Part shown: one piece after another, positions 1 to 60,541 of the stretch | Layout of the letters: every line of letters starts with the position of its first letter | Numbering within the stretch: position 1 is the first letter of the stretch | Origin: an uncultured Chlorobiales bacterium | GTDB taxonomy: Bacteria; Bacteroidota; Chlorobiia; Chlorobiales; Thermochlorobacteraceae | Reading direction: 5' to 3' | DNA: 60,541 nucleotides | Assembly (NCBI GenBank): GCA_938003965.1 | Contig: CALKXI010000053.1 | Location: 1-60,541 of the forward strand | Made by a program: the position numbers and the translations under genes | The notes under the pieces: model-generated | What the model was told of the DNA's origin: nothing | The model's input: only the letters and a program-made list of their open reading frames with translations | Database searches by the model: none

Positions 1-1
1 T

Positions 2-232
2 TACATCGCCAGTGAAGCCGAAGAAAAAAGCCTGCCTGATAGTTTGAAGCACAATTTAGATGCGGCAGTTCGAGCGAACATTTACCATGCGGTTCACTTG
101 CTTCAATCTTCTGAGCCTGTCTTAAAGCCAAGAGTAGCGCGCAAGGAACTTCGCATTGTTGGAGCGTATTACGATATTGAAACGGGTCAAGTATCGTTGC
201 TGGATAGTTCTAACAGCATTGTGCTCAAATGA
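2..232 (+). CDS. beta-class carbonic anhydrase, C-terminal fragment (5' end outside window)
   Basis: The frame of the 44..232 ORF stays open to base 2 (YIASEAEEKSLPDS...). The C-terminal ...LRIVGAYYDIETGQVSLL matches the beta-CA C-terminal pattern (hGw.Ydi.tG.v). Only about 77 aa are visible. Confidence 0.55.
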   Translation, partial: YIASEAEEKSLPDSLKHNLDAAVRANIYHAVHLLQSSEPVLKPRVARKELRIVGAYYDIETGQVSLLDSSNSIVLK

Positions 233-1155
233 TTCAATACGATAGCCGATTATGGTTTTCTTTTCTGTTTGATTTTCGGGCGGGTCAAATTCGTCGCCTC
301 TTGCCAAGCATGTTGGTCATGGCGGCGTTCACTGCTGTGGTGTGTTATCTCGATTTCGTAAAGGGTCTCTACAAAATTGAGATTCCGCTCACAGTGCATA
401 CCTTGATGGGCGTGGTGCTGGGGCTTGTGTTGGTTTTTCGCACGAACACGGCATATGAACGCTGGTGGGAAGGACGAAAACTCTTCGGCGCGCTCGTCAA
501 CTCCGCACGCAATCTCGCGATAAAACTCGATGCATATTTAGACCCATCATCTCTTGAAACGCGACACGTTTTCGCATCATGCATTTCCGCTTTTGCTATT
601 CTTTTGCCCAAACACTTGCGCGATGAAATCACCGATTCCGATTTACAGATTCTCGATAACGCTTATCGCAGCACGGTGGCTGACGCGGCACACAAGCCCC
701 TTGCTGTCGTGAAAATCATGACGAACCAAGTTCAAACGCTTCGTGCAGAAAACAAAATTGGAGCAGAGCAGTTTTTAGCAATTTCTCAAAACCTCAACGA
801 ACTTGTCGACGCGCTCGGCGGCATGGAGCGCATTAAAAAAACGCCGATTCCGTTTTCATACTCAATGCTCATCAAACGCTTCATTGCAGGATATGTCTTG
901 TCGCTACCGTTTGGACTGATTCATGATTTCCGATGGGCGGCAGTGGTGATTGTGCCGTTTATCTTCTATGTGATGGTTGGCATTGAGTTTATTGCCGAAA
1001 GAATTGAAAACCCATTCGGAACAGATGAAGACGACTTGCCGACGGACGACATTGCACAGAACATTGCGCGCAATGTCAAAGAAATTTTGCACTCCGCTTA
1101 TGGCGAACCCATTGAAGAAAAAATCGAGGGCGAAATTTTTTCCGCAAAGAAGTGA
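229..1155 (+). CDS. bestrophin-family (UPF0187/YneE-like) anion channel
   Basis: 308 aa. Family signature RTNTAYERWWEGRKLFG follows two N-terminal TM helices. The ATG overlaps the upstream stop (ATGA at 229-232). Confidence 0.8.
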   Translation: MIQYDSRLWFSFLFDFRAGQIRRLLPSMLVMAAFTAVVCYLDFVKGLYKIEIPLTVHTLMGVVLGLVLVFRTNTAYERWWEGRKLFGALVNSARNLAIKLDAYLDPSSLETRHVFASCISAFAILLPKHLRDEITDSDLQILDNAYRSTVADAAHKPLAVVKIMTNQVQTLRAENKIGAEQFLAISQNLNELVDALGGMERIKKTPIPFSYSMLIKRFIAGYVLSLPFGLIHDFRWAAVVIVPFIFYVMVGIEFIAERIENPFGTDEDDLPTDDIAQNIARNVKEILHSAYGEPIEEKIEGEIFSAKK

Positions 1156-1204
1156 GTTCTTTTGAGAGACTCAAAAATTTGCGCGAACCTTTAATCACCA
1201 ACTT

Positions 1205-2473
1205 GTGACAGCTTCTTCTGACACATCTCCCAAACACGAATGGCTCTTGCTTTTTGTCTTAGTTGCGGTCCAGTTCACACACGTATTGGACTTCGTCATA
1301 ATGATGCCGCTCGGACCGCAACTGATGCGCGTCTTCGAGATTTCCCCACAAGAATTTGGCTTCATCGTTTCAGCATACACATTCAGCGCAGGCATTACAG
1401 GATTTTTAAGTGCCTTTTTCATCGATAAATTTGATAGACGCACCGCACTTTTATTTCTCTATTCAGGCTTTACGATTGGCACATTTCTCTGCGGAATTGC
1501 GCCGACCTATCTCACGCTTGTGCTTGCGCGGATTGTAGCAGGCGGATTTGGCGGCGTGCTCGGCGCGCTTATCTTCGCCGTCATTGGCGACTGCATTCCC
1601 GAAGAACGACGTGGCGCGGCAACCGGCACCGTTATGAGTGCCTTCTCGATTGCCTCCGTTGCCGGCGTGCCGATTGGGCTGTATCTCGCCAATCACTTTG
1701 GGTGGCATTTTCCTTTTTTTATGCTCGCCGCGTTGAGTGCAGTTGCGCTTACGCTTGCCTACAAAGAACTGCCAAGCATGCGCGGACATCTTCAAACCCA
1801 CGCCTCACACGAAACGCCATTGGAAGCCATTCAAAAACTTTACGCGCTTGTCTCTACGCCGAATCACCGAAACGCACTCTTGTTTATGATGCTCTTGATG
1901 GTGGGCGGATTTACCGTCATTCCTTACATCAGTCCGTATTTTGTGGCGAATGTAGGCATGAGCGAATCGGAGTTGCCCTTGATTTACTTTTTTGGCGGCG
2001 CGGCAACCATTTTTACCTCGCGCTTTGTTGGACATCTTGCGGATAGATTCGGCAAAGCCAAAGTCTTCACGTTCATGTCGCTTAGTTCAATCGCCGTGAT
2101 TTATGCGATTACTAATGTGCCGCAAGTGCCGCTCGTGCTTGCATTGATGATTACAACGCTGTTTATGATTACGATGAATGGACGATTAGTGCCGGCAGTT
2201 GCGCTTGTAACATCGAGCGTTGAACCGAAGTCGCGCGGAAGTTTTATGAGCATTAATTCCTCGGCGCAACAACTTGCGTCAGGTGCATCGAGTTTTGTGG
2301 CAGGATTGATTGTCGGCAAAGCGGCGGACGGAACCATGACAAACTACCACCTTGTTGGCTTGCTTGCGATTGGCGCAACGATTCTCTGCCTGTTTTTAGT
2401 TCAGCGTATTCGTCTGATTGAAGAGGTAGGAAAAGTGCCTGTTCAGGAGACGGCTCTACTCAAAGATGTATAA
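1205..2473 (+). CDS. MFS transporter
   Basis: 422 aa with about 12 hydrophobic segments. MFS motif-A-like FIDKFDRR lies after TM2. GTG start. Confidence 0.8.
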   Translation: MTASSDTSPKHEWLLLFVLVAVQFTHVLDFVIMMPLGPQLMRVFEISPQEFGFIVSAYTFSAGITGFLSAFFIDKFDRRTALLFLYSGFTIGTFLCGIAPTYLTLVLARIVAGGFGGVLGALIFAVIGDCIPEERRGAATGTVMSAFSIASVAGVPIGLYLANHFGWHFPFFMLAALSAVALTLAYKELPSMRGHLQTHASHETPLEAIQKLYALVSTPNHRNALLFMMLLMVGGFTVIPYISPYFVANVGMSESELPLIYFFGGAATIFTSRFVGHLADRFGKAKVFTFMSLSSIAVIYAITNVPQVPLVLALMITTLFMITMNGRLVPAVALVTSSVEPKSRGSFMSINSSAQQLASGASSFVAGLIVGKAADGTMTNYHLVGLLAIGATILCLFLVQRIRLIEEVGKVPVQETALLKDV

Positions 2474-2527
2474 TCAAGTGCCGCTTTTGTGTTCCGCATT
2501 TGCTCACTTCCTTCGAAAACGCCTCTT

Positions 2528-3136
2528 TCATCGCTTTTCCACTAACGCCAACCCTTCATCAAGCCGTTTTTGATTGAGATACTCGAGCGAAATCGTCGGC
2601 GGTTTCTTTCCAATCTTGACCAGTGCCAAGAGAATTTCATCGCCATTGAGAAAGCGATAAACGATTTTTCCTGTTGATTCTGTAATCATTGACTTGAGAG
2701 CATATTGCGCACAGATAAGGCTATCGAGCCGTTTGAACTGTTCATCGGTTTTTTCATTGCCCTCAAAGACAACCTGCGCAAAATACAATCCGATGGAATT
2801 GAGCGAATCGGCGCGGACGGAATCGCCAAAGGCAAACGCCCATGTGGCAACGCGCATACCGTAAAGCATGCCGCCTTTGAAATGGAGTTCAGGCGTTACG
2901 AATGTTTTTTCGTGCTGAGAATCCGTGCGAATGTTTTCGCGTGCAAGCATGGTTTGAATAATCGCGGTTTTGCGCGTTCCCCACTTGAAAAAGAGTTCTC
3001 CGCCAAATGCGCCCGGGAGTTCCTTTTTGGTGTCTTGCACTATCTCGACGTTGCGCGTTTTGCAGGCGGCAAGTGCATGCAAGAGCACTGTGAGCGTCAG
3101 GGCAAGTTGCGCCCAGCGAGCAAGCGTTGGGTTCAT
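2528..3136 (-). CDS. hypothetical lipoprotein
   Basis: 202 aa. Signal peptide with a lipobox-like LHALAAC. Starts 3 nt after the stop of the upstream M28 peptidase gene, so they are probably co-transcribed. Confidence 0.55.
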   Translation of the reverse strand: MNPTLARWAQLALTLTVLLHALAACKTRNVEIVQDTKKELPGAFGGELFFKWGTRKTAIIQTMLARENIRTDSQHEKTFVTPELHFKGGMLYGMRVATWAFAFGDSVRADSLNSIGLYFAQVVFEGNEKTDEQFKRLDSLICAQYALKSMITESTGKIVYRFLNGDEILLALVKIGKKPPTISLEYLNQKRLDEGLALVEKR

Positions 3137-3139
3137 CGG

Positions 3140-4618
3140 CTACTTTGCATAAAGTTTTTTTCCGACAGGTTCATACTTATCGCCCGATTTCCACTGCGGT
3201 GCAGAAGGATTATCGGCAATGCGCCGCGCCGCATGAATAAAGGCTTTGACGAAGCGATGAAGATAAGCGAAGTCGAAATTCTCGTCGGCTTGGTCGGCGG
3301 CTTGATGATAAAACTTGTTAATCGCATCATCGAAGGCGCGAAAGCCAGGGCTGAAGGTCGGTGCCGGAATGCCCTTGCGCGCAAAACTGACGTTGTCGGA
3401 ACGGTCGAAGAGATTTTGTTCGGGTGCGGGGTCTTGAACCGCACCAAGCCCAAGTGCTTTGCATGCCTCGAGAATATCTGGTTCTGCGGTTGTGCGTTCT
3501 AATCCGATAACCGTAACAATGCTGGTGTCGTTATAGCCTGCGCCGTCGATGTTAAGGTTAAACACGGTTTTATTCAGCGGCACAAGCGGGTGCTCGGCGT
3601 AGTATTGACTGCCAAGCAAGCCCATTTCTTCCCCGGTGCACGCAAGCAGAAGAATACTCCGTTTCGGCGGGGCTTCGCTGAAGATGCGTGCGGCGCAGAG
3701 CAGGGCAGTTGTGCCCATCGCATTGTCGCGTGCGCCGTTGTAAATGGAATCGGTTGAGTTCGGCGTCGATTTAACTCCGATGTGGTCGTAGTGCGCCGAG
3801 AGCAGGACAAATTCCTCTTTCAACTTCGGGTCTGTGCCTTCAATGATTCCGACGACATTGTTTGAAATCACCTTTTGCTCTTTGTATCCATCGGTTTGAA
3901 GCGTGGCGTTAAGGTTCTTTTTCGTTTGAACATCGTTCCTGATTTCCGAGTTATCGTCGTTGAGTAAGATGTGGGTAAATGTGCCCGTCGTTGAAGTGCC
4001 GTCGTCTATCGCTAAACTCCCGCCGCCGAAAAATTGCTTGAGGCTGATAAATGGAAAACTAAATCGGTATAGTTCAATCAACGCAAGCGCGCCCTTGGCT
4101 TTGGCGGCATCTTGTTTTTGCTTGAATGCGCCGAAAAGCGCGCGCGGCGAATCTTCTTCTGACGTGCCGAGACGTGCCACAACAATTTTGCCTTTTGCGT
4201 CAATGCCCTGGTAGTCGTCGCGTCCGCTGGCACTGTCGACAATTCCAAAGCCAACATAAACCAATTTTGCGGAAGCGTTTATTGAGTCGCCTGTGAGCAA
4301 TAGCAGGTCGTCGCTGTTAATGGTTCGGTTGCCGAGTTTAAGCGCGAGCAATTTTGGCGGAATGCGTTTGATGAATGAAATCGGTTGAAAGTAGTTCGGC
4401 GTGATAGGCTTCACGCCATAGCGTTGAAACTGCGTAGCGATGTAGCGCGCGGCGACGTTGTTTCCATGTTCGCCCGTCATTCTCCCTTCTAATTCGTCAG
4501 AAGCAAGAAATTTAATGTGCGCCGAAGGTTCGCCAATCGGAATAGAGTGCTCGGGAAGCGGTTGCGCCGAAAGAAACGAAGCGAAAAGAACAAAATTCAA
4601 AAGAATGATGAATCGCAT
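3140..4618 (-). CDS. M28-family aminopeptidase with PA domain (secreted)
   Basis: M28 metal and catalytic motifs are present (SAHYDH, NGARDNAMGTTALL, TGEEMGLLGS). I moved the start to the internal ATG at 4618 (MRFIILLNFVLFASFLSAQ, a clear signal peptide). The track ORF runs on to 4798. Confidence 0.85.
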   Translation of the reverse strand: MRFIILLNFVLFASFLSAQPLPEHSIPIGEPSAHIKFLASDELEGRMTGEHGNNVAARYIATQFQRYGVKPITPNYFQPISFIKRIPPKLLALKLGNRTINSDDLLLLTGDSINASAKLVYVGFGIVDSASGRDDYQGIDAKGKIVVARLGTSEEDSPRALFGAFKQKQDAAKAKGALALIELYRFSFPFISLKQFFGGGSLAIDDGTSTTGTFTHILLNDDNSEIRNDVQTKKNLNATLQTDGYKEQKVISNNVVGIIEGTDPKLKEEFVLLSAHYDHIGVKSTPNSTDSIYNGARDNAMGTTALLCAARIFSEAPPKRSILLLACTGEEMGLLGSQYYAEHPLVPLNKTVFNLNIDGAGYNDTSIVTVIGLERTTAEPDILEACKALGLGAVQDPAPEQNLFDRSDNVSFARKGIPAPTFSPGFRAFDDAINKFYHQAADQADENFDFAYLHRFVKAFIHAARRIADNPSAPQWKSGDKYEPVGKKLYAK

Positions 4619-4663
4619 AAAACGAAGGTTTGTTAGAAAGCGGAAATATAAATCGCGTGTGAA

Positions 4664-4852
4664 ATGAAAAAAATCAAATGCCCACGATGCTTTCAGACAA
4701 AAACGGAAAAATCCTTCAAGCAAGGCATGTTGCACTATGAGTGGTGCAAGGAGTGTCGCGAAAAGTTTGAGCGCGCGCGTCGCAAACAAATTGAACAAAA
4801 AATTTTATCTGAACTCGCGTCGCTTGGATTGATTCGCAAACGAGACGCATAA
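4664..4852 (+). CDS. small putative zinc-ribbon protein (CPRC...CKEC)
   Basis: 62 aa with two CxxC pairs and a basic C-terminus. Becomes non-overlapping once the peptidase start is moved to 4618. No clear SD and no + strand terminator. Confidence 0.3.
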   Translation: MKKIKCPRCFQTKTEKSFKQGMLHYEWCKECREKFERARRKQIEQKILSELASLGLIRKRDA

Positions 4853-4881
4853 AACAAAAAAGGCGCTCGAGTGAACGCCTT
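4851..4881 (-). terminator. intrinsic terminator downstream of the PAS gene
   Basis: 6-bp stem AAGGCG (4860-4865) / CGCCTT (4876-4881). On the minus strand it is followed by TTTTTGTTTT (complement of 4851-4860). Confidence 0.5.
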
Positions 4882-4915
4882 CTCTGAATATCCTCGAAAA
4901 GATACACATTGACCA

Positions 4916-5341
4916 TTACGCATTGACTACTTCGCCGTGCGGTTTGAGTGCCGATTGAACGCGCTTGTATTCCGTAATGTCGGCAATCGCGGTTACTTTG
5001 CACTTCATTCCATCTTTGACCATCAAGGTTGGCACAACATAAACATTTCGCAGTTCGCCATTCTTACGCACCACGACCCATTCAGCAGGCATTTCGGGCG
5101 CGCCAGCCATAAACGCATCGTGAATGCGAGTGGCTTCAGCGCGATAATGCTCGGGCACAACCATTGAAAAATGCTTGCCAATCAACTCCTCGCGGGTGTA
5201 GCCGTAAAGGTTGAGATAGGCATCATTGACCTCCACATAGTTGCCGTGTTCGTCCGTAACGCAAATCGCCATGCCCATATTTTCAAAAATGGCGGCGCGG
5301 AATTTTTCTTCTGTCGGAAATTCAAATTTGTTCTTGCTCAT
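4916..5341 (-). CDS. stand-alone PAS domain protein
   Basis: 141 aa. Typical PAS S-box run (AIFENMGMAICVTDEHGNYVEVNDAYLNLYGYTREELIGKHFS...). No output domain. Confidence 0.75.
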   Translation of the reverse strand: MSKNKFEFPTEEKFRAAIFENMGMAICVTDEHGNYVEVNDAYLNLYGYTREELIGKHFSMVVPEHYRAEATRIHDAFMAGAPEMPAEWVVVRKNGELRNVYVVPTLMVKDGMKCKVTAIADITEYKRVQSALKPHGEVVNA

Positions 5342-5510
5342 CTTGAATGCCTCCTAATCGTTAGGTGTGTAAATGACGTGTATTGTATAATTTTGAAGTT
5401 AAATTGTCAAAAAAGTTACACATCGCCGGTCATTTTCGCAACGATGATGCGTTTTCTTAGATGCCTTAACAAGCGTCAATAAGCGTGCCGAAGTATTCCG
5501 AAAAGTATCG

Positions 5511-5543
5511 AAAAAAAAGACTCGGCTGCCCTATAGCCGAGTC
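5511..5543 (-). terminator. strong intrinsic terminator about 175 nt downstream of pyrD
   Basis: Perfect 9-bp stem GACTCGGCT (5519-5527) / AGCCGAGTC (5535-5543) with a 7-nt loop. On the minus strand it is followed by eight T (complement of A8 at 5511-5518). Confidence 0.8.
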
Positions 5544-5717
5544 CCTCTATCAACAAAACAACAAAGGAGGCTCTGATAAGCAGGGATCAGAGTCTTTGGT
5601 GTGAGAAAGAACAAATTGTACCTGAACTGATGCAAATATACGGTAGCCGCTAAGCAGAGTTTCATTAACAGGGTGTAAAATTTCTTTCTCACTACGAATC
5701 TTCATCAATCTGTAAAG

Positions 5718-6656
5718 TTAAATTTCAAGCGACCCGATAAAATTTTTGAAAGCAACACCATTTTCGGTAGAAAAATAATGCTCAATTTGTTCGGCAAGGG
5801 TTGCGCCAATGTTCGGCGAGACGAAATTCATCGTTCCAACTTGCACAGCACTTGCCCCAACGAGAAAAAATTCCATCGCGTCCTCGAAATTGGTGATGCC
5901 GCCCATGCCGACAATCGGAATTTTAACGGCGTTATAGACTTCCCAAACCTTCGCAAGCGCAATCGGCTTAATGGCAGGACCGGAAAGCCCGCCCGTTACA
6001 TTTTTCAGCAAGGGTTTGCGCGTTTTGTAATTGACTGCCATTCCAACAACCGTGTTAATCAGTGAAACGGAATCTGCGCCGCCGCGCTCTGCCGCAAGGG
6101 CAATCGTAGCAATAGAGGTTACATTCGGCGTGAGTTTTATCATCAAATGCCGATTCGTGCATTTTCGAAGTTCGCTTGTGATTTCAAATGTGGCGCGCTC
6201 ATCGACGCCGAAAATGATGCACTCGCCTTTCACATTCGGACAAGAAAGATTGATTTCATAGCCGCTAATGCCTTCCACATCTTCCAAGCGACGCACGACC
6301 TCGCAATAGTCATCAACAGACTTACCCACAATGTTGACAACGGTGTGAAATTGTTGCGCACGCAAGAATGGCATTTTTTCCTCGATGAATTTTTCAACGC
6401 CGACATTGGCAAGCCCAATCGCGTTGAGCATTCCTGCTGGTGTTTCAACAATGCGTTGCGGCAAATTGCCTTCGCGCACCTCGAGCGAAATGGCTTTGGT
6501 AACAATCCCACCAAGTTTGGAAAGGTCAGTGAGTTTGGAGAGTTCTTCGCCGTAAGAGACCGTTCCGCTTGCAAGCAGAACAGGATTTTTGAGGTCAAGT
6601 CCGCGCCCCAGCGAAATGGACGCAGGGCGAATTTCGGTGAGTTGCGTCGTCAGCAT
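5718..6656 (-). CDS. pyrD: dihydroorotate dehydrogenase (class 1, catalytic subunit)
   Basis: 312 aa. Motifs LLASGTVSYG, NLSCPNVKG, GGLSGPAIKPIAL, GMGGI. Confidence 0.9.
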   Translation of the reverse strand: MLTTQLTEIRPASISLGRGLDLKNPVLLASGTVSYGEELSKLTDLSKLGGIVTKAISLEVREGNLPQRIVETPAGMLNAIGLANVGVEKFIEEKMPFLRAQQFHTVVNIVGKSVDDYCEVVRRLEDVEGISGYEINLSCPNVKGECIIFGVDERATFEITSELRKCTNRHLMIKLTPNVTSIATIALAAERGGADSVSLINTVVGMAVNYKTRKPLLKNVTGGLSGPAIKPIALAKVWEVYNAVKIPIVGMGGITNFEDAMEFFLVGASAVQVGTMNFVSPNIGATLAEQIEHYFSTENGVAFKNFIGSLEI

Positions 6657-6684
6657 GTTCGAGAAGTGTTGTCTGAAAAAATAA

Positions 6685-8517
6685 TCAACTTGGTTGTTTC
6701 AAGCGGCGCAATTCTTCGCGAGCCGATTTTACCAAAAAACTGCGCGGATAATCTTTGATAAGTTGTTCAAAATACGCAATGGCTTTGTCGCGATTTTTCA
6801 AAATTTTTTCAGCAAGAATTCCAAGCCGAAAAAGCGATTTATCGGCGTAATAACTTTTCGGATACGCGCCTAAAAGTTGCTCATAAGTTTCCAATGCACG
6901 ATTAGGCGCAAGCATTTCCTCAACCGTTCCTTTTTTGAAGAGCACATCGTCGGTGAGAATTGAGCCGCCAAAGTCGCTCAGCCACTGTTTGATGGATTCG
7001 AGCGCGACCGTGTGTTTTTGTTGCGCAAGTTGTTTTTCAATGAGCGCGAAGCGTCGGAGTGCATCGAGGGCTTTGGGATTTTTAAGCGTATCGCCAAGTC
7101 CTTTCAAAATGGCGAGGCGTTGAAGAAGCGCGTCGTTACTGGCTTCGCGAGGCGATTCGATTTCAGAAAAGCGTTTAAGGGCTTCGTCAAAGTTGGCGTC
7201 GTAGTAGGCAAGTTGTCCGAGCAAGAGCGCAGCATCGGCTTTAAGGCGCGGCGTTAAGAACGGACGATTAAGCATCGCGTTCAAGGTTTCGCGTGCCTCT
7301 GAAAAATTATCTTGTGCGAAAAAAACTTGTGCCAAAAGCAATTCAGCGCGGCGTAGCGTAGGCGCGTCGGGGTGGCGTTGAGCGAGTTGCTCGATTGTGA
7401 ATTTGGCGTCGGAAGGGGATTTCAAAATTTGAAACTGCAATTCGGCAACGCTCAAAAGGGCTTCGGGCGATTCAGGCGATTGGCGGTAGGTGTTGGCGTA
7501 ATCTTTGTAAGCAAGAATGGCATCGGTGGCTTTCTGAACTTGATTTTCTGAGGCTTGTCGGGCTTCGGCTTCCAAGACGCGCGCAAGTCCTAACTTGCCC
7601 ATTTGAATGGCGTGCACACTGGCGTCCATTGCAATGGCGGTCTGAAAGGCTTTTCGTGCGGCAGGCAAAGCATTTTGAGCCAATGCCGATTGCGCAAAAG
7701 CAATGAGTTGTCCGCCGCCTGCATTGAGTTCGCGGTCGCGATAAAGGGCTTCGCTATAAGCACTATCAAAATCGCCAAGTTCCATGTAAAGCGAGAGCAG
7801 AAGTTGCGAGATAAGTTGGCGCGGCAAATCTTGATACTTCGTTTTTTCTTTCTCAATGACTTTGATGGTTTCACGAAGCAAGTCGGGGTTTGATTTTTGA
7901 GCGTAGCTGGAAATTTGCGCGCGAATGCGTTGGAAGTCAGGCATATCGGAGTCGAGCAGTTTGAGGTATTCGCGCGTGGCGTCGCTGTAGCGATTGAGAA
8001 ACAGAAAGGCATCGGCAAGGTCTTCGGCAAAGAGCATGTCGGCGCGCTCGATTAAGCCGCGCAATTTTTGACGCGATTCAAGCACAACTTTCGCAACGCG
8101 CTCGGTCATGCGTTCCTTTTTCAGCGCAAGAATAATTGAGGCAAATTCGGGAATATCCTTTGCGCGTGAAATGAGTTGTTGGAGTGCGTCGTCGCCTTTT
8201 TTGCTATCGCCTTTGGCATAATAGCACTGCATTAGCATCAGTAGCATGGCGTCGCGATTTTCCTTGCGGTCTAATTCTTTCGTGATGAGCGCGATGGCTT
8301 TGTCGTATTGGCGCGATTCGTAGAGCGAGATGCGCAGGCGGTCGAAGTAAAGTTGAGAAGAGGGATTTTGTTCGTAAAGTTTTTGAAATCGCTCGGCGGC
8401 TTGTTCGTAATTTTGCGCTTGAAAGAAACTTTCGGCAAGTTGGTAATCGCCACGATTTTGCGCGTTCAGCATTGGCGCAATCAAGAGAAGTCCAATCAGT
8501 ATTCGTTTCATTCGCAA
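6685..8517 (-). CDS. secreted TPR-repeat protein
   Basis: 610 aa. Signal peptide MRMKRILIGLLLIAPMLNAQ. Repeated TPR-like A/Y/L patterns throughout. Confidence 0.7.
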   Translation of the reverse strand: MRMKRILIGLLLIAPMLNAQNRGDYQLAESFFQAQNYEQAAERFQKLYEQNPSSQLYFDRLRISLYESRQYDKAIALITKELDRKENRDAMLLMLMQCYYAKGDSKKGDDALQQLISRAKDIPEFASIILALKKERMTERVAKVVLESRQKLRGLIERADMLFAEDLADAFLFLNRYSDATREYLKLLDSDMPDFQRIRAQISSYAQKSNPDLLRETIKVIEKEKTKYQDLPRQLISQLLLSLYMELGDFDSAYSEALYRDRELNAGGGQLIAFAQSALAQNALPAARKAFQTAIAMDASVHAIQMGKLGLARVLEAEARQASENQVQKATDAILAYKDYANTYRQSPESPEALLSVAELQFQILKSPSDAKFTIEQLAQRHPDAPTLRRAELLLAQVFFAQDNFSEARETLNAMLNRPFLTPRLKADAALLLGQLAYYDANFDEALKRFSEIESPREASNDALLQRLAILKGLGDTLKNPKALDALRRFALIEKQLAQQKHTVALESIKQWLSDFGGSILTDDVLFKKGTVEEMLAPNRALETYEQLLGAYPKSYYADKSLFRLGILAEKILKNRDKAIAYFEQLIKDYPRSFLVKSAREELRRLKQPS

Positions 8518-8533
8518 TTCAATTCAGAGTTAC

Positions 8534-9325
8534 ATGACGGTTCATTTTACGAAAATGTCGGGTGCGGGCAATGATTTTATCATGATTGATAACCGCGCCG
8601 AAAAGCGCACGTTTTCTGAAGCACAAATCGCCAAGTGGTGCAAGCGCGGCACAGGCATTGGCGCAGACGGCTTGATTTTACTGGAAGAATCAGACCGTTA
8701 CGACTTTTCCATGCGCTACTACAACGCCGACGGAAAACTTGGCTCAATGTGCGGCAACGGCGGACGGTGCATTACGCGGTTTGCACAACACTCCGGCATC
8801 AATAAAACACAATTTACATTTGAAGCCAATGGCGAAACTTATCACGCCGAAATTTTGCCTGACCGTCGAGTCAAACTCCAAATGACGCCGCCGAAAGCAT
8901 TTCGCGACAGGTTCATCGCCGAAGGTTACGAAACTTATTTCATCAATACAGGCTCACCACACGCGATTGTCTATGTTCAAGATGTTGAACAGGTTGATGT
9001 GTTTAACGAGGGCAGAAAAATTCGCACCAACGCACAACACTTTCCCGAAGGCACAAATGTGAATTTTCTCAGTGTGATTGCGCCTGATGCGATTCGGATT
9101 CGCACCTTTGAGCGCGGCGTCGAAAATGAAACGCTGGCGTGCGGAACAGGCTGTGTGGCGTCGGCGGTGGTGAGTTATCGTTTAGGAAAAATCAGCGCGA
9201 AAACGGTAACGCTGCATGTGCAAAGTGGTGAGCAGGTGCAAGTCGAATTCGACGACGCTTTTCAAGATGTGTATTTAATCGGCTCTGCCGAAATTGTCTT
9301 TGAAGGTCGCATCGAAATGCCTTGA
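8534..9325 (+). CDS. dapF: diaminopimelate epimerase
   Basis: 263 aa. MSGAGNDFIMIDN and the catalytic Cys contexts MCGNGGRC and ACGTG. Confidence 0.9.
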   Translation: MTVHFTKMSGAGNDFIMIDNRAEKRTFSEAQIAKWCKRGTGIGADGLILLEESDRYDFSMRYYNADGKLGSMCGNGGRCITRFAQHSGINKTQFTFEANGETYHAEILPDRRVKLQMTPPKAFRDRFIAEGYETYFINTGSPHAIVYVQDVEQVDVFNEGRKIRTNAQHFPEGTNVNFLSVIAPDAIRIRTFERGVENETLACGTGCVASAVVSYRLGKISAKTVTLHVQSGEQVQVEFDDAFQDVYLIGSAEIVFEGRIEMP

Positions 9326-9335
9326 TTGCTCATGA

Positions 9336-10700
9336 TTACTTTTTGACCAAGCGAATTGAGAACGCGCCGTCGAGGTGATGTCGATGCGGCAGAATTTCAA
9401 TCGCGCCCGATTCGCAGACGTATTGGTGCAGTTCAGCAGGCAACACTTCGCTTGCGCTTTGCACGCGCCAATCGGGGTGTGCTTCGAGGAACGATTCAAT
9501 TTGCCGATAATTTTCTTCGGGCTCGAGCGAGCAAGTCGCATAGACGATAACGCCATCATCTTTGGCGCATCGCACGGCGTTTTCGAGAAGTTCGCGTTGC
9601 AGTTTTTGCATCGTAACAATGTCGTTCGGAGAGAGACGCCAACGCAGTTCGGCGCGACGCGCTAAAACCCCTGTGCCTGAGCAAGGCGTATCGAGCAAGA
9701 CTTTATCGTATTTCTCGGTCGGCACAAATTTTCGCGCGTCGCCTTTGACGGTTTCGATGATGTTGATTCCGAGCGTTTCGGCTTGTGAGCGAATTTGTTG
9801 GAGTTTGTTATCGTAAAGGTCGATGGCGGTGATGTGTCCGAGATTGTTCATGCGTTCGGCAAGGAAGGTTGACTTTCCGCCGGGGGCGGCGCACATGTCC
9901 AAAATGCGTTCGCCGGGTTTGGGGTTGAGCAGCAAACACGCCATGCCTTGCGATTCGCTCTGAACCGACACCAATCCCTCTTTCAAAAATTCTTCCAAGT
10001 CGAAAAAGCGTTCAGGGGTGATGAAGCCGAAAACAGGGCTTTCTTGAAAAGGAATGTTGGATTGCGTAAGCCGTTCGCGAAATGCGCTAATGGTTGTTTT
10101 GAGCGTGTTGATTCGGAAAGAGATTTTCGGAATTTGGTTGTTTGCCGACATGAGTTCTTGCACTTCACTGAATCCGAAACGCTTTAACCATCGGTCCAGA
10201 AGCCATTTCGGGTGCGAGTATTGAAGTGCGATTTGGTCGGCAAACGTGCCGCCTTTGGTCTTGAAACTTACCGACTCGATGTTGTTGGCGATGTTGCGCA
10301 ACACGCCATTGACAAGGTTTGCAAGAAATTGATTTTTAAGTCGCTTCGCTAATTCAACAGATTCATTGACCGCCGCCCATTTCGGCACTTTGGAAAGGTA
10401 GAACAGTTGATAGACGGCAATGCGCAAAATGTTCTTCACATCGGCGTCCATCTTGTTGTAATCGTGCTTGTAAAACTGCTGAATGATGTAGTCGATTTTC
10501 ATTTTCTCGCGCAACGTGCCATAGATCATGTGCATGGCGAAGGCTTTGTCGACGGCATCGAGCGGCGAGATGGAAAACTGCGTTGTGATAGCCGTGTCAG
10601 ACTTCACACCGCCAAAATCAACTTCACGAAGGACTTTAACAGCGACCTCTCTTGCGGTCATAATGTTCGATTTAGAAGGTTCTTTCTGCCTTGAGTCCAT
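9336..10700 (-). CDS. rsmB: 16S rRNA (cytosine967-C5)-methyltransferase
   Basis: 454 aa. NusB-like N-terminus, SAM motif DMCAAPGGKS, catalytic TPCSGTG and YATCSLEPEEN. Confidence 0.85.
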   Translation of the reverse strand: MDSRQKEPSKSNIMTAREVAVKVLREVDFGGVKSDTAITTQFSISPLDAVDKAFAMHMIYGTLREKMKIDYIIQQFYKHDYNKMDADVKNILRIAVYQLFYLSKVPKWAAVNESVELAKRLKNQFLANLVNGVLRNIANNIESVSFKTKGGTFADQIALQYSHPKWLLDRWLKRFGFSEVQELMSANNQIPKISFRINTLKTTISAFRERLTQSNIPFQESPVFGFITPERFFDLEEFLKEGLVSVQSESQGMACLLLNPKPGERILDMCAAPGGKSTFLAERMNNLGHITAIDLYDNKLQQIRSQAETLGINIIETVKGDARKFVPTEKYDKVLLDTPCSGTGVLARRAELRWRLSPNDIVTMQKLQRELLENAVRCAKDDGVIVYATCSLEPEENYRQIESFLEAHPDWRVQSASEVLPAELHQYVCESGAIEILPHRHHLDGAFSIRLVKK

Positions 10701-10952
10701 GTTTGCGTCTATGATTACTCCAAACAGAGTTCGGTTGTCGTCAAATGATGTTTATTAAGCAATGCTCATCGCTTTTGGGAGCGAGTGCACCGTGATTACA
10801 ATGTGCTTACGAATGTTAAGGCGTTTCGCTAAGCCGTGATGAAATAGGCACTTACAACAGCAGACAGATGTTTGAGGTAAAATTTATTACACTTTTTTCG
10901 GCATAAAAGTTCTTTTTGCGATGTGTGAAAGATAATTTAACCGATTCAGCGG

Positions 10953-11993
10953 CTAAATGGCGAGATTATAGCGTTTAAGGGCTTCGTCGAGCACACGGTT
11001 GATGAGCGCATTAAAATCTATTCCTGCCGTGCGTGCCGCCAATGGAAAGCATGAGTGTTCGTCAGGGTTTGGCAAAATGCCGGGAAGCGGATTGATTTCT
11101 ATGATAAACGGCTTTCCGTGTTCGTTTAATCGAACATCAATGCGTGCCCAGTCGCGGCAGCGCAAAGCCCGAAAAGCGCGTTTGCAGAGAGAGGCAATTT
11201 CATCGGCAAGTTCTTTGGAAATTGGCGCGGGGCACTTGAAAACCTCGACGGGATTTTCGGGGTCGTCCCACAGCCACTTTGCCTCGTAGGAGTAAATTTT
11301 TCGTGAATCTTTCGGCAGGTGGTCGAAGAGCAGTTCGATGATGGGGAGCACCTCGAGCGTTTCTCCATTTCCGATAAGGGCAACCGTAAATTCGCGCCCT
11401 GAAAGAAATTGCTCGACGAGCGCAGGCTGTTTGTATTGCTCAATGACTTCGCGAAGTTGGCGCGAAAGTTCTTCGACGGAATAAACCACCGACCGCTCAA
11501 AGATGCCTTTACTCGAGCCTTCATGAAGCGGTTTGACGATAAGGGGAAATTGATGGTGCTCATTCAAAAATACCATGCCTTCGCTGAGTGAGTGAATGAC
11601 GCGAAAGTGAGGCGTCGGAATTTGATAATAGGAAAGGATTTCTTTCGTGCGCGCTTTGTCGAGCGCCAGGCATAAGGTTGCAGGGTCAGAAGCGGTGTAG
11701 CGTAGGCGCATCATATCGAGCAGTGCAGGGATTTGCGCTTCGCGGCTTGGCTCTCCAATTCCTTCGGTGATGTTGAAGCAGATGTCGGGCTTTTCCTCGA
11801 GAAGCGTCGTGATAATCTGTTGAAGGTAAGCAGGATTGCAATCTATCTTGACGACGTCGCATCGCTCACGCAGGGCATTGGCAACGGCGTCTATCGTTTC
11901 AGGATTATCCCACTCAGCAAATTCATCGCTTTGATATTTCGGTGTGTTTTCGGGTAGGTCGGGCTTTTGATTGTAAAGCAGAGCCACTTTCAT
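10953..11993 (-). CDS. ATP-grasp enzyme, D-alanine--D-alanine ligase family-like
   Basis: 346 aa with ATP-grasp architecture (PLIVKPLHEGSSKGI ... ARIDVRL...PFIIEINPLPG). The N-terminus is atypical for a canonical Ddl. Confidence 0.6.
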   Translation of the reverse strand: MKVALLYNQKPDLPENTPKYQSDEFAEWDNPETIDAVANALRERCDVVKIDCNPAYLQQIITTLLEEKPDICFNITEGIGEPSREAQIPALLDMMRLRYTASDPATLCLALDKARTKEILSYYQIPTPHFRVIHSLSEGMVFLNEHHQFPLIVKPLHEGSSKGIFERSVVYSVEELSRQLREVIEQYKQPALVEQFLSGREFTVALIGNGETLEVLPIIELLFDHLPKDSRKIYSYEAKWLWDDPENPVEVFKCPAPISKELADEIASLCKRAFRALRCRDWARIDVRLNEHGKPFIIEINPLPGILPNPDEHSCFPLAARTAGIDFNALINRVLDEALKRYNLAI

Positions 11994-12005
11994 GCGAGCA
12001 GGCGA

Positions 12006-12485
12006 TTAGGACGCAGTATTTGTTGTCGATCTAGAAGACGAAATAGAAGGCTCTTTGACAGATGTCTCAACCGATTGCACGCCATCAAGCGCAAGAATTA
12101 GGTCGCGTGCGTCTGAAAGGTCATGCTGTTGTTTAGGCGTTGCAACAAGCAAGACCTTGCCGTTTTTGACATACACATCGATTCCCTGAATGTGCGCTTT
12201 TTGAAGCGCGCGATCGATTTTCTCAATGAGTTGCCACTCGGCAGTCAGCGCAGTTGGTAGTTCGGTTTTCTCAGAGGATTTTTCCTTGCGCAGTCGAAAC
12301 GGCAAGCCGAAACGCGACACTGCCACGCCTAAGGCAAGTGCCGAGGCAATGCCAACCGCTCCCCAAATCCACTTTTTAGAGAATCCACTCGGCGCGCTGT
12401 TTGAACTGGAAATCATCGGGGTTTCCTGTGTGGGTTTATTAGGTGATTTCATTGAACGTAATTTCTGTGCGAACAATTTGTGCAA
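12006..12485 (-). CDS. membrane-anchored BON-domain protein
   Basis: 159 aa. One TM helix (WIWGAVGIASALALGVAV) and a C-terminal BON-like segment (IDVYVKNGKVLLVATP...ALDGVQSVETSV). Lies 12 nt upstream of the ATP-grasp gene. Confidence 0.55.
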   Translation of the reverse strand: MHKLFAQKLRSMKSPNKPTQETPMISSSNSAPSGFSKKWIWGAVGIASALALGVAVSRFGLPFRLRKEKSSEKTELPTALTAEWQLIEKIDRALQKAHIQGIDVYVKNGKVLLVATPKQQHDLSDARDLILALDGVQSVETSVKEPSISSSRSTTNTAS

Positions 12486-12632
12486 AATTTGAGCGAAGGA
12501 TTAGATTAAAGTAGAAAGAAAAATCAGTTGTGCAAAATTGAAAAAGCATATCGTTTTTGCTATTATTATTTTTCACAAACAGTTCTTACAAAAAAATCTT
12601 CACCGGGTTTGTTCAACCTAACTTTTCCTTTC

Positions 12633-13775
12633 ATGTCAAACAAACTTATTCATCTTTTCATCTTTGCTGCCATTTTCAGCGTGCTGACTGCTGCTGATGG
12701 CGGATGTGGAAGTGCCGACGTTGAAGGCGCGAAACTTTATCTCCGACAAGGCAACACCGACGACGCCATCAAGGCGGCAACCACTGCCACCACTACTGAC
12801 CCAACCAACGGTGAGGCTTATTACATTTTAGGAAAAGCCTACTACGTCAAGCAATACAACGACTCCGCCGCCATCGCGCTTAAAAAAGCCATCTCACCCG
12901 GCATGAAAATTTCCGAAGCCGATTTGAAAGATGCCACCTTGCTTCTTGGCGAAGTATGGCGCATTGAATACAATGCTGGGGCTAGTCTCTTCAACCAAGC
13001 CTACACCGAAAAGAGCGACGAAAGTACGAAGCAGGCACTGCTCGAGCAAGCAATTACGAAACTCAATCGTGCGATTGCTATTCAGCCCGATAGTGTCGCT
13101 TCGTATCGTGCCCTCGCCAACTCCAAAGTCTTGCTCAAAGATTTCAACGGCGCGACTGAAACACTCGAGAAAGCCATCAGTATTGCTCCAACGGATACAG
13201 GGTTTTATGTTCAACTTGCTAATATCTACGCAGGCGAACTCAAAGACACCGCAAAAGCCATCAAGACACTTGAGACGGCTTACGCGAAAAACTTACGCTC
13301 GCCCGAAGTCAATCGCCTGCTCGCTACGAATTATTTTCTTGTGAAGAGATACGACAAAGCCGAAACGATAGTGCAACAAGCCTTAGCCGTTGAGCCGAAC
13401 AATTCGCTTATGCTTTACCTCTACGGCACGCTTCTTAACGAAAAGAAAGATTACAACGGCGCGATTACACAGTTCAAAAAAGTGATTGACACGAATCCGT
13501 CCTTCTTGGATTATGCATGCTCCTACAACGCCGCTGTGGCTTACTTCAAACTTGCCGAAGCCGATGAAGAAGCCAACAAACCCAAAGACAAAAAGCGCGG
13601 CAAAAAAGCCCCCGAATACACGGGGCACTACAAGTTCTATGAAAAAGCCATCGAAATTTTGAAACCCGCCGCCGAAGCCAGTAATAGCAAGGACTTTTGG
13701 CGGTTCTTAGGGCAACTCTACGCGCGTGTTGGAAAAAACGCCGAAGCAACGGAAGCCCTTGCGAAATCTAAATGA
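12633..13775 (+). CDS. TPR-repeat lipoprotein
   Basis: Start moved to ATG 12633 (MSNKLIHLFIFAAIFSVLTAADGGCGS, signal peptide plus Cys). Multiple TPR units follow. The track ORF starts at TTG 12528. Confidence 0.7.
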   Translation: MSNKLIHLFIFAAIFSVLTAADGGCGSADVEGAKLYLRQGNTDDAIKAATTATTTDPTNGEAYYILGKAYYVKQYNDSAAIALKKAISPGMKISEADLKDATLLLGEVWRIEYNAGASLFNQAYTEKSDESTKQALLEQAITKLNRAIAIQPDSVASYRALANSKVLLKDFNGATETLEKAISIAPTDTGFYVQLANIYAGELKDTAKAIKTLETAYAKNLRSPEVNRLLATNYFLVKRYDKAETIVQQALAVEPNNSLMLYLYGTLLNEKKDYNGAITQFKKVIDTNPSFLDYACSYNAAVAYFKLAEADEEANKPKDKKRGKKAPEYTGHYKFYEKAIEILKPAAEASNSKDFWRFLGQLYARVGKNAEATEALAKSK

Positions 13776-13787
13776 GAAGTTTTGATG

Positions 13788-13820
13788 AAAGCCTCGCAGC
13801 TTGCGGGGCTTTTTCATTTT
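13788..13820 (+). terminator. intrinsic terminator after the TPR lipoprotein gene
   Basis: Stem GCCTCGC (13791-13797) / GCGGGGC (13803-13809, one G-U pair), extended by A/T pairs and followed by a T run. Confidence 0.65.
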
Positions 13821-13946
13821 CCTCCCCCTCGACTCAGACACAACATTAAACCATCGCGCATGCAAATCGGCTCTGTTTCGGCTTAGTGTTTTGCGCGATG
13901 AGAATTCTTAAATCTAACCATAAAACCACAACGCTAACCTGTTACC

Positions 13947-15518
13947 ATGTCGCTGTTGCAAAATCCAAAGCGCCTTGCGGCGATTGATTTAGGAACAAAC
14001 TCGTTCCACATGATTATTGTGGAACTGTTACCCGATATGAGTTTTCTGACCATTGACCGCGCAAAAGAGATGATTCGCATCGGCGATGGCAGTCTCTTAA
14101 CCAAAGAACTCTCGCAAGAAGCCATGTCGCAAGGGCTTCAAACGCTCATGCGCTTTCGCAAACTTGCTGAGCAACGCGGCGTGGAAACCCACCACATCAT
14201 TGCCTTTGCTACAAGCGCAATCCGCGAAGCCAAAAACGGCGGAGCGTATATGGAAACTATTTCGCAAAAAATTGGAATTCGTACAGACATCATTTCAGGC
14301 GATGAGGAAGCGCGTCTTATCTACTTAGCCATTCGTCAAGCCATTAGCATTGGCAATCGCAAAGCCCTCATGATTGATGTCGGTGGCGGCTCAGTAGAAC
14401 TCATGATTGGTGACAGCGAAAAACTTTACCTTGCCGAGAGCAAAAAGTTAGGTGTAGCAAGAATGTATGACCGTTTCATCAAGCACGACCCGCCAACCGA
14501 AAAAGAGCAAGACGAGCTCGAGCAATTTTTCATCGAACAGATAAACCCTTTTGCCGAATGCGCAAAATCTCTCGGCTACGATATGGCGATTGCGTCCAGC
14601 GGCACAGCGGAAAACATCGCCTCTATGATTTTCATACAAGAAAACGGACAAGCATTTGAGTCGCTCAACGGCAATGCGTTCTCGCGCAAAAGCTTTCAGA
14701 AGCTATATGAACGGCTTATGCCGATGAAATCAAGCGAACGTAAAAGTATCGCAGGATTAGACCCGAAGCGCGCTGATTTGATTATCCCTGGACTGATTTT
14801 GTTCGATGTGATATTTCGACTCTTCAATCTTAAAGAGATAACGATTTCAGGATATGCGTTGCGTGAAGGCATGGTGATTGACTACCTCTCCAAGCATATT
14901 GAAGAGTTTCGGCTCATTTATGCCATACCTGATGTGCGCCGTCGCAGTGTGATTGAACTCGCCCGCCGTTGCTACTGGGACGAAGCTCGTTCGATTCACA
15001 TTGCAAACCTTGTGCTTCAACTCTTTGATGAATTGCAACCCTTGCACGGCTTGACAGTTCACGAACGAGAACTTTTGGAATACGCAACCTTACTACACAA
15101 TATCGGCTACTTCATTTCACCATCAGGGCATCATAAACACAGTCAATACATCATTCTTAACGGAGAACTGCGTGGATTCAGCAACGACGAAATTCAAATT
15201 ATCGCACACATTGCGCGCTACCATCGTAAATCGCCACCAAAGCCTGAACACGAAACATTTCAGGCGCTTCCATCAAAGCACAAGCAAGTGGTCAGATATT
15301 GTGCGGCGATGTTGCGCATTGCCAACGCACTCGATAGAACACATCGGCAGAATGTGCGCGGCGTTAAAGCCAAAATTTCTGCCAAGAAAATTGAACTGCG
15401 CCTGACCATCATGAGCGATGCGGAAATCGAAATGTGGGCAGTCTCGCGTGCCAAAGATATGTTTGAAGATGTCTTTGAACGCACTTTGAGCGTTTCAGTT
15501 GAATCGGTTGCCGACTGA
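13947..15518 (+). CDS. ppx: exopolyphosphatase / guanosine pentaphosphate phosphohydrolase (Ppx/GppA) with HD domain
   Basis: 523 aa. ASKHA N-terminus AAIDLGTNSFHMIIVE, DVGGGS, and a C-terminal HD region HNIGYFISPSGHHKHS. Confidence 0.85.
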   Translation: MSLLQNPKRLAAIDLGTNSFHMIIVELLPDMSFLTIDRAKEMIRIGDGSLLTKELSQEAMSQGLQTLMRFRKLAEQRGVETHHIIAFATSAIREAKNGGAYMETISQKIGIRTDIISGDEEARLIYLAIRQAISIGNRKALMIDVGGGSVELMIGDSEKLYLAESKKLGVARMYDRFIKHDPPTEKEQDELEQFFIEQINPFAECAKSLGYDMAIASSGTAENIASMIFIQENGQAFESLNGNAFSRKSFQKLYERLMPMKSSERKSIAGLDPKRADLIIPGLILFDVIFRLFNLKEITISGYALREGMVIDYLSKHIEEFRLIYAIPDVRRRSVIELARRCYWDEARSIHIANLVLQLFDELQPLHGLTVHERELLEYATLLHNIGYFISPSGHHKHSQYIILNGELRGFSNDEIQIIAHIARYHRKSPPKPEHETFQALPSKHKQVVRYCAAMLRIANALDRTHRQNVRGVKAKISAKKIELRLTIMSDAEIEMWAVSRAKDMFEDVFERTLSVSVESVAD

Positions 15519-15600
15519 TTAAGCAGAGTTAAACACAACGGTGTAGAACTTCACATCGTTAAGTGAATGTTACTGGCGTATCACTTAAATCGCTCATTCA

Positions 15601-16839
15601 ATGACACCTCGTTTAGTTGTTCTTGGAACAGGTTTTGGCGCGTTCAGTTTACTCAAAAACCTTTCGCCCAGCCGCTATGCCGTTACGGTTGTCAGCCCTC
15701 GCAATCACTTTCTTTTTTCTCCGCTGTTGCCGAGCACAACCGTCGGCACGATTGAATTTTTAAGCATCGCTGAGCCGATTCGCACGGCAGTAAGTTACGC
15801 GAACTTTGTTCAGGCAGAAGCCGTCGGGCTTGATACGTCTCGCAAAGTTATTTGCTGCAAAAGTGTCTTTGACGGAAAAGAATTTCCGATTGAATACGAC
15901 GTGCTCGTGATTGCGGTCGGCGCGGAAAGCAATACTTTCGGCATTGAAGGGGTGAAAGAGCATACCTTGTTCCTCAAAGAACTTGCGCATGCGCGCGCGA
16001 TTCGTCAAAAAGTGTTGGATAATTTCGAGGCGGCATCGCTTCCTACCATCAGCGAAGAAGAGCGCAAAAAATTACTGCACTTTGTTGTTGTTGGAGGTGG
16101 ACCAACAGGCGTCGAGTATGCCGCAGAGCTTGCCGATTTTTTTGACGACGAGGTCAAAGCGCATTTTCCGCACCTCGTCCAAGATGCACGCATCACACTT
16201 GTGGAGGCAGGCAAACAAATTTTGAGCACCTTCGACGAACGGCTTTCAAGATATGCCACTAAACTCTTTCAACGCCGACGCATCAAGTTCATTATGAACA
16301 CGCCCGTCAAAAAAGTTGAGGCCGGAAAAGTTTATTTATCGAGCGGCGAAGTTTTAGAAACAGGGCTTATTGTTTGGTCGACAGGCAATGGAGCGAATGC
16401 GTTTGTAAAATCATTGCCCTTTCAAAAAGATAGCGCAGGACGATTGCTCACCGACCGATATTTGCGCGTTCTGGGAGAGAAAGACATCTTCGCGCTCGGC
16501 GATTGTGCGACCCTTCAAGACTACACACAGCCCGCCACCGCACAAGTGGCAATGCAAGCCGGAAAGTATTTAGCCAAACTTTTGAACGAAGTCTCTGCCC
16601 CAAGCAAAGCCGAAAAGGATATTGCACCGTTTGAGCGTCAGAACTTCGGCATGCTCGCCTATATCGGCAAAGACGAAGCCCTCGCGGATTTGCCGTTTAT
16701 GAAATGGAGCGGATTTTTAACGTGGATTTTTTGGCGTGCCGCCTACCTCACCAAACTCGTCAGTTTCAAAAACAAACTGCAAGTGCTCTTCGATTGGATT
16801 CGCTCACGCATCTTCGGACGCGACATCAGCCGATTTTAA
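15601..16839 (+). CDS. ndh: type II NADH dehydrogenase (NDH-2)
   Basis: 412 aa. Two dinucleotide folds (VVLGTGFGA and VVVGGGPTGVEYAAEL) plus GDCA. Confidence 0.85.
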   Translation: MTPRLVVLGTGFGAFSLLKNLSPSRYAVTVVSPRNHFLFSPLLPSTTVGTIEFLSIAEPIRTAVSYANFVQAEAVGLDTSRKVICCKSVFDGKEFPIEYDVLVIAVGAESNTFGIEGVKEHTLFLKELAHARAIRQKVLDNFEAASLPTISEEERKKLLHFVVVGGGPTGVEYAAELADFFDDEVKAHFPHLVQDARITLVEAGKQILSTFDERLSRYATKLFQRRRIKFIMNTPVKKVEAGKVYLSSGEVLETGLIVWSTGNGANAFVKSLPFQKDSAGRLLTDRYLRVLGEKDIFALGDCATLQDYTQPATAQVAMQAGKYLAKLLNEVSAPSKAEKDIAPFERQNFGMLAYIGKDEALADLPFMKWSGFLTWIFWRAAYLTKLVSFKNKLQVLFDWIRSRIFGRDISRF

Positions 16840-16849
16840 CCGTGATTCT

Positions 16850-18286
16850 CTATTTCTCTACATTCAAAAATCTTCCACGAATTGCAAGACCGAAGGTGAG
16901 ATTTTTAACCGCACTTGGTGCAAACGGCAGAAAGATGTTGCCGATGTTGAAGTCAATCGCAACGTTCTTTTGGTCATAGCCAAGTCCAAACGCCCACGCA
17001 AAGCCTTGTCTGCCACCAAGTTGAATCCCTGTGCGAATCGGCATCTCGCGAACAGGGCGAATTTCTCCGCCGACGCCGAGAATCGGAATTCCAGTATTTC
17101 CAAAATTATTGTTGAAGCCTTGCACGTAGTCAATCGTGAGTGCGGCAGGAAATTTCAGACGGTCATCGAGAATCATCACGAAGCCGACGCGCAAGTGCGT
17201 GGGCAGGGCGCGCGTGAATCCGTCTGCCGTTCGGTTTTGCGCGCGCACGCCGTTAGAAATGCTGTCTAATTGGTTCTTATTTGCCTCGCCGCTAATGGGG
17301 TCAGTCAAGCCTGTGAAGATGATAGTGGTATCTGCTGTTTTGAGAAGCGCGTTATCCCCAAACGAAACGAAGCCAAGATTGTTGAGCGAAATGGCAAATG
17401 TCATGGTTTCGCGATAATTAAACGACATGCCTAAATCCAACCCAAGCCCATTTCCGACAGATTCAGGAAAGAGAGAAAAACTTTCGGTTGAGTTATTGTC
17501 TTGCAAACGTCCGCGTGCGGCAGAAGTCGCCGTGTATAGAACGGTGGCGGCGAGGCTATCGCCTGTTGGCGAGTGGAAGATGCGGCTTTCGTCGTTGAGT
17601 TCCGAGTAGGCGTGTGCGGCTATCCATTTCAGACTTGCACCGACCTTAATACTTTCAATCGGGCGAAGGTTTCGCGCACGAAACGAAGTGGCGAACTCGC
17701 GCGCGTAAGAAAGAGCGTATTCACGATACCAATAGGCGTTGGAGGTGGTGTTGCGTCCGCCCAAGTCGCGCCCGAGGAATCGCTCGTTGCCATAGAGGGC
17801 GTATTCTAAGAATTCTCCATTCAAAATGCCGCGTCCGCCGAAGTGGTCCATGATGTGAAAACCAAACGCGCCGACTTTATCGTTGTGAAAATAACTCGCG
17901 CCGAAAAGCATGACGCTCGCTCGTCCGTTAATTTCAAATTCATCATCGATTGCGTTAAGCAGTTTGCGTTTGTCGTCATCAGTCCATTCGGTTTTATCGC
18001 CCGAAACGCCTCGCGTCTCTTTGCCAAAAAGTGTGTTGTAAAGGTCGATGTTGATGGAATTATTTTTAAGCATGAAACCTGCTGGGAAAATCGTAACGGA
18101 GGCTTTTTGCTCGTGATATTCGTAGGCAAGCAAGCGCGAAGGGTTGATACCCAAAGCCAGCACGCCGCCAATATAGGCAGAGCCGCTATTGCCCATCGAG
18201 CCGACGACGATATTTTCGGGGTTTGTTTGTGCAGAGAGAAATGAAGCAGAGAAAAAGCAGAGAGAGAAAAGTAGCGCGTTTCGCAT
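16850..18286 (-). CDS. hypothetical outer-membrane beta-barrel protein
   Basis: 478 aa. Signal peptide MRNALLFSLCFFSASFLSAQ. Alternating-hydrophobic, Gly/aromatic-rich sequence typical of beta-barrels. No family recognised. Confidence 0.5.
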   Translation of the reverse strand: MRNALLFSLCFFSASFLSAQTNPENIVVGSMGNSGSAYIGGVLALGINPSRLLAYEYHEQKASVTIFPAGFMLKNNSINIDLYNTLFGKETRGVSGDKTEWTDDDKRKLLNAIDDEFEINGRASVMLFGASYFHNDKVGAFGFHIMDHFGGRGILNGEFLEYALYGNERFLGRDLGGRNTTSNAYWYREYALSYAREFATSFRARNLRPIESIKVGASLKWIAAHAYSELNDESRIFHSPTGDSLAATVLYTATSAARGRLQDNNSTESFSLFPESVGNGLGLDLGMSFNYRETMTFAISLNNLGFVSFGDNALLKTADTTIIFTGLTDPISGEANKNQLDSISNGVRAQNRTADGFTRALPTHLRVGFVMILDDRLKFPAALTIDYVQGFNNNFGNTGIPILGVGGEIRPVREMPIRTGIQLGGRQGFAWAFGLGYDQKNVAIDFNIGNIFLPFAPSAVKNLTFGLAIRGRFLNVEK

Positions 18287-18338
18287 GATGGTTATGTTGG
18301 TCGTTGTGTTTTGTGTGCTTCAAACTTCTTAAACTTTC

Positions 18339-19331
18339 TCACCTAATTCCGATAGCGGCAATCATCATTGACATCACATAAAGCAGTGTGCCAAATGAGT
18401 TATACCACACGGCTTTTTCTTTGGGCTGTGCAATCAAGATGCGCTGCATGGGTTGTTGTGCAATAAGCAACAAGAGCGCAAGCCCTGCCCAAATCCACGC
18501 GCCTTTGAAGGCAATAATTGCAATCGCGGTTGCTTGCGCGGTGTTCATTACGACAGCGGCGAGAATTGCGGCGTTCTTTTCGCCGAGTTGAACGGGAATC
18601 GAGCGCACATTGCGAATCTTATCACCCGTTACGGACTTAAAATCGTTCAGCGTCATGATGCCGTGCGCACCCAAAGAAAAAATGACGGCGAGCCAAATCG
18701 ATTCACTTGACGGGATTCCCTTTGTTAAAGCAAAACTGCCTGTTAGCCACGCCACGCCCTCGTATGCCAATCCGACAATCAAATTTCCATACCAGCCATT
18801 TCGCTTTGCGCGGAGCGGCGGACCCGAATACATGTGCGACATCAGCACGCCCGCAAATGAAATCCAAAGCACGTAGGGGTGAATCCAATACGAAACTGCA
18901 AACGCTCCACCGATGAGCGCGAAGGTGATAATCCAACTCGCGTCTTTAGAAATTTGCCCCGATGGAATCGGACGATATGGCTCGTTAATCGCATCGACCT
19001 CGCGGTCAAAGTAATCGTTCATGGTTTGCGACATTGCGCACATCAGCGGTCCTGCTAAAACTAACCCCGCAACCAACACGAGCCAGTTTTCCGAAAGACT
19101 TTCGCCTGTTGAAATCGCGCCGCATAAAAACGCCCACATTGGCGGAAACCACGTTACAGGTTTCATCAGTTTAACAATCGCTCTTGCCTCAATGTAAAAC
19201 CCCTTGCGATTGACGTTTTCCAGTGCTTGTAAAATCGCTTGGCGACGCGTTTCGTCTGCCTCAACTTGCAGAAGCGTTTCGGCTATTGCGTTTTCCGTTG
19301 AGCGTGGGTGCGTTTCGTTCAGAATGTTCAT
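18339..19331 (-). CDS. bchG: (bacterio)chlorophyll synthase, UbiA prenyltransferase family
   Basis: 330 aa. KPVTWFPPMWAFLCGAISTG and NDYFDREVDAINEP are BchG/ChlG signatures. The bchG, bchK and chlG paralogues cannot be told apart by eye. Confidence 0.8.
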   Translation of the reverse strand: MNILNETHPRSTENAIAETLLQVEADETRRQAILQALENVNRKGFYIEARAIVKLMKPVTWFPPMWAFLCGAISTGESLSENWLVLVAGLVLAGPLMCAMSQTMNDYFDREVDAINEPYRPIPSGQISKDASWIITFALIGGAFAVSYWIHPYVLWISFAGVLMSHMYSGPPLRAKRNGWYGNLIVGLAYEGVAWLTGSFALTKGIPSSESIWLAVIFSLGAHGIMTLNDFKSVTGDKIRNVRSIPVQLGEKNAAILAAVVMNTAQATAIAIIAFKGAWIWAGLALLLLIAQQPMQRILIAQPKEKAVWYNSFGTLLYVMSMMIAAIGIR

Positions 19332-19481
19332 AACAAAAATTCCTTTTTCAATCTGCGCTTAAAATAACGCCTTTCACATCGTTTCGGAAATTCAATGTGT
19401 AAAAGTTTGTGGTCGGATTAGAATAAACCGCATTTTGTATCTTCGCACGCTCAAACATTATCTCAAATTTGTTGATACCCT

Positions 19482-19979
19482 TTGCTGACAATGAGCGAAG
19501 ACTTTGTGATTCGTAAAATCAAGCCCGAAGACAATCCCATAATCGCCCGCATTATCAGAACCGTGATGCCACAATTTGGTGCCGACGGCGACGGTTTCGC
19601 AATCAAAGATGCAGAAGTCGATACGATGTATGAAGCCTATTCTCAACCTCGAAGTATTTACTATGTGGTCGAGCATCATGGGCAAGTCATCGGCGGTGGC
19701 GGAATCGCACCACTGCAAGGCGGCGACGAACAAACATGCGAACTCAAAAAAATGTACTTCCTGGAAGAAGGACGAGGAAAAGGCATCGGACAAGCTCTCT
19801 TGAATCGTTGCTTAGACGCAGCAAGAGTGTTCGGCTACAAAACTTGTTACTTAGAAACCCTTGAAAAAATGGGCGCAGCGCGCAAACTCTACGAGAAAAA
19901 TGGATTCATTCGTCTCACCAAACCGATGGGAAACACCGGTCACCACGGGTGCGACCGCTATTACGCAAAACCACTTTGA
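19482..19979 (+). CDS. GNAT-family N-acetyltransferase
   Basis: 165 aa. Acetyl-CoA motif EEGRGKGIGQALL and C-terminal YEKNGF. Confidence 0.8.
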   Translation: MLTMSEDFVIRKIKPEDNPIIARIIRTVMPQFGADGDGFAIKDAEVDTMYEAYSQPRSIYYVVEHHGQVIGGGGIAPLQGGDEQTCELKKMYFLEEGRGKGIGQALLNRCLDAARVFGYKTCYLETLEKMGAARKLYEKNGFIRLTKPMGNTGHHGCDRYYAKPL

Positions 19980-20043
19980 CGCAAAAACTTTGACGCAAAA
20001 TGACTTTGAAGTTTTACACCAACACCAAACACGAACACAGACC

Positions 20044-20430
20044 ATGACCGAACCGAAAAATGTGCTGGGCGGCAAATTGGAATGCTGCTGCACCAACCCC
20101 ATGACAGGCTTCTTCCGAGATGGCTTCTGCCGCACCGACGAACACGACCATGGGCGACATGTCGTTTGCGCCATCGTTACCGATGAGTTTCTCAAATTTT
20201 CGCGTGCGATGGGAAATGACCTTATCACACCGCGCCCTGAATACCGATTTCCCGGACTCAAACACGGTGACAAGTGGTGCTTGTGTGCCATTCGTTGGAA
20301 AGAAGCCTTTGACGCTGGCGTTGCGCCGAAAGTGCTTTTGAAATCAACGCACGAGGCGGCACTTCGCTATGTCTCGCTCAAAGCCTTGCAACTGCACGCG
20401 CTCGATGCAGAAGAAACAAAAAGCGAATAG
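20044..20430 (+). CDS. DUF2237-family protein
   Basis: Start moved to ATG 20044 (MTEPKNVLGG...). GGKLECCCTNPMTGFFRDGFC...HGRHVVC...GDKWCLC is the DUF2237 Cys pattern. The track ORF starts at 19861, overlapping the GNAT gene. Confidence 0.7.
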   Translation: MTEPKNVLGGKLECCCTNPMTGFFRDGFCRTDEHDHGRHVVCAIVTDEFLKFSRAMGNDLITPRPEYRFPGLKHGDKWCLCAIRWKEAFDAGVAPKVLLKSTHEAALRYVSLKALQLHALDAEETKSE

Positions 20431-20432
20431 GC

Positions 20433-21728
20433 TTAAACGCCTTCGCGCGATTGTAGTCGCACGCGAATGGCTTCGGCATGGGCTTGCAAGTGTTCCGCGT
20501 CGGCAAAGTAGGCAATGTCGTTTCCGCTTTTCATCAATCGCGCTTTGGTGTATGAAATAATCGAAGTGCGTTTGAGAAAATCTTTTGTCGAGAGCGGCGA
20601 GAAAAATCGCGCTGTGCCGCTTGTGGGCAAGGTGTGATTTGGTCCAGCAAAGTAATCGCCGACAGGTTCAGAAGAATACGCACCCAAAAAAATCGCGCCC
20701 GCATGGTTCAACTTCGGCAAGAGTTCAAACGGGTTTCTCGTTTGCACTTCCAAATGCTCAGGCGCAAGGCGATTGGCAACCTCACATGCTTCATCTAAGT
20801 CGCGTGTGAGAATAATGGCAGAGTGATTGGAAATTGCGGATTCAATGATGGCTCTGCGCGGCAAACGCAAAAGGTGTTGGCGTGCTTCGACTTGAACACG
20901 CTCGGCTAAATCTTTTGAAGGCGTAATCAAAATGGCGGAAGCCATTTCATCGTGTTCGGCTTGTGAAAAGAGGTCAAGCGTAATGAAGGTGGGATTCGCG
21001 CCTTCATCAGCAATCACGGCGATTTCGCTCGGTCCTGCAATGCTATCAATCGCGACATCGCCAAACGCCAGCCGCTTCGCCATTGCGACATATTGATTTC
21101 CTGGACCTGTAATTTTATCGACCTTCGGACAAGATTGTGTTCCGAAAGCAAAGGCGGCAATCGCCTGCGCGCCGCCAAGTTTGAAGATGTTTGTAAGCCC
21201 AACGACTTGCGCCGCAAGCAAAATGTTCGGGTGAATGTTCCCTTCTTTGTTGCATGGCGAAGTGAGATACATTTCCGAAACGCCCGCCACTTTTGCAGGA
21301 ATGGCGTTCATCAGAACGGAAGAAGGATAAACGGCTTTGCCGCCGGGCACATAAAAGAGGGCGCGCTCAATCGGCGTAACTTTCTGACCGATTAGCACGC
21401 CGTCGCCATCTTCATAAAAAAAACTTCTATCCAACTCGTGTTGATGAAAGCGCGTGATGTTTGCCGCCGCTTGTTCTAAAATGCGGAGCAAATTTTTATC
21501 CGCGTTCTTGAAAGCGTCATTGAGTTCGTCTTGCGAGACGCGAAACGACGAAAGTCTTGCGCCATCGAATTGTTCGGTATATCGCCGCACAGCGTCGTCG
21601 CCGTTTGCTTTCACATCGGCGAAGATGGCTTTGACGGCGGCTTCCACTGAAGCATCACTCGAGTGGCGACGAAGAAGAAAGGATTTAAGAAATTCAGGGT
21701 CTTGCTTGTAGTCGATAACTTTGAACAC
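20433..21728 (-). CDS. hisD: histidinol dehydrogenase
   Basis: 431 aa. GGAQAIAAFAFGT, AGPSEIAVIAD, FSQAEHDE, GDYFAGPNHTLPT. Confidence 0.9.
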   Translation of the reverse strand: MFKVIDYKQDPEFLKSFLLRRHSSDASVEAAVKAIFADVKANGDDAVRRYTEQFDGARLSSFRVSQDELNDAFKNADKNLLRILEQAAANITRFHQHELDRSFFYEDGDGVLIGQKVTPIERALFYVPGGKAVYPSSVLMNAIPAKVAGVSEMYLTSPCNKEGNIHPNILLAAQVVGLTNIFKLGGAQAIAAFAFGTQSCPKVDKITGPGNQYVAMAKRLAFGDVAIDSIAGPSEIAVIADEGANPTFITLDLFSQAEHDEMASAILITPSKDLAERVQVEARQHLLRLPRRAIIESAISNHSAIILTRDLDEACEVANRLAPEHLEVQTRNPFELLPKLNHAGAIFLGAYSSEPVGDYFAGPNHTLPTSGTARFFSPLSTKDFLKRTSIISYTKARLMKSGNDIAYFADAEHLQAHAEAIRVRLQSREGV

Positions 21729-21844
21729 GGACGAAAGTTTGAACTAATTTTGAAATGCGAAGAAGGTAATGAAACAATCGAAAAAAACTCGCGTTTCCCG
21801 AATGTATCACGCAACGCCTTTTCAATAAAAATTCGTTTCACACC

Positions 21845-22546
21845 GTGAATGCACAATTACTTTCCGGGAGACTTTGGGTTGGGATTCTTTTTATCTTTGC
21901 GGGAATTTTCGTCTTTTTAGACCAGCTTCATGTCATTAACCTTTGGCAACTTTTTTCTACGTGGTGGCCGCTTTTGCTTGTCGGTGTTGGGCTAACGAAA
22001 TTGATTGCGCGTAGCGGCTCGCCCGTTGTCGCAATTCTTCTGCTCTCTCTTGGCGCGATTCTTCAACTGCAACGCTTGCAACTTCTCGATATCGACCTTG
22101 TTTCGCTGATTCTTCCGCTCGCGCTTATCTTCGGAGGTGCCGCTATTCTTCTGTCAAAAACGAAACAAATCGGGACGGCTTCAACGGATAGGCTAAATCA
22201 TTTTGCCGTTTTAGGAGGCTCGACGCAGCGCATTTCATCAAGCAATTTTCAGGGAGGAAGTGTAACAGCGGTGATGGGCGGCGTTGAACTGGATTTGCGC
22301 GACGCGATGTTGCTTTCCACCGCGACGCTTGAAGTAACGGCAGTCATGGGCGGCGTTGAAGTGCGCGTGCCCGCCGATTGGCAAGTTGAAGTTTCAGGCA
22401 CACCTATTTTAGGCGGCATTGAAAATCGATTATCTGAAAACAAATTATCTGAAAACAAATTGGCGACTGTCTCTGCACCGCCTGACGCACCGACACTTTT
22501 CATCAGCGCAACCGCCGTGCTTGGCGGAATTGAAATTCACACTTAA
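21845..22546 (+). CDS. membrane protein with LiaF-like (DUF2154) C-terminal domain
   Basis: 233 aa with a GTG start. Four or five N-terminal TM helices, then repeated GGVELDLRDA / GGVEVRVP / LGGIE strands as in LiaF-type proteins. Confidence 0.6.
   Translation: MNAQLLSGRLWVGILFIFAGIFVFLDQLHVINLWQLFSTWWPLLLVGVGLTKLIARSGSPVVAILLLSLGAILQLQRLQLLDIDLVSLILPLALIFGGAAILLSKTKQIGTASTDRLNHFAVLGGSTQRISSSNFQGGSVTAVMGGVELDLRDAMLLSTATLEVTAVMGGVEVRVPADWQVEVSGTPILGGIENRLSENKLSENKLATVSAPPDAPTLFISATAVLGGIEIHT
22430..22459 (+). repeat. perfect 15-bp tandem duplication (2 copies) inside the LiaF-like CDS
   Basis: TTATCTGAAAACAAA occurs at 22430-22444 and again at 22445-22459. It is in frame and encodes LSENK-LSENK. 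Confidence 0.95.
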
Positions 22547-22595
22547 TCTTGTGAGTTTAATTGTTTGAATTATCAACGCTCAACGCACCTTAATT

Positions 22596-24644
22596 GTGAA
22601 GCACGCGCTTACTGCACTCCTTTGGCTTCTTTCTTCCGCAACATTTGCTCAAACACCTTCAACAGAATTTTTCAAGGGTGATTTCGTCGAGATAAAACGC
22701 CTTGCCGATGAGCGCAACGCGCCCGCACTCGTTCAAGCCTTTGGCAAAAGCGATGCCCTTGACGAAACGATTTTAATTTCGCTCGGCAGCGTTCAAGACG
22801 ACAATGCGGCTGAAGCGATTGCCGAAAAACTGGGCGCAACATCGGAGAAAGTGCGCCTTGCGGCATGCTTTGCGTTAGGGCAAACTTTGCGCGATTCGCC
22901 GAAAGCCTCTCGCTTTGAACGTGTTGTGATTGAACGCATCGCGAAGGAAAAGAACCTGCGCGTGAAATCGGCGTTGATTGTGTCGTTGGGCGTATTCGGA
23001 ACACGCGCTGCATTGGACGAAGTGACGCGATTTTCTTTCACAGAACCAGCACTGCAAGAAGCGCAAGCCGAAGCGATTGCCCGCTTTGCGATTCGTCAAA
23101 TGTTTTCTACCGGTGCAGTGCAAACGCTTGCGAAGATATACAAGCCAAAGCGGCAAGGATTGAATTGGTGCATTTATGCAATGTCTCGTGTGCCTGATGG
23201 CGCGTTGCTTGCAGGGCAAGTGCCGTTGCTCCGTCGTGCGGCAGAATCTCGGAATGCAGATGAGCGAATGTTTGCCGTGCTGGCGTTGAGCCGCGTGCGC
23301 TCGCCTGAAAGTTTTGATGCGATTGTGGCGCGTTTGCGCGATGAAGATTGGCGCGTCAGTGTGAATGCCATTCGCGCCTTGCAAGGCTTTACAGCGATAG
23401 ACGCGCCGACGCAAGAAAAAGTCATCACAGAATTGCTACTGCTTCTTTCCTCGCCGAACTATCACATCGCACGCACATCTTTGGAAACGCTTGCGCGCAT
23501 TAAATACTTCAACCCAACCGATTCCGAGCGACGCATTGCGCCGACGATTGGAAATCAACTACGCGCAACCTCGCCCGACCTCTCCGCAACCGCTATGCGC
23601 GCCCTCGCCCAAGCCTTTCCAACAACTGCCCTCTCTTACCTTTACGACCTGAAAGCAAAGGGCGACACTTCGCTTGCTCTGTTAGAAGCCATCGGATTGA
23701 TTGCCGAGCGCGAGCGCGTGATTCGCGAAGACTTGTTACATCTCTTGTTGGAAATACTTTCGCAGAGAAATTCCAAACGGGCAACCGCCGCAACCGAATC
23801 GCTCGTTAAACTTTGGAAACTTTCCCCAAGCGATGAACGCTTTGAGAAGTCGCTTCTTTCTGCCCTGAAATTCCACAGCGATTTAGGCAACAGTTCTGCT
23901 GTGCAGGCGATTGCGTCGGCACTTTCCGATTCGCTCTTTTTCAAACAAGAATACTCACAAGCACTTTTGAACGCGCTCGTTCACTTCAAATCGTCGGACA
24001 ACGCTGAAACCGTCATCGCTCTGCTTGATGCGCTTAAAGCAAGCAAAGAGCCATCGCTGGTGTCCAAAGTTGAACCCTATTTGAGCGATGAAAACAACGC
24101 CGTACGGCTAATGGCGGCACAAGTCATAGAGAAATTGACAGGCACACGCCCGCAAGTTTTACGAAATGACACGCCCAAGCCGCCTTACAACTTAAACGCT
24201 TTTACGCACTTCAAGAAAAATCCGATAGCCGTTTTAACGACGCAATACGGTGAGGTTGAACTCGAACTGTTTTTGAACGAAACGCCTTTCACCGTGCTGA
24301 ACTTTGTTGCGCTTGCAGAACGCAAGTTTTTTGACGGGCTGACGTTTCATCGCGTTGTTTCAAATTTTGTGGTGCAAGGCGGTGACCCCAAAGGCGACGG
24401 CACAGGCGGCGCGGAGCACACAATTCGCTCGGAATTTTCGCCTCGAAGTTTTGAACGCGGAATGCTCGGCATGGCGTCGGCAGGAAAGGATACGGAAAGT
24501 TCACAGTGGTTTGTAATGCATGCCCATCAGCCGCATTTAGATGGGCGATATACGCTGTTCGGCAAGGTGTTGCGCGGAATGGCTGTAGTTGATAGGCTTG
24601 AACAAGGTGATGTGATGAGTGCCGTCCGCATCAAGATGAAGTGA
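22596..24644 (+). CDS. secreted HEAT-repeat protein fused to a cyclophilin-type peptidyl-prolyl isomerase
   Basis: 682 aa with a GTG start. Signal peptide MKHALTALLWLLSSATFAQ. About 520 aa of HEAT-like repeats (RVRSPES..., DEDWRVSVNAIRAL). C-terminal cyclophilin core FHRVVSNFVVQGGDPKGDGTGG...SQWFV. Confidence 0.8.
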   Translation: MKHALTALLWLLSSATFAQTPSTEFFKGDFVEIKRLADERNAPALVQAFGKSDALDETILISLGSVQDDNAAEAIAEKLGATSEKVRLAACFALGQTLRDSPKASRFERVVIERIAKEKNLRVKSALIVSLGVFGTRAALDEVTRFSFTEPALQEAQAEAIARFAIRQMFSTGAVQTLAKIYKPKRQGLNWCIYAMSRVPDGALLAGQVPLLRRAAESRNADERMFAVLALSRVRSPESFDAIVARLRDEDWRVSVNAIRALQGFTAIDAPTQEKVITELLLLLSSPNYHIARTSLETLARIKYFNPTDSERRIAPTIGNQLRATSPDLSATAMRALAQAFPTTALSYLYDLKAKGDTSLALLEAIGLIAERERVIREDLLHLLLEILSQRNSKRATAATESLVKLWKLSPSDERFEKSLLSALKFHSDLGNSSAVQAIASALSDSLFFKQEYSQALLNALVHFKSSDNAETVIALLDALKASKEPSLVSKVEPYLSDENNAVRLMAAQVIEKLTGTRPQVLRNDTPKPPYNLNAFTHFKKNPIAVLTTQYGEVELELFLNETPFTVLNFVALAERKFFDGLTFHRVVSNFVVQGGDPKGDGTGGAEHTIRSEFSPRSFERGMLGMASAGKDTESSQWFVMHAHQPHLDGRYTLFGKVLRGMAVVDRLEQGDVMSAVRIKMK

Positions 24645-24722
24645 AGGGAATCGTAGAGCGAAGCGTTTTTGCCTTGAACTCTTTTCTAGTTTAGAACGCA
24701 ATGCTAAAAAGCGTTGAGGAGT

Positions 24723-25781
24723 TCAATTTTTGCTGAAAAAACTTCCGCGTCGTTCTTTGGTGCGGCGTTCGACAATTTCTTCGGTAGGTTCAGATTTGCG
24801 TCGGTCTGGGTTCTGTCGTCGGTCTCTGACAACGCCTTTAATGATGTTGCCTTCTTTATCCGTAACGATAATAGGCTTTCCCCAAAGTTCAATCGTACGA
24901 TTTTTGCGCGCAACGGCAAGCAAGTTAGCACTTGGGCTAAACGCAATTCCGTAGAATTCACCTGAGACGCTATCCATTAACTTGCCTGTTTGTGCGTCCC
25001 AAAGATTTACGGTGCCTTCGTTTTCAATGCGGCTGTAGCTAGCCGAAACAACAGCATTTCCATTCGGCATCCATTCCAAGAATTCTACGCCGTTTTTGTG
25101 CCCATCGAGCGAGGTAATGCAAGTTCCTGTTGCCACGTCCCAAATTTTGATGGTTTTATCCCAACTCGTAGAAGCAAGTTTTGAACCATCTGGACTGAAC
25201 TTGACCACCGTTACATTATGCTCGTGACCGGCAAGTTGTTTGATTTTCGCTTGCGTAGTGGCGTTGAAAAGGTAAATCAGTTTATTTTGACACGCCGTGG
25301 CAACCATTTTGCCGTCAGGGCTAAAATTCGCCCAATTTACGCCGTCAGTGTGTCCGGAAAATGCGCCGATTCGTTTCCCATCAGTTGCATTCCACAGTTT
25401 GACCGTTTTATCGCTACTGGCAGACACAATCGTTTTGCCATCGGGGCTAAACTCGGCGTGGTTTACAGTTTGCTTGTGGGCTTTAATTGCGAAGAGCAGT
25501 TTCCCGTTTTTCACATCCCAAATGCGCACCATTTTGTCGCTACTTGCCGATACCAGCAAGGATTTATCAGGGCTGAACGCAACGGAATACACATACGTGC
25601 GTGCAGAACCAGCCATTAACATTTGAATCTCTTCGCCGCTGTGCGGGTCATGCACTAAAATTTTCCAACTAGCAGAAGCGAAGTACTCGCCATCAGCACT
25701 AAACACCATAGAATTGATGCGCAGAGAATGCCCTACTAACGTGTGCAAGCGGCTAACCGAGCCTTCTGAATTTTGCTGCAT
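24723..25781 (-). CDS. WD40-repeat protein with Arg-rich C-terminal tail
   Basis: Seven WD-type repeats (GH...SP DG...AS.D.T.K.W). ATG at 25781; the track uses TTG at 25814. The last about 36 aa are RDRRQNPDRRKSEPTEEIVERRTKERRGSFFSKN. Confidence 0.8.
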   Translation of the reverse strand: MQQNSEGSVSRLHTLVGHSLRINSMVFSADGEYFASASWKILVHDPHSGEEIQMLMAGSARTYVYSVAFSPDKSLLVSASSDKMVRIWDVKNGKLLFAIKAHKQTVNHAEFSPDGKTIVSASSDKTVKLWNATDGKRIGAFSGHTDGVNWANFSPDGKMVATACQNKLIYLFNATTQAKIKQLAGHEHNVTVVKFSPDGSKLASTSWDKTIKIWDVATGTCITSLDGHKNGVEFLEWMPNGNAVVSASYSRIENEGTVNLWDAQTGKLMDSVSGEFYGIAFSPSANLLAVARKNRTIELWGKPIIVTDKEGNIIKGVVRDRRQNPDRRKSEPTEEIVERRTKERRGSFFSKN

Positions 25782-26040
25782 GTTGTGTTTGCAAGATTTG
25801 TTTCTACCCTTCAAAGGGTAAGTTATGATATTTGTTGCGACTTACCAAGACGATTGTTATCAATGCGTTGCATTCTTTTCGTTCTACTTCTCTTGAACCT
25901 GTGAATTTGAACGCTCGCTTGCAGTAGCGATTTACGCTAATGTCAGATGTTTTCACTGTCTTGACGGATAACTCCAACGTAGGGCGTTTCGCTGTGCGCT
26001 CGCGCAGGTGGAGGTAAGTTGTAGGTTTCCAGACTTGCGG

Positions 26041-27042
26041 CTATCGATTCTCATACTTTGGGATTCGTGTCATCAAGTCCATGACGGCTTCTTTGGGGGG
26101 CTTGTGATTGAAGAGCACATCATAAATGCCTTGTGTGATAGGCATTTCCACATGGAGTTTGCGTGCGAGTTCGACGACGGCTTTGGTAGTATAAATGCCT
26201 TCGGTAACCATTTTGACTTCTTGAAGCACGTCGTCCAATGTTCTGCCTCTGCCGATTTGCTCACCGACGTAGCGATTACGGCTGTGCCTACTGCTGCAAG
26301 TAACCACCAAGTCGCCAATGCCTGCAAGCCCTGCAAAGGTCATAGGGTTTGCGCCGAGTTTGATTCCAAGTCGCGACAGTTCAGCGAGCCCTCTTGTGAT
26401 GAGTGCGGCTTTGGCGTTATCGCCGTAGCCGATGCCGTCGACAGCCCCAGCAGCAAGTGCCATAATGTTTTTCACCGAGCCTGCTACTTCCACGCCAATT
26501 AAATCTGTATTCACATACACACGAAACATGGGTGTGAAAAACGCTTCTTGGATTTTTTCAGCCGTTTGTTCATTGAGAGAAGAGGCAACAACAGCAGTTG
26601 GGTGTTTCTCGATAACTTCTTCGGCATGGCTCGGTCCGTAGAGTGCAGCAATTTGATGGTCGCCTAATTGAGGCAGCACATCTTTTGTAACTTCCGACAT
26701 TCGATAGCCGGTTGAAATCTCAATGCCTTTGGAAACATTAACAATAGTAACATCGGAGAGATTAAGCGGCGTAATTTTTTGCAAAGTTTCGCGCACTTTT
26801 TGCGCAGGCGTTGCAACCACGATGAGCTCTTTTCCGCTGACCGCGTCGAGAATATCGCTACTGACTGAAAGACTTTTGGGAAATGGTGCGTTGGGTAAAT
26901 ACTCTTTGTTTTCGCGCTCGCTGGCAAGTCGTGTTGCTTTTTCAGGATTATGCGACCACAGGACAACCCGATGTCCTTTTTCCGCCAGAAGAATTGCTAA
27001 GGTTGTGCCCCAACTTCCTGCGCCTAAAACCGTGATGTTCAT
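26041..27042 (-). CDS. gpsA: NAD(P)H-dependent glycerol-3-phosphate dehydrogenase
   Basis: 333 aa. [14 protein letters not shown] and the conserved GPSHAEEV and [10 protein letters not shown] blocks. Confidence 0.9.
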
Positions 27043-27758
27043 TGAGAAACGCTCGTTGATTTTTTGGCAAAGAGTCGATTTTCAGTTCCGTTGCGAAGCC
27101 GCTCAATGTTAGTGCGATGAGTGTAAATAATCACAAGGGAGATGAACACGCTAGTTATGATGGTGATGGTGTCGAGGCTATCGTGCAGGATGAATGCTGT
27201 GCTAAAGAGATGAATGGGATATTGTGCGTCAATTTCTCCGCCGAAAACGAAACGGCGAATTGCCATAATGGTCGGAATGCTGACCGCGCCCGTCATTGAT
27301 GAAACCGACACGTAGCGCGTTAAAAGAAGCGTGGTGAAAAACACAGCGACCACAAACGCCATCGTAATCGGCGCAATGCCAATGAGCACGCCCGCACCTG
27401 TGCTCACCCCTTTTCCGCCTTTGAAGTTGGCAAATACGGTGTAGATGTGCCCCAGCATAGCAGCAACGCCTGCAAGCAGTTGAAAGACAATGAACGGTAC
27501 GCTTGGCAAGGCATCAATCGGATTCTCTGTAAAATATCCAACAATTAAAGTAACCGGCAGAATACCTTTGAGCATATCGAAAAGCGTAACGAACAAGCCT
27601 GCTTGCCAACCTAAAACGCGAAACACATTTGTTCCGCCGGCATTGCCACTTCCATACTGACGAATGTCAATTCCCTTAACGGCTTTGCTGACGATGATGC
27701 TGATTGGAACTGCGCCAATAAGGTAGGAGCAAACCGTAATGAGCGCAAGTGTAATCAT
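27039..27758 (-). CDS. plsY: glycerol-3-phosphate acyltransferase PlsY
   Basis: 239 aa. [12 protein letters not shown] and FKGGKGV motifs, multi-TM. Overlaps the gpsA start by 4 nt. Confidence 0.85.
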
Positions 27759-27915
27759 AGTTAAGTTGAAAGAGTATTTCTGCTACACAAGTGATGATAG
27801 TTCGGTATTTGGCGCGAATTTATTAAAATCCTTTCGCAAGGCAAGTTAGTTTGCCAAATTACAAAGAGATGTTATTTTCTTTGCAAATCAGCAACTAAGT
27901 CATCTGAGCATTGCA

Positions 27916-29373
27916 ATGCTATCAGTACTCAACGACGGTGGCGCGCGTTCTAAAATGCTTTTGGCGCGACTTGCCGAGCAACCGAAATCTCCCGCCATAA
28001 TTGGCGTTGCCGAAGTGCTCTGCGAGCAAGGGCGTTGTGGTGAAGCCATAACTCGCCTTCGCAGCGTTGCTGACCTTTACAGCGATGTTTATCGTTTCAA
28101 TCTTGTTCTAGCACGCGCCTGCCGCAGCGTTGGCGAGACAAAACTTGCCAAAGAGTATTATGAAAAAGCCTGCCAGATTGCACCACAAAATGAAGTCGCT
28201 CTTAAAGAATTGATTGCCTTGACAGCGTTTCCGCACGCATTGCCAAAGCCCTCGCCGCGTCCTGCCGAACCTACTATGGAGCGCGACTCACCTATGCCGC
28301 CACAAGCCCATGAACCAGAAGCACAAAGCACATTCAAGTTAGATAAGGAGAAACTTGCAAAGGTGTTGAGCGGTGTGATTGGAAGTAGAGAGAAGAGCGC
28401 CGAAACACCGATTGAACCTCAACAGCCTGCATTAAGCCCACCCAGTATCTCTTCGTCTGTGATTGAGGCGTTTCGCAAAGCAGATGCTCTCTTGGAGCAA
28501 GAACCTGATATTGACGCCCTTGCTCGTGAAGTTATGGGCAATGCGTTTTTGCCGCAAGCGCCGTTCAATGCCCCGCAGAGCGACTTATCAGATGAACCAC
28601 CAGCCGAAAATGCTTCGCCGACACATCCTGAACCTTCGCCGAAAGTCAATACACCGCCACCGCAAAGTTCCAAGACCGACATAGACACTGACGCGATTGC
28701 TCAACAGATGCAGGGAATGCACTCGTCTGAAAGTTCTTCACCATTAGATTCAATGGCAAGTTCAACCGTAAATTCAGAATTTACGTCAAACACCTCAGTG
28801 CATGCGTCATCAACACCTTTTGCACCCACCCCGATTCCGTTTGATGAACATGGCAAGCACAACGATGTGCCGCTTCCAATGCCAACCGCAGCAGACACAA
28901 GCAGCACGCCTGCACCTGCGTCGCTGGCCTCGACGCTGCAATCAGAGTCTCAACGCAGCCGCCCGCTTTCTTTTGAAGAAGAACTTATGGCAATACAGAC
29001 GCAAGGCGGAGATATTGACGCTTTTGCCCAACACCAAGAGACGTCGCACCACGACGAAACAGTTAGCGCCTCGACTCCGTCAAGCACCGAAGTCGACATT
29101 GACCAGCTTGCACGCGAAATCATGAACGCCCAACTGCCAAAGATAGTTGAAACGAACGACCCCACGCCGGTTGCCGAACAACGCCAGCCGTTTCCTGATG
29201 ACGATGAAATTAAAACTCCAACGCGGCAACTCGCCAAAATTTTTCAATCGCAAGGCGCTTACGCCAAAGCCATCAAGGTCTATGAAATGCTCGCCGAGCG
29301 CGAACCTGAAAACGCATCACTTTATAAAATCCTCATTAGCCATTTGCGCGACAAAATGTCCTCCCAAATGTAG
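27916..29373 (+). CDS. hypothetical protein, TPR-like ends flanking a Pro/Ser/acidic low-complexity core
   Basis: 485 aa. N- and C-terminal TPR-like helices. The core contains four D-I-D motifs (PDIDALAREVMGNAFLPQ, TDIDTDAIAQQMQGM, GDIDAFAQHQ, VDIDQLAREIMNAQLPK). Confidence 0.55.
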   Translation: MLSVLNDGGARSKMLLARLAEQPKSPAIIGVAEVLCEQGRCGEAITRLRSVADLYSDVYRFNLVLARACRSVGETKLAKEYYEKACQIAPQNEVALKELIALTAFPHALPKPSPRPAEPTMERDSPMPPQAHEPEAQSTFKLDKEKLAKVLSGVIGSREKSAETPIEPQQPALSPPSISSSVIEAFRKADALLEQEPDIDALAREVMGNAFLPQAPFNAPQSDLSDEPPAENASPTHPEPSPKVNTPPPQSSKTDIDTDAIAQQMQGMHSSESSSPLDSMASSTVNSEFTSNTSVHASSTPFAPTPIPFDEHGKHNDVPLPMPTAADTSSTPAPASLASTLQSESQRSRPLSFEEELMAIQTQGGDIDAFAQHQETSHHDETVSASTPSSTEVDIDQLAREIMNAQLPKIVETNDPTPVAEQRQPFPDDDEIKTPTRQLAKIFQSQGAYAKAIKVYEMLAEREPENASLYKILISHLRDKMSSQM

Positions 29374-29569
29374 ATGAACGCGCTCTTTTCTACTTTTACA
29401 AAATTTTACATTTCACTTCAATGCGTGCTGAAACACAGTGCACAAGTTTGTCGTTATGACTTCATTAGCACTATGCTTATTGCTTATTGGCAGTTGTTTC
29501 CAATTACATTGCCACCAATCAAACCACCTGAGTCTGGTTTGAAAAAACTGTTAACGCTTTCTTTCATCA

Positions 29570-31006
29570 ATGGCTAAGCACATAACGCTTTTCAGGCTTT
29601 GTGCACTCCTTTTGTGTGCGTCGCCTGCATCAGCCCAATCAACACAGCCTACTGTTCCTACCGATACGCTCACGCTTGAACGATGTATTCAACTTGCCAT
29701 AGAAAATTCGTTTGCTGTCTTGCGAGCCCAAAACACGCTCGAGCTTACAGGCACAGCATTAGTTCAAGCATACGGGCAGTTTCTGCCTGATTTGCGTGTC
29801 AATGTTGGGTTTACACCACTGACAGTTAATAACAGTTTGCAAGGTCAGTTGAATCCCCTTGATAGCACGCTCTTTTTCAACTTGCGCGGTTCAGAAGGCA
29901 AGAGTGCAAACTATAACATCAGTTCCTCGCTCAACCTCTTTAATGGATTCTCTGATGTTGCCGGTTTGCGCCGAGCGATGAAGCAAAAAGATGCCGATAC
30001 GTATTCGCTCACACGAGCCAAGCAAGACATCGCGTTCAATGTGGCTCAAAGTTATTTGCAAGTGCTTTTGAACGAGGAGCTTTTGCACATTGCACGGGAA
30101 AATTTGAAGTCCTCGCAAGAGCGATTGCGGCAGTTCAGAGAGCAAACGCGTGTCGGTTCGCGTGCTATTGCGGATTTGTATCAACAAGAAGCACAAGCGG
30201 CAAACGATGAACTGACCGTAATACAGCGCGAAAACGCCTTGCGTAACAGTAAAATTTTATTGCTCCGACAAATTCGCGCCGACCTTGAAAAAGAATATGT
30301 CTTTGCCATTCCGCCAAGTGATACCGTCATTTTGGGCGTTGAATTTCAGAATGTTGCTCGGCTCATTGAATCTGCGCTTGCAACGCGTGCTGACTTGAAA
30401 GCGCGTGAAAAAGCCATTGAAGCAGCGCTATGGGCAGTTCGCGCTTCCGAAGGCAACTATTTGCCAACACTGAGCCTGAACTTTAACTACGGCGCAAACG
30501 CATTCACGCAAGAGCGTTTGACGATTGACGGACAACCGCGTCCGCCCGCCGTTCTGCCAGATTTTACCCGACAGTTGCGCGACCAAACAAGCTACAACAT
30601 CTCGCTCAATTTGAATTGGAACATCTTTGACCGATTCTCGCGTGAGTTGCAACTCCAACAAGCCAAAATCAATGAGAAGAATGCGCAGTTGGCTTTTGAA
30701 GAATTGAAACTTCAAATTATCGGCGAGGTCAAACAAGCACTCGGCGATTACAATGCTGCGGTCTTGCAACTGGCCGCAAGCGAAAAAGGTTTAATTTCTG
30801 CTAAACAAGCCTACGAAACCATCGCAAAGCGATATGAGGTTGGCTCAGCAAATTTTGTTGAACTCATCACGCAACAAGCAGCTCTCGTTCAAGCACAATC
30901 AAATCGCGCACAAGCCTTGTTTAACTTTACTTTCCAAAAGAAAATTCTCGAATACTATCTTGGCACGATTGATTTAAGGAAATACGAGGTCGGTGCAAAG
31001 CATTGA
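29570..31006 (+). CDS. TolC-family outer-membrane efflux protein
   Basis: 478 aa. Signal peptide ...CASPASAQ and duplicated OEP-type coiled/beta repeats (LTLERCIQLAIENS..., RADLKAREKAIEAA...). Confidence 0.8.
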   Translation: MAKHITLFRLCALLLCASPASAQSTQPTVPTDTLTLERCIQLAIENSFAVLRAQNTLELTGTALVQAYGQFLPDLRVNVGFTPLTVNNSLQGQLNPLDSTLFFNLRGSEGKSANYNISSSLNLFNGFSDVAGLRRAMKQKDADTYSLTRAKQDIAFNVAQSYLQVLLNEELLHIARENLKSSQERLRQFREQTRVGSRAIADLYQQEAQAANDELTVIQRENALRNSKILLLRQIRADLEKEYVFAIPPSDTVILGVEFQNVARLIESALATRADLKAREKAIEAALWAVRASEGNYLPTLSLNFNYGANAFTQERLTIDGQPRPPAVLPDFTRQLRDQTSYNISLNLNWNIFDRFSRELQLQQAKINEKNAQLAFEELKLQIIGEVKQALGDYNAAVLQLAASEKGLISAKQAYETIAKRYEVGSANFVELITQQAALVQAQSNRAQALFNFTFQKKILEYYLGTIDLRKYEVGAKH

Positions 31007-31042
31007 CGCATTCGAACAAAATTTTAACCACTTTAACTCTCT

Positions 31043-32434
31043 ATGGCGATGTTTGCAGAAACAGAGACAACGATTCAAGCAACGTCATCAAAGATGACGA
31101 CGGAATCCACTGCCAAGCCCAGTGGCAAGAAAAAACAACCGAAGCGCAAATGGTTCTGGATAGGTGTCGGCGTCAGTCTTCTTGTGCTGATTGTGATTGG
31201 CGTGTTTGGCGGTAAGAAACCGCCACCATTGACTGTCAGCACTGAAAAAGCAACGGTGCGCACCATTACGCAGATTGTCTCGGCAACAGGGAAAATTCAC
31301 CCGCAGACGGAAGTGAAACTTGCGCCCGAAGTTTCAGGCGAAATTGTTGCCTTGCCCGTCAAAGAGGGAGACGCGGTCAAGAAAGGGCAGCTGCTCTTTC
31401 GCATCAATCCCGAAGTAACAAAAGCACAAGTCGAGCAAGCCGCTGCGGCGCTCTCTGCCGCCAAAGCGCAAAACCTGCAAGCCAAAGCGCAACTTTTGCT
31501 CCGCGAAGATGAACTCCGACGCGCCAAAGAACTCTATAATCAAAAACTCATTTCGGAATCCGAATACCTGACAGCGATAACCAACGCCGAAGTCGCCAAA
31601 GCCAACTACGAAGCCTCGCTCTTTGATATTCAACGCTTGGAAAGCCAACTGCGCCAACAGCGTGAAAACCTCTCGCGCACGACGGTTTATTCACCTATCG
31701 ACGGGCACATCACGCTCCTGACGTCCAAACTCGGCGAGCGCGTCGTCGGCACCAGCATGATGACAGGCACAGAAGTAATGCGCGTTGCCGATTTGAACCA
31801 AATGGAAGTGCGCGTCGATGTCAATGAAAACGATATTGTGCTCGTCAAACTTGGCGACACTGCGCGCATTAGCGTTGATGCATATCCCAATCAAAAATTC
31901 ACAGGCGTCGTCTATGAAATCGCAAACATGGCTAAAACCACAGGCGCAGGCACGCAAGAACAAGTAACAAACTTCGAAGTCAAAATTCGCATTACCGACC
32001 ATCAAGGCAAACTGCGCCCCGGCATGAGTGCAAATGCTGACATTGAAACCGAGACAGCAACCAATGTGCTCACCGTTCCCATTCAAAGCGTAACAGTGCG
32101 CAACATTGAGGAAGGATTGAGTGCCGAAGAACTGGCTGAACAACGAGAAATGAAGGACCGTCAATCGGGAGATAACACCTCTACAGTGGCGAAAAATCAA
32201 GCCCTTCAAGCACGTGCCGATAGAGAAAAACTCTCACGAGTTGTCTTTGTCAAAGAAGGCGACATCGTGCGGATGAGAAAAGTCGAGACGGGCATTGCAG
32301 ACAATACCTATATGCACATTAAATCAGGCTTGAAAGAAGGCGAAGAGGTCGTCTCTGGACCTTATCGCGCCATCAGCCGCGAACTCAAAGACAGCACGAG
32401 GGTAAAGCTCGAAGTTACATCGATGAAAAAGTAA
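31043..32434 (+). CDS. efflux periplasmic adaptor (HlyD/MacA family)
   Basis: 463 aa. N-terminal TM anchor, lipoyl-like hairpin (SGEIVALPVKEGDAVKKGQLLFRI ... SPIDGHIT) and a long coiled coil. Confidence 0.8.
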   Translation: MAMFAETETTIQATSSKMTTESTAKPSGKKKQPKRKWFWIGVGVSLLVLIVIGVFGGKKPPPLTVSTEKATVRTITQIVSATGKIHPQTEVKLAPEVSGEIVALPVKEGDAVKKGQLLFRINPEVTKAQVEQAAAALSAAKAQNLQAKAQLLLREDELRRAKELYNQKLISESEYLTAITNAEVAKANYEASLFDIQRLESQLRQQRENLSRTTVYSPIDGHITLLTSKLGERVVGTSMMTGTEVMRVADLNQMEVRVDVNENDIVLVKLGDTARISVDAYPNQKFTGVVYEIANMAKTTGAGTQEQVTNFEVKIRITDHQGKLRPGMSANADIETETATNVLTVPIQSVTVRNIEEGLSAEELAEQREMKDRQSGDNTSTVAKNQALQARADREKLSRVVFVKEGDIVRMRKVETGIADNTYMHIKSGLKEGEEVVSGPYRAISRELKDSTRVKLEVTSMKK

Positions 32435-32470
32435 ACCGACATTTCACTACGACAGAAGAGGAACTGTGAT

Positions 32471-33205
32471 ATGGAGCAGCACACACTCAGACCTAAGGGC
32501 GACCTCGTCATTCACATTCAAGGGGTAACCAAAGAATACAAAATGGGCGACGAAATCGTCCGCGCTTTGCGAGGCGTCGACTTATCCATTCATCGAAATG
32601 AATATGTCGCAATCATGGGTCCCTCAGGAAGCGGCAAATCAACCATGATGAACCTGCTCGGCTGTCTGGATACACCGACTTCAGGCAAGTATGAGTTCAA
32701 CGGCAAAGATGTTGCCACAATGGAAGACGACGAGTTGGCTGAAATCCGAAATAAAGAAATCGGCTTTGTGTTCCAAACCTTCAATTTACTTCCGCGCTCG
32801 ACAGCTCTGCAAAATGTCGAGTTGCCGCTTGTCTATGCCGGTCTCCCAAGTGAAGAGCGTCGCGCAAAAGCCTTAGCCGCACTGCAAAGCGTTGGGCTTG
32901 GCGACCGTGTTCATCATAAGCCAAACGAACTTTCAGGCGGACAGCGACAGCGCGTCGCCATTGCCCGTGCCCTCGTCAATAATCCCTCTATTATTCTTGC
33001 CGACGAGCCAACGGGAAATCTGGACACGAAAACCAGCGTGGAGATTATGAACATCTTTGAAACGCTTTACGAACAGGGCAATACGATTATCGTCGTTACC
33101 CACGAAGAAGACATTGCACGCCACGCGCGGCGCATTGTGCGCTTGCGCGATGGACTCATTGAAAGCGACCGACTCATTTCCGAAATGGAATTTGCCAAAG
33201 CGTAA
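32471..33205 (+). CDS. ABC transporter ATP-binding protein (MacB/LolD type)
   Basis: 244 aa. Walker [10 protein letters not shown], signature LSGGQRQR, Walker [12 protein letters not shown]. Confidence 0.9.
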
Positions 33206-33208
33206 CAC

Positions 33209-33961
33209 GTGAGAACAGATAAACTCGCATACCTTTGGCTTCAAGAAATTCCCGAAGGATTTTTCTCGCTGATTGGGCGCAATAAGTCTGACAAGAATCA
33301 CTACCAGTTTCAATCCGTTGAACTCAAAGAAGCATCGTTTCGTATTGATGGCGTTTTTGTGCCACAAACAGATGACCTCACTTACTTTGTTGAAGTTCAA
33401 TTTCAGCGCGATAGCACCTTCTATGCTCGATTGTTTGCGCAAATTTTTCTTTATTTGAAACAATTTGGTGGCTGTCGCTGGCGCGCCGTTGTGATCTATC
33501 CTGATAGAAACACTGAACAGACAAGCCTTGTTGGATATGAAGAGATGCTTCAGACTGGCTTAATTCAGCGCGTTTATTTAGATGAACTGCCGAGCCTGAA
33601 ACAGTTGGACGCCGAAGTTGGTATCTTCAAGTTGATTGTAGAGCCTGAAACGACTGCAATCAAAGAGGCAAAAAGTTTGGTCGAGCGTGCGCCTGAACAT
33701 TTGGATTTTGTTGAGCGAGTCATCTTCTACAAATTCAAAAACTTATCACGAAAGGAGATTTTGAAAATGCTAAGCATTAGGGAAGAGTTCGAGGAAGAAC
33801 TGAAAAAAACAAGAGCCTATCAAGAAATCTTGGAAGAAGGTCGGCAAGAAGGGAAACTGCGAGCAGTTGCTTTCCTTCGCGAGTTGGGTGTATCTGATGA
33901 AGTAATTGCCGAGCGATTAGAGTTGCCGCTTGATGAAGTGAAGAAAGTCCAATCCAAATAA
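33209..33961 (+). CDS. Rpn-family (DUF2887/YhgA-like) PD-(D/E)XK nuclease with DUF4351-like C-terminus
   Basis: 250 aa with a GTG start. N-terminal MRTDKLAYLWLQEIPEGFFSLIG...YQFQSVELKEASFRIDGVFVP...YFVEVQFQRD is the DUF2887/Rpn pattern (D...E-V-Q core). The C-terminus EEGRQEGKLRAVAFLRELGVSDEVIAERLELPLDEV is DUF4351-like. Lies 3 nt after the ATPase stop and 6 nt before the permease start. Confidence 0.7.
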   Translation: MRTDKLAYLWLQEIPEGFFSLIGRNKSDKNHYQFQSVELKEASFRIDGVFVPQTDDLTYFVEVQFQRDSTFYARLFAQIFLYLKQFGGCRWRAVVIYPDRNTEQTSLVGYEEMLQTGLIQRVYLDELPSLKQLDAEVGIFKLIVEPETTAIKEAKSLVERAPEHLDFVERVIFYKFKNLSRKEILKMLSIREEFEEELKKTRAYQEILEEGRQEGKLRAVAFLRELGVSDEVIAERLELPLDEVKKVQSK

Positions 33962-33967
33962 CGAACT

Positions 33968-35215
33968 ATGCGCCAATGGTTTTACGAGTTCGCGGAAAGT
34001 TGCCGCATTGCCTACGCGCAAATCATGGCAAACAAGGTCCGTTCCTTTCTGACGGCTCTTGGCGTGATTATCGGCATTCTTGCCGTTACCCTTATGGGCA
34101 CTGCCATCAACGGAATTGATAAAGGATTTGAAAATAGTCTTTCAATGATTGGCTACGACGTGCTCTACGTTCAAAAATGGCCTTGGGCAGACAACAGCAA
34201 TTCGTGGTGGATTTACCGCAATCGCCGGCCTATCAAAACAGAATATGCTGATGAAATTAATCGCATCATTGAGGCTTCACCTCGCACTGAACTTGTTACT
34301 GCTGTGCCACAAGGCGTCAAATTTGCCGCCGTTAAACGCAACGATAGGCAAATCAATACGGTCTTTCTAATGGGCACAACAGAAGAGTATCCGCGTATTT
34401 CAAGCGTCGATATCAAAGAAGGTCGCTTCTTTAACGGCGTCGAAGAACGCGGCGCAAGGCAAGTTTGCGTGATTGGATACGACATCGCTGAAGGTTTATT
34501 CCCTAACGAAAGTCCCATTGGTAAAACCATTCAAATCGCCAATTTTCAATGCGTTGTCCTCGGTGTGATTGAAAAGCAAGGTAAGTTTTTAGGCTTGTTC
34601 AGTTTCGATTCGCAAGTGATTATGCCCTTGGGAACACTAAAAAAACACTTTGGGGCTTCGCGCGACGACCGCGTGGTGGTCAAAGTCAAAGACAAAACCC
34701 GAATCGCAGAAGCCAAAGATGAACTCACAGGCATTATGCGCCGCGTGCGAGGGCTTAAGCCAGAAGTCAAAGATGATTTTTCAATCAACGAACAAGAAGC
34801 ATTCAAGAGCACGTTAGACCCCATCAAGAACGGCATTGCATTGGCAGGGCTGTTCATCACAGGGCTTTCGCTTTTCGTTGGCGCAATCGGAATTATGAAT
34901 ATTACTTTCGTGAGCGTCAAAGAGCGCACCAGAGAAATCGGCACGCGCAAAGCATTAGGCGCAAAGCGTCGCACGATTCTCATGCAGTTCTTGGTCGAAG
35001 CCGTTGCAATTTGCATCGTGGGCGGCGTGATTGGGCTTGTGCTTGCCTTCGCATTGAGTTTAGCCATGCAAGCGGCGAATTTTCCCGCAGAGTTTTCGCT
35101 CTCGCTCGTGCTGGGCGCAATGTTGGCGTCCATACTCACTGGTGTGATTTCAGGCTTTGCGCCCGCCTATTCGGCTTCAAAGTTAGACCCTGTTGTCGCA
35201 CTGCGCTATGAATAA
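33968..35215 (+). CDS. ABC transporter permease (MacB-like periplasmic domain + FtsX)
   Basis: 415 aa. N-terminal TM, large periplasmic domain, C-terminal FtsX-type three-TM block (ERTREIGTRKALGA). Confidence 0.85.
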   Translation: MRQWFYEFAESCRIAYAQIMANKVRSFLTALGVIIGILAVTLMGTAINGIDKGFENSLSMIGYDVLYVQKWPWADNSNSWWIYRNRRPIKTEYADEINRIIEASPRTELVTAVPQGVKFAAVKRNDRQINTVFLMGTTEEYPRISSVDIKEGRFFNGVEERGARQVCVIGYDIAEGLFPNESPIGKTIQIANFQCVVLGVIEKQGKFLGLFSFDSQVIMPLGTLKKHFGASRDDRVVVKVKDKTRIAEAKDELTGIMRRVRGLKPEVKDDFSINEQEAFKSTLDPIKNGIALAGLFITGLSLFVGAIGIMNITFVSVKERTREIGTRKALGAKRRTILMQFLVEAVAICIVGGVIGLVLAFALSLAMQAANFPAEFSLSLVLGAMLASILTGVISGFAPAYSASKLDPVVALRYE

Positions 35216-35231
35216 CTAATCCGCTCCAACG

Positions 35232-36467
35232 ATGGAATACAAGGAAATTGTGTCAATGGCATTTGCATCACTGCAAAGCAACAAATTGCGTTCAGGACTG
35301 ACCATGCTCGGCATTACCGTCGGCGTCTTTTCCATCATTGGCGTTATGACCATTCTCGGCGCACTGCAAACCACGATTGAAAAAGGACTCTCCGAACTCG
35401 GCACGAACACGTTTCAAATTCAGAAATATCCTGCAACGCTCTTCGGCGGCGGCGGCATAGATAGAACCAAATACAACAACCGCCGCGACATCACCTACGA
35501 CGAAGCACAACAGTTCAAACGCTTGATGGGTAACGATGCGAAAATTGGACTTGAACTCTCAACAGGCGCAAAGCAAGCCGTCTATCAAGGCAAAAAAACA
35601 AATCCTAACCTTCGCTTAGCAGGTGGCGACGCCAACTACATCACCAACAACAGCTACACCCTCGCCTACGGCAGAAACATCAGCGATGAAGACGTGCTCT
35701 ATGCGCGTAGCGTGATTGTAATCGGCGACGGCATTCAAAAACTACTCTTCGAGTCGGAAAATCCTATCGGCAGAGAACTGAAATTCGACGGAAGAAACTA
35801 CACCATCATCGGCGTCTTGGAACTCAAAGGCAGTGCATTTGGACAGGGGCAAGATAACTTCGCACTGATTCCCATCTCACGATTTCTCATTAACTACGGG
35901 CGCGCACAGCGAAGCATTAACATTACGGTTCAAGCCCCGTCGCAAGAAACCTATCAAAGCACCATGGATAAATCGATTGGCGCAATGCGAATCGCTCGTG
36001 GATTGCAGGCGGAAGATTTGAACGATTTTGAAATCTACGCCAATGATTCGCTCGTCAAACAGTTTCAAGATTTTGCGGGCGTCATTCGCATCGGCGCATT
36101 CGTCATTAGCTTCATCTCGCTTCTCACTGCTGGCGTTGGCATTATGAACATTATGCTCGTGAGCGTTACAGAACGCACAAAAGAAATCGGCATACGCAAA
36201 TCTATCGGCGCGAAAAAAAACAACATCTTAACACAATTTTTAATTGAAGCGACCGTGCTTTCAGTGTCGGGCGGCTTGCTCGGCATTTTCGTTGGCGTCG
36301 TGCTTGGAAATGTGGTTGCCGCTTCGATGAGCGCGCCGTTTGTTTTTCCGCTTGATTGGGCGGCAATTGGCTTGCTGGTTTGCTCTGCAATCGGCGTTGG
36401 CTTTGGTTTCTATCCTGCCTACAAAGCCGCTTCGTTAGACCCTATCGAAGCCTTACGGTTTGAATAA
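35232..36467 (+). CDS. ABC transporter permease (MacB-like periplasmic domain + FtsX), second copy
   Basis: 411 aa, paralogous in architecture to the preceding gene (ERTKEIGIRKSIGA). Confidence 0.85.
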   Translation: MEYKEIVSMAFASLQSNKLRSGLTMLGITVGVFSIIGVMTILGALQTTIEKGLSELGTNTFQIQKYPATLFGGGGIDRTKYNNRRDITYDEAQQFKRLMGNDAKIGLELSTGAKQAVYQGKKTNPNLRLAGGDANYITNNSYTLAYGRNISDEDVLYARSVIVIGDGIQKLLFESENPIGRELKFDGRNYTIIGVLELKGSAFGQGQDNFALIPISRFLINYGRAQRSINITVQAPSQETYQSTMDKSIGAMRIARGLQAEDLNDFEIYANDSLVKQFQDFAGVIRIGAFVISFISLLTAGVGIMNIMLVSVTERTKEIGIRKSIGAKKNNILTQFLIEATVLSVSGGLLGIFVGVVLGNVVAASMSAPFVFPLDWAAIGLLVCSAIGVGFGFYPAYKAASLDPIEALRFE

Positions 36468-38537
36468 TCAAAATCTCGCACGAAGTCCTAACCCAAACAC
36501 GCTTGGAGAATTGGTGTTGAATCGGTCGTTGCCGGTTCCGACGCTTTCAACGCCATCGCGATACAAGTTTGCAAAGCGCGCCGCAAGTTCGACTTGCTTG
36601 AAAAGTTGATAACGCAAGTTAAGCAAGAGCCGCCTCCCTGTGCCAAAGTGCGCGTAAATGGTGGCTAAGAGCGGCAGGTCGTATTCGTAAGCGTAAATGG
36701 CGGCGTCGAAGGCATCAACTTGAAAAACAGCAACACGCGCATCAAGCGAAAGCCGATTTTGAAGTGCGTCGATATTCGCCTCTTGATAAATCAGCCAGCC
36801 GTTAAACGCTTCTTTCCCACTCACGAAGGTTTTTTCCACTTGTTTGTATTCCAAGCGCGTGCGCAGGCGCAGTTGCGATGAGACTTGATAAACGAAATCC
36901 GTCCGCACCCGTGAAAGCACGACAGGCACAGCGATTCGATATTCGCGATTGAAATTATCAACCTGCGTGAGCGCGTCTTCGGTGTATTTACGCTGAACAA
37001 GCGGCTCAATGAGCAAATTGCGCGTAGGTTTGTAAGAGAGTTGAAAAAGCAAATCGTCGCCCGACCACGCAAGCACCGTGCTAGCGTTGATAAACGGAAT
37101 GCGGAAAATATCGTAGTAGCCACGCACCGAAACTTCCTCGTTCAATTTCATTTGCACGCCGAAATAAATGCCTTCTTCGTTTCGCGCTTGTGAGCCGCGT
37201 TCCGCAAAGGCATTGGCGTAGGGCGAATAAAAGGCTTGTGAATACTTGCGTGCAAGGAGAATCGTTTTTAATCGCTTTTGAAATTTTCCTTCTAACCCAA
37301 CGACGAGCGAGTTAGCATCTTGTTGGAGCGAGCGTGCCACTTCGCCGAAGAGTGTGAAGTTGTAAAGTGAAAAATCCCAATTCGTAGAGGCGACGGTAAT
37401 GCGTGAGCCGTTGAAGCGAAAAGCGTTGGCAATCGTTGGCGCAGGTTGAAAGGGTAATGAAAATTCGGACTCGTAGAGCGTTGCGCCAACTTTGAAAAAG
37501 GTTTGCGCCGTTCCAAATGCATAACTTACATGCCCGCCGAGGGTCGTTTGACCGACGCTGTTTCTTCGGTTGAGTTCAGTTTCGGTGCGATGCAGTCCTG
37601 AAAAGTCAATGCTGGTGAAGGCAGTGTCGTTGGTGGTGGCAGAAAGGCGATTGTTGGAGTAGAAGAAAATCGTTGTCAAGTCGCCGAATTTCAGTTCGGT
37701 AGCGACGCCGCGAAAAAAGTTTTGCTCAACAGTTGAAGCGTAAAGTCGGACGGGGTTTCGTGAAACTCGGGCAGTTGTAACGGCTTCGGCACTTTTGAAG
37801 AAGGCGCGTCCGCTGTTGATAGCAAGCCCTTGTCCAAACGAGAGGTTATAGTCGCCAATGACGAGCGTTTTCAGGTTATAGATGTCGCGCACTTGAAAAC
37901 TGGCGGAATAAAAATCGGTCAAATTTGGTTCGCCAACATCTTTTTCGGTGAGTGCAGAGACCGCAAAGTTTTCGGAGAGAAAGGCTTGAACACGATTGTA
38001 GGCTTTGAACGAAGAGCCTTGATAGCGTCCGTTCAAAATGCCTTGCCGAGCGGGCGATTCAAAGCCGCTACGCGCAAGATACTCAATGCGTAGTTGCTCG
38101 CCGAGCATGCCGTTTTTGTAATCGCTAATAAAAGCAGGCTCGAACGGATTGCGATAGAGCCGTGCATCGCCGACAGTTACGAAGTTTTCAATCAATCGAT
38201 AAGTGTCTTCGTCCAAAATCTCGCGCAACGATTCAACACTCGCAATGAGGTTCACTTCTTTGCGATACGACAAAATCCGCTGTGCATCGGTCGCTGAAAG
38301 AAACGGAATAGAAAGCAGGCGGGAAAAATCGGCGGTGTTGAGATTGACTTTTTGGCGACGCAGGAAATTGAATTGCTCCAAGAGTTCGCTGTTGCCGCTT
38401 TGTTCATCGGAAAGGTCTAAAAGTCGATCGAGCGTTTGGGTTGGAATCTCATCGTCAGCCTCTTGTGCGTATGCTGAAAGCACTGTCAGCGTCATCAAAC
38501 ACATTATGAGCGCATAGATGTGGAGAACGGGCTTCAT
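36468..38537 (-). CDS. outer-membrane protein with N-terminal helix-hairpin-helix (ComEA-like) motif
   Basis: 689 aa. Signal peptide ...LSAYAQ and an HhH-like KVNLNTADFSRLLSIPFLSATDAQRILSYRKE. The remaining ~550 aa are beta-barrel-like and end in ...GLGLRARF. Confidence 0.6.
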   Translation of the reverse strand: MKPVLHIYALIMCLMTLTVLSAYAQEADDEIPTQTLDRLLDLSDEQSGNSELLEQFNFLRRQKVNLNTADFSRLLSIPFLSATDAQRILSYRKEVNLIASVESLREILDEDTYRLIENFVTVGDARLYRNPFEPAFISDYKNGMLGEQLRIEYLARSGFESPARQGILNGRYQGSSFKAYNRVQAFLSENFAVSALTEKDVGEPNLTDFYSASFQVRDIYNLKTLVIGDYNLSFGQGLAINSGRAFFKSAEAVTTARVSRNPVRLYASTVEQNFFRGVATELKFGDLTTIFFYSNNRLSATTNDTAFTSIDFSGLHRTETELNRRNSVGQTTLGGHVSYAFGTAQTFFKVGATLYESEFSLPFQPAPTIANAFRFNGSRITVASTNWDFSLYNFTLFGEVARSLQQDANSLVVGLEGKFQKRLKTILLARKYSQAFYSPYANAFAERGSQARNEEGIYFGVQMKLNEEVSVRGYYDIFRIPFINASTVLAWSGDDLLFQLSYKPTRNLLIEPLVQRKYTEDALTQVDNFNREYRIAVPVVLSRVRTDFVYQVSSQLRLRTRLEYKQVEKTFVSGKEAFNGWLIYQEANIDALQNRLSLDARVAVFQVDAFDAAIYAYEYDLPLLATIYAHFGTGRRLLLNLRYQLFKQVELAARFANLYRDGVESVGTGNDRFNTNSPSVFGLGLRARF

Positions 38538-38634
38538 CGTGTCAGGCTGTGGGTTAAAATTGTTAAGAAATTATTACGTTGCGAATCCTCTGCATGATAG
38601 TAAGATAACTTTTTCAACGCGAACATTTCTGACA

Positions 38635-39942
38635 ATGGGACTGCAAGAATCTGTGCAATTCGTCATGGCGAAGTTGCCCGAAGTTTTTTCAGCAGAACGC
38701 GCCGACGTAACGACGACCGAATCGCTCAAATTTATCACCGCGCTTGGAGAAGTTGCGCTTGTATCTGCACCGCCTGCTCATCTTCAAGCGTCAATCCAAT
38801 CGGTTCATGGTGCATTGATGTCGGCATGTCAATCTTTGCCAGAGCGAGTGCAACAAGTGTGTAATTACACGCTGTTGGACACATTCAACTCGAGCCTTTG
38901 GACGCTTCATCGAAAAGCCGTGCAGAGCAAAACCGAAGAACACATCAATGCCACGATTACCTACCGATTTCTTTACGAGCAAAGGGTTGCGGGCATGTCG
39001 CTCATGCTCGATATGCTTGCTGATGTTGAAAAAACATCGGTGCGAGTCGGCAAAATCATGGAAAAACTAACCTTGCTCAAAGAAGATTTTGAGGCGTTCG
39101 ATGAAGAACTGATTTGGCATCACGCAATTTACGGCGAGAGCGTCGCTACACTTCGGTGGCAATTTGCAGATATGAATTTTTGGCTTGCGAATCTTGATGC
39201 GTGGAAACAGCGCGTTGGAGAAATTGAGCCGCGCTTGAAGTGGAAAGCAACGATTGAAAAACAGCGGTTCAAGAAATTTTTGCTCTCGCGAAAGTCGCCG
39301 AAGTTCAAAATTCCGTTTTATGTTGTGCCAAGCGTGATGAAGCCTATGCCCGAAAGCGAGATGCTCTCTGAAATTGAGCAGTATGAACAAGCACTGTTCA
39401 ATCACAAAACGCCCAAGCCGTTGCCTGAATTTGGCGGCGCGTCGCTTTATGCGCACTATGCGTTCTCTTGCTTGGAGCAGAACCAACCGCTGAGAGCCTT
39501 GGCAGTGTTTCGCAAAAACTTGATGCTGAACCTTAAAAACCCTGATGCGTGGATAAACTTAGGCGTTGGAAATTTTTTAGCGAACACGTTGCATCGCGCG
39601 AAATTTTGTTTCGAGAAAGCATACTCGCTTCGTGAAGATATTTTTACGACAAATGATTTAGCGGTGGTATATGCCTCGCTTGGCATGCGCGAAAAAGCCA
39701 AAAATCTTTGGAAAAAATATCTCAAAAATGAAACGGCGATTGAACCTACTTACAACATCGCGACGCTCTTGCTTGCAGAAAACAACTTGCTCGAGGCAGG
39801 CAAACTCTTTGAATGGTGCGGCGCGCACGATAAAGCACACGGAGAAACCGCGTTCAACATGGCGGTTGTGATGGAACGCGAAGCCAAAGATTTTTTAGCA
39901 GAACGCTATTTCGCATTAGCCGCAAAACTGGGCGTCAAATAA
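38635..39942 (+). CDS. hypothetical protein with C-terminal TPR repeats
   Basis: Start moved to ATG 38635 (MGLQESVQF...). The track TTG/ATG start at 38518 overlaps the divergent gene. TPR-like units lie in the last ~150 aa. Confidence 0.55.
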   Translation: MGLQESVQFVMAKLPEVFSAERADVTTTESLKFITALGEVALVSAPPAHLQASIQSVHGALMSACQSLPERVQQVCNYTLLDTFNSSLWTLHRKAVQSKTEEHINATITYRFLYEQRVAGMSLMLDMLADVEKTSVRVGKIMEKLTLLKEDFEAFDEELIWHHAIYGESVATLRWQFADMNFWLANLDAWKQRVGEIEPRLKWKATIEKQRFKKFLLSRKSPKFKIPFYVVPSVMKPMPESEMLSEIEQYEQALFNHKTPKPLPEFGGASLYAHYAFSCLEQNQPLRALAVFRKNLMLNLKNPDAWINLGVGNFLANTLHRAKFCFEKAYSLREDIFTTNDLAVVYASLGMREKAKNLWKKYLKNETAIEPTYNIATLLLAENNLLEAGKLFEWCGAHDKAHGETAFNMAVVMEREAKDFLAERYFALAAKLGVK

Positions 39943-39950
39943 TGATGTTC

Positions 39951-39981
39951 CAAACAAAAAGCCTGTCTCTATGGACAGGCT
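39951..39981 (-). terminator. intrinsic terminator downstream of hup (the hairpin is shared with the convergent + strand gene)
   Basis: Perfect 8-bp stem AGCCTGTC (39960-39967) / GACAGGCT (39974-39981). On the minus strand it is followed by TTTTTGTTTGG. Confidence 0.75.
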
Positions 39982-40025
39982 CTGCGAGATTTTCACACAA
40001 TCGTAAGCGATGCTTCTCTCAACGC

Positions 40026-40301
40026 TTACTTATTGACTGCCTTTCTGAGTTCACTTCCAGGCTTGAAGCGAGCAACTTTTTTCGCCTTGATTTTAATCTC
40101 TGCACCTGTTTTTGGGTTACGCCCTTTGCGAGCGGCGCGCTTGGTGACGCTGAATGTTCCGAACCCAATCAAGGTAACAGGCTCACCTTTTTTGAGCGAC
40201 GCCGTAACGCCACTAATAAATGAGTTGACGGATTTTTCGGCGGCGGCTTTCGAGATGCCTGCTTCTTTGGCAATTCTTTCTACTAAGTCGGCTTTTGACA
40301 T
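40026..40301 (-). CDS. hup: DNA-binding protein HU
   Basis: Start moved to ATG 40301 (91 aa: MSKADLVERIAKEAGISKAAAEK...GFGTFSVTKRAARKGRNPKTGAEIKI...). Confidence 0.9.
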   Translation of the reverse strand: MSKADLVERIAKEAGISKAAAEKSVNSFISGVTASLKKGEPVTLIGFGTFSVTKRAARKGRNPKTGAEIKIKAKKVARFKPGSELRKAVNK

Positions 40302-40557
40302 AATTGTCTGTAAGTTATGTTGTTGATGAATGAATAACCTTTCAAGAATCACGCTTGCAAGGTTGGGCGAAGATACAGAAAAAGCCGAACAATGCAAGAC
40401 CTGATAGCCTGAAACCCCTTGTAAAATAAAGCGATTTCGGTAGGAGGCTTCGTGTCAACTTGTTTTTGCGAATGAAGTTGCTTGTTTTATATTTATTGTC
40501 CTTTTTCAGATTACAGTATTTCAACACTTACAACGGCGATTTTCCAATCCAAGCATT

Positions 40558-41127
40558 ATGGCAACCACAAGTGATTTAGCAAAAGGAGTTATCGTTCGCT
40601 TCAACGGCGAACTTCACGTCTGCGAAGAAGTTGTTCATCGCACGCCTGGCAATCTTCGTGCGTTTTATCAAGTTAAGATGCGCAACTTGCGCCACGGGCG
40701 AATTGTGGAAAACCGATTTCGTTCTGGTGAAGAAGTCGAAGTTGTAGAAACAGAACGCAAAACTTTCCAATACCTTTACCGCGACGGCGACGACTTGGTG
40801 CTGATGGACCATGAAACCTTCGACCAAACCAATGTGCCTGTATCTGCTTTCGGCGAACAGGCAAAATTTCTCAAAGAATCTATGACCGTTGAAGTTGTTT
40901 ATGCCAGCGATGGCTCGATTGTTCAAGCCGAAACGCCAACCTTCGTCGAGCTCACCGTTACTGATACAAGTCCAACCACCAAAGATGAACGTGCAACGGC
41001 AAGCACCAAGCCGGCAATGCTTGAAACAGGCGCCGTGATTCAAGTGCCCATGTTCGTGCTTACAGGCGATGTTGTGCGCGTCGATACTCGCACAGGCGAA
41101 TATATTGATAGAGTCAACAAGAAATAA
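40558..41127 (+). CDS. efp: elongation factor P
   Basis: 189 aa. ...HRTPGNLRAFYQVKMRNL... and KPAMLETGAVIQVPMFV. Confidence 0.9.
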   Translation: MATTSDLAKGVIVRFNGELHVCEEVVHRTPGNLRAFYQVKMRNLRHGRIVENRFRSGEEVEVVETERKTFQYLYRDGDDLVLMDHETFDQTNVPVSAFGEQAKFLKESMTVEVVYASDGSIVQAETPTFVELTVTDTSPTTKDERATASTKPAMLETGAVIQVPMFVLTGDVVRVDTRTGEYIDRVNKK

Positions 41128-41223
41128 CTTCGCCAACGTCTGAAAGGGGAGGGAGTATCGGCTTTTGGCGTTGTTCTAACAACAACCTTTATTAAACCTT
41201 TGCAAAAAACTTTTGGAGGCGAG

Positions 41224-41715
41224 ATGAACCTCGATGACATACAACGACTGATAAAAATGGTCGATGAATCTGGTTTAGATGAAATGACCATTGAAGAAGG
41301 CGAGTTCAAGCTCACCTTGAAGAAGGCGGCAGAGTCGCCTGCGTCGCCTGCCGTGAGTGCGATGCCGATGATGGTGCCGCCTCAGTATTTCCCGCCACAA
41401 CAAGCGCAACTGCCACCAGCCCCGCCGCCTGTCCCTAAGCCGTCTGAAGCGCCACCTCCGCCTGTTGATGCTGGCAAGAAATACAAAGAAATTCGCTCGC
41501 CGATGGTCGGCACATTTTATCGCGCGCCCGCACCCGATGCTAACCCCTATGTGCAAGTTGGCGATACAATTACCAAAGGGAAAGTGCTGTGTATCATTGA
41601 AGCCATGAAACTCATGAACGAAATCGAGAGCGACGTCGATGGAAAAATCGTGAAGATTCTTGTCGAGAACGGCAAACCTGTCGAGTACGACCAAGTGCTC
41701 TTTTTAGTGGAGTAG
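41224..41715 (+). CDS. accB: acetyl-CoA carboxylase biotin carboxyl carrier protein
   Basis: Start set at ATG 41224, preceded by GGAGG. Pro/Ala-rich linker and biotinylation motif [11 protein letters not shown]. Confidence 0.9.
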
Positions 41716-41754
41716 CTGACTTGGCTCTCAAAGCCTAAACAACAAATTCTCTCG

Positions 41755-43098
41755 ATGTTCAAGAAAATTTTGATTGCAAATCGCGGCGAAATTGCTATGC
41801 GAATTATTCGCACATGCCGCGAAATGGGCATACAAACCGTTGCGGTTTATTCCACTGCCGATGCCGATTCACTCCACATCAAATATGCGGACGAAGCGGT
41901 CTGTATCGGTGCACCAATGAGCAAGGAAAGTTATCTCAATATCCCGCGCATCATTGCTGCTGCTGAAATCACGAACGCTGATGCCATTCACCCAGGCTAC
42001 GGTTTCCTGGCCGAAAATGCGGAGTTCTCTGAAATTTGCACTTCATCTGGCATTAAGTTCATCGGTCCTTCGCCTGAAATGATTCGTGCAATGGGCGACA
42101 AGAAAACTGCCAAAGAAACAGTCAAGCGCGTCAATGTGCCAACAGTTCCAGGCAGTGCCGGATTAGTTGAAGATTTGAACGAAGCCAAAGAAGTTGCTCG
42201 GCAAGTGGTCTATCCAATTATCATCAAAGCCACTGCGGGCGGTGGCGGTAAGGGCATGCGTGTAGTTCAGCGGGAAGAAGACTTAGAGAAAGCCTTTCAA
42301 ACGGCACGTAACGAAGCCGAAAAAGCCTTTGGCAATCCAGGCGTTTATATCGAGAAATTCGTCGAAGAGCCACGACATATTGAAATTCAAGTGTTAGGCG
42401 ACCAGCACGGAAATATCATTCACTTGGGGGAACGTGATTGCTCGGTTCAGCGTCGACATCAAAAGTTGATTGAAGAAGCACCTTCGCCTATTGTCAGCGA
42501 GGAACTACGTGCCGAAATGGGAGAAGCAGCCGTTGCAGCCGCAAAAGCCATCAACTATGAAGGCGCAGGAACAGTCGAGTTCCTTGTCGATAAGTATCGC
42601 AAGTTTTACTTTATGGAAATGAACACGCGCATTCAAGTCGAGCACCCTGTAACCGAAGAGGTTTGCGATATTGATTTAATCAAACAACAAATTTTAATCG
42701 CCACCGGCAAAAAAATTTCTACGCGCAAAGTTGTGCCGCACGGACACTCAATCGAGTGTCGTATTAACGCCGAAGACCCTGATAACGACTTCCGTCCCAG
42801 CCCTGGCGAATTAAAAGTTTTTCATACACCGGGCGGGCACGGCGTCAGAGTTGAGACCCATGCCTACGCAGGTTATCGTATTCCACCTTACTACGATTCT
42901 ATGATTGCTAAACTCATTGTTCATGCGCCTTCACGCGAAGAAGCCATCGAGCGCATGCTACGCGCCTTAGATGAGTTCATCGTTGAAGGTGTCAAAACCA
43001 CGATTCCACTTCACAAGAAAATCATGCAGTCTCAACTTTTCCGAAGTGGTCACTTCGATACCAGTTTCCTCGAAAAAGCTCGGCTGACGAAGGGGTAA
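41755..43098 (+). CDS. accC: acetyl-CoA carboxylase biotin carboxylase subunit
   Basis: 447 aa. [41 protein letters not shown]. Confidence 0.95.
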
Positions 43099-43153
43099 TC
43101 CACAGGATAAATTCTCTCTACATTTTCGTTCATTACAGCAAGTTGCATAGGCT

Positions 43154-43651
43154 TTACGTTCTCTCTGTTAAATCTTTTTCCAAGAGCCACTCGTCGCAGA
43201 GGGGGATTCCGTATTCGCCTGTAAGTTGAATCGTTGGATTTTGTTTTCGTCGCGCTTCAATCGCGCCGACTCGAACCTCTGTGAGGTGAAACGCGCGTTT
43301 TTGTAAAAAGCGAAGCGCATTGAGATTATCGTTGGTTATGATACACTGCAATTTCTTGCACGCTTTCCTGCTTGCTTCGGACTCGAGATGTTTGAGCAAA
43401 GACTCTCCAACCCCCATACGCTTGCGGCTGACATGGAAGCTGACGATATGGCACACGTCGTTCTGATATTGATACACGACCAATCCAGTCGGCTCACCGT
43501 CTACTTCTGCAATAAACGCAGGCAGTTTGAGGATATCGTTTATCGCATCACGGTCAAGGGAAGTATGCGCATAGATGGATTGCTGTTTAAGAAAGTTCGC
43601 TGCCCATTCGGCATCGGCGGCAGTTTTAGGACGAATTTGTATTGAATCCAT
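43154..43651 (-). CDS. GNAT-family N-acetyltransferase
   Basis: 165 aa. GNAT core (HVSRKRMGVGESLL...LRFLQKRAF). Confidence 0.7.
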   Translation of the reverse strand: MDSIQIRPKTAADAEWAANFLKQQSIYAHTSLDRDAINDILKLPAFIAEVDGEPTGLVVYQYQNDVCHIVSFHVSRKRMGVGESLLKHLESEASRKACKKLQCIITNDNLNALRFLQKRAFHLTEVRVGAIEARRKQNPTIQLTGEYGIPLCDEWLLEKDLTERT

Positions 43652-43703
43652 GTGCTGTATGTTGTCTGAGTTGATGAAGGCGTGTTTGATCTAATGAGAA
43701 AAT

Positions 43704-44891
43704 CTAACGGCATTTTATCGCCAGAATGGTGGAGTCGTCGCGCAAGGGCATGTTCGCTCTGAACGCAGCCAGCGTGGTTGAAAGCGTTTCATAAAGTTCT
43801 CTTGCTGAGAGGGAATGTGGTGCAGTTTTGAACCACTCCACCACGCGCTCGATTTGAAATTCTTCGCCGCTGTTATTGACCGTTTCATTCACGCCGTCGC
43901 TGAACAAAAGGAATCGGTCGCCGTGGTTAAAGCTATATGTTTCTACGGGGAAAGCGGCATTGTGCCGAAGTCCAAGTGCAATTGCTTTTGGTTTGAGCAG
44001 GCGCACGTTGTCCTGATGTATCTGATGAAAAAGAATCGGCAAATGCCCTGCATTGGCAGTTGAGAAGGTCTTTGTACGGAAATCGAGCAACAGGCATGCG
44101 AAACTGACGAACATTTTTGGGCGCGAGTTGTCGCAAATGTCGTTGTTAAGCTCGCGCATTAGTTTTTCAAGCGTGGTGAAGTGGCGCAGTTCAGCACGGA
44201 AGGCGGCTTTGGTAATCGCCATCAACAGACCTGCGGCCACATTATGTCCCGAAACATCGCCGACTGCCACAATCAATCGCCCGTCGTTCAGCCAAAATGC
44301 GTCGTAGTAGTCGCCGCCGACTTCGGTTGCAAATTCACTTTTGCCATAGAGTTCGACCACACTGGTTTGGATATTGAGCGTCGGCAAAAAATCTTTCTGT
44401 ATGGACTGCGCCAAATCGATTTCCGCGTCAAGTTTTGACTTTTCCTCGACAACCGAGCGAATGACATCATTCCACATCGAGCCGCTTGTGGCAATCAAGA
44501 TGAGCGTCGTGATTGCCAGCGCAAACGAGAGCCAATCGAAGGATTCCATAGCGTGTGTATTCATCGCGCTCGCTACGCCTATGTAGCCAACAAACAGAAA
44601 CGAGAGCGGAAAAGTGAGCCAAAAAAAACGACGCACGCTCGGAAAGAGAATCATTGAGAAGGTTAGCCCTGAAATGACTGCCCCAAACGCATACAGCACA
44701 ATCAAGGTTTGATACGTCAAAAGGGAGTTGAGCATAAGGTGAAGCAGAAAGAGCACCATAAACGACGAAATGAATGTAGCAGTCGCCGCAGTCGCACGAA
44801 CTTTCAGTGGCAGGGTGAAAAAGAACTCATACTTTTTCAGCAGTTGCTCGTTGAAATTTGAAACGAAAAACTGTTTAGGTGATGCGCTCAT
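43704..44891 (-). CDS. membrane-anchored PP2C/SpoIIE-family serine phosphatase
   Basis: 395 aa. About five N-terminal TM helices and a C-terminal SpoIIE domain (GGDYYDAF, GDVSGHNVAAGLLM, LFSDGVNE). Starts 3 nt after the lnt stop. Confidence 0.8.
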   Translation of the reverse strand: MSASPKQFFVSNFNEQLLKKYEFFFTLPLKVRATAATATFISSFMVLFLLHLMLNSLLTYQTLIVLYAFGAVISGLTFSMILFPSVRRFFWLTFPLSFLFVGYIGVASAMNTHAMESFDWLSFALAITTLILIATSGSMWNDVIRSVVEEKSKLDAEIDLAQSIQKDFLPTLNIQTSVVELYGKSEFATEVGGDYYDAFWLNDGRLIVAVGDVSGHNVAAGLLMAITKAAFRAELRHFTTLEKLMRELNNDICDNSRPKMFVSFACLLLDFRTKTFSTANAGHLPILFHQIHQDNVRLLKPKAIALGLRHNAAFPVETYSFNHGDRFLLFSDGVNETVNNSGEEFQIERVVEWFKTAPHSLSARELYETLSTTLAAFRANMPLRDDSTILAIKCR

Positions 44892-44894
44892 CTC

Positions 44895-46577
44895 TTAAAG
44901 AATTTCCGATTGTTTTCGCACTGCACCAAAAAGGGTTGCAATGCCAGCAAGGATTGAGACCATCAAACATCCTTTCGGAAACCAATCGGTGTGGCGCACA
45001 TAAACACTTTCGTCATCATAAAGTTCAATTTCTTCAACCGTGTAGGCTTCTTTCCACCACTCGATTTCGCCATATGGTCGTCCGTATCGATCGATGAAGA
45101 GCGAGACGCCTGTATTGGCAGAGCGCGCCATGGAACGGCGAGTTTCAATGCAACGCAACTTTGCAAATGCGGCATGCTGATACGGTCCGTAAGATTTTGA
45201 AAACCATCCGTCGTTGGTAATCACTGTCAGCATCGTTGCGCCGCGTCTTACAAACTCAGCTGCAAAGGCAGGATAAATCGATTCGTAACAAATCAGCCCT
45301 GTTACTTGAACTTTCTTGTTAGACTTTGTGATAAATGAAAAGTTCAGCGTGTCTTTGCCAACGCCCCAACTTGAAATGCCTGCTACGGCAAATGTTGCCG
45401 ACGAGAAGAACGGCAGATATTGCATATATGGCACGCGCTCGGCAAACGGAACGAGTTTCATTTTGTGGTAGACTTGCGCGTTGCCGTTTGAGTCGAGAAG
45501 CATAGCAGAGTTGAAGGTGTCGTAGTATTGCTGTGCGTTTCGGTCGTATTTTGCGCCGAACTGTCGCTGGGTGCTGTCGGCGTAATAGGTTGCATCAGAA
45601 AATCCTGTGAGCAAGGGCGCGCCCCATCGTGCAATGCTCGTTCGCAATCGCTCCCATGCTTCTGAGCCGCGTTGATACAAAATGAAATACGGAATCGCCG
45701 TTTCGGGCCACACCACCAAATCCACACCGCTGCGAGCCGCCAAATCACTAAGCGCAATGTGCTTTTCCAACACGGCTCGCCGATTTGAGTTTTCCCACTT
45801 CGCAAACGGGTCGATGTTCGGCTGAATTACAGCTACTCGAATTGTGCCAACAGGTTCGGGCTTCGGCGCAATAAACACAAACGCAGAGTAGAGCAACGGG
45901 AATACAAACATCGCACACAGGGCAATTGCGTAGTGCCGTGAAGCGCGAGGGTCGTTTATCGTTTCAAGCAGTTTAATGAACAGCACATTCAAGAAAGCAA
46001 TCCAGAAACTCACTGCCCAAACGCCAAAGAGGTCGATGTATTGAATAAACCACCAGAGATTGGCGTGTGAGTTTCCGAGCGTAATCCAACCGAATGAAAT
46101 TTCCAAATCGAGGTAAATCCACTCCCACGCCGTCCAAAAAAACGGAAAGAGCCACAAGGCACGATTCCATCCGAATGCTTTTCTGACAAAGAAAAAGCCG
46201 ATGAAAGGAATGGTCATGAAAAAGGTTTGTGCGAAATACATCAAGAACCCGCCAAGAAAGGTCGAGAGCGCAACCCACCACACGGAGACGAGCGTGAAGC
46301 AAAGAAGCGAAAGATAGGTTGTGCGAAAATATGCTCCGAATTTTTCTACCGTTTTTAGATGCAAGAGAATCGGAACGAAGCCAATCCAAGCAAGGAATGG
46401 TGCGTGAAAGAAAGGATACATCACGAAGGATAAGCCAAGCAGCGCTCCGCCCAAAAGCGCGGCACGAAAAGAGGACAGTTTTTTTACAGAAAGGAAAGAA
46501 GCATGCATTGATGCAGTTGTTCTGAAATGCGCGCTGATGTGGTTGGAAACGACTATTTCGTCTCTTTGTTTTTGCAA
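44895..46577 (-). CDS. lnt: apolipoprotein N-acyltransferase
   Basis: Multi-TM N-terminus plus a CN-hydrolase domain (VVWPETAIP, catalytic Cys in GLICYES). The true start may be the internal ATG at 46508 (MHASFLSV...). Confidence 0.85.
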   Translation of the reverse strand: MQKQRDEIVVSNHISAHFRTTASMHASFLSVKKLSSFRAALLGGALLGLSFVMYPFFHAPFLAWIGFVPILLHLKTVEKFGAYFRTTYLSLLCFTLVSVWWVALSTFLGGFLMYFAQTFFMTIPFIGFFFVRKAFGWNRALWLFPFFWTAWEWIYLDLEISFGWITLGNSHANLWWFIQYIDLFGVWAVSFWIAFLNVLFIKLLETINDPRASRHYAIALCAMFVFPLLYSAFVFIAPKPEPVGTIRVAVIQPNIDPFAKWENSNRRAVLEKHIALSDLAARSGVDLVVWPETAIPYFILYQRGSEAWERLRTSIARWGAPLLTGFSDATYYADSTQRQFGAKYDRNAQQYYDTFNSAMLLDSNGNAQVYHKMKLVPFAERVPYMQYLPFFSSATFAVAGISSWGVGKDTLNFSFITKSNKKVQVTGLICYESIYPAFAAEFVRRGATMLTVITNDGWFSKSYGPYQHAAFAKLRCIETRRSMARSANTGVSLFIDRYGRPYGEIEWWKEAYTVEEIELYDDESVYVRHTDWFPKGCLMVSILAGIATLFGAVRKQSEIL

Positions 46578-46751
46578 AAATACGAAAAATCTGTTGAAGA
46601 AAGGACAACGGAAATGTTAAGTTTTCAGCGAATCAAAAACGCTCAAGAGGCTCGAAGTCAACTCTGGTAAGTTCAAGTGAAGTGAAGGTAGCCAGTGAGC
46701 GGTCAAGCGGCATGAAAGTTTTTATTTAATTCAGCAAACAGGAGAATAATT

Positions 46752-47858
46752 ATGGCTCTCTTTGGTGCAGCAGAAGCGACTATCGCTCGCTCTGATTACG
46801 AAATCGTCCTCGAAGGCGGTACAAGCACATGGGGCAAGTTAAAAGCCCGTGCTACGATTAATGTTACGCCCGCAATTCCCCTTCTGCCAACAGATTTGAA
46901 TATCAAACTCAAATGCAAGCCGATTGGTGACAGCAAAGATGTAGTACGGTTTTCATGCTTGATTGAAACGGTTGTTGATAGCACCGTCAAGAAACTTACA
47001 GTTGAAGCCGACATTGCTAACGAATCGGAAGAACGTCGCGTTGCCGTTGGCGATGGGGTCGTAACCGTAGGAGACTTTTCGCACGCTTTCTCGTTTGAAG
47101 GCTCAGTCGTAAACTTGTATTACTATAAATCCGACGTCATTCGCCGCAACATTCCGAACCCGCGATACCTGCAAGGGCGACAGTTCCACGACATTCTGAT
47201 GAAGATTCCGCTTGAAAACGACGACCTTATACAAACATGGGAAGCCACACTTTCAAGCATTCGAAATTCAGGACCGAACTTCGGCGACTGGATTCGTGAC
47301 TTCTGGTTCATTGGTCCTGCACGCAACGCCCTTGATGAAGGCGGACAACGTATCTCCAATTTGGAAGTTGTCAGTATCGGCACACAAGGCACGCCCGAAG
47401 AGCCACTCGGCGTTTCCAACTGGAGATTCTCTAATGCAGGGTCCGGTGTTGTCGATGCGATTTCCCGTTGGGTTGAACTCTTCCCTGTCGAAAAGCTGCT
47501 CGGACGTGAAGCAGGAGTTGAAGCCTCGTTCCGTTCCGACTCGCAGGGAATTGAAGTGAAGGCGGACGGCAACTTACCCGGCATCTCCATTGATGCAGGT
47601 GGCGGTCTGCGCCGCATACTTAATCACCCACTCATTCCCATTATCCACCACGGCATCGTCGGCAAATACAACGAGTTCCGTGTGGATACGCAGCTGACCA
47701 TCACATTGCCGCCCGGCTTCAAAATTCGTTACGCCGCACCGCAGTATCGAACTCAAGTCGGCGAAACTTACAAATGGTATGGAGGCACCTACGCCAAATG
47801 GGTCGAGCACATCTGCAAAGGCGGAACAGGACAATTTGAAGTCCTTTACGCACAATAA
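46752..47858 (+). CDS. fmoA: Fenna-Matthews-Olson bacteriochlorophyll a protein
   Basis: 368 aa, collinear over its full length with the FMO sequence I recall from Chlorobaculum tepidum. Shared blocks include MALFG...SDYEIVLEGG, GDFSH.FSFEGSVVNL.YY, GRQFHDILMK.PL, DWIRDFWFIGPA, GGLRRILNHPLIP, RYAAPQYR and WVEH.CKGG.GQFE.LYAQ. SD CAGGAG lies upstream. Confidence 0.95.
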   Translation: MALFGAAEATIARSDYEIVLEGGTSTWGKLKARATINVTPAIPLLPTDLNIKLKCKPIGDSKDVVRFSCLIETVVDSTVKKLTVEADIANESEERRVAVGDGVVTVGDFSHAFSFEGSVVNLYYYKSDVIRRNIPNPRYLQGRQFHDILMKIPLENDDLIQTWEATLSSIRNSGPNFGDWIRDFWFIGPARNALDEGGQRISNLEVVSIGTQGTPEEPLGVSNWRFSNAGSGVVDAISRWVELFPVEKLLGREAGVEASFRSDSQGIEVKADGNLPGISIDAGGGLRRILNHPLIPIIHHGIVGKYNEFRVDTQLTITLPPGFKIRYAAPQYRTQVGETYKWYGGTYAKWVEHICKGGTGQFEVLYAQ

Positions 47859-48027
47859 TGCGCAGTCGCGTTGCTCGCTCGAGAGTTGTTGTTCACATAG
47901 CGGAAACGGGTGATGCCGTCCGCACCACAGCGCGATGAAACACTCGCACCAGACATCTGCCCGAAAAAAAGGCGCGTGCACCTGAGAAAAGGGCTTCCCG
48001 AAAAAGGGAAAAAGATAATTCGCACGA

Positions 48028-48058
48028 AGACCGAATGGACGCATTCGGTCTTTTTATT
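48028..48058 (+). terminator. intrinsic terminator about 170 nt downstream of fmoA
   Basis: 10-bp stem AGACCGAATG (48028-48037) / CATTCGGTCT (48042-48051) with a 4-nt loop, followed by TTTTTATTT. Confidence 0.85.
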
Positions 48059-48159
48059 TATATCCGAAATATCGCGCAAGTTTGTATCACACATCAAATT
48101 TCCACATTTTTGAGCACGTCCACGCAAACAAGAACTAAAACCATAACAACACTGCTCAC

Positions 48160-49407
48160 ATGCCGCACCTCGACCTCTTCAGTTTGCTTGCCATCATTAC
48201 CGTTGTCAGCGCGATTTTTTCTTACATCAACATTCGCTTCCTCCGACTGCCCAACACGATTGGCTTAATGGCACTTGCGCTCTCGCTCTCGCTTGTCCTC
48301 ATTGTGCTCGGCAAAGTCAATCCGACCGTTTTGGACTTGGTAACTGGAATTATGAACCGCGTGGATTTTTCCGAAATCGTGCTGGAAGTGATGCTGAGCT
48401 TTCTCTTGTTTGCAGGCGCGTTGCACGTCGATATGAACAAACTTTCCGAACAAAAGTGGGTGATTTTTTCGCTTGCAACGGTCGGCGTGGTGCTTTCTAC
48501 CTTCATTTTAGGCACGCTCTTTTTTTATGCCTGCAAACTCTTCGGCTATCCCGTGCCGTATCTTTACGCCTTGCTTCTGGGCGCGCTCATTTCGCCAACC
48601 GACCCGATTGCCGTGCTCGGCATCTTGAAAGAAGCCAAAGTGCCAAAGAACATTGAAATGGCTATTACAGGCGAATCGCTCTTCAACGACGGCGTGGGCG
48701 TGGTTGTCTTTCTCTCGATTCTTGAAATCGCGAAGTTCGGCGCAACCGAAGCCACCGTGAGCGATACAGCGATTCTCTTTGCAAAAGAAGTCTTCGGCGG
48801 AATCGGACTGGGACTACTCTTTGGGTGGCTTACTTACAAACTGATGAAGTCCATTGACCACTACCAAACCGAAGTCTTGCTTTCGCTCGGGCTGGTGATG
48901 GGCATTTACGCGCTTGCGCTTGCGTTGCACTTTTCCGCACCGCTTGCCGTTGTGGCATGCGGCTTGTTCATTGGCAACACAGGACGAAACAATGCGATGA
49001 GCGAACAAACGCTCGTCTATCTCGATAAATTTTGGGAACTCGTTGATGAATTTATGAACGCCGTGCTCTTCGTGTTAATCGGCTTTGAAATTGTGTTGCT
49101 CACCTTTATCGGCAAATACTTTTGGCTTGGCATCATTACGATTTTCATTTCGCTCTTGGCGCGTTGGGTTGCTGTTTCAACGCCGCTCTTCGTGCTGCGC
49201 TCGCGCACGAACTTCATTCCGAAAGTCGACTGGATTCTCACTTGGGGCGGATTGCGCGGCGGAATTTCCATCGCCCTTGCGCTCTCGATTCCTGCCGACA
49301 TGAATCGCGAAGTGATTTTATCGGTAACTTACATCATTGTGATTTTCTCAATTCTCGTTCAAGGCTTAACGCTTGGTAAATTGGTTAAACGACTAAACCC
49401 TGCATGA
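48160..49407 (+). CDS. Na+/H+ antiporter, CPA1 (NhaP-type)
   Basis: 415 aa, multi-TM, with the conserved ISPTDPIAVLGIL and ESLFNDGVGVV blocks. Confidence 0.8.
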   Translation: MPHLDLFSLLAIITVVSAIFSYINIRFLRLPNTIGLMALALSLSLVLIVLGKVNPTVLDLVTGIMNRVDFSEIVLEVMLSFLLFAGALHVDMNKLSEQKWVIFSLATVGVVLSTFILGTLFFYACKLFGYPVPYLYALLLGALISPTDPIAVLGILKEAKVPKNIEMAITGESLFNDGVGVVVFLSILEIAKFGATEATVSDTAILFAKEVFGGIGLGLLFGWLTYKLMKSIDHYQTEVLLSLGLVMGIYALALALHFSAPLAVVACGLFIGNTGRNNAMSEQTLVYLDKFWELVDEFMNAVLFVLIGFEIVLLTFIGKYFWLGIITIFISLLARWVAVSTPLFVLRSRTNFIPKVDWILTWGGLRGGISIALALSIPADMNREVILSVTYIIVIFSILVQGLTLGKLVKRLNPA

Positions 49408-51107
49408 CGCACTTCCGTCTGATAAACCGCTTGCTTTTTATCGGCTTGTTTTGGAGCGTGCTCGTCAGTGAAAGTTGGGCGCAATCCGACACAAGTTTCA
49501 CGCGCATTGCGGTCAAGCGCGACGACTCTGCAAAAGTACTCTTGCTTCAAGACACGCTCACACGCCCGTTCGGTGTGCCTGTAACCGTGTTTGGAAGAGA
49601 AGTCTTCAAAATTTTTTCGCCACTTGGAACGCTCTCGCCCGAAGAGCGCGCGGAGCGAATTAGCAAAGCCATTGAGCAACTTGCCGAAGAAGGCGTAAAT
49701 GCCGACTCGATTACGATTGTCGATAGCAAGTCACTCACCATCGTTAGAGTCGAGAATCGCAATGTGCTGACCGTTACCGACGACGACGCACTCGCACAAG
49801 AAACTACCCGACAAGCCCTTGCCGAAACCAAAGCCCGCGAACTAAGAAAGTTCTTGATGGAATATCAAGAAGAGATGTCGCTCAAACGCATTCTCATCAA
49901 TCTTGGGATTGCCGCCGTTGTGCTTGCCGCGCTCTTTGGTTTGTTTGCGCTCATCTCATTTCTAACTCAAATATCGCGAAAGTGGATTAAGAAAAACCTG
50001 CTCTCGTGGCTTCCGACGCTTAAATTTCGCGACCTCGAAATTCTCACAGCGCGTCAAGCTCTCTTCATTCTAACAGGCACGATTGGAATTATAGGATTTG
50101 TTCTGAAAGTCATCGCGACTTACATCGCGCTCACCATCATCTTCCAACGCTTCATCTGGACGCGCACTTGGGCAGAAGGCTTGCTCAACTTAGTGCTTAC
50201 GCCTGCCATCGACTTGCTCAGAAAATTTCTTGATTATATCCCAAGTTTGATTGCCATTGCGGTGATTGTCTTTGTGTTCCGCTTGCTGATTCGCTTTTCG
50301 GATTCTGTCTTTGAGCGCATCGCCGAAGGCAAACTTACCTTCGACAACTTCTATGTTGAATGGGCTGACCCAACGCGCAAAATTGTCAAGTTCGTCCTGA
50401 TTCTTTTCGCCGTGATTTTGATTTATCCCTACACACCGATTGCGGCATCGACGGCGGCGCAAGGCATTTCGATTTTTGTTGGCGTGCTTTTTTCGCTTGG
50501 CTCTACAAGTGCCATCGGCAATGTGATTGCGAGCATTGTGCTCAACTACACGCGCTCATTTCGAATCGGCGATACCGTTAGAATTGGCGACATTACGGGC
50601 GATGTGGTCGAGAAAACGGCACTTGTTATGCGCATTCGCACGCGCTACAACGAGGAAGTCTCCATTCCCAACACGACCGTTGTGGGAAGCAATGTGATGA
50701 ATTTTTCCGAAGCGGCGCGACGCGGCGAAATGCTCATTCTGCACTCGACCGTTAGCATCGGCTATGATGTGCCTTGGCGAACGGTGCATCAATTGCTCAT
50801 CGAGGCGGCATTAGCAACCGAAGACATTGAGAAAGAACCGCGCCCGTTTGTCTTTCAACTTTCGCTCAACGATAATTATCCCGTCTATGAAATCAACGCC
50901 TACACCAAAAAGCCATCGCTGTGGCTCGATACTTACACGAAATTGCATGCGAACATTCAAGACAAGTTCAACGAAGCGGGGATAGAAATTCTTTCGCCGT
51001 CGTATCACGTCAATCGGCTGTCGCAGGAAACGACCCTTCCACCGCACTATCGCGAGAAGTCTTACACGCCGCCGCCGATTGACCTTTCCATCAAAAAAAC
51101 ATCGTAA
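49404..51107 (+). CDS. mechanosensitive ion channel (MscS family), large form
   Basis: 567 aa. Signal/TM N-terminus and an MscS core (FRIGDTVRIGDITGDVVEKTALVMRIRTRYNEEVSIPNTTV). The ATG overlaps the antiporter stop (ATGA at 49404-49407). Confidence 0.8.
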   Translation: MTHFRLINRLLFIGLFWSVLVSESWAQSDTSFTRIAVKRDDSAKVLLLQDTLTRPFGVPVTVFGREVFKIFSPLGTLSPEERAERISKAIEQLAEEGVNADSITIVDSKSLTIVRVENRNVLTVTDDDALAQETTRQALAETKARELRKFLMEYQEEMSLKRILINLGIAAVVLAALFGLFALISFLTQISRKWIKKNLLSWLPTLKFRDLEILTARQALFILTGTIGIIGFVLKVIATYIALTIIFQRFIWTRTWAEGLLNLVLTPAIDLLRKFLDYIPSLIAIAVIVFVFRLLIRFSDSVFERIAEGKLTFDNFYVEWADPTRKIVKFVLILFAVILIYPYTPIAASTAAQGISIFVGVLFSLGSTSAIGNVIASIVLNYTRSFRIGDTVRIGDITGDVVEKTALVMRIRTRYNEEVSIPNTTVVGSNVMNFSEAARRGEMLILHSTVSIGYDVPWRTVHQLLIEAALATEDIEKEPRPFVFQLSLNDNYPVYEINAYTKKPSLWLDTYTKLHANIQDKFNEAGIEILSPSYHVNRLSQETTLPPHYREKSYTPPPIDLSIKKTS

Positions 51108-51119
51108 CTCTTTCGTGCT

Positions 51120-52145
51120 GTGAACAAACCCATTCATGTTTCCATCGTTGGCGCGTCAGGCTATTCGGGCGCGGAACTCGTGCGCTTCTTGATAAAACAT
51201 CAAGGCGTGCATATCGACAAACTCTTTGCGCAATCTTCGGCAGGAAAATCGCTTGCGGACCTTTATCCCGAATTTCGCAATCGCTTTGAAAAAACGTTTG
51301 AACCCTATCGCCTTGAAGCCGCGTGCGAGAGCGAATGCGTGTTCCTTGCGCTTCCATCAGGCGAAGCGATGAACCTTGTGCCGCTACTTCTTGCGCAAGG
51401 TAAAACGGTGATTGATTTAGGCGGCGATTTTCGTTTGAAGAAGGTTGAAGAATACAAGCAATTCTACAAGCACGAACACACGGCGGCGCATCTTTTGCCG
51501 ACTGCGGTTTATGGCTTAGCCGAGTGGAACGCATCGCAAATCAAATCGGCAAAACTTGTCGCCAATCCCGGCTGTTATCCGACGAGTGCGCTCTTGCCGC
51601 TTTTGCCGTTGCTCAAAGAGCGATTGATTTCTCCGTCAGGCATTGTGATTACTGCCATGTCAGGCGTTTCAGGCGCAGGACGCAAAGCCGACCTTTCGCT
51701 CTCGTTTGTGGAAGTTCATGATTCCGTCAAAGCCTATAAAGTTGCCGAGCATCAACACCTGCCTGAAATTGCGCAAACGCTTGAAGTGCTAACAGAGCAA
51801 ACCGTGTCGCTTTCGTTTGTGCCGCATTTAATTCCAATTTCGCGCGGCATTTACACCACCATTCACGCCACGCTTTCAGACGGCACAACCGAAGAAAAAA
51901 TTTTTCAGGTATATGAACGCTATTACAAGCAAAAGCCGTTTGTGCGATATTCCCACGAGTTCATTCCCGAACTAAAAGGCGTGGTCAATACAAATTTTTG
52001 CGACATTGGTTTTCGCATTTCAACGGCGACTAACCAAGTCATTTTGTGCGCGGCGATTGATAACCTCGTGAAAGGCGCGGCGGGACAAGCAATTCAAAAT
52101 TTTAACTTAATCTACGGCTTCAACGAAACGGAATCACTGCTGTGA
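51120..52145 (+). CDS. argC: N-acetyl-gamma-glutamyl-phosphate reductase
   Basis: 341 aa with a GTG start 12 nt after the mscS stop. VSIVGASGYSGAELVR and the catalytic NPGCYPT. Confidence 0.9.
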   Translation: MNKPIHVSIVGASGYSGAELVRFLIKHQGVHIDKLFAQSSAGKSLADLYPEFRNRFEKTFEPYRLEAACESECVFLALPSGEAMNLVPLLLAQGKTVIDLGGDFRLKKVEEYKQFYKHEHTAAHLLPTAVYGLAEWNASQIKSAKLVANPGCYPTSALLPLLPLLKERLISPSGIVITAMSGVSGAGRKADLSLSFVEVHDSVKAYKVAEHQHLPEIAQTLEVLTEQTVSLSFVPHLIPISRGIYTTIHATLSDGTTEEKIFQVYERYYKQKPFVRYSHEFIPELKGVVNTNFCDIGFRISTATNQVILCAAIDNLVKGAAGQAIQNFNLIYGFNETESLL

Positions 52146-52146
52146 T

Positions 52147-53361
52147 ATGATGAAACACTTTACCCACATTTCAGGTGCGATTTGCGCGCCCAAAGGCTTC
52201 AAGGCAAGTGCTGTGCAAGTGCCCATTCGCAAACTCAAAAAAGACCTTGCGCTCATTTATTCCGAAACGCCTGCAACTGTGGCGGGCGTCTTCACGCGCA
52301 ATCGCGCCGCCGCCGCGCCGATTGAAGTCTGTAAGGCGCAACTCAAAAGAAGCACAACTTGCTCGGCGATTATTGTCAATTCGGGCAACGCCAACGCATG
52401 CACGGGCGAAAAAGGCTTACAAGATGCATGGGCAATGGTGCGCAAGACGGCTGAATCGCTCGGCGTGCCTGAATCGCAAGTGATGGTTGCTTCTACGGGC
52501 GTGATTGGTCAGCCCTTGCCGATTGAGAGCATCTTGGCAGTGATTCCGCGCCTTGCGCTCTTGCTTTCAGAAAACGGCGCAAGCGATGTGGCTGAAGCGA
52601 TTATGACCACAGACCTTGCCAAAAAAGAATGTGCGATTGAATTCGAATTGGGCGGAAAACTTGTTCGCATTGGCGCGGTCGCCAAAGGCTCGGGCATGAT
52701 TGCGCCAAACATGGCAACGATGCTTGCCTTCGTTACAACCGATGTCGCCATTTCGCAACCGTTGCTTCAACAAGCGTTGAGCATGGCGAATCAAAAGTCG
52801 TTCAACCGAATCAGCGTCGATGGCGACGAAAGCACCAACGATATGGCAATGGTGCTCGCAAATGGTCGTGCAGGCAACGCCATGATTGCCGAAAACAGCA
52901 GTGAATACAAGCAGTTTCAAAGTGCTTTGGAATATGTGCTGACGGAACTTGCTAAAATGATTGTGCGCGACGGCGAAGGCGCAACGAAGTTTGTTGAAAT
53001 TACCGTCTGCGGCGCACGCACCGAACACGATGCCGAAGTGATGGCGCGAACCGTTGCCAATTCAAGTCTCGTCAAAACTGCACTGCACGGCGAAGACGCC
53101 AACTGGGGCAGAATTCTCGCCGCGCTTGGCTACTCGCGCATTGACTTCCTTCCTGAAAAAGTCGAAATCAAGTTCGGCGATGTGCCCATTCTCAATCAAA
53201 ATTTTGAAATCGTTTTAGATGAAGCCAAAGCCAAAGCCGAACTCTCAAAGCACGATGTGCGTGTCAATATCAACTTGAACTTAGGAAATGCCTCTGCCAC
53301 ATTTTGGACGTGCGACCTTTCAGAAAAATATGTGGAAATCAACGGCAGTTACCGCTCGTGA
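52147..53361 (+). CDS. argJ: bifunctional ornithine acetyltransferase / N-acetylglutamate synthase
   Basis: 404 aa. KGFKA..., NSGNANACTG, autoprocessing region PNMATMLAFVTTD, C-terminal INGSYRS. Confidence 0.9.
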   Translation: MMKHFTHISGAICAPKGFKASAVQVPIRKLKKDLALIYSETPATVAGVFTRNRAAAAPIEVCKAQLKRSTTCSAIIVNSGNANACTGEKGLQDAWAMVRKTAESLGVPESQVMVASTGVIGQPLPIESILAVIPRLALLLSENGASDVAEAIMTTDLAKKECAIEFELGGKLVRIGAVAKGSGMIAPNMATMLAFVTTDVAISQPLLQQALSMANQKSFNRISVDGDESTNDMAMVLANGRAGNAMIAENSSEYKQFQSALEYVLTELAKMIVRDGEGATKFVEITVCGARTEHDAEVMARTVANSSLVKTALHGEDANWGRILAALGYSRIDFLPEKVEIKFGDVPILNQNFEIVLDEAKAKAELSKHDVRVNINLNLGNASATFWTCDLSEKYVEINGSYRS

Positions 53362-53436
53362 AAGTTGCCTTAATTTTTAAGCAAAACCGTTTGCCTCGCC
53401 GTCAAAATTAAGCCTCATCAAAAGATTTTCGGGGAA

Positions 53437-53494
53437 TTGCAAAAAAATTTTATGCAAACTCTTGCATAATTATGCAACAACGTGCATAATTGCA
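53437..53494. promoter_or_regulatory. cluster of TGCA-core palindromes, candidate tandem ARG boxes (ArgR operator)
   Basis: TGCA cores start at 53438, 53453, 53463, 53473, 53483 and 53491, mostly 10 bp apart. TGCATAATTATGCA (53463-53476) is a perfect 14-bp palindrome. TATGCAA-ACTC-TTGCATA (53451-53468) and TTATGCA-ACAACG-TGCATAA (53470-53489) have perfect 7-bp arms. Confidence 0.55.
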
Positions 53495-53522
53495 TTGTAA
53501 CAAATTTTGAATGTGTTCAAAG

Positions 53523-53548
53523 TCCGATGTTCGTTCATCGGGCTTTTT
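53523..53548 (+). terminator. terminator-like hairpin between the candidate operator and the GNAT gene
   Basis: Stem CCGATG (53524-53529) / CATCGG (53536-53541) with a 6-nt loop, then C plus TTTTT (53544-53548). The stem is short, so its function is uncertain. Confidence 0.35.
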
Positions 53549-53595
53549 CTTTCTGTAAAAATCTGTCTGTAAAAAACCGTTCAACCGAATTACAA

Positions 53596-54093
53596 ATGCA
53601 AACAGAATATCTCGTCAGCACAGAAAAATCACTGCTCGACCTTGATGTGATTCACGGGTTTCTGACAAACTGCCATTGGGCGAAGGGCATTTCGCGCGAA
53701 CTCGTCGAGAAGTCGATTCAACATTCACTTTGCTTCGGCGTGTATGAAGTGGCGCAAGGGGTGAGAAAGCAGATTGGCTTTGCGCGTGTGATTTCGGACT
53801 TTGCCACATTTGCCTATCTCTCCGATGTCTTTGTGCTCGAATCGCATCGTGGCAACGATTTATCCAAACGCTTGCTCTCTGAAATTATGAAGCACCCTGA
53901 CCTGCAAGGGCTTCGCCGCTGGATGCTCGTTACAACCAATGCGCACGGGCTTTACGAACAATTTGGATTTTCTGCGCCGCATAACCCTGAAAAGATTATG
54001 GAAATTTTCGTGCCGAACCTTTACGAAAAACAAGCAGAGTTGCTTGGCTCACTTGAGTCTGCACAAAACTTAAACGCGCTCGTTTCTCAATGA
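53596..54093 (+). CDS. GNAT-family acetyltransferase embedded in the arg operon
   Basis: Start moved to ATG 53596 (165 aa, MQTEYLVS...). GNAT core (VFVLESHRGNDLSKRLL...HGLYEQFGF). The stop overlaps the argB ATG (ATGA at 54090-54093). Confidence 0.7.
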   Translation: MQTEYLVSTEKSLLDLDVIHGFLTNCHWAKGISRELVEKSIQHSLCFGVYEVAQGVRKQIGFARVISDFATFAYLSDVFVLESHRGNDLSKRLLSEIMKHPDLQGLRRWMLVTTNAHGLYEQFGFSAPHNPEKIMEIFVPNLYEKQAELLGSLESAQNLNALVSQ

Positions 54094-54980
54094 CAAAAGA
54101 AGAAGTGCTCATAGAAGCCTTGCCATATATCCAAACCTACGAAGGCAAAACGTTCGTCATCAAATTTGGCGGCGCGGTGATGGTCGACGAGAACTTGAAG
54201 CAGACCTTCGCCAAAGATGTAACGATGCTGAAAAAACTCGGCATTCACATCGTCGTCGTTCATGGCGGGGGCAAAGAAATCACCAAAATTGCCGATGCCT
54301 TCGGCGTTGAAACGAAGTTCATCAACGGACTGCGATACACGGACGAAAAAATGCTCGAAGCGGTTTTGATGGGCTTGTGTTCGCTCAATAAAGAAGTTGC
54401 AGGTTTAATCACAAAAAACAGCGGCAACGCGATTGGGCTTTGCGGCACCGATGCAGGTTTGATTAAAGCCAAGCCCATTCAAAGCGAAGTGGATTTAGGT
54501 TTTGTCGGCGATGTCGTGGGCGTCAACACGTCGCTCCTTGAACTGCTCGTCAAGCATGAAATGATTCCGGTTGTTGCGCCGATTGGCATGGGCGAGCGCG
54601 GCGAACTCTACAACATCAATGCCGATACCGTTGCGGCGGCGATTGCCATTGCGCTCAAAGCCGAAAAACTTGTTTATCTCTCCGACATTGAAGGCGTGAT
54701 GGTTGACGGTGCGCGCGTTCCCTCGCTCAACAAAACGCAAGCCGACGCGCTCATTGCCGAAGGCAAAATTTATGGCGGCATGATTCCCAAAGTGCAATCG
54801 GCGTTCGAGGCGATTCAATCGGGCGTCAAGAAAGTGCACTTCATTGATGGCAGAATCAAACACTCGCTCTTGCTCGAGGTCTTTACCAGCGATGGCGTTG
54901 GCACAGAAATCACCGATGAAACCGAAGTCGCGCGTTTCATCGCACACGCTATTGAAAGTGAGCACAACGGAAAAAATTAA
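54090..54980 (+). CDS. argB: acetylglutamate kinase
   Basis: 296 aa. FVIKFGGAVM, VVVHGGGKEI, NINADTVAAAIA. Confidence 0.9.
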   Translation: MTKEEVLIEALPYIQTYEGKTFVIKFGGAVMVDENLKQTFAKDVTMLKKLGIHIVVVHGGGKEITKIADAFGVETKFINGLRYTDEKMLEAVLMGLCSLNKEVAGLITKNSGNAIGLCGTDAGLIKAKPIQSEVDLGFVGDVVGVNTSLLELLVKHEMIPVVAPIGMGERGELYNINADTVAAAIAIALKAEKLVYLSDIEGVMVDGARVPSLNKTQADALIAEGKIYGGMIPKVQSAFEAIQSGVKKVHFIDGRIKHSLLLEVFTSDGVGTEITDETEVARFIAHAIESEHNGKN

Positions 54981-55007
54981 CTCAACCACAAAAACGCGAA
55001 GACACAC

Positions 55008-55964
55008 ATGAAAGACTTTCTCTCGATTTTGGATTTCACAACCGAAGAAATTTTTGACCTTTTCGACCTTGCCGACAAACTCAAATACGACAGTTCAAAG
55101 CCACTGGCGGGCAAGACGGTTGCCATGATTTTTCAGAAGCCGTCGCTCCGAACGCGCGTCTCGTTTGAGGTTGGCGTGGTGCAACTTGGTGGTCATCCGA
55201 TTAGCCTTGCGCAAGAATCGATTGGGCTTGGCAAGCGCGAAAGCGTCGCCGATGTGGCGCGGGTGCTCTCACGATACAATGATATGATTGTCGCTCGCGT
55301 CTTCGAGCATGAAATTCTCACCGAAATGGCGCACTACGCCAGCGTGCCAGTCATTAACGCGCTTTCAGACCTTTCACACCCGTGTCAAGTGTTAGCCGAT
55401 GCTTATACCTTGCGCCAACACGGCAAACTCTTTGACGGCGTGAAAGTTGTTTTCGTGGGCGATGGAAACAATGTGGCGTATTCGTGGCTTGAATTAGCGA
55501 TGCGCCTGCCGATTCACTTTGTTTTGGCGTCGCCAAAAGGCTACGAGCCGAATCGCGATATGCTACACAAGGTCCAAACAAGCGGCGTTGGCAAAGTTGA
55601 ACTCGTTCACAATCCACAAGCGGCAGTGTGGGACGCCGATGTCGTCTATGGCGATGTCTGGACAAGCATGGGGCAAGAAGCCGACAACGAGAAGCGTAAA
55701 AACGATTTCGCGCCGTATCAAATCAATTCAGAGTTGATGGGCTACGCCAAGCCTGATGCGATTTTCATGCACTGCTTGCCTGCGCATCGCGGCGAAGAAG
55801 TAACCGACGACGTCATCGACTCGCCTCAATCCGTCGTCTTTGACGAAGCCGAAAATCGACTTCACATTCAAAAAGCGATTATGACCAAACTCGTTGAGCA
55901 TCACTATGCTCCCGTATTTTCTTCAACACCAAAAGCACAGACAAAAGCCAAAAAGAAACGATGA
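55008..55964 (+). CDS. argF: ornithine carbamoyltransferase
   Basis: 318 aa. SLRTR, HPCQ, DVWTSMG (canonical ornithine SMG loop) and HCLPAHRGEE. This fits a standard OTCase rather than the acetyl- or succinyl-ornithine type. Confidence 0.9.
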   Translation: MKDFLSILDFTTEEIFDLFDLADKLKYDSSKPLAGKTVAMIFQKPSLRTRVSFEVGVVQLGGHPISLAQESIGLGKRESVADVARVLSRYNDMIVARVFEHEILTEMAHYASVPVINALSDLSHPCQVLADAYTLRQHGKLFDGVKVVFVGDGNNVAYSWLELAMRLPIHFVLASPKGYEPNRDMLHKVQTSGVGKVELVHNPQAAVWDADVVYGDVWTSMGQEADNEKRKNDFAPYQINSELMGYAKPDAIFMHCLPAHRGEEVTDDVIDSPQSVVFDEAENRLHIQKAIMTKLVEHHYAPVFSSTPKAQTKAKKKR

Positions 55965-56044
55965 ATGTATGTTTGATTTTGTTTCAACTGCTCATCACCG
56001 TCGAGACAAAACCAAGCGAACCCTTAAACCAAGTCGGGACAACT

Positions 56045-56500
56045 ATGGGAAAAGCAGAACGTCAGTTAGCCATTAAGGAGATTATCACGACAAAAGAAAT
56101 TGCAAGTCAAGAAGAACTTGCCAAAGAACTTTTGCGCAAGGGCTTTGAGGTCAATCAAGCCACGCTTTCGCGCGACATGAAAGAACTCGGCATCGCCAAA
56201 GTGATTACCGCCGACGGCGTTTGGTATGAACTTCAAACCGACAACGAAGCGCAACGCTTGAAAATGCTTCTCTCTTACGAGATTGAGTCCATTCAATCGA
56301 ACGATTGCATGGTCATCATCAAAACGCTTCGTGGCAGAGCGTCAGGCGTTGCCGAAATTCTCGACCAACTCGCGCTACCCGACATTCTCGGCACGATTGC
56401 AGGCGACGATACGATTTTCATCGCGCCGACTTCTTCAAAGAAAATTCCGACCATTATCAAACGCATTAAAGAGGCGGTGCTTCAAACGGAGGAAAAGTGA
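56045..56500 (+). CDS. argR: arginine repressor
   Basis: Start set at ATG 56045 (151 aa). Winged-helix N-terminus (QEELAKELLRKGFEVNQATLSRDMKELG) and C-terminal GTIAGDDTIFI. The track start at 55961 adds a hydrophobic extension that is not ArgR-like. Confidence 0.85.
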   Translation: MGKAERQLAIKEIITTKEIASQEELAKELLRKGFEVNQATLSRDMKELGIAKVITADGVWYELQTDNEAQRLKMLLSYEIESIQSNDCMVIIKTLRGRASGVAEILDQLALPDILGTIAGDDTIFIAPTSSKKIPTIIKRIKEAVLQTEEK

Positions 56501-56631
56501 GTCAATATCGCGACCGAATTACGCTTAACCCGAATGTTGTGTGCAATGGTAAAAAGACACCAAAACAACAAGCAACCCAACAAAAAAGAGTAAATTTGAA
56601 CTTTATAAAATAACATTAGCAAGAAAATATA

Positions 56632-57146
56632 ATGATACTTTGGAATAACGACACTGAAATACAATTTTTTACAGAAGCATTAAAGAATTTTGCTTCGCCC
56701 GAACAATTATTTTACAATTTGCAGGGTGGATATTTTGCATATGTTCCAAAGGGTTCAGACGCTAAAGGGCAAACCTTACAAAGCAGAAATTCACTTATTG
56801 GACAGTTCACAGAAAAATGGTGTAAAACACTATTTTTGAGCCAATAGCGAAAGAATTAGGATTATATGCTGTAAATGGTGTTATTAGTTTCCAAATAATT
56901 TTAGATAAATATCAACTCTTTAACAATTGCAAAGAACTTGTGACCAATGATATGAATTACTTTTCTTCAATGATTTCCAAATTGAAACTTGGAGAAATTA
57001 TAAGAATTGCCAGACAAGAAACCACAGACATTGCAAAAGCAGAAAAATGTTTTAGACTTGTGGGCGTTTCCCTTTCGGGTCGGGCTATCCGTTACAAGTA
57101 CTCGCTTTTGACTTTTATCCCTAATACAGTAAAAAATGAAGCATAG
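56632..57146 (+). pseudogene. frameshifted ORF of unknown family (two fragments, 56632-56847 and 56826/56940-57146)
   Basis: Frame 1 stops at TAG 56845-56847. Frame 0 is open from 56826 to 57146. The frames meet at a T5 run (56833-56837); a T6 run would read ...FTEKWCKTLFFEPIAKELGLYAVNGV... as one ORF of about 170 aa. Confidence 0.5.
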
Positions 57147-57345
57147 TATGGAAAATAAGAATTTTGAAGTTAAAATCTACTATACAGGATTTTGCACTTA
57201 CATTATTGAAGCACAAGATGCTTCAGAAGCAATTTTAAAGGCAAGAAACCTTCCGGTTAATCATAATGAAATTTTATCCAATTTGGAAAATTGGGAAGAC
57301 GCAGACACAGCAGCAGAAATAAAAGATGAAGAAAGTAAAATCTAA
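57136..57345 (+). CDS. small acidic hypothetical protein
   Basis: 69 aa with an acidic tail (ENWEDADTAAEIKDEESKI). Overlaps the end of the broken ORF by 11 nt and the HNH gene start by 20 nt. No recognisable motif. Confidence 0.35.
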   Translation: MKHSMENKNFEVKIYYTGFCTYIIEAQDASEAILKARNLPVNHNEILSNLENWEDADTAAEIKDEESKI

Positions 57346-58165
57346 TTTGCCATTAAACTACATTACCATCAAAACTACCAAAAGCCGTATAGAAAAAGGC
57401 TTATTAGCAATTCCTGTTTCGTTAATTGATTTGTTTCCAAAAACAGGTAATAAAATCTTTTTAGTTAACCAAAATGGAGTAGTAGAAGAAAAATCATTTA
57501 CACCATATAAAAGCAGTAGTCGTGAATGTAGGATAGGCGGATTAAGTTCTTTTTACAAGAATTATCAAATTTCAGATAAAGAAGAATTAGTTATTCAAAT
57601 TATAGATGAAAACAAGTTTAAAATTATGCCAGAGAGAGTATTTAAGGAAAAAATTAAGAATGTTTTGTCTGAGTTTGAAAATTGCAAAGATGAAACTCAG
57701 GGAGAAAATATTTTATCTAAGATTACAGAAATTACAAATCTTTCCAAGATTGAAGTTTTAAAAAATGAATATGTAATGCTTTCAAAAACCAAAATGGAAC
57801 TTAGAAAGAAGATTGAAAAAAGTGCAACTTTAGTTAAAGAAACAGTTCCGTATTATATTCGTAGAATATTACTTGAACTATACAAAGGAAAATGTCAGCT
57901 TACAAATTTTACATTCCTTACGAAGAGTGGTAATCCTTATTTTGAGTTGCACCATATTGACCCAAACAAAGGCAATCACATAAAAAACTTACTTGTTGTT
58001 AGTCCGAATATACACGCTCAATTTACTCACGCAAATAAAGAAGAATTTTTTGACGAAGAAGGTTGGTTAAGAAAAGTTAAATTCAATCAAGACCAATATT
58101 TCGTCAATCAAATTATTGATAAACTACCAAAAGAGTTTGAAAAAGAAGTACATTATGAATTTTAG
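57326..58165 (+). CDS. HNH-motif nuclease with B3/EcoRII-N-like N-terminal domain (putative restriction endonuclease)
   Basis: 279 aa. C-terminal GKCQLTNFTF...PYFELHHIDPNKGNHIKNLLVVSPNIHAQFTH is an HNH beta-beta-alpha-metal pattern. The N-terminal ~95 aa (LAIPVSLIDLFPKTGNKIFLVNQNGVVEEKSFTPY...RIGGLSSFYKNYQISDKEELVI) follow the B3 pseudobarrel spacing. Lies immediately upstream of a DNA methyltransferase. Confidence 0.65.
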   Translation: MKKVKSNLPLNYITIKTTKSRIEKGLLAIPVSLIDLFPKTGNKIFLVNQNGVVEEKSFTPYKSSSRECRIGGLSSFYKNYQISDKEELVIQIIDENKFKIMPERVFKEKIKNVLSEFENCKDETQGENILSKITEITNLSKIEVLKNEYVMLSKTKMELRKKIEKSATLVKETVPYYIRRILLELYKGKCQLTNFTFLTKSGNPYFELHHIDPNKGNHIKNLLVVSPNIHAQFTHANKEEFFDEEGWLRKVKFNQDQYFVNQIIDKLPKEFEKEVHYEF

Positions 58166-58177
58166 ACATAAAAAGAG

Positions 58178-58903
58178 TTGCCTGACAACTCAGTTCATTT
58201 AATGATCACTTCACCGCCTTACAATGTTTCAAAAGAGTACGACGAAGATTTATCACTAAAAGAGTATTTACAACTTTTAGAAAATTCATTTAAAGAAACA
58301 TTTAGAGTTTTAGTAAATGGTGGTCGGGCTTGCATAAATGTAGCAAATCTTGGCAGGAAACCGTACATACCACTTTCAGACTATATTTCTAAAATGATGA
58401 TAGACATTGGCTTTAATATGCGTGGCGAAATCATTTGGAATAAGGCAGCAAGTGCAAGTCCTTCAACAGCTTGGGGTAGTTGGCAGAGTGCCGCTAATCC
58501 AATTTTAAGAGATATACACGAATATATTTTAGTTTTTTCAAAAGGTGATTACAAAAGAGAAAAAGGAAAAAAAGAAAATTCCATAACAAAAGAACAGTTT
58601 ATGGAGTGGACAAAATCTATATGGACAATGAACGCAGAAAGTGCAAAAAGAATTGGTCACCCTGCACCTTTTCCCGAAGAACTTCCTTTTAGACTCATTC
58701 AACTTTATTCGTTTAAAGGCGATATTATCCTTGACCCTTTTATGGGTAGTGGGACAACAGCAGTCGCTGCCATAAAATCAGAAAGAAAATTTGTGGGTTA
58801 CGACATTTCGCAAGAATATATTGACTTAGCAGAAAAAAGACTGAAACCATTTTTAGAACAGACAACTATAAAATTTGCGACTTTGGGTAATGATAAAGAA
58901 TAG
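58178..58903 (+). CDS. beta-class DNA methyltransferase, SPPY motif IV (N4-cytosine type likely)
   Basis: 241 aa. Motif IV TSPPY lies near the N-terminus and motif I DPFMGSGTT near the C-terminus (beta-class order), plus HPAPFPEELP. It begins at TTG only 10 codons before SPPY, so the N-terminus looks truncated or frameshifted. Confidence 0.8.
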   Translation: MPDNSVHLMITSPPYNVSKEYDEDLSLKEYLQLLENSFKETFRVLVNGGRACINVANLGRKPYIPLSDYISKMMIDIGFNMRGEIIWNKAASASPSTAWGSWQSAANPILRDIHEYILVFSKGDYKREKGKKENSITKEQFMEWTKSIWTMNAESAKRIGHPAPFPEELPFRLIQLYSFKGDIILDPFMGSGTTAVAAIKSERKFVGYDISQEYIDLAEKRLKPFLEQTTIKFATLGNDKE

Positions 58904-59001
58904 AACACTGCACACAACAGCAGCTTTGCATAATGGCGGGTTCAGTGCTTCGTATGACAGTTTTGTGGTTGGTTCAAGTACAGTGCTTCGTTTGAACTTT
59001 T

Positions 59002-59214
59002 GTGCTAAAAATCCGCCCCTACGCCAAGCCGCAAACCGTTATGAACGGCAAACCAACGATTCGCAATATGCGCTTCAGCGTTGCTGATGTTTTAGCATTA
59101 CTTGTCTCAGGAATGACCATTGATGAAATCCTTTCAGACTACCCTTACTTAGAGCGAGAAGATATCCTCGCCTGTTTGGAATACGCTTCGGCAGTTGCGA
59201 ACATCAATAATTGA
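59002..59214 (+). CDS. DUF433-family protein (antitoxin-like), orphan
   Basis: 70 aa from GTG 59002 (or 57 aa from ATG 59041). NGKPTIRNMRFSVADVLALLVSGMTIDEILSDYPYLEREDILACLEYA matches the DUF433 pattern (GKP.IrgTRi.V..il..l..G.s.eeIl..YP.Lt.edI.aal.YA). Confidence 0.65.
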   Translation: MLKIRPYAKPQTVMNGKPTIRNMRFSVADVLALLVSGMTIDEILSDYPYLEREDILACLEYASAVANINN

Positions 59215-59318
59215 CAAAAGTTGGCTTCTGATTCAACAAAAATTTCACGACGAGAAAGCCTCATTTATCGTTCTTGAACAATCTTCATTAACCGCGTTTT
59301 AACTTATCTCATCCTGCA

Positions 59319-60541
59319 ATGAAAGAAAAAATCGCCGTCGCTTATTCAGGCGGATTAGACACATCGGTCATCGCCAAGTGGCTTCAAGAAAAGTATAACG
59401 CCGAAGTCATTACGGTTTCGGCAAATCTCGGTCAGCAAAAAGAATTGGTTGGAATTGAAGAGAAAGCCTACAAGACGGGCGCGAAGAAAGCAATTGTTTT
59501 AGACCTACGCGAGACCTTCGCAACGGAATACATTTTTCCTGCCTTGAAAGCCGGCGCGCTTTACGAGCACACATATCCGATGGCAACCTCGCTCGGTCGT
59601 CCTTTAATTGCCAAAGCATTGGTTGATGTTGCCAAAGCCGAAGGATGCACGGCGGTTGCGCACGGTTGCACGGGCAAAGGCAACGACCAAGTTCGCTTCG
59701 AAGCCGCCATTGCCGCGCTTGCACCCGACCTCAAAGTGTATGCGCCGCTTCGTGAATGGGAATTCAAATCGCGCGAAGAAGAAATCGACTACTGCCAAAA
59801 GCACGGCATTCCTGTAAAGGCGACGAAAGAAAGTCCATACTCGATTGACGAAAACATGTGGGGCACCTCGATTGAATGTGGCATTCTCGAAAATCCGCGC
59901 ATTGCGCCGCCCGAAGATGCCTATCAACGCACCGTCTCGCCCGAACAAGCTCCAAACGAAAGTGCAACGGTTGAAATTGAGTTTCAGAAAGGCGTGCCGA
60001 TTTCGCTCGATGGTAAATCACTTCCGCCTGTTGAACTCATTATGAAACTCAACGAACTGGCAGGCGCGCACGGCATTGGACGATTGGATTTGATTGAAAA
60101 TCGATTGGTCGGCATTAAATCGCGCGAACTCTACGAAGCCCCTGCTGCAACCGTGCTCCACTTCGCACACCGCGAACTCGAGCGGCTCACGCTCGATAAA
60201 GACACGATGCACTACAAAGCCAAACTCGCTAACGATTACGCCGACCTCATTTACAACGGCTTATGGTTCTCTCCGCTTCGCTACGCGCTCAACGCCTTTG
60301 TGGAAGAAACACAGAAGGTTGTCAGTGGCGTTGTAACGCTCAAACTCTACAAGGGCAACATCTCGCTTCTTTCGCGCTGGTCGCCAAATTCGCTCTACGA
60401 CGAAAGCCTTGCCACCTACACCGAAGAAGACCAATTTGACCACAAAGCCAGCATTGGCTTCATCAAAATTTATAGCCTGCCACTGAAAACCTACTATCGC
60501 ATTAACGGCGCGCCGATTTCCGAGCAAGAAGCACTGGCGAA
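59319..60541 (+). CDS. argG: argininosuccinate synthase (3' end outside window)
   Basis: My own translation from ATG 59319 gives [22 protein letters not shown]...[15 protein letters not shown]...[14 protein letters not shown]. The frame is open to the window end, which is why it is missing from the ORF track. Confidence 0.9.

Follow-up and report, generated by a model that had tools for sequence, protein, structure and literature searches.

The closest described systems are the Rpn genes of Escherichia coli. RpnA-E and the plasmid-encoded RpnP2 are antiphage genes of the toxin/intragenic-antitoxin kind, in which one gene yields a long form (RpnL) and a short form (RpnS) (Zhong et al. 2023, PMC10400941; PMC5350276). 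The short form holds the long form inactive, which has been shown for RpnA, RpnB, RpnC and RpnP2 (PMC10400941), and the residues D11, D63, E82 and Q84 are essential in RpnA (Kingston et al. 2017, PMC5350276). RpnS contains repeats of four residues, each built of a hydrophobic residue along with charged residues or Gly, which start 8-20 residues after the internal Met; their number varies between strains and they set the specificity of the pairing between RpnS and RpnL (PMC10400941). The rpn genes of E. coli turn over quickly and tend to sit near defence genes, while the ends of rpn genes generally carry neither inverted repeats nor a target duplication (PMC10400941). A stand-alone gene for the tail, the RpnSs arrangement, is known from E. 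coli rpnE-ypaA (PMC10400941). For the DUF2887 family, an EXQ motif III has been reported (PMC3045609), and homology of the E-helix and helix-turn-helix (HTH) of gamma-delta/Tn3 resolvase to the DUF2887/YhgA-like part has been proposed (Laganeckas et al. 2010, PMC3045609).

The gene analysed here lies in a window of 60,541 nucleotides (the whole stretch of DNA under study). In our judgement it is quite probably a gene-within-gene toxin/antitoxin of the RpnL/RpnS type, which entered a pump operon once and was kept there by purifying selection. The first-pass annotation had assigned it to the Rpn/DUF2887 nucleases and named profile searches as a check. It turned out that these searches place the ORF firmly in DUF2887/Rpn, with both profiles above their curated cut-offs. 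In Pfam, the ORF matches PF11103 (DUF2887) with E=5.4e-59 and 200 bits (cut-off 24.1) over profile positions 1-200 of 200. In NCBIfam, it matches TIGR01784, named [quoted passage not shown], with 71.4 bits (cut-off 52.1) over model positions 9-273 of 273. When 112 homologues were aligned, D4, D47 and Q64 were invariant and E62 was found in 107 of the 112, and all four catalytic residues are present in the window protein and in every orthologue. D4, D47 and E62-x-Q64 are arranged like the residues that RpnA cannot do without, and E62-x-Q64 also agrees with the EXQ motif III of DUF2887. The window protein resembles the E. coli Rpn proteins in its N-terminal PD-(D/E)XK nuclease with the D...D...E-x-Q signature. 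It differs from them in belonging to the sister family DUF2887 (PF11103) rather than to PF04754, and it is shorter (250 aa).

The AlphaFold (AF2) model of the 250-aa protein is confident (pLDDT 88.6) and has an alpha/beta core, from which a helical linker leads to a long helix (residues 202-225) and a small HTH. The best PDB fold matches of the full model are PD-(D/E)XK proteins (1y88, EndoMS 5gke and NucS 2vld), which are weak matches (E of at least 6e-3, TM about 0.3), and the full protein, when searched by sequence against the PDB, had chance matches only. Resolvase chains are also among the fold matches, and the long helix followed by a small HTH resembles gamma-delta/Tn3 resolvase. However, the catalytic domain is unrelated, being PD-(D/E)XK in the window protein and a serine recombinase in the resolvase, and the window gene gave no sign of site-specific recombination. 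Judged by its profile matches and its aligned residues, the ORF is a DUF2887-branch Rpn gene that is still intact.

The coordinates of this ORF, its strand and its short distances to both neighbours, as given by the first-pass annotation, were all reproduced, and profile matches returned the same order of efflux genes that had been read from the letters: OEP, an HlyD-type adaptor, an ABC ATPase and two MacB_PCD+FtsX permeases (Table 1). These matches identify the operon as that of a split MacAB-TolC-like tripartite ABC exporter. Between the TAA of the ATPase gene and the GTG of the rpn gene there are 3 nt (CAC), and the rpn stop codon is followed by 6 nt and then by the ATG of the first permease. 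Since the ATPase corresponds to the nucleotide-binding part of MacB and the permeases to its membrane part, the insert stands at the junction that is fused in E. coli MacB. The composition of the insert had been described as host-like, which does not quite hold: GC content is 42.5% (GC3 41.8%) in the rpn gene versus 47-51% (GC3 47-55%) in the flanking operon genes, i.e. 5-8 points under its neighbours.

Table 1. Features of the pump operon and of the rpn gene within it (positions in the window).
Feature	Start	End	Strand	Basis and remarks
TolC-like outer-membrane factor	29570	31006	+	Operon gene 1; Pfam OEP 6.9e-50; TIGR01844 2.5e-41, below cut-off
MacA/HlyD-type periplasmic adaptor	31043	32434	+	Pfam HlyD_D23, HlyD_3; TIGR01730 186.8 bits, above cut-off; MacA-like 6e-41
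MacB-type ABC ATPase, separate NBD gene	32471	33205	+	Pfam ABC_tran 1.2e-35; MacB residues 5-225, 4.4e-82
rpnL-like gene, full-length DUF2887/Rpn-family nuclease	33209	33961	+	250 aa; GTG start without SD
Catalytic motif span: D4 (33218-20), D47 (33347-49), E62 (33392-94), Q64 (33398-400)	33218	33400	+	Homologue alignment
Internal Shine-Dalgarno (SD) AAGGAG	33752	33757	+	9 nt ahead of the internal ATG; invariant in 7 orthologous lineages
Putative rpnS-like nested ORF, 64 aa, long helix + HTH	33767	33961	+	Met187; free-standing copies; AF2 model
Zone of four-residue repeats (LEEG RQEG) within the long helix	33830	33853	+	Copy number hypervariable
First MacB-type permease (MacB_PCD + FtsX)	33968	35215	+	Pfam; MacB residues 247-646, 2.8e-54
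Second MacB-type permease (MacB_PCD + FtsX)	35232	36467	+	Pfam; MacB-like 1.1e-50

The tail of the protein contains variable four-residue repeats in a long helix and ends in a small helical, HTH-like part, both as in the E. coli Rpn proteins. In the alignment of orthologues, the number of four-residue units directly 3' of AYQEILEEG varies. The window has RQEG, while L001, from a near-identical strain of the window species, has RQEG RQEG. Among the other orthologues, the units are RQEG LQEG in L008, REEG RAEG VVKG in L004, REQG VREG REKG VLEG in L174, RETG IQEG IQEG IQQG EKKG in L003, and KQEG VQQG followed by five copies of LQQG (seven units) in L010. Over 12,765 nt, the window and L001 differ by one substitution and one 12-nt indel, with no other indel, and this indel is exactly one repeat unit (AAGAAGGTCGGC, behind 33833). 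A single study yielded both repeat alleles, each in contigs of separate samples. Family-wide, the tails contain runs of RQEG, KLEG, IEQG, LERG and KAEG. In the window protein, the repeats begin about 21 residues after the internal Met (versus the 8-20 of PMC10400941) and lie within the predicted helix 202-225.

The 64-aa product was also modelled separately (AF2, pLDDT 86.6), and the repeats were again placed in the long helix. Against the three-helix bundle of E. coli RpnA-S (crystal structure 7th0), this model reaches a target-normalised TM of 0.83 with an rmsd of 1.3 A over 45 columns at 27% identity. It is the best TM in the list, with a Foldseek E-value of 2 that, for a domain of this small size, is not significant alone. 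The first-pass annotation had called the C-terminus DUF4351-like, and this assignment has to be replaced: DUF4351 (PF14261) gave no match at E<=10 when residues 187-250 and 158-250 were queried, and the tail is of the HTH type. As controls, the DUF2887 tails of L099 and L121 match DUF4351 at 6e-25 and 5e-23, respectively. Because the window tail has no such match while other DUF2887 tails do, the family has two tail types. A profile match of the tail to 8vd6 ("CAP repeat", 1e-22) was set aside as irrelevant, since 8vd6 is an idealised repeat protein that was designed de novo (PMC12339374).

To follow the history of the insert, we fetched orthologous operons via the first permease, with one genome per species. 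By the public names of its closest homologues, the source organism belongs to the Chloroherpetonaceae. The insert is found in the same slot in seven lineages of this family: the window species, L008, L010, L003, L004/L009, L088 (a metagenome contig) and L174 (a short contig). Protein identity to the window copy is 96-98% for the copies of the window species (L001, L002, L007), 92% for L008, 78% for L010, 75% for L003 and 71% for L004/L009. The slot is empty in two Candidatus Thermochlorobacter genomes (L011 and L012; 41 and 23 nt between ATPase and permease), in Chlorobiales L030 (11 nt) and in about 70 Verrucomicrobiota and other operons (median gap 20 nt). This comparison of filled and empty operons, which had been proposed as a check, shows a real insertion. 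In the family tree, the operon copies form a cluster whose inner nodes are strongly supported, and the nearest non-operon copy has a different gene context. As about 70 operons, including those of the nearest outgroup Thermochlorobacter, have no insert, a single entry in an ancestor of a Chloroherpetonaceae subclade is indicated, and one old insertion followed by vertical descent is the simplest account of the data. Independent insertions were ruled out by the clustering of the operon copies in the tree together with their common slot. The idea that the gene colonised the efflux operon thus stands as far as the insertion is concerned, but not as a recent event, as the insert is ancient and vertically inherited.

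In all lineages the insert fits tightly between its neighbours, with 3-14 nt upstream and 5-13 nt downstream, and the junction lengths differ between lineages. Neither inverted repeats nor a target duplication was found at the ends of the insert, and pairing of the boundaries gave only 13-nt matches at chance level. A transposon or insertion sequence was therefore rejected, there being no terminal inverted repeats or target-site duplication, as is also the case for the rpn genes described earlier (PMC10400941). A single-gene insertion without such ends is a further likeness to the E. coli genes.

The rpn gene has been under purifying selection since the insertion. Between orthologues, dN/dS is 0.07-0.11 in the nuclease part and the tail alike, with dS at saturation in the more distant pairs; these low ratios and the saturation indicate that the gene is functional and old. 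The rpn protein evolves somewhat faster than its neighbours (for L004, 71% identity versus 78-92%), and in the deepest pairs its synonymous divergence is greater than that of the flanking genes. In contrast to the E. coli rpn genes with their fast turnover near defence genes, the window gene has been vertically inherited across at least seven lineages.

Other DUF2887 copies in the Chloroherpetonaceae also lie 3-22 nt behind a host gene. For example, one paralogue is located 5 nt after smc and overlaps an HAD hydrolase gene by 8 nt, one is 15 nt after an amine oxidase gene, one is 3 nt after an S8 peptidase gene, and one lies between a DUF294 nucleotidyltransferase gene, which ends 13 nt upstream, and panD, which follows after 46 nt. 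Another one (P0006), 20 nt after an unknown gene, stands beside GmrSD genes. Since these paralogues likewise follow closely behind unrelated host genes, the copy in the pump operon is one case of a habit of the lineage, and it is the only context seen here to be retained across species. No defence genes were found next to the window copy, whose neighbours are the pump genes, and PADLOC has no matching model for the gene.

The long residence in one operon raises the question of whether the Rpn protein has been domesticated, that is, whether it now does a pump-linked housekeeping job and has ceased to act in conflict or defence. Its HTH tail could, for instance, make it a regulator that binds DNA, or it could serve as a nuclease on DNA that is taken up or damaged under pump-related stress. 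The same slot held in seven lineages, the saturated dS with dN/dS of about 0.1 and the lack of adjoining defence genes would all agree with such a role, and long vertical retention, unlike the rapid gain and loss of rpn genes (PMC10400941), could point to it as well. Besides, Zhong et al. allow housekeeping roles for some Rpn proteins (PMC10400941). However, the roughly 70 orthologous operons, that of the closest outgroup included, work without the insert, and close paralogues stand behind genes as unrelated as those for Smc, amine oxidase, S8 peptidase and the DUF294 nucleotidyltransferase. The helix with the repeats is still hypervariable, even among strains that are nearly identical, which fits a turnover of conflict or specificity and not a fixed housekeeping partner. 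On balance, we regard domestication as unlikely.

Selection on the nuclease also bears on a second alternative, in which the gene is a trapped selfish passenger that persists mainly for want of a clean way to lose it rather than for the use of its nuclease. Loss of the antitoxin would be toxic, and the permease may depend on ribosomes arriving from translation of the nested ORF. The tight gaps in all lineages suit this explanation, as does the start of the permease gene, which has no SD whether the insert is present or absent. Suggestive, too, is the L088 assembly, in which the long ORF, frameshifted by a 1-nt deletion, stops near residue 139 and the SD, the ATG and the tail ORF are left intact. 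But the frameshift comes from a single assembly, and a contig of a related strain, at about 4x coverage, appears to read through. In addition, the nuclease half and the tail have equally low dN/dS (0.05-0.12), which shows that selection acts on the nuclease itself, and operons with the empty site also do without a permease SD, so coupling from upstream is not obviously required. A mere passenger is thus, in our estimate, quite unlikely, and we keep to the toxin/antitoxin gene that is maintained by selection.

The internal start links the window gene to the RpnL/RpnS design. The first-pass annotation had pointed to it, and its elements (AAGGAG, a 9-nt spacer, an in-frame ATG and a reading of 64 aa) were all reproduced at the positions in Table 1. 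They correspond to the internal ribosome-binding site and ATG for a C-terminal protein in the E. coli genes. None of the seven lineages with the insert deviates in AAGGAG, spacer length or ATG, while neighbouring synonymous sites vary, and Met187 is present in 111 of the 112 homologues. We further surveyed the codons of 59 dereplicated DUF2887 genes, whose DNA came from metagenome contigs and whose sequences are related, so that the counts are not independent trials. The internal ATG is present in all 59. Codon 182 ends in G in 56 of these genes (GAG 38, CAG 9, AAG 8), with the amino acid varying among E, Q and K, and codon 183 is GAG in 48. Elsewhere in the same 59 genes, GAG, AAG and CAG make up 26-29% of their own codon families (GAG about 26%), i.e. 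a wobble G is about 3-fold enriched at codons 182 and 183. The nucleotides of codon 182 are thus better conserved than the residue that they encode, as a ribosome-binding site predicts, and the retention of the final AG despite changes of the amino acid argues against simple inheritance. The conservation of SD and ATG, on which the earlier proposal had been made to depend, is seen in every orthologue and, at the nucleotide level, across the DUF2887 family.

Evidence for the internal start also comes from genes outside the operon. At about 10 loci, free-standing tail genes start at the same Met with the same SD motif upstream, and such free-standing genes are another feature shared with the E. 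coli family. The cyanobacterial DUF2887 ("Rpn family") genes, which belong to the same Pfam family with 40-50% identity and have the same repeat zone, likewise conserve the Met and AGGAG-9 nt-ATG, and some are followed by stand-alone tail genes of the DUF4351 or HTH type. Unlike the window gene, most copies of the cyanobacterial type have an upstream spacer of 100-400 nt and presumably their own promoters, and some have DUF4351 tails. Of 48 predicted starts in the 60-kb window, only 3 are preceded by an SD-like motif of at least 4 nt, in keeping with the 5% background, and the starts of full-length rpn genes, in the window copy and the paralogues alike, have no SD. Given that SD-like motifs occur at background in the window and AAGGAG with ATG is nevertheless invariant, the internal site is beyond chance. 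An AU-rich hairpin around the SD (33734-33765) is weak and is not conserved among orthologues.

It is most improbable that the internal SD and ATG are not a start at all, with Met187 being structural, AGGAG a protein or codon constraint or a pause site, and the 250-aa protein the only product: although the genome hardly uses SD-led initiation, as the few SD-like starts in the window illustrate, the nucleotides of codon 182 outlast the residue with wobble G enriched at 182 and 183, independent stand-alone genes begin exactly at Met187 behind the same motif, and the same design has been demonstrated experimentally in Rpn genes of E. coli and C. difficile (PMC10400941). The toxin/intragenic-antitoxin reading, which had been put forward in the first-pass annotation, is supported at the level of sequence and predicted structure by the repeat variation, the stand-alone tails beginning at the same Met and the structural match to RpnA-S. 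As far as the hallmarks of RpnL/RpnS can be tested in sequence, the window gene has all of them. Genes labelled "Rpn family" in these genomes would accordingly be expected to encode two products, which should be flagged in annotation.

The proposed working of this RpnL/RpnS-type gene is as follows. The long, RpnL-like form of 250 aa would be a PD-(D/E)XK DNA endonuclease connected by the long helix to the small HTH tail, and the internal AAGGAG-9 nt-ATG would yield the 64-aa tail alone as the RpnS-like form. By analogy with E. coli, the 64-aa tail may pair with the tail of the long form via the helix that bears the repeats and thereby keep the nuclease off. The gene is most likely co-transcribed with the pump operon. 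It lacks an evident promoter of its own and stands inside the operon, which sets it apart from the E. coli genes; a promoter and terminator scan of the operon gave no signal above shuffled controls, a result that neither supports nor excludes an internal promoter such as E. coli rpn genes have. The long form would be translated weakly, through coupling to the stop codon of the ATPase gene (GTG or ATG without SD, 3-14 nt after it), while initiation at the strong internal SD would tip the balance towards the short form, leading to an excess of antitoxin. All of this, from the toxicity and its control by the tail to co-transcription, translational coupling and a role in phage defence, is inferred here from the E. 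coli genes and the layout of the locus.

The habit of the paralogues allows a more specific and clearly more tentative suggestion, a "tail-gater" mode of insertion, which we consider possible but doubtful. Promoter-less Rpn cassettes of the Chloroherpetonaceae would land in the orientation of a host gene, a few nt behind its stop codon. The toxic long form would then be made only via weak termination-reinitiation, and the antitoxin would come from one of the few strong SDs in a genome that is poor in them. With the nested ORF ending 6 nt before the permease start, ribosomes might be handed over to the permease gene. The insert would in this way be non-polar and hard to lose, and a gene of normally fast turnover could become fixed across at least seven lineages.

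The overall design is thus the known one of RpnL/RpnS, and a well-supported reading of the comparative data is that its unusual feature is fixation within a pump operon. We found no description of an rpn gene fixed inside a transport operon in the literature searched, the coverage of which was incomplete. With evidence at the codon level and from genome comparison, the RpnL/RpnS design would extend to the DUF2887 branch of Chlorobi relatives and cyanobacteria. The locus also offers a natural case, with dated filled and empty sites, of a probable toxin/intragenic-antitoxin gene that has long been resident in a housekeeping operon, in contrast to the usual gain and loss of such genes in defence islands. 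Should the expression logic hold, namely a weakly coupled toxin, an SD-driven antitoxin and a hand-over of ribosomes to the next cistron, the locus would illustrate a way for such genes to ride on host transcription without harm to the operon, as well as a route by which an insertion may become locked in.

Synonymous divergence in the deepest orthologue pairs is higher for the rpn insert (33209-33961), with a pS of about 0.72, than for the flanking pump genes (0.42-0.65), and GC3 of the insert is about 10 points below that of the same flanking genes. This combination could stem from a codon bias that is weaker in the insert, from faster mutation or from sequence exchange with paralogues. At the 3' end of the operon, the second permease gene abuts the convergent gene of an HHH-motif outer-membrane barrel with zero spacer (36467-36468), and no terminator-like site was found between the two.

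In a sixth lineage, the metagenome contig L088 (FWPU01000704.1) carries an rpn gene in the same slot of the efflux operon. The long ORF of this copy is cut off by a 1-nt deletion near residue 139 in the assembly, while the internal SD, the ATG and an 80-aa tail ORF are all intact despite the deletion upstream. In a related strain, public contigs at about 4x appear to cross the deletion site in frame, so the deletion could reflect either an error in the assembly or a loss of the toxin specific to one strain.

Within the whole 60-kb window, a 4-nt SD-like motif lies no more than 20 nt from the start in only 3 of 48 predicted genes, which equals background; CAGGAG is present at fmoA (46752). SD-led initiation seems to be rare in this organism, as in Bacteroidota. 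Around the internal start, summed contig depth rises about 1.5- to 4-fold in three runs (33729-33780). Because the contigs of two runs, X1 and X3, end at 33743-33772, it is suggested that the samples contain further copies or strains that share this stretch nucleotide for nucleotide.

The paralogues of Chloroherpetonaceae lie 3-22 nt downstream of co-oriented host genes that are unrelated to one another, such as smc and the genes of an amine oxidase, an S8 peptidase and a DUF294 nucleotidyltransferase. One of them overlaps the following gene by 8 nt, and GmrSD defence genes adjoin one paralogue.

Coordinates of rpn copies and tail regions in the comparison loci
Feature	Locus	Coordinates
rpn gene in the efflux operon	L088	3001-3797
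Chloroherpetonaceae paralogue	L171, L172, L173	4001-4747
Chloroherpetonaceae paralogue	L169	4001-4819
Chloroherpetonaceae paralogue	L167	4001-4783
Chloroherpetonaceae paralogue	L090, L091	3001-3777
Alternative tail	L099	3601-3870
Alternative tail	L121	3598-3894
Alternative tail	L145, L153	

In the DUF2887 family, a common Met and repeat zone are followed by one of two alternative tails, either a helix-turn-helix, to which the rpn tail of the window belongs, or DUF4351 (Pfam 6e-25). Tail-only genes adjoin DUF2887 genes in ten metagenome loci (L101, L110, L112, L117, L125, L137, L140, L145, L154 and L159), with as many as three in tandem in L159. They begin at the same Met as the internal start of the full-length genes, keep an AGGAG-like motif 5' of it as the internal start does, and vary in repeat number. 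Tail-only genes beside DUF2887 genes match the arrangement known for the RpnSs of E. coli.

Follow-up and report, generated by a model that had tools for sequence, protein, structure and literature searches.

A probable integron-type cassette with decayed restriction-modification cargo inside a DUF433 gene of the argR-argG spacer in a Chlorobi-type metagenome lineage

HNH-type mob genes of T-even phages are free-standing homing endonuclease genes, and two-gene DUF433-DUF5615 (PIN/Mut7-C-like) modules are regarded as toxin-antitoxin pairs. Lone integron cassettes outside att sites (SALINs) have been described by Loot et al., together with the 5'GWT3' consensus of attG-type secondary sites (10.1101/2022.09.11.507474). 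Chlorobi and Ignavibacteriae are among the groups with known integrons (PMC9024848), and integrons have been presented as 'biobanks' of anti-phage cassettes (PMC12614218). B3-like domains act as sequence readers in EcoRII, BfiI, NgoAVII, UbaLAI and LlaJI.R1 (PMC3973309, PMC4267654, PMC5766183).

We analysed 60,541 nucleotides (hereafter the window) from an uncultured Chlorobiales bacterium, in which an AT-rich block lies between argR and argG. From sequence comparison, the block is likely to be a single integron-type cassette, inserted in trans as a SALIN inside a DUF433 gene and carrying a decayed restriction-modification (R-M) cargo. It resembles a SALIN in several respects: the window holds one attC and no integrase is nearby, insertion occurred at a G|TT fitting 5'GWT3', the cassette is oriented with its attC 3', the interrupted gene is non-essential and empty sites are documented in relatives. 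It differs in its host, a Chlorobi-type metagenome lineage, in that, where this cassette lies next to a recombinase in other genomes, that enzyme is without most of the IntI-specific insertion, and in being a 2.5 kb cassette with four genes, known here from sequence alone. As in the integron defence cassettes (PMC12614218), an R-M system forms one attC-bounded cassette that is found in cassette arrays; the window copy, in contrast, belongs to no array and carries a dead restriction gene.

Borders of the AT-rich block and its target site

The features that delimit the block are the following.

56497 to 56538, plus strand: first 14 codons of the DUF433 antitoxin gene, matching relative L090 base for base up to ...CCCGAATGTT and diverging thereafter
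56539 to 59040, plus strand: probable integron-type gene cassette, missing from L090, L091/L092 and L093, with ends matching the cassette elsewhere
59041 to 59214, plus strand: remainder of the DUF433 gene from Met15 (ORF 59002/59041-59214), 98% identical to L090
59223 to 59302, plus strand: last 80 nt of the DUF5615 (PIN/Mut7-C-like) toxin gene; homology to L090 resumes at 59223

The first-pass annotation had described a compositionally deviant island at 56501-59318 and proposed windowed G+C, codon statistics and an alignment with the closest relatives as checks. In 500-nt windows, mean G+C of the block is 0.316 (range 0.266-0.368), compared with 0.484 ± 0.027 (lowest value 0.380) in the rest of the 60.5-kb window. 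The claimed deviation thus holds (about 0.32 against 0.48 ± 0.03), and it extends to third codon positions, with G+C of 0.22-0.26 in island genes versus 0.52-0.60 in arg genes. The five plus-strand ORFs listed between argR and argG are all present, and, again as claimed, a tRNA search across the window found none. The alignment gave exact insertion borders, narrower than proposed: the foreign DNA is 56539-59040 (2,502 bp, G+C 0.325), uncertain by up to 3 nt because GTT stands at both junctions, with fragments of the DUF433-DUF5615 pair on either side (56497-56538 and 59041-59302). A 9-bp repeat, CAACAAAAA, had been put forward as a candidate border; its right copy sits within the DUF5615 remnant, so it marks no border.

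The relatives bracket the insertion; all sequences compared are metagenome assemblies. L090 shares 97-98% identity with the window in its flanks, lacks the cassette and reads argR-DUF433-DUF5615-argG. Both of its spacer genes are intact and 3 nt apart; the DUF433 protein covers the whole Pfam DUF433 model and its neighbour matches DUF5615 at 1e-26. In L091/L092 (93-95% identity) and L093 (91-92%) the cassette is also absent, and argR is 44-47 nt from argG. In L008, the closest relative in the genome collection (ArgR 54% identical), the gap is about 38 nt. Three states of the spacer are thus documented in close relatives by alignment: empty (44-47 nt), filled with the DUF433-DUF5615 pair, and filled with the pair plus the cassette. 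The pair is, by this comparison, a lineage-specific filler of the spacer. Absence of the block from L090 and from the 91-95% relatives bears out the earlier view of it as foreign and recently acquired, and the closeness of argR and argG that it gave for related bacteria agrees with the 44-47 nt spacers. The block does lie inside the arg gene string and is co-directional with it. It did not, however, split argR from argG directly, as had been proposed: the insertion hit an antitoxin gene already filling the spacer.

The GTG start of DUF433 overlaps the argR stop, and the cassette is inserted between codons 14 and 15, at G|TT. The uninterrupted target, present in L090, reads CCCGAATG|TTATGAAC, with 5'GWT3' at the crossover. 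A GTT at both junctions represents only 3 nt and is frequent by chance. L090 carries the two genes side by side as in other DUF433-DUF5615 modules, whereas no intact adjacent pair is found in the window. There, the split DUF433 retains, in its remainder, Pfam model positions 8-56 only, with a C-terminus altered by the adjacent deletion, and DUF5615 is cut to its last 80 nt, the other 302 nt (L090 positions 1414-1715) being deleted. Splitting of the antitoxin gene would have been accompanied by loss of the toxin gene, with no order of the two events implied.

Cassette ends, attC-like site and arrays elsewhere

Two features define the cassette extremities.

56539 to 56631, plus strand: cassette leader, conserved 5' of the R gene and including TAAATTTG
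58904 to 59040, plus strand: attC-like site of 137 nt at the cassette 3' end, final letters ...CAAACCGTT

The 5' start, GTT|GTGTGCAATGGTAAAAAGACACC, is common to the window, L003, L005, L006 and L007, all of which read ...GTT|GTGTGCAATGG after differing upstream DNA; L175 starts with a close variant, GTT|GTGTGCTATGGTAAAAAGGATACC (also written ...GTT|GTGTGCTATGG). In L003, L005, L006, L007 and L175 the cassette occupies five unrelated contexts. At the other extremity, the L004-L007 copies end in ...AAACGTT| or ...AACCGTT| before differing downstream DNA. Aligned from position 1, the leader shares 87% identity with the reference cassette of L006.

The attC-like site has R''/R' inverted repeats, and its R'' (TGCACACAAC) reads as the cassette start GTTGTGTGCA in reverse complement. 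With five attC-like sites, the window site among them, as the basis of a profile, a single match was obtained in the window (58904..59040, 99.7 bits); this profile also detects the arrays of L006 and L007. Across nine related sites the stem is 74% paired compared to 34-50% in slid controls, 15 pairs show compensatory changes, and values as high were reached in 0/500 shuffles. Folding of the bottom strand yields an R stem, then a spacer, then an L stem with bulged G residues. The folding energy of the window site taken alone is no better than that of shuffled sequence (z = +0.66), so that support comes from the comparison with related sites and not from folding energy. An Empedobacter falsenii plasmid carries, after an unrelated gene, a site that shares 95% identity with the window attC over 109 nt. 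The absence of any mobility signature reported in the first-pass annotation therefore has to be revised: the block has an attC site and G|TT borders.

Elsewhere, the same cassette is found with an attC array, an attI-like region and a recombinase, an assembly that the window does not contain. L006 carries a minus-strand recombinase and a shared attI-like region of ~196 nt ending AAGACGTT|, followed by the cassette in first position and then by more attC sites. In L004 the cassette is second in an array beside a tyrosine recombinase, and L007 has four attC sites. The alignment of the L004/L006 recombinases (280 aa) with VchIntIA (2a3v) falls into two segments, and a stretch of ~65 residues in IntI4 corresponds to ~22 in these proteins. 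They score 226-229 bits with TIGR02249, below the cutoff of 265, and 243-245 with NF040815 (XerA/integron integrase), above the cutoff of 220. Since most of the insertion forming the IntI-specific additional domain is missing from them, we use 'integron-type' rather than 'integron'. Such arrays may represent integron-like platforms instead of canonical integrons, and may be run by a XerA-like recombinase without the IntI-specific domain.

No tblastn match to the L004/L006 recombinases was obtained in the 60.5-kb window, and because the window has no integrase of this type we infer, rather than see, the recombinase responsible for insertion. An integron-type tyrosine recombinase acting in trans would join the folded attC of the circular cassette to a chromosomal site. 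The target would be a secondary GWT ('attG'-type) site and the outcome a lone cassette with no integrase nearby.

The R-M cargo and the B3-HNH gene

Between leader and attC, the cassette contains the following features.

56632 to 57146, plus strand: pseudogene of the restriction gene R, a putative PD-(D/E)xK enzyme (ORFs 56632-56847 and 56940-57146), identified by comparison with intact R
57055 to 57129, no strand assigned: G+C-rich element of ~60 nt in the R 3' end; weak Flavo-1-like RNA motif match on the minus strand
57148 to 57345, plus strand: small acidic ORF of 65 aa (69 aa from an alternative ATG at 57136), overlapping the HNH gene by 20 nt
57326 to 58165, plus strand: putative B3-HNH nuclease, 279 aa, intact; 466 homologs, mostly ~277 aa
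58178 to 58903, plus strand: M, a beta-class SPPY DNA methyltransferase (N6_N4); Pfam N6_N4_Mtase 1e-49

Intact R homologs are 286-315 aa long. Compared to the intact R of L175, the window R has 2 nt added at 56831-56832 (a frameshift), 423 nt missing at ~56877-56886 and 12 nt missing at 57106; the missing stretch takes out the invariant D97, E118 and K120. The gene was inactivated by an internal deletion, not from the edge of the module formed by the small ORF and B3-HNH, and the cassette has no intact cognate restriction endonuclease. The G+C-rich element is single-copy in the window; L001 and L003 lack it, but L175 has it and translates it within the intact R. Its match to Rfam RF01705 (28.6 bits) is below the gathering score of 42.

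M carries SPPY and DPFMGSGTT motifs and covers PF01555 positions 1-221 of 221, as expected for a methyltransferase on sequence grounds. It is the short form, without an N-terminal extension of 63-64 aa, with TTG at 58178 or ATG at 58202 as possible starts; in alignment with L001 and L003 all three bases of the M ATG are absent. Homologs of 306 aa from several phyla share 93-96% identity with it. In L003-L007 intact R directly adjoins M, R first, and R+M pairs recur in five different contexts; the R-M pair of this cassette is spread across Bacteroidota, Ignavibacteriota and Chlorobi-type genomes. The arrangement is thus that of type II pairs with a beta-class N4/N6 methyltransferase: R and M abut in intact copies, R first, and M has SPPY, FxGxG and a whole-model PF01555 match, the closest solved structures being TTHA0409 (2zie) and the N4C methyltransferases 8s9n/8s9m. 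It differs from them in that no relative of R can be detected in Pfam, PADLOC or PDB, M lacks the 63-aa N-terminal extension in this cassette variant, and R is a pseudogene in the window.

In the variant cassette, ~1 kb comprising the small acidic ORF and B3-HNH takes the place of the R end and of M codons 1-63. The four-gene form recurs as a unit in L001, L094, L105-L110 and L174-L176, in agreement with the suggestion of the first-pass annotation that the gene set may be more than a plain type II pair. The small acidic ORF is conserved 5' of the HNH gene in many loci (dN/dS ~0.18). Searches of Pfam, NCBIfam, PADLOC and PHROGs gave no family match for it, and a low-confidence model predicts a beta-hairpin, two helices and a disordered tail.

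The AlphaFold model of B3-HNH (pLDDT 94.4) has an N-terminal domain matching plant B3 domains, the LlaJI.R1 N-terminal domain and BfiI-C. On this model a B3 fold is predicted, with a Foldseek probability of 1.00 to the TEM1, FUS3, NGA1 and VAL1 B3 domains and to LlaJI.R1-N (TM-score normalised to target 0.5-0.66); several homologs are listed with Pfam B3. In the HNH region, H209, H210, N221, N228 and H230 are invariant in 61 homologs, and all invariant residues are present in the window. No Pfam HNH model reaches threshold there, and the matches found are weak: E. coli McrA 6ghc (E = 0.002), IscB NF040563 (1e-7, below cutoff) and PADLOC mREase_IV (0.003). The PADLOC run that had been proposed for the island proteins thus returned a weak Type IV match for the HNH protein, and no model for R or the small ORF. 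The HNH gene has a dN/dS of 0.13-0.23. Synonymous divergence is near saturation for most pairs. Like the B3-reader restriction enzymes (EcoRII-N, BfiI-C, NgoAVII, UbaLAI, LlaJI.R1), the 279-aa protein has a predicted N-terminal B3-fold domain; unlike them, it fuses this reader to a putative HNH (beta-beta-alpha-Me) domain instead of PD-(D/E)xK, phospholipase-D or McrB-type partners, and it does not track an intact methyltransferase.

Alternative readings and state of the cassette

Across metagenomes, the B3-HNH gene is intact while adjacent R and M erode. A possible, still tentative explanation is that the small ORF and B3-HNH form a selfish module, homing-type or self-sufficient, which entered a very common cassette at its R/M junction and persists as the host genes erode. 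Alleles with and without the module have the same flanks, ~200 nt of the junction being replaced; in the L006 cassette, the junction free of the module lies at positions 940-1143. R remnants mostly retain their start, M remnants always retain their end, and the latter begin ~0-30 nt from the HNH stop in nearly all loci, whatever the first M residue. Purifying selection on the HNH gene points in the same direction, as does the window M, which is nearer to the M of the module-free L006 cassette (dS 0.50) than to that of L001 (dS 1.1). The likeness to free-standing homing endonucleases lies in an HNH gene between two conserved genes, alleles with and without it, and replaced sequence around the insertion point; here, however, the junctions are variable, an integron cassette takes the place of a phage genome as host, and the likeness is known from the allele pattern. 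There is no significant match to phage homing endonucleases, and the near-saturation of synonymous sites also weighs against this explanation. The loci surveyed were picked as best full-length HNH matches, so that the sample leans toward intact HNH genes. In addition, R is cut differently within one clade sharing a common right junction (L094 to L097), which favours secondary deletions over repeated invasions. Should the module be a parasite of the mobile R-M cassette, which we regard as conceivable rather than probable, it would specifically colonise the R/M junction of a cassette that is among the most widespread R-M cassettes of the Bacteroidota, Ignavibacteriota and Chlorobi group, remove its own target and be kept by purifying selection while R and M are deleted from its edges outward.

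That B3-HNH is instead the active restriction enzyme of the cassette, with M protecting against it in a pair that remained functional after loss of the PD-(D/E)xK enzyme, appears rather unlikely. The idea draws on the role of B3-like domains as sequence readers in known restriction enzymes, and on the window itself, where HNH and M are 12 nt apart and both open. The survey of M status, made on 52 loci with enough downstream sequence, gives it partial backing: HNH adjoins an M that keeps SPPY in 17/52. But M is truncated past SPPY beside an open HNH in 24/52 and undetectable in another 11, while the HNH motif is intact in 45/52. A nuclease needing M for self-protection should not outlast it, barring a second M elsewhere in the genome.

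We consider improbable a working multi-component defence island (R-M plus an extra nuclease) that protects the strain and drives argG transcription. The HNH, small ORF and M reading frames are open with conserved residues, all genes are co-directional with argG, the M-argG interval holds no more terminator-like sites than expected by chance, and the four-gene unit recurs elsewhere. However, R is frameshifted and 423 nt short, including its D...ExK core, M has no ATG, PADLOC offers at most the weak Type IV model for HNH, and promoter and terminator scans, the former made without Chlorobi-type promoters, are at chance level. Misassembly of an AT-rich organism's DNA onto a Chlorobi-type contig is very improbable: composition does jump sharply at both borders and the related contig L089 stops 266 nt into the block, but the same junctions occur in the independent assembly L088 (99.8% identical over the block, ~99% over the flanks), both junctions lie within one gene, DUF433, whose parts match L090 exactly in order and frame, and the borders coincide with cassette ends in other genomes.

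The preferred reading is thus that of a lone integron-type cassette in which R is a pseudogene and M lacks its ATG, while the small ORF and B3-HNH are intact. Because R and M are in this state, the block is a decaying R-M cassette; and because R has already lost its function, it is a hitch-hiker in decay rather than a working multi-gene defence island. As a whole, the first-pass picture of a foreign, recent four-gene set co-directional with the arg string stands; those of an intact defence system (R has no catalytic core, M no start codon), a direct argR-argG split, a 9-bp border and a lack of mobility signature do not. Any remaining activity of the cassette would be attributable to the B3-HNH nuclease.

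In annotation, the R-M system should be labelled decayed and the DUF433 ORF a split gene. More generally, an AT-rich island without an integrase can still bear a clear mobility signature. The site offers a natural, fully bracketed case of a probable integron-type cassette outside an integron, with all three states seen in close relatives and the insertion falling within an amino-acid biosynthesis gene string, and the B3-HNH nuclease family appears to outlive the R-M genes it travels with.

The argR-argG interval in close relatives

The DNA separating argR from argG has a mean G+C of 0.316 in 500-nt windows (range 0.266-0.368), against 0.484 ± 0.027 in the rest of the 60.5-kb window, where nothing else falls under 0.38. 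Third-codon G+C is 0.22-0.26 in the three intact island genes versus 0.52-0.60 in argC, argJ, argB, argF, argR and argG. Both measures bear out the distinct AT-rich composition claimed in the first-pass annotation, and every ORF it described was found, on the + strand. Pfam matches were obtained for ArgR, the GNAT protein, an N6_N4 methyltransferase (1e-49) and DUF433 (1e-21), while ARAGORN found no tRNA in the window. The window's sole other low-G+C stretch (approximately 5301-5800, 0.38) is far milder than the island.

When a genome collection was scanned with ArgR, the nearest species representative (L008) had an ArgR only 54% identical, and the scan was therefore used for distant synteny only: the order in L008 is argC-J-B-F-R-G, with an argR-argG gap of ~38 nt. 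Closer relatives were reached via ArgR homologues and their contigs; by the source names that such homologues carry, the window belongs to Chlorobiales / Chloroherpetonaceae. For the window's ArgF protein, a search for an identical recorded sequence found none.

Close relatives at the argR-argG site (flank identities at the nucleotide level)
L088: flanks ~99% identical (block 99.8%); same block as in the window between argR and argG
L089: flanks ~99% identical; same block, the contig stopping 266 nt into it
L090: flanks 97-98% identical; DUF433 (76 aa) and DUF5615 (118 aa) genes, AT-rich block absent
L091 and L092: flanks 93-95% identical; interval empty, 44 nt
L093: flanks 91-92% identical; interval empty, 47 nt

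Three states of the site are thus documented among close relatives. The proposal that the block is foreign survives this comparison, the same genes not being found at this place in L090-L093. Since the block is missing at the site in these four relatives, it is a recent insertion confined to the lineage. Elsewhere in the cluster, a GNAT acetyltransferase gene (53362-54093) lies between argJ and argB, after a low-G+C spacer (0.38-0.40, ~53100-53700); the close relatives L091 and L093 have this gene too, the distant L008 does not.

Borders were set by base-by-base comparison with L090. The window follows L090 from argR up to ...CCCGAATGTT (56538), then diverges, and the match resumes at ATGAACGGC... 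(59041); this places the insert at 56539-59040, 2,502 bp. It separates codon 14 of the DUF433 gene, which begins at a GTG overlapping the argR stop, from codon 15, and GTT stands at both junctions. A 9-bp repeat, CAACAAAAA, previously put forward as a border candidate, was rejected: its right copy falls within what is left of DUF5615, and the actual borders lie at 56538/56539 and 59040/59041. The L090 proteins match DUF433 (whole model) and DUF5615/Mut7-C/PIN-like, an antitoxin-toxin-like pair. In the window, the match of the DUF433 remnant is limited to model positions 8-56, and 302 nt of L090 (1414-1715), most of the DUF5615 gene, are absent, only its last 80 nt being left (59223-59302). At the deletion joint, 15 bases (TAATTGACAAAAGTT, 59208-59222) alter the DUF433 C-terminus from ...NIKSFTPMS to ...NINN.

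Cassette ends, attC site and recombinase

Homologues of the SPPY methyltransferase (M) 93-96% identical to it occur in Bacteroidota, Ignavibacteriota and one Spirochaetes-labelled bin. Their contigs carry a two-gene unit, a restriction gene (R, 286 aa) directly followed by M (306 aa), found in five unrelated neighbourhoods; the R of this unit shares 93% identity with the broken ORF of the window in its intact version. The start of the unit, GTGTGCAATGGTAAAAAGACACC, is the same in the window and in the carrier loci L003, L005, L006 and L007, always preceded by GTT and always by different upstream DNA. Its end in L004-L007 reads ...AAACGTT or ...AACCGTT, and downstream DNA differs. In the window's cassette leader, ~33 nt upstream of the R start, TAAATTTG (56592-56599) fits the -7 promoter motif of Bacteroidetes, TAnnTTTG; leaders of the type found in the carrier L001 have TATCTTTG at this place.

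The last 137 nt of the insert open with TGCACACAAC and end ...CAAACCGTT; the former is reverse-complementary to GTTGTGTGCA, with which the cassette starts. The order of boxes, R''...R', is that of an attC site, the predicted crossover being at G|TT. In the bottom-strand fold, an unpaired spacer separates the R stem from a long L stem in which G residues bulge out. Folding energy of the window copy is no better than that of shuffled sequence; that of the L006 copy beats its shuffles (z = -2.6). Across nine sites the specified stem is 74% paired, versus 34-50% when slid, with compensatory changes in 15 of 23 stem pairs, and the observed values were reached by none of 500 shuffles. An attC profile built from five sites, the window's own among them, detected exactly one site in the window (58904-59044) and further sites in L006 and L007, outside the building set, so that both of these loci hold arrays. 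A crude pattern scan, which missed the known site and gave matches at chance level, was dropped in favour of this profile search. A plasmid of Empedobacter falsenii has an attC 95% identical over 109 nt immediately after an unrelated gene. This copy (L179, 3473-3612) is carried by the 6.5-kb plasmid pYWS9-3-2 of a cultured Flavobacteriales strain and the gene before it is hypothetical; Adhaeribacter and Riemerella plasmids have weaker copies.

In two cassette carriers, a divergent gene for a 280-aa tyrosine recombinase is located upstream of a common ~196-nt region ending AAGACGTT|:
L004, 1509-2351, minus strand: recombinase gene, beside the shared attI-like region and attC arrays
L006, 3008-3850, minus strand: recombinase gene, beside the shared attI-like region and attC arrays

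Beyond AAGACGTT| the two loci carry different cassettes, the restriction-modification cassette being first in L006 and second in L004. The recombinase passes the NCBIfam XerA/integron-integrase model and fails TIGR02249. Aligned to VchIntIA, it matches in two pieces, with ~22 residues where IntI4 has ~65; in the PDB, archaeal XerA matches it best. Given the TIGR02249 failure and the lack of most of the IntI-specific insertion, we chose the term 'integron-type'; a recombinase that has no IntI-specific domain seems to drive the arrays in which this cassette is found. Standard criteria would class the L004 and L006 arrays as integrase-less. The window holds no relative of this recombinase, and its cassette therefore stands alone. 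Cassettes are known to insert at genomic 5'GWT3' sites, leaving single attC sites without integrase (SALINs) (10.1101/2022.09.11.507474), and Chlorobi and Ignavibacteriae are known to carry integrons (PMC9024848).

Decay of the restriction-modification genes

The window's cassette is not the plain two-gene form. It is a four-gene variant in which ~1 kb, comprising a 63-65-aa acidic ORF and a 277-aa B3-HNH nuclease gene (HNH), takes the place of the final codons of R and of codons 1-63 of M. This variant is intact in L001, L094, L105-L110 and L174-L176; in L175 the four genes follow a close variant of the window's cassette start. Loci where R and the short M are both intact suggest that M can do without its extension.

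Read against the intact 315-aa R of L175, the window's R has a frameshift caused by two additional bases at 56831-56832, and has lost 423 nt at about 56877-56886 and 12 nt at 57106. Invariant residues D97, E118 and K120 fall in the missing part; they form a putative PD-(D/E)xK motif, a reading made on the motif alone, since Pfam, PADLOC and the PDB offer no relative for R. Family searches with R and the small ORF (Pfam, NCBIfam, PADLOC, PHROGs and PDB; single sequence and profile) returned nothing meaningful. M keeps SPPY and FxGxG and is 96% identical to intact homologues, with three ATG bases missing; possible starts are TTG 58178 or ATG 58202. With these lesions in R and without the ATG of M, the window copy has lost classical restriction-modification function.

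A tblastn search of the rest of the window for the missing M N-terminus found it absent, with weak similarity to the HNH C-terminal tail only; M residues 38-55 show a weak likeness to this tail. HNH and M share a reading frame, 12 nt apart, in the window (58163-58180) and in L001, and a perfect inverted repeat, GAGTTG-CCTGA-CAACTC (58175-58191, codons KELPDNS), lies at the short-M start, on the HNH/M junction. A ~60-nt G+C-rich stretch at the 3' end of R (57055-57129), not present in L001 or L003, is translated in the intact R of L175, which rules it out as a sign of decay. Rfam (group I/II introns, other RNAs) gave no match beyond minus-strand Flavo-1 at 57055-57129, at 28.6 bits for a gathering score of 42. 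A Bacteroidales contig (L177) in which R and M are truncated also carries, next to them, a second, unrelated restriction-modification system (6268-8453; HTH protein, N6_N4 methyltransferase and EcoO109I-family endonuclease).

The B3-HNH module and the fate of the site

Homologues of the B3-HNH protein number 466, mostly of ~277 aa. In its structural model (pLDDT 94.4) the N-terminal 100 residues are predicted to form a B3 DNA-binding pseudobarrel, with fold matches to plant B3 domains, the LlaJI.R1 N-terminal domain and BfiI-C. The C-terminal part has invariant HH...N...N...H residues and weak matches to McrA, IscB and a PADLOC Type IV model. A viral fold search with the model gave nothing significant. 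The single-sequence model of the small ORF (pLDDT 62) was too weak for a fold search. Values of dN/dS are 0.13-0.23 for HNH and ~0.18 for the small ORF, at a synonymous divergence near saturation.

We surveyed 80 metagenome loci (L094-L173) with L001 and L002; 52 have at least 700 nt downstream of HNH. Loci were picked as best full-length HNH matches, so the sample is biased to intact HNH genes. Among the 52, M keeps SPPY in 17, is truncated past SPPY in 24 and is undetectable in 11; the HNH frame is open in 51 and the HNH motif intact in 45. In remnants of L094-L173, R mostly keeps its residue 1 or gene start and M always keeps its gene end, beginning ~0-30 nt from the HNH stop in nearly all loci, at any M residue from 1 to 201. 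This pattern speaks against a nuclease that needs its neighbouring M, and is compatible both with a selfish, homing-type module and with an independently acting nuclease maintained by selection. Truncations of R take several forms within a single clade, a sign of secondary deletions. The B3-HNH module may be a parasite of the cassette.

The insert is a lone integron-type cassette in which the restriction-modification system has decayed and the B3-HNH nuclease gene is intact. Documented by sequence are the three site states, the shared cassette ends, the attC-like site, the G|TT target, the decay of R and the loss of the toxin gene. A recombinase acting in trans would have joined the circular cassette to GTT within DUF433, and the disruption of the antitoxin gene and the loss of the toxin gene may be linked. 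Promoter and terminator scans gave matches at chance level. Transcription of argG may now pass through 2.5 kb of foreign DNA.

Follow-up and report, generated by a model that had tools for sequence, protein, structure and literature searches.

A B3–HNH fusion protein encoded at a fixed junction within a restriction-modification operon

The locus and the architecture of gene C

The window, by which is meant the whole 60,541-nucleotide stretch of DNA analysed, derives from an uncultured Chlorobiales bacterium of the Thermochlorobacteraceae (contig CALKXI010000053.1), and contains towards its right-hand end the remains of a gene (A), an inserted module carrying two further genes (B and C), and a methyltransferase gene (M). 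Related operons with the module are referred to as invaded and those without it as uninvaded; individual loci, where named, carry the prefix L. The relevant features are:

56543–56881, plus strand: 5' portion of pseudogene A (codons 1–~83) together with its upstream region (blastn to uninvaded L074 and L064, 82–87%)
56883–57052, plus strand: 3' part of pseudogene A, codons ~225–281 (blastn 91% to L074 2575–2745; HMM match to A 226–284)
57053–58171, plus strand: B-C insert of 1119 bp (blastn against canonical operons finds nothing between the two flanking matches)
57074–57129, minus strand: element resembling Flavo-1 RNA, within the left leader of the module (28.6 bits to Rfam RF01705, E 0.0028)
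57148–57345, plus strand: gene B, a 65-aa acidic ORFan (same position in ~28 of 54 C loci)
57326–57631, plus strand: gene C residues 1–102, B3-type DNA-binding pseudobarrel (AlphaFold2 model, Foldseek, Pfam B3 in 46 of 60 homologues)
57632–57850, plus strand: gene C residues 103–175, folded helical connector plus beta-hairpin (AlphaFold2 model)
57851–58165, plus strand: gene C residues 176–279 and stop, McrA-type beta-beta-alpha-Me HNH followed by a C-terminal beta-rich extension (PDB match, invariant columns, weak concordant profile matches)
58178–58903, plus strand: gene M, beta-class N6_N4 DNA methyltransferase (Pfam PF01555, 1.1e-49)

Gene C (57326–58165, plus strand, ATG start) encodes 279 amino acids. 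Its coordinates reproduce exactly those of the initial annotation, as does the 12-nt spacing reported there between gene C and the methyltransferase ORF, with the stop codon of C ending at 58165 and the TTG start of M lying at 58178. The protein is a real fusion of a B3 pseudobarrel (residues 1–102), a helical connector and a McrA-type HNH domain with invariant catalytic residues, and its AlphaFold2 model is of high quality (mean pLDDT 94.5, pTM 0.88).

The B3-like character originally proposed for the N-terminal domain was borne out by the AlphaFold2 model, by structural matches to plant B3 proteins and by Pfam matches at the level of the family. The domain adopts a seven-stranded open pseudobarrel for which the best PDB matches returned by Foldseek were plant B3–DNA complexes (TEM1 7et6, NGA1 5os9, FUS3 6j9b and VAL1 6j9a; E 1.7e-4 to 4e-4, target-normalised TM 0.58–0.66), with the N-terminal B3-like domain of LlaJI.R1 (6c5d) and BfiI-C (3zi5, 2c1l) next in rank; the Foldseek probability was 1.00 to at least eight B3 structures. 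The window protein itself scored below the gathering cut-off for Pfam B3 (PF02362; 16.1 bits relative to 30.1, E 0.011, residues 14–100), and 46 of 60 family members scanned separately matched the same profile (E ≤ 0.01; best 2.3e-6); by sequence, the window protein is a remote member of the B3 superfamily. The landmarks initially listed for this domain, LAIP, FP and ECRIGG..F, proved to be invariant or nearly invariant across the family.

The connector was predicted to consist of three helices (residues 103–118, 123–137 and 141–153) and strands at 162–171, with pLDDT values mostly above 90. What had been described as a Lys/Glu-rich linker of some 100 residues is accordingly modelled as a confidently folded helical unit of ~70 residues with no flexible tether, and the associated suggestion that a long linker implied cleavage at a distance fails because this unit is predicted to be rigid.

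Assignment of the C-terminal part to the HNH group, also proposed initially, was confirmed at the level of sequences and profiles. The best PDB sequence match was the HNH domain of McrA (6ghc, E 1e-3), with the H-N-H positions in alignment; residues H209, H210, N221, N228 and H230 are invariant in the family; and the model places a beta-hairpin (strands 196–198 and 207–210) ahead of a helix (227–235). Weak but concordant matches were obtained to Pfam HNH_2, NCBIfam IscB (1.2e-7), PADLOC mREase_IV and PHROG HNH families, the curated thresholds being missed in the case of HNH_2 (13.4 vs 21 bits) and IscB (31 vs 175 bits). A whole-protein Foldseek search of the PDB returned only B3 matches because the N-terminal domain dominates the query, and BFVD gave nothing significant. 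The single Cys noted at the outset was both verified and explained: relatives at 29–40% identity retain all four zinc-site Cys (GKCQLC...VVCxNCH), three of which have been lost in the window's clade, leaving the CxxC...CxxC site with only one (GKCQLT...VVSPNIH).

By sequence, the B3 subfamily of gene C is closed, with 68 representatives in a search of 1.84 billion proteins. Nine of its longer members (265–294 aa) were aligned, and all had an architecture identical to that of gene C; the remainder were mostly short fragments, together with two long matches (P0308 and P0317) for which no matched stretch was defined. Two Methylomicrobium loci (L061 and L062) were rejected as relatives, since they encode an unrelated protein of 1077 aa in which the region is present only in degenerate form. 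No characterised enzyme pairing a B3 domain with an HNH domain was found in the literature searched, in keeping with the original remark that the combination was not recognisable among such enzymes.

The A–M operon and the module inserted within it

M does not lack another prospective nuclease partner. A and M form a canonical two-gene operon in which the 286-aa gene A lies 1–8 nt upstream of full-length M with nothing between them, an arrangement recorded in 71 of the 76 determinable A-containing loci. The product of A is probably a PD-(D/E)XK restriction nuclease and the true partner of M. The putative D97...E118-x-K120 core is placed on the right strands, although the AlphaFold2 model was poor (pLDDT 61) and derived from a shallow alignment of 24 sequences that were 77–88% identical; Foldseek matches to PD-(D/E)XK nucleases (best NucC, EcoRI and SgrAI) were weak, all with E > 0.03, and searches of Pfam, NCBIfam-type and PADLOC profiles and of PDB sequences gave no match. 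In the window A is a pseudogene. Using intact A as the tblastn query, residues 1–68 were located at 56632–56835 and residues 66–84 at 56829–56885 in another frame, a frameshift lying near 56830, and a further 423 bp (codons ~84–224) have been deleted between the two surviving pieces.

The methyltransferase encoded by M is probably of the N4-cytosine class, judging from its SPPY motif; its closest solved relatives include the N4-cytosine methyltransferases 8s9n and 8s9m. Relative to the canonical enzyme the window copy is missing ~65 N-terminal residues, and the internal ATG used in other invaded operons reads ATA, leaving TTG as the sole remaining start. M shortened in this way nevertheless appears to be functional, because among invaded loci it is intact from the junction onwards wherever A is intact. 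Over residues 75–285 the window M is 97.6% identical to M of the uninvaded L074 (pS 0.31, pN 0.019).

In the window the B-C module replaces ~209 bp comprising the last ~5 codons of A, the spacer and the first ~63 codons of M, and alignments of the A and M proteins from invaded and uninvaded operons agree with this replaced segment. An identical junction was recorded in L013, L092, L141, L017 and L045, and in all complete invaded operons it falls at A residue ~283 and M residue ~55–63, the site being held across C clades that are mutually only 57–68% identical. Invaded alleles numbered four against 71 uninvaded in the metagenome sample; as with homing genes, there is a single fixed insertion site represented by alleles both with and without the insert. 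At one further locus (L129) a genuine ThaI-family restriction gene sits at the same A/M junction.

Within the module, gene B starts one nucleotide past the stop of the A remnant (an alternative ATG lies at 57136) and overlaps gene C by 20 nt. Only 19 homologues of B were found in the database, all unnamed, and no match was recorded against Pfam, PADLOC or PHROG. At four loci its place is taken by B', an unrelated small ORF of 76–78 aa, and at many others gene C is intact with neither B nor B' present, for example at L035–L040 and at L041, where C lies ~80 nt from the upstream gene. A fragment of C precedes a complete B-C at L032. The Flavo-1-like element is conserved in L007, L015, L017 and L092; the window copy is without the terminal stem, and the homologous copy at L017:4731–4809 scored 52.2 bits, above the gathering threshold. 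Promoter and terminator scans gave counts within shuffle expectation.

The history of the module is discordant with that of the genes flanking it, a further property shared with homing genes. In the M tree, invaded backbones do not group together but are interspersed with uninvaded ones, and are therefore polyphyletic. A and M of L092 are 97.4% and 98.6% identical to those of uninvaded operons, compared with 89% and 94% to those of the nearest invaded one. Only 3% of synonymous sites differ between L092 A and uninvaded L087 A (pS 0.03) and 19–34% differ in L092 M, whereas L092 C shows at least 62% synonymous divergence from every other sampled C, a contrast that indicates a recent recombination event with its breakpoint at the junction. 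The A and M flanks of L092 have different nearest relatives, and no mismatch gradient of the kind left by co-conversion was detected beside the junction. Synonymous divergence of C and M in invaded pairs was saturated in nearly all cases (pS 0.5–0.8), pairs with the window, L028 and L030 being left out of this comparison and the window M computed separately. Raw DNA identity of module relative to flanks was rejected as evidence, since dead flanks drift neutrally and C is under selection.

Retention of gene C and its competing explanations

Gene C was intact at 49 of 54 loci, a share inflated by the use of conserved HNH peptide patterns to ascertain them, while A was intact at only five (three further cases being found later) and M was either a stub (~22) or undetectable (~19). 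Gene C is therefore not co-retained with M. Its dN/dS ratios of 0.07–0.33, which include pairs with a shared dead M, are those of a gene under purifying selection, and deletions in A and M abut the edges of the module at 21 of 23 stub loci. Intact four-gene operons occur in several clades (L013, L017, L045, L092, L141, L151 and L153); in the window A is dead, and C and M are both intact. In the Cloacimonadota loci L016, L019 and L020 the operon is long dead, yet C is maintained by purifying selection with apparently vertical descent, which points to either host benefit or addiction. Gene C is distributed across more than 12 phyla and is chromosomal, neither C nor A having been found in IMG/VR viral contigs, in 50,697 phage genomes or in 72,556 plasmids.

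We consider it very probable from these data that C is not the restriction partner of M and has no need of it. A restriction enzyme dependent on M does not fit because C persists intact where M is a stub or absent. Of the overall reading initially offered, the structural part (a B3 plus HNH fusion) therefore stands, and the functional part (restriction in partnership with the neighbouring methyltransferase) lacks support, M having its own partner in A and C outliving M at ~40 loci.

A variant in which C is a type II endonuclease protected by M, and hence a restriction gene that replaces or supplements A while relying on the same M, draws on the tight coupling of C and M within one operon across a 12-nt gap, on the invariable preservation of M from the junction onwards at loci with intact A, on the survival of both C and M in the window after the death of A, on the ThaI-family gene of L129, which demonstrates that restriction genes do slot into this junction, and on the fact that the B3-like domains of known restriction enzymes read short unmodified sites. 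We regard it as highly improbable, given that a frequent cutter retained under purifying selection without M, as C is, should kill its host, and that the canonical operon has its own nuclease and does not require C. Restriction-modification systems usually decay to leave orphan methyltransferases, and the survival of C after M is the reverse of that pattern. Slighter still is the likelihood that B and C constitute a toxin-antitoxin-like or nuclease-immunity pair, loss of which would kill the cell and so explain deletions that stop at the module's edges. B is small, acidic and translationally coupled to C through its overlap with the C start, its replacement by B' at four loci recalls the swapping of antitoxins, and the module is retained as its neighbours erode; but the many loci at which intact C is preceded by neither B nor B' nor any other small ORF (L041 among them) show that the presumptive toxin is kept without an antidote gene, and B has no similarity to known antitoxin or immunity families.

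The main rival, which is possible if on balance unlikely, is that C is a stand-alone McrA or Type IV-like defence nuclease that would attack modified or otherwise marked foreign DNA with no requirement for a methyltransferase, having been captured once into the A–M operon to give a two-pronged cassette, spread with that cassette and by ordinary recombination, and then been kept after decay of the restriction-modification genes. The size and layout of C are the same as those of Escherichia coli McrA, whose HNH domain is the best PDB match, and the best PADLOC match is mREase_IV; solitary intact copies with an N-terminal reader and a C-terminal HNH exist, and across more than 12 phyla chromosomal C genes that lack M, whether or not they have B, are tolerated and evolve under purifying selection. 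The standard layout among characterised modification-dependent enzymes is a reader joined to an HNH domain (PMC6765204), and Type IV HNH enzymes interact with resident methyltransferases (PMC8989522). However, the reader of C has the B3 fold rather than that of a known modification-sensing domain (SRA, EVE, PUA, NEco, SBD or DUF3427), and no match to Pfam modification-sensing families was obtained at E ≤ 1; characterised prokaryotic B3-like domains (EcoRII-N, BfiI-C and NgoAVII) read short unmodified sequences, and the literature searched offered no example in which a B3 domain recognises a modified base. SauUSI (DUF3427) may also have a B3-like domain, a point used in none of the present conclusions. 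Ancestrally, moreover, gene C shares its operon with an active methyltransferase, a rare neighbour for modification-dependent HNH enzymes (PMC6765204). A general defence gene should appear in many contexts, but at L055, where C is at its most divergent (39% identity), it continues to adjoin a stub of the same M, and the single fixed junction is left unexplained.

The explanation tentatively preferred, at somewhat less than even confidence, is that B-C is a homing-like selfish module and C a site-specific nuclease that colonises the A/M junction of a type II operon. On this model the B3 barrel, as its fold suggests, would dock on a specific DNA sequence, and the rigid connector would position the HNH domain to nick or cut nearby; alignment with McrA suggests H210 as the general base and N221 and H230 as metal ligands. 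The preferred target would be the intact A/M junction of module-free operons, and invaded operons, from which the target segment has been deleted, would be immune. Repair of the break from an invaded copy would then paste B-C into a new operon in the manner of homing, the observed part of this step being exchange between invaded and uninvaded operons at the fixed site. As part of an A-B-C-M operon whose genes are tightly coupled, the module could ride on the horizontal spread of that operon, and would thereafter outlast A and M, whose erosion around a persisting module is documented above.

Support for homing comes from the fixed junction, the polyphyly of invaded backbones, retention independent of M, the deletions that abut the module's edges and the C fragment at L032, and there is a precedent in the HNH homing element located inside a phage methylase gene (ShiLan; PMC11855218). 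Set against it is the absence of C from the viral, phage and plasmid collections searched. Free-standing HNH homing genes occur mostly in phages, and classic homing genes decay after fixation, unlike C in the Cloacimonadota, where purifying selection maintains it in a dead operon. A single B3 domain typically reads only 5–6 bp, a site too short for a harmless rare cutter unless oligomerisation or other parts of the protein add specificity. Co-resident operons combined with ordinary homologous recombination could give polyphyly without any cleavage, and the existence of intact four-gene operons indicates that the module is compatible with a working operon to which it might contribute.

Comparison with known systems and wider significance

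In common with E. coli McrA, TagI, ScoA3IV and the VcaM4I/TspA15I group, gene C encodes ~280 amino acids with an N-terminal reader, a helical connector and a C-terminal McrA-type HNH, and can exist as a solitary gene. It differs from them in having a seven-stranded B3 pseudobarrel as its reader in place of a NEco, SRA, EVE or PUA domain, in the loss of three of the four zinc Cys within its clade, and in its ancestral location inside a restriction-modification operon beside an active methyltransferase. The pseudobarrel fold as a nuclease recognition module is shared with EcoRII-N, BfiI-C, the NgoAVII and CglI R-proteins, LlaJI.R1-N and UbaLAI; in these, however, it is coupled to PD-(D/E)XK, PLD or AAA+/McrC-type partners and never, in the literature searched, to HNH, and unlike gene C they belong to methyltransferase-dependent systems. 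KpnI, Hpy99I and PacI resemble gene C in possessing a beta-beta-alpha-Me core and an adjacent methyltransferase gene, but neither the sequence nor the fold searches gave a match to these enzymes, and gene C does not co-vary with its methyltransferase.

Phage mob and I-HmuI-type genes and the ShiLan HNH element (PMC11855218) are likewise small HNH genes that occupy a single fixed position within a conserved host locus, present or absent among near-identical alleles and with a history partly independent of that of the host genes. Gene C departs from them in its chromosomal location, the phage and plasmid searches having yielded no copies, in deploying a B3 domain where they have NUMOD or HTH modules, in belonging to a module that replaces ~209 bp rather than being cleanly inserted, and in remaining under selection after decay of the target locus.

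If the domain pairing is confirmed biochemically, HNH would be added to the types of nuclease that rely on B3 barrels to recognise DNA. The result would be a compact, apparently zinc-independent modular nuclease whose type of specificity domain is well understood from plant and EcoRII/BfiI structures, with possible uses in enzyme engineering. Of greater weight than the pairing is the genomic behaviour of gene C, a nuclease gene inside a restriction-modification operon with an evolutionary fate of its own, which counsels caution in applying the annotation rule that a nuclease beside a methyltransferase is a restriction enzyme. Should C prove to be a B3-based Type IV enzyme, it would to our knowledge provide the first B3 domain reading modified DNA. 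A more speculative proposition, rather unlikely as it stands, is that of a selfish element inside a selfish element: a B3-HNH homing nuclease dedicated to the R/M junction of one restriction-modification family and riding on the addictiveness and horizontal mobility of its operon, whose nuclease activity at the module's edges may promote erosion of that operon and whose solitary copies may cut incoming uninvaded copies, thereby serving as an 'anti-restriction-modification' immunity gene. A homing element that targets restriction-modification operons would add a new layer to the conflict between mobile elements, and a possible route to operon inactivation.

Fold and catalytic motif of C

The open reading frame at 57326-58165 (+), termed C, encodes the 279-residue product quoted in the initial annotation, and AlphaFold2 modelling from an input alignment of 60 homologues returned a structure of very high confidence (pLDDT 94.5, pTM 0.88) comprising the following elements:

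Residues 1-102: beta-barrel
Residues 103-153: three helices
Residues 162-171: hairpin
Residues 196-235: beta-beta-alpha unit
Residues 238-276: beta-rich tail

The B3-like N-terminal domain originally proposed was borne out by this barrel, by Foldseek searches of the PDB in which the plant B3-DNA complexes TEM1, NGA1, FUS3 and VAL1 were the top matches (E about 2e-4; TM 0.58-0.66 on target), with the LlaJI.R1 B3-like N-domain and the BfiI C-domain ranking next, and by the Pfam B3 profile, sub-threshold for C itself yet matched by 46 of the 60 homologues. The HNH motif proposed at the same time was confirmed by the best PDB sequence match, McrA (6ghc), with which the HNH motifs align, by weak concordant matches in four further libraries, and by the invariance of H209, H210, N221, N228 and H230 across the family alignment. 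The single cysteine remarked upon in this motif is real and, since distant relatives (29-40% identity) of the same length and architecture keep CxxC...CxxC, reflects a loss within the clade of C. The sole correction to those observations concerned the 'linker', taken as a flexible tether and modelled here as a folded connector. The fold and conserved catalytic residues are regarded as established; the B3 barrel would dock on a specific DNA sequence, and the HNH unit would cut or nick nearby.

Architecturally, C is similar to McrA and to the reader-HNH modification-dependent enzymes (PMC6765204), although its reader fold differs, and it has the B3 module in common with EcoRII, BfiI, NgoAVII, LlaJI and UbaLAI, in which that module accompanies non-HNH nucleases (PMC3973309, PMC4267654, PMC5766183). 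The literature searched yielded no B3-HNH enzyme, in keeping with the initial remark that the pairing was unfamiliar. Whole-protein relatives fell into 466 or more clusters (90% identity), nearly all of about 277 residues and annotated at most as 'HNH endonuclease'; the B3 domain alone retrieved just 68 representatives from 1.84 billion proteins searched, the nine longer relatives aligned (265-294 residues) having the same architecture as C and most others being short fragments. Genomic copies occurred in Bacteroidota, Ignavibacteriota, Chlorobiota, Spirochaetota, Cloacimonadota, Planctomycetota, Chloroflexota, Clostridia, Alphaproteobacteria and one Thermoplasmata archaeon, while viral contigs, phage genomes and plasmids yielded none.

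The A-M operon and the module at its junction

Gene order around C homologues was conserved as A, B, C, M, where B is a small open reading frame of about 60 residues overlapping the start of C, M encodes an N6_N4 methyltransferase, and A belongs to a family larger than that of C (2511 clusters), uniformly of 286 residues and 78-90% identical across phyla. Despite its roughly 2500 database clusters A matched no Pfam family, one member bearing the UniRef name 'Restriction endonuclease'. Its D97 and E118-x-K120 are invariant and lie on consecutive strands, the sole confident part of an otherwise weak model, and its best fold matches, all weak, were the PD-(D/E)XK nucleases NucC, EcoRI and SgrAI, which together suggest that A-M is an ordinary two-gene type II system. 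In directly retrieved A loci, M (295-313 residues) starts 2 nt after A with nothing between; of 80 metagenomic loci recovered by way of A, four of them ending at a contig edge, 71 were canonical with both genes full length, four held B-C, and one (L129) held another insert. The initial pairing of C with M consequently gives way to one in which A, a probable PD-(D/E)XK restriction endonuclease, is the real partner of M.

Alignment of the window with an uninvaded operon, L074, located the B-C module as follows:

56543-56881: matches the upstream region and A codons 1 to about 83
Between 56881 and 56883: 423 bp of A present in L074 deleted
56883-57052: matches A codons about 225-281
57053-58171 (1119 bp): no match; B-C module in place of 209 bp of L074
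58172 onwards: matches M from codon 64

Invaded operons lack the first ~55-63 residues of M, a conserved segment (GT.TSAFGT.GRINHDSSKFYNSKLY...), and have the last few residues of A replaced. In the window A (56632-57146, outside the interval initially annotated) is a pseudogene, having lost 423 bp internally and shifted frame near 56830; the nearest relatives of C (81% and 74% identical) lie in complete A-B-C-M operons with A intact, and the decay of A in this lineage is therefore recent. The internal Met codon that serves as the start of M in other invaded operons (AATATGAAAGAG) has become ACATAAAAAGAG (ATG to ATA, 58166-58180), so that the one remaining start is a TTG at 58178, whose ribosome-binding context is poor. 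Comparison with L074 (pS 0.31, pN 0.019) shows that M bears a history of strong purifying selection, and with A dead it may be at the onset of decay.

An inverted repeat, GAGTTG-CCTGA-CAACTC (58175-58191), lies exactly at the right-hand junction of the module, within the ELPDNS codons of M; it occurs in uninvaded operons too, is imperfect in several invaded ones, and may simply reflect the M coding sequence. C itself lies in a low-GC island (35% versus about 48%). This island (56500-59320; GC 35-41%, the flanks being at about 48%) comprises the A remnant, B, C, M and a DUF433 gene, and splits an arginine biosynthesis cluster (argC-argJ-(acetyltransferase)-argB-argF-argR / island / argG). The DUF433 gene (59002-59214; PF04255, E 1e-21), of an often antitoxin-like family, lies just 3' of M and before argG. 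The stretch separating A from B carries a Flavo-1 RNA motif (Rfam RF01705; 57074-57129, - strand), sub-threshold at 28.6 bits with its terminal stem deleted; the copy at L017:4731-4809 exceeds gathering (52.2 bits), and the element recurs in L007, L015 and L092. Some loci carry, in place of B and directly upstream of C, an unrelated frame of 76-78 residues (M.GYYISSKQVRELGLL...) with no family match:

L016:2132-2365
L019:4759-4989
L020:3590-3820
L023:2898-3134

A neighbour-joining tree built on M residues 75-285 from 85 loci placed the invaded operons at dispersed positions among uninvaded ones. The M of the window is 97.6% identical to that of its nearest uninvaded operon (L074) versus 95.3% to the nearest invaded; for the invaded locus L092 the corresponding values are 98.6% versus 93.8% for M and 97.4% versus 89.3% for A. 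C proteins at this same junction share just 57-68% identity with that of the window. Synonymous differences in L092 amount to 3% for A (against uninvaded L087), 19-34% for M (against its closest uninvaded relatives) and at least 62% for C (against every other sampled copy), a contrast pointing to recent recombination of invaded with uninvaded operons, its breakpoint lying at the junction. Fixed junction, presence/absence polymorphism and module-backbone discordance are considered established. At L032:5000-5310 a complete B-C is preceded by a C fragment (residues about 8-30) joined to it in frame, as if one module had recombined into another, which fits the recombination reading. A different 1.1-kb insert, which also fits recombination, occupies the A/M junction of an otherwise canonical operon (L129:4363-5420); it encodes a 130-residue Cys-rich frame together with a restriction endonuclease of the ThaI family (PF15514, E 7e-91) and is flanked by a duplicated M 5' end. 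Nuclease genes may land at this junction repeatedly.

Persistence of C beside decaying A and M

A profile-based census yielded 54 loci whose C was complete or almost so; it was intact in 49, a fraction inflated by retrieval of the loci through conserved HNH peptide patterns, with dN/dS unaffected. A was intact in five, in all of which M ran from the junction, as it did in about 12 overall; M was a stub in about 22 and undetectable in about 19, and B was present in about 28. For 21 of the 23 stub loci, homology to M begins within 35 nt of the C stop codon, and the M residue at which stubs begin varies widely (82 to 270), those starting at residues 144-150 having arisen independently in five C clades (L010, L015, L018, L034, L049). 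Even the most divergent C (L055, 39% identity) adjoins a stub, and at four seemingly C-only loci (L016, L019, L020, L024) the last ~20-30 codons of M directly follow C. Remnants of A likewise adjoin B, deletions in both genes ending a few nt from the module (L007-L057). The dN/dS of C was 0.07-0.33, pairs with a common dead M included. As a restriction enzyme needing its methyltransferase could not persist intact and under purifying selection beside a dead M, C is very probably independent of M.

Three candidate explanations for the exact halt of deletions at the module edges are cleavage by C of its own borders, microhomology between the AT-rich 3' end of C and sites inside M, and selection that retains the operon promoter but purges the translated pieces of dead genes.

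Readings of the role of C

The best single reading, offered tentatively, is that C is a homing-like selfish nuclease, whose target would lie within the ~209 bp missing from invaded operons and whose module would ride on the mobility of the operon. Tolerance of C without methylation suggests a target that must be rare or foreign. The main rival, possible but rather unlikely, makes C a stand-alone defence nuclease of the McrA kind that the operon captured; this reading better accounts for long-term selection on solitary copies, and less well for the exclusive tie to one junction and for B3 as the reader. That C is a cognate restriction enzyme, as first annotated, is contradicted by one of the features tested and is very improbable; a B-C toxin-antitoxin pair, similarly contradicted, is the least probable of the four. 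The remaining probability falls to something else.

In lifestyle C is reminiscent of free-standing HNH homing genes, one of which sits inside a phage methylase gene (PMC11855218); unlike them, C is chromosomal and long-persisting. C serves as a caution that a nuclease beside a methyltransferase is not always a restriction enzyme.
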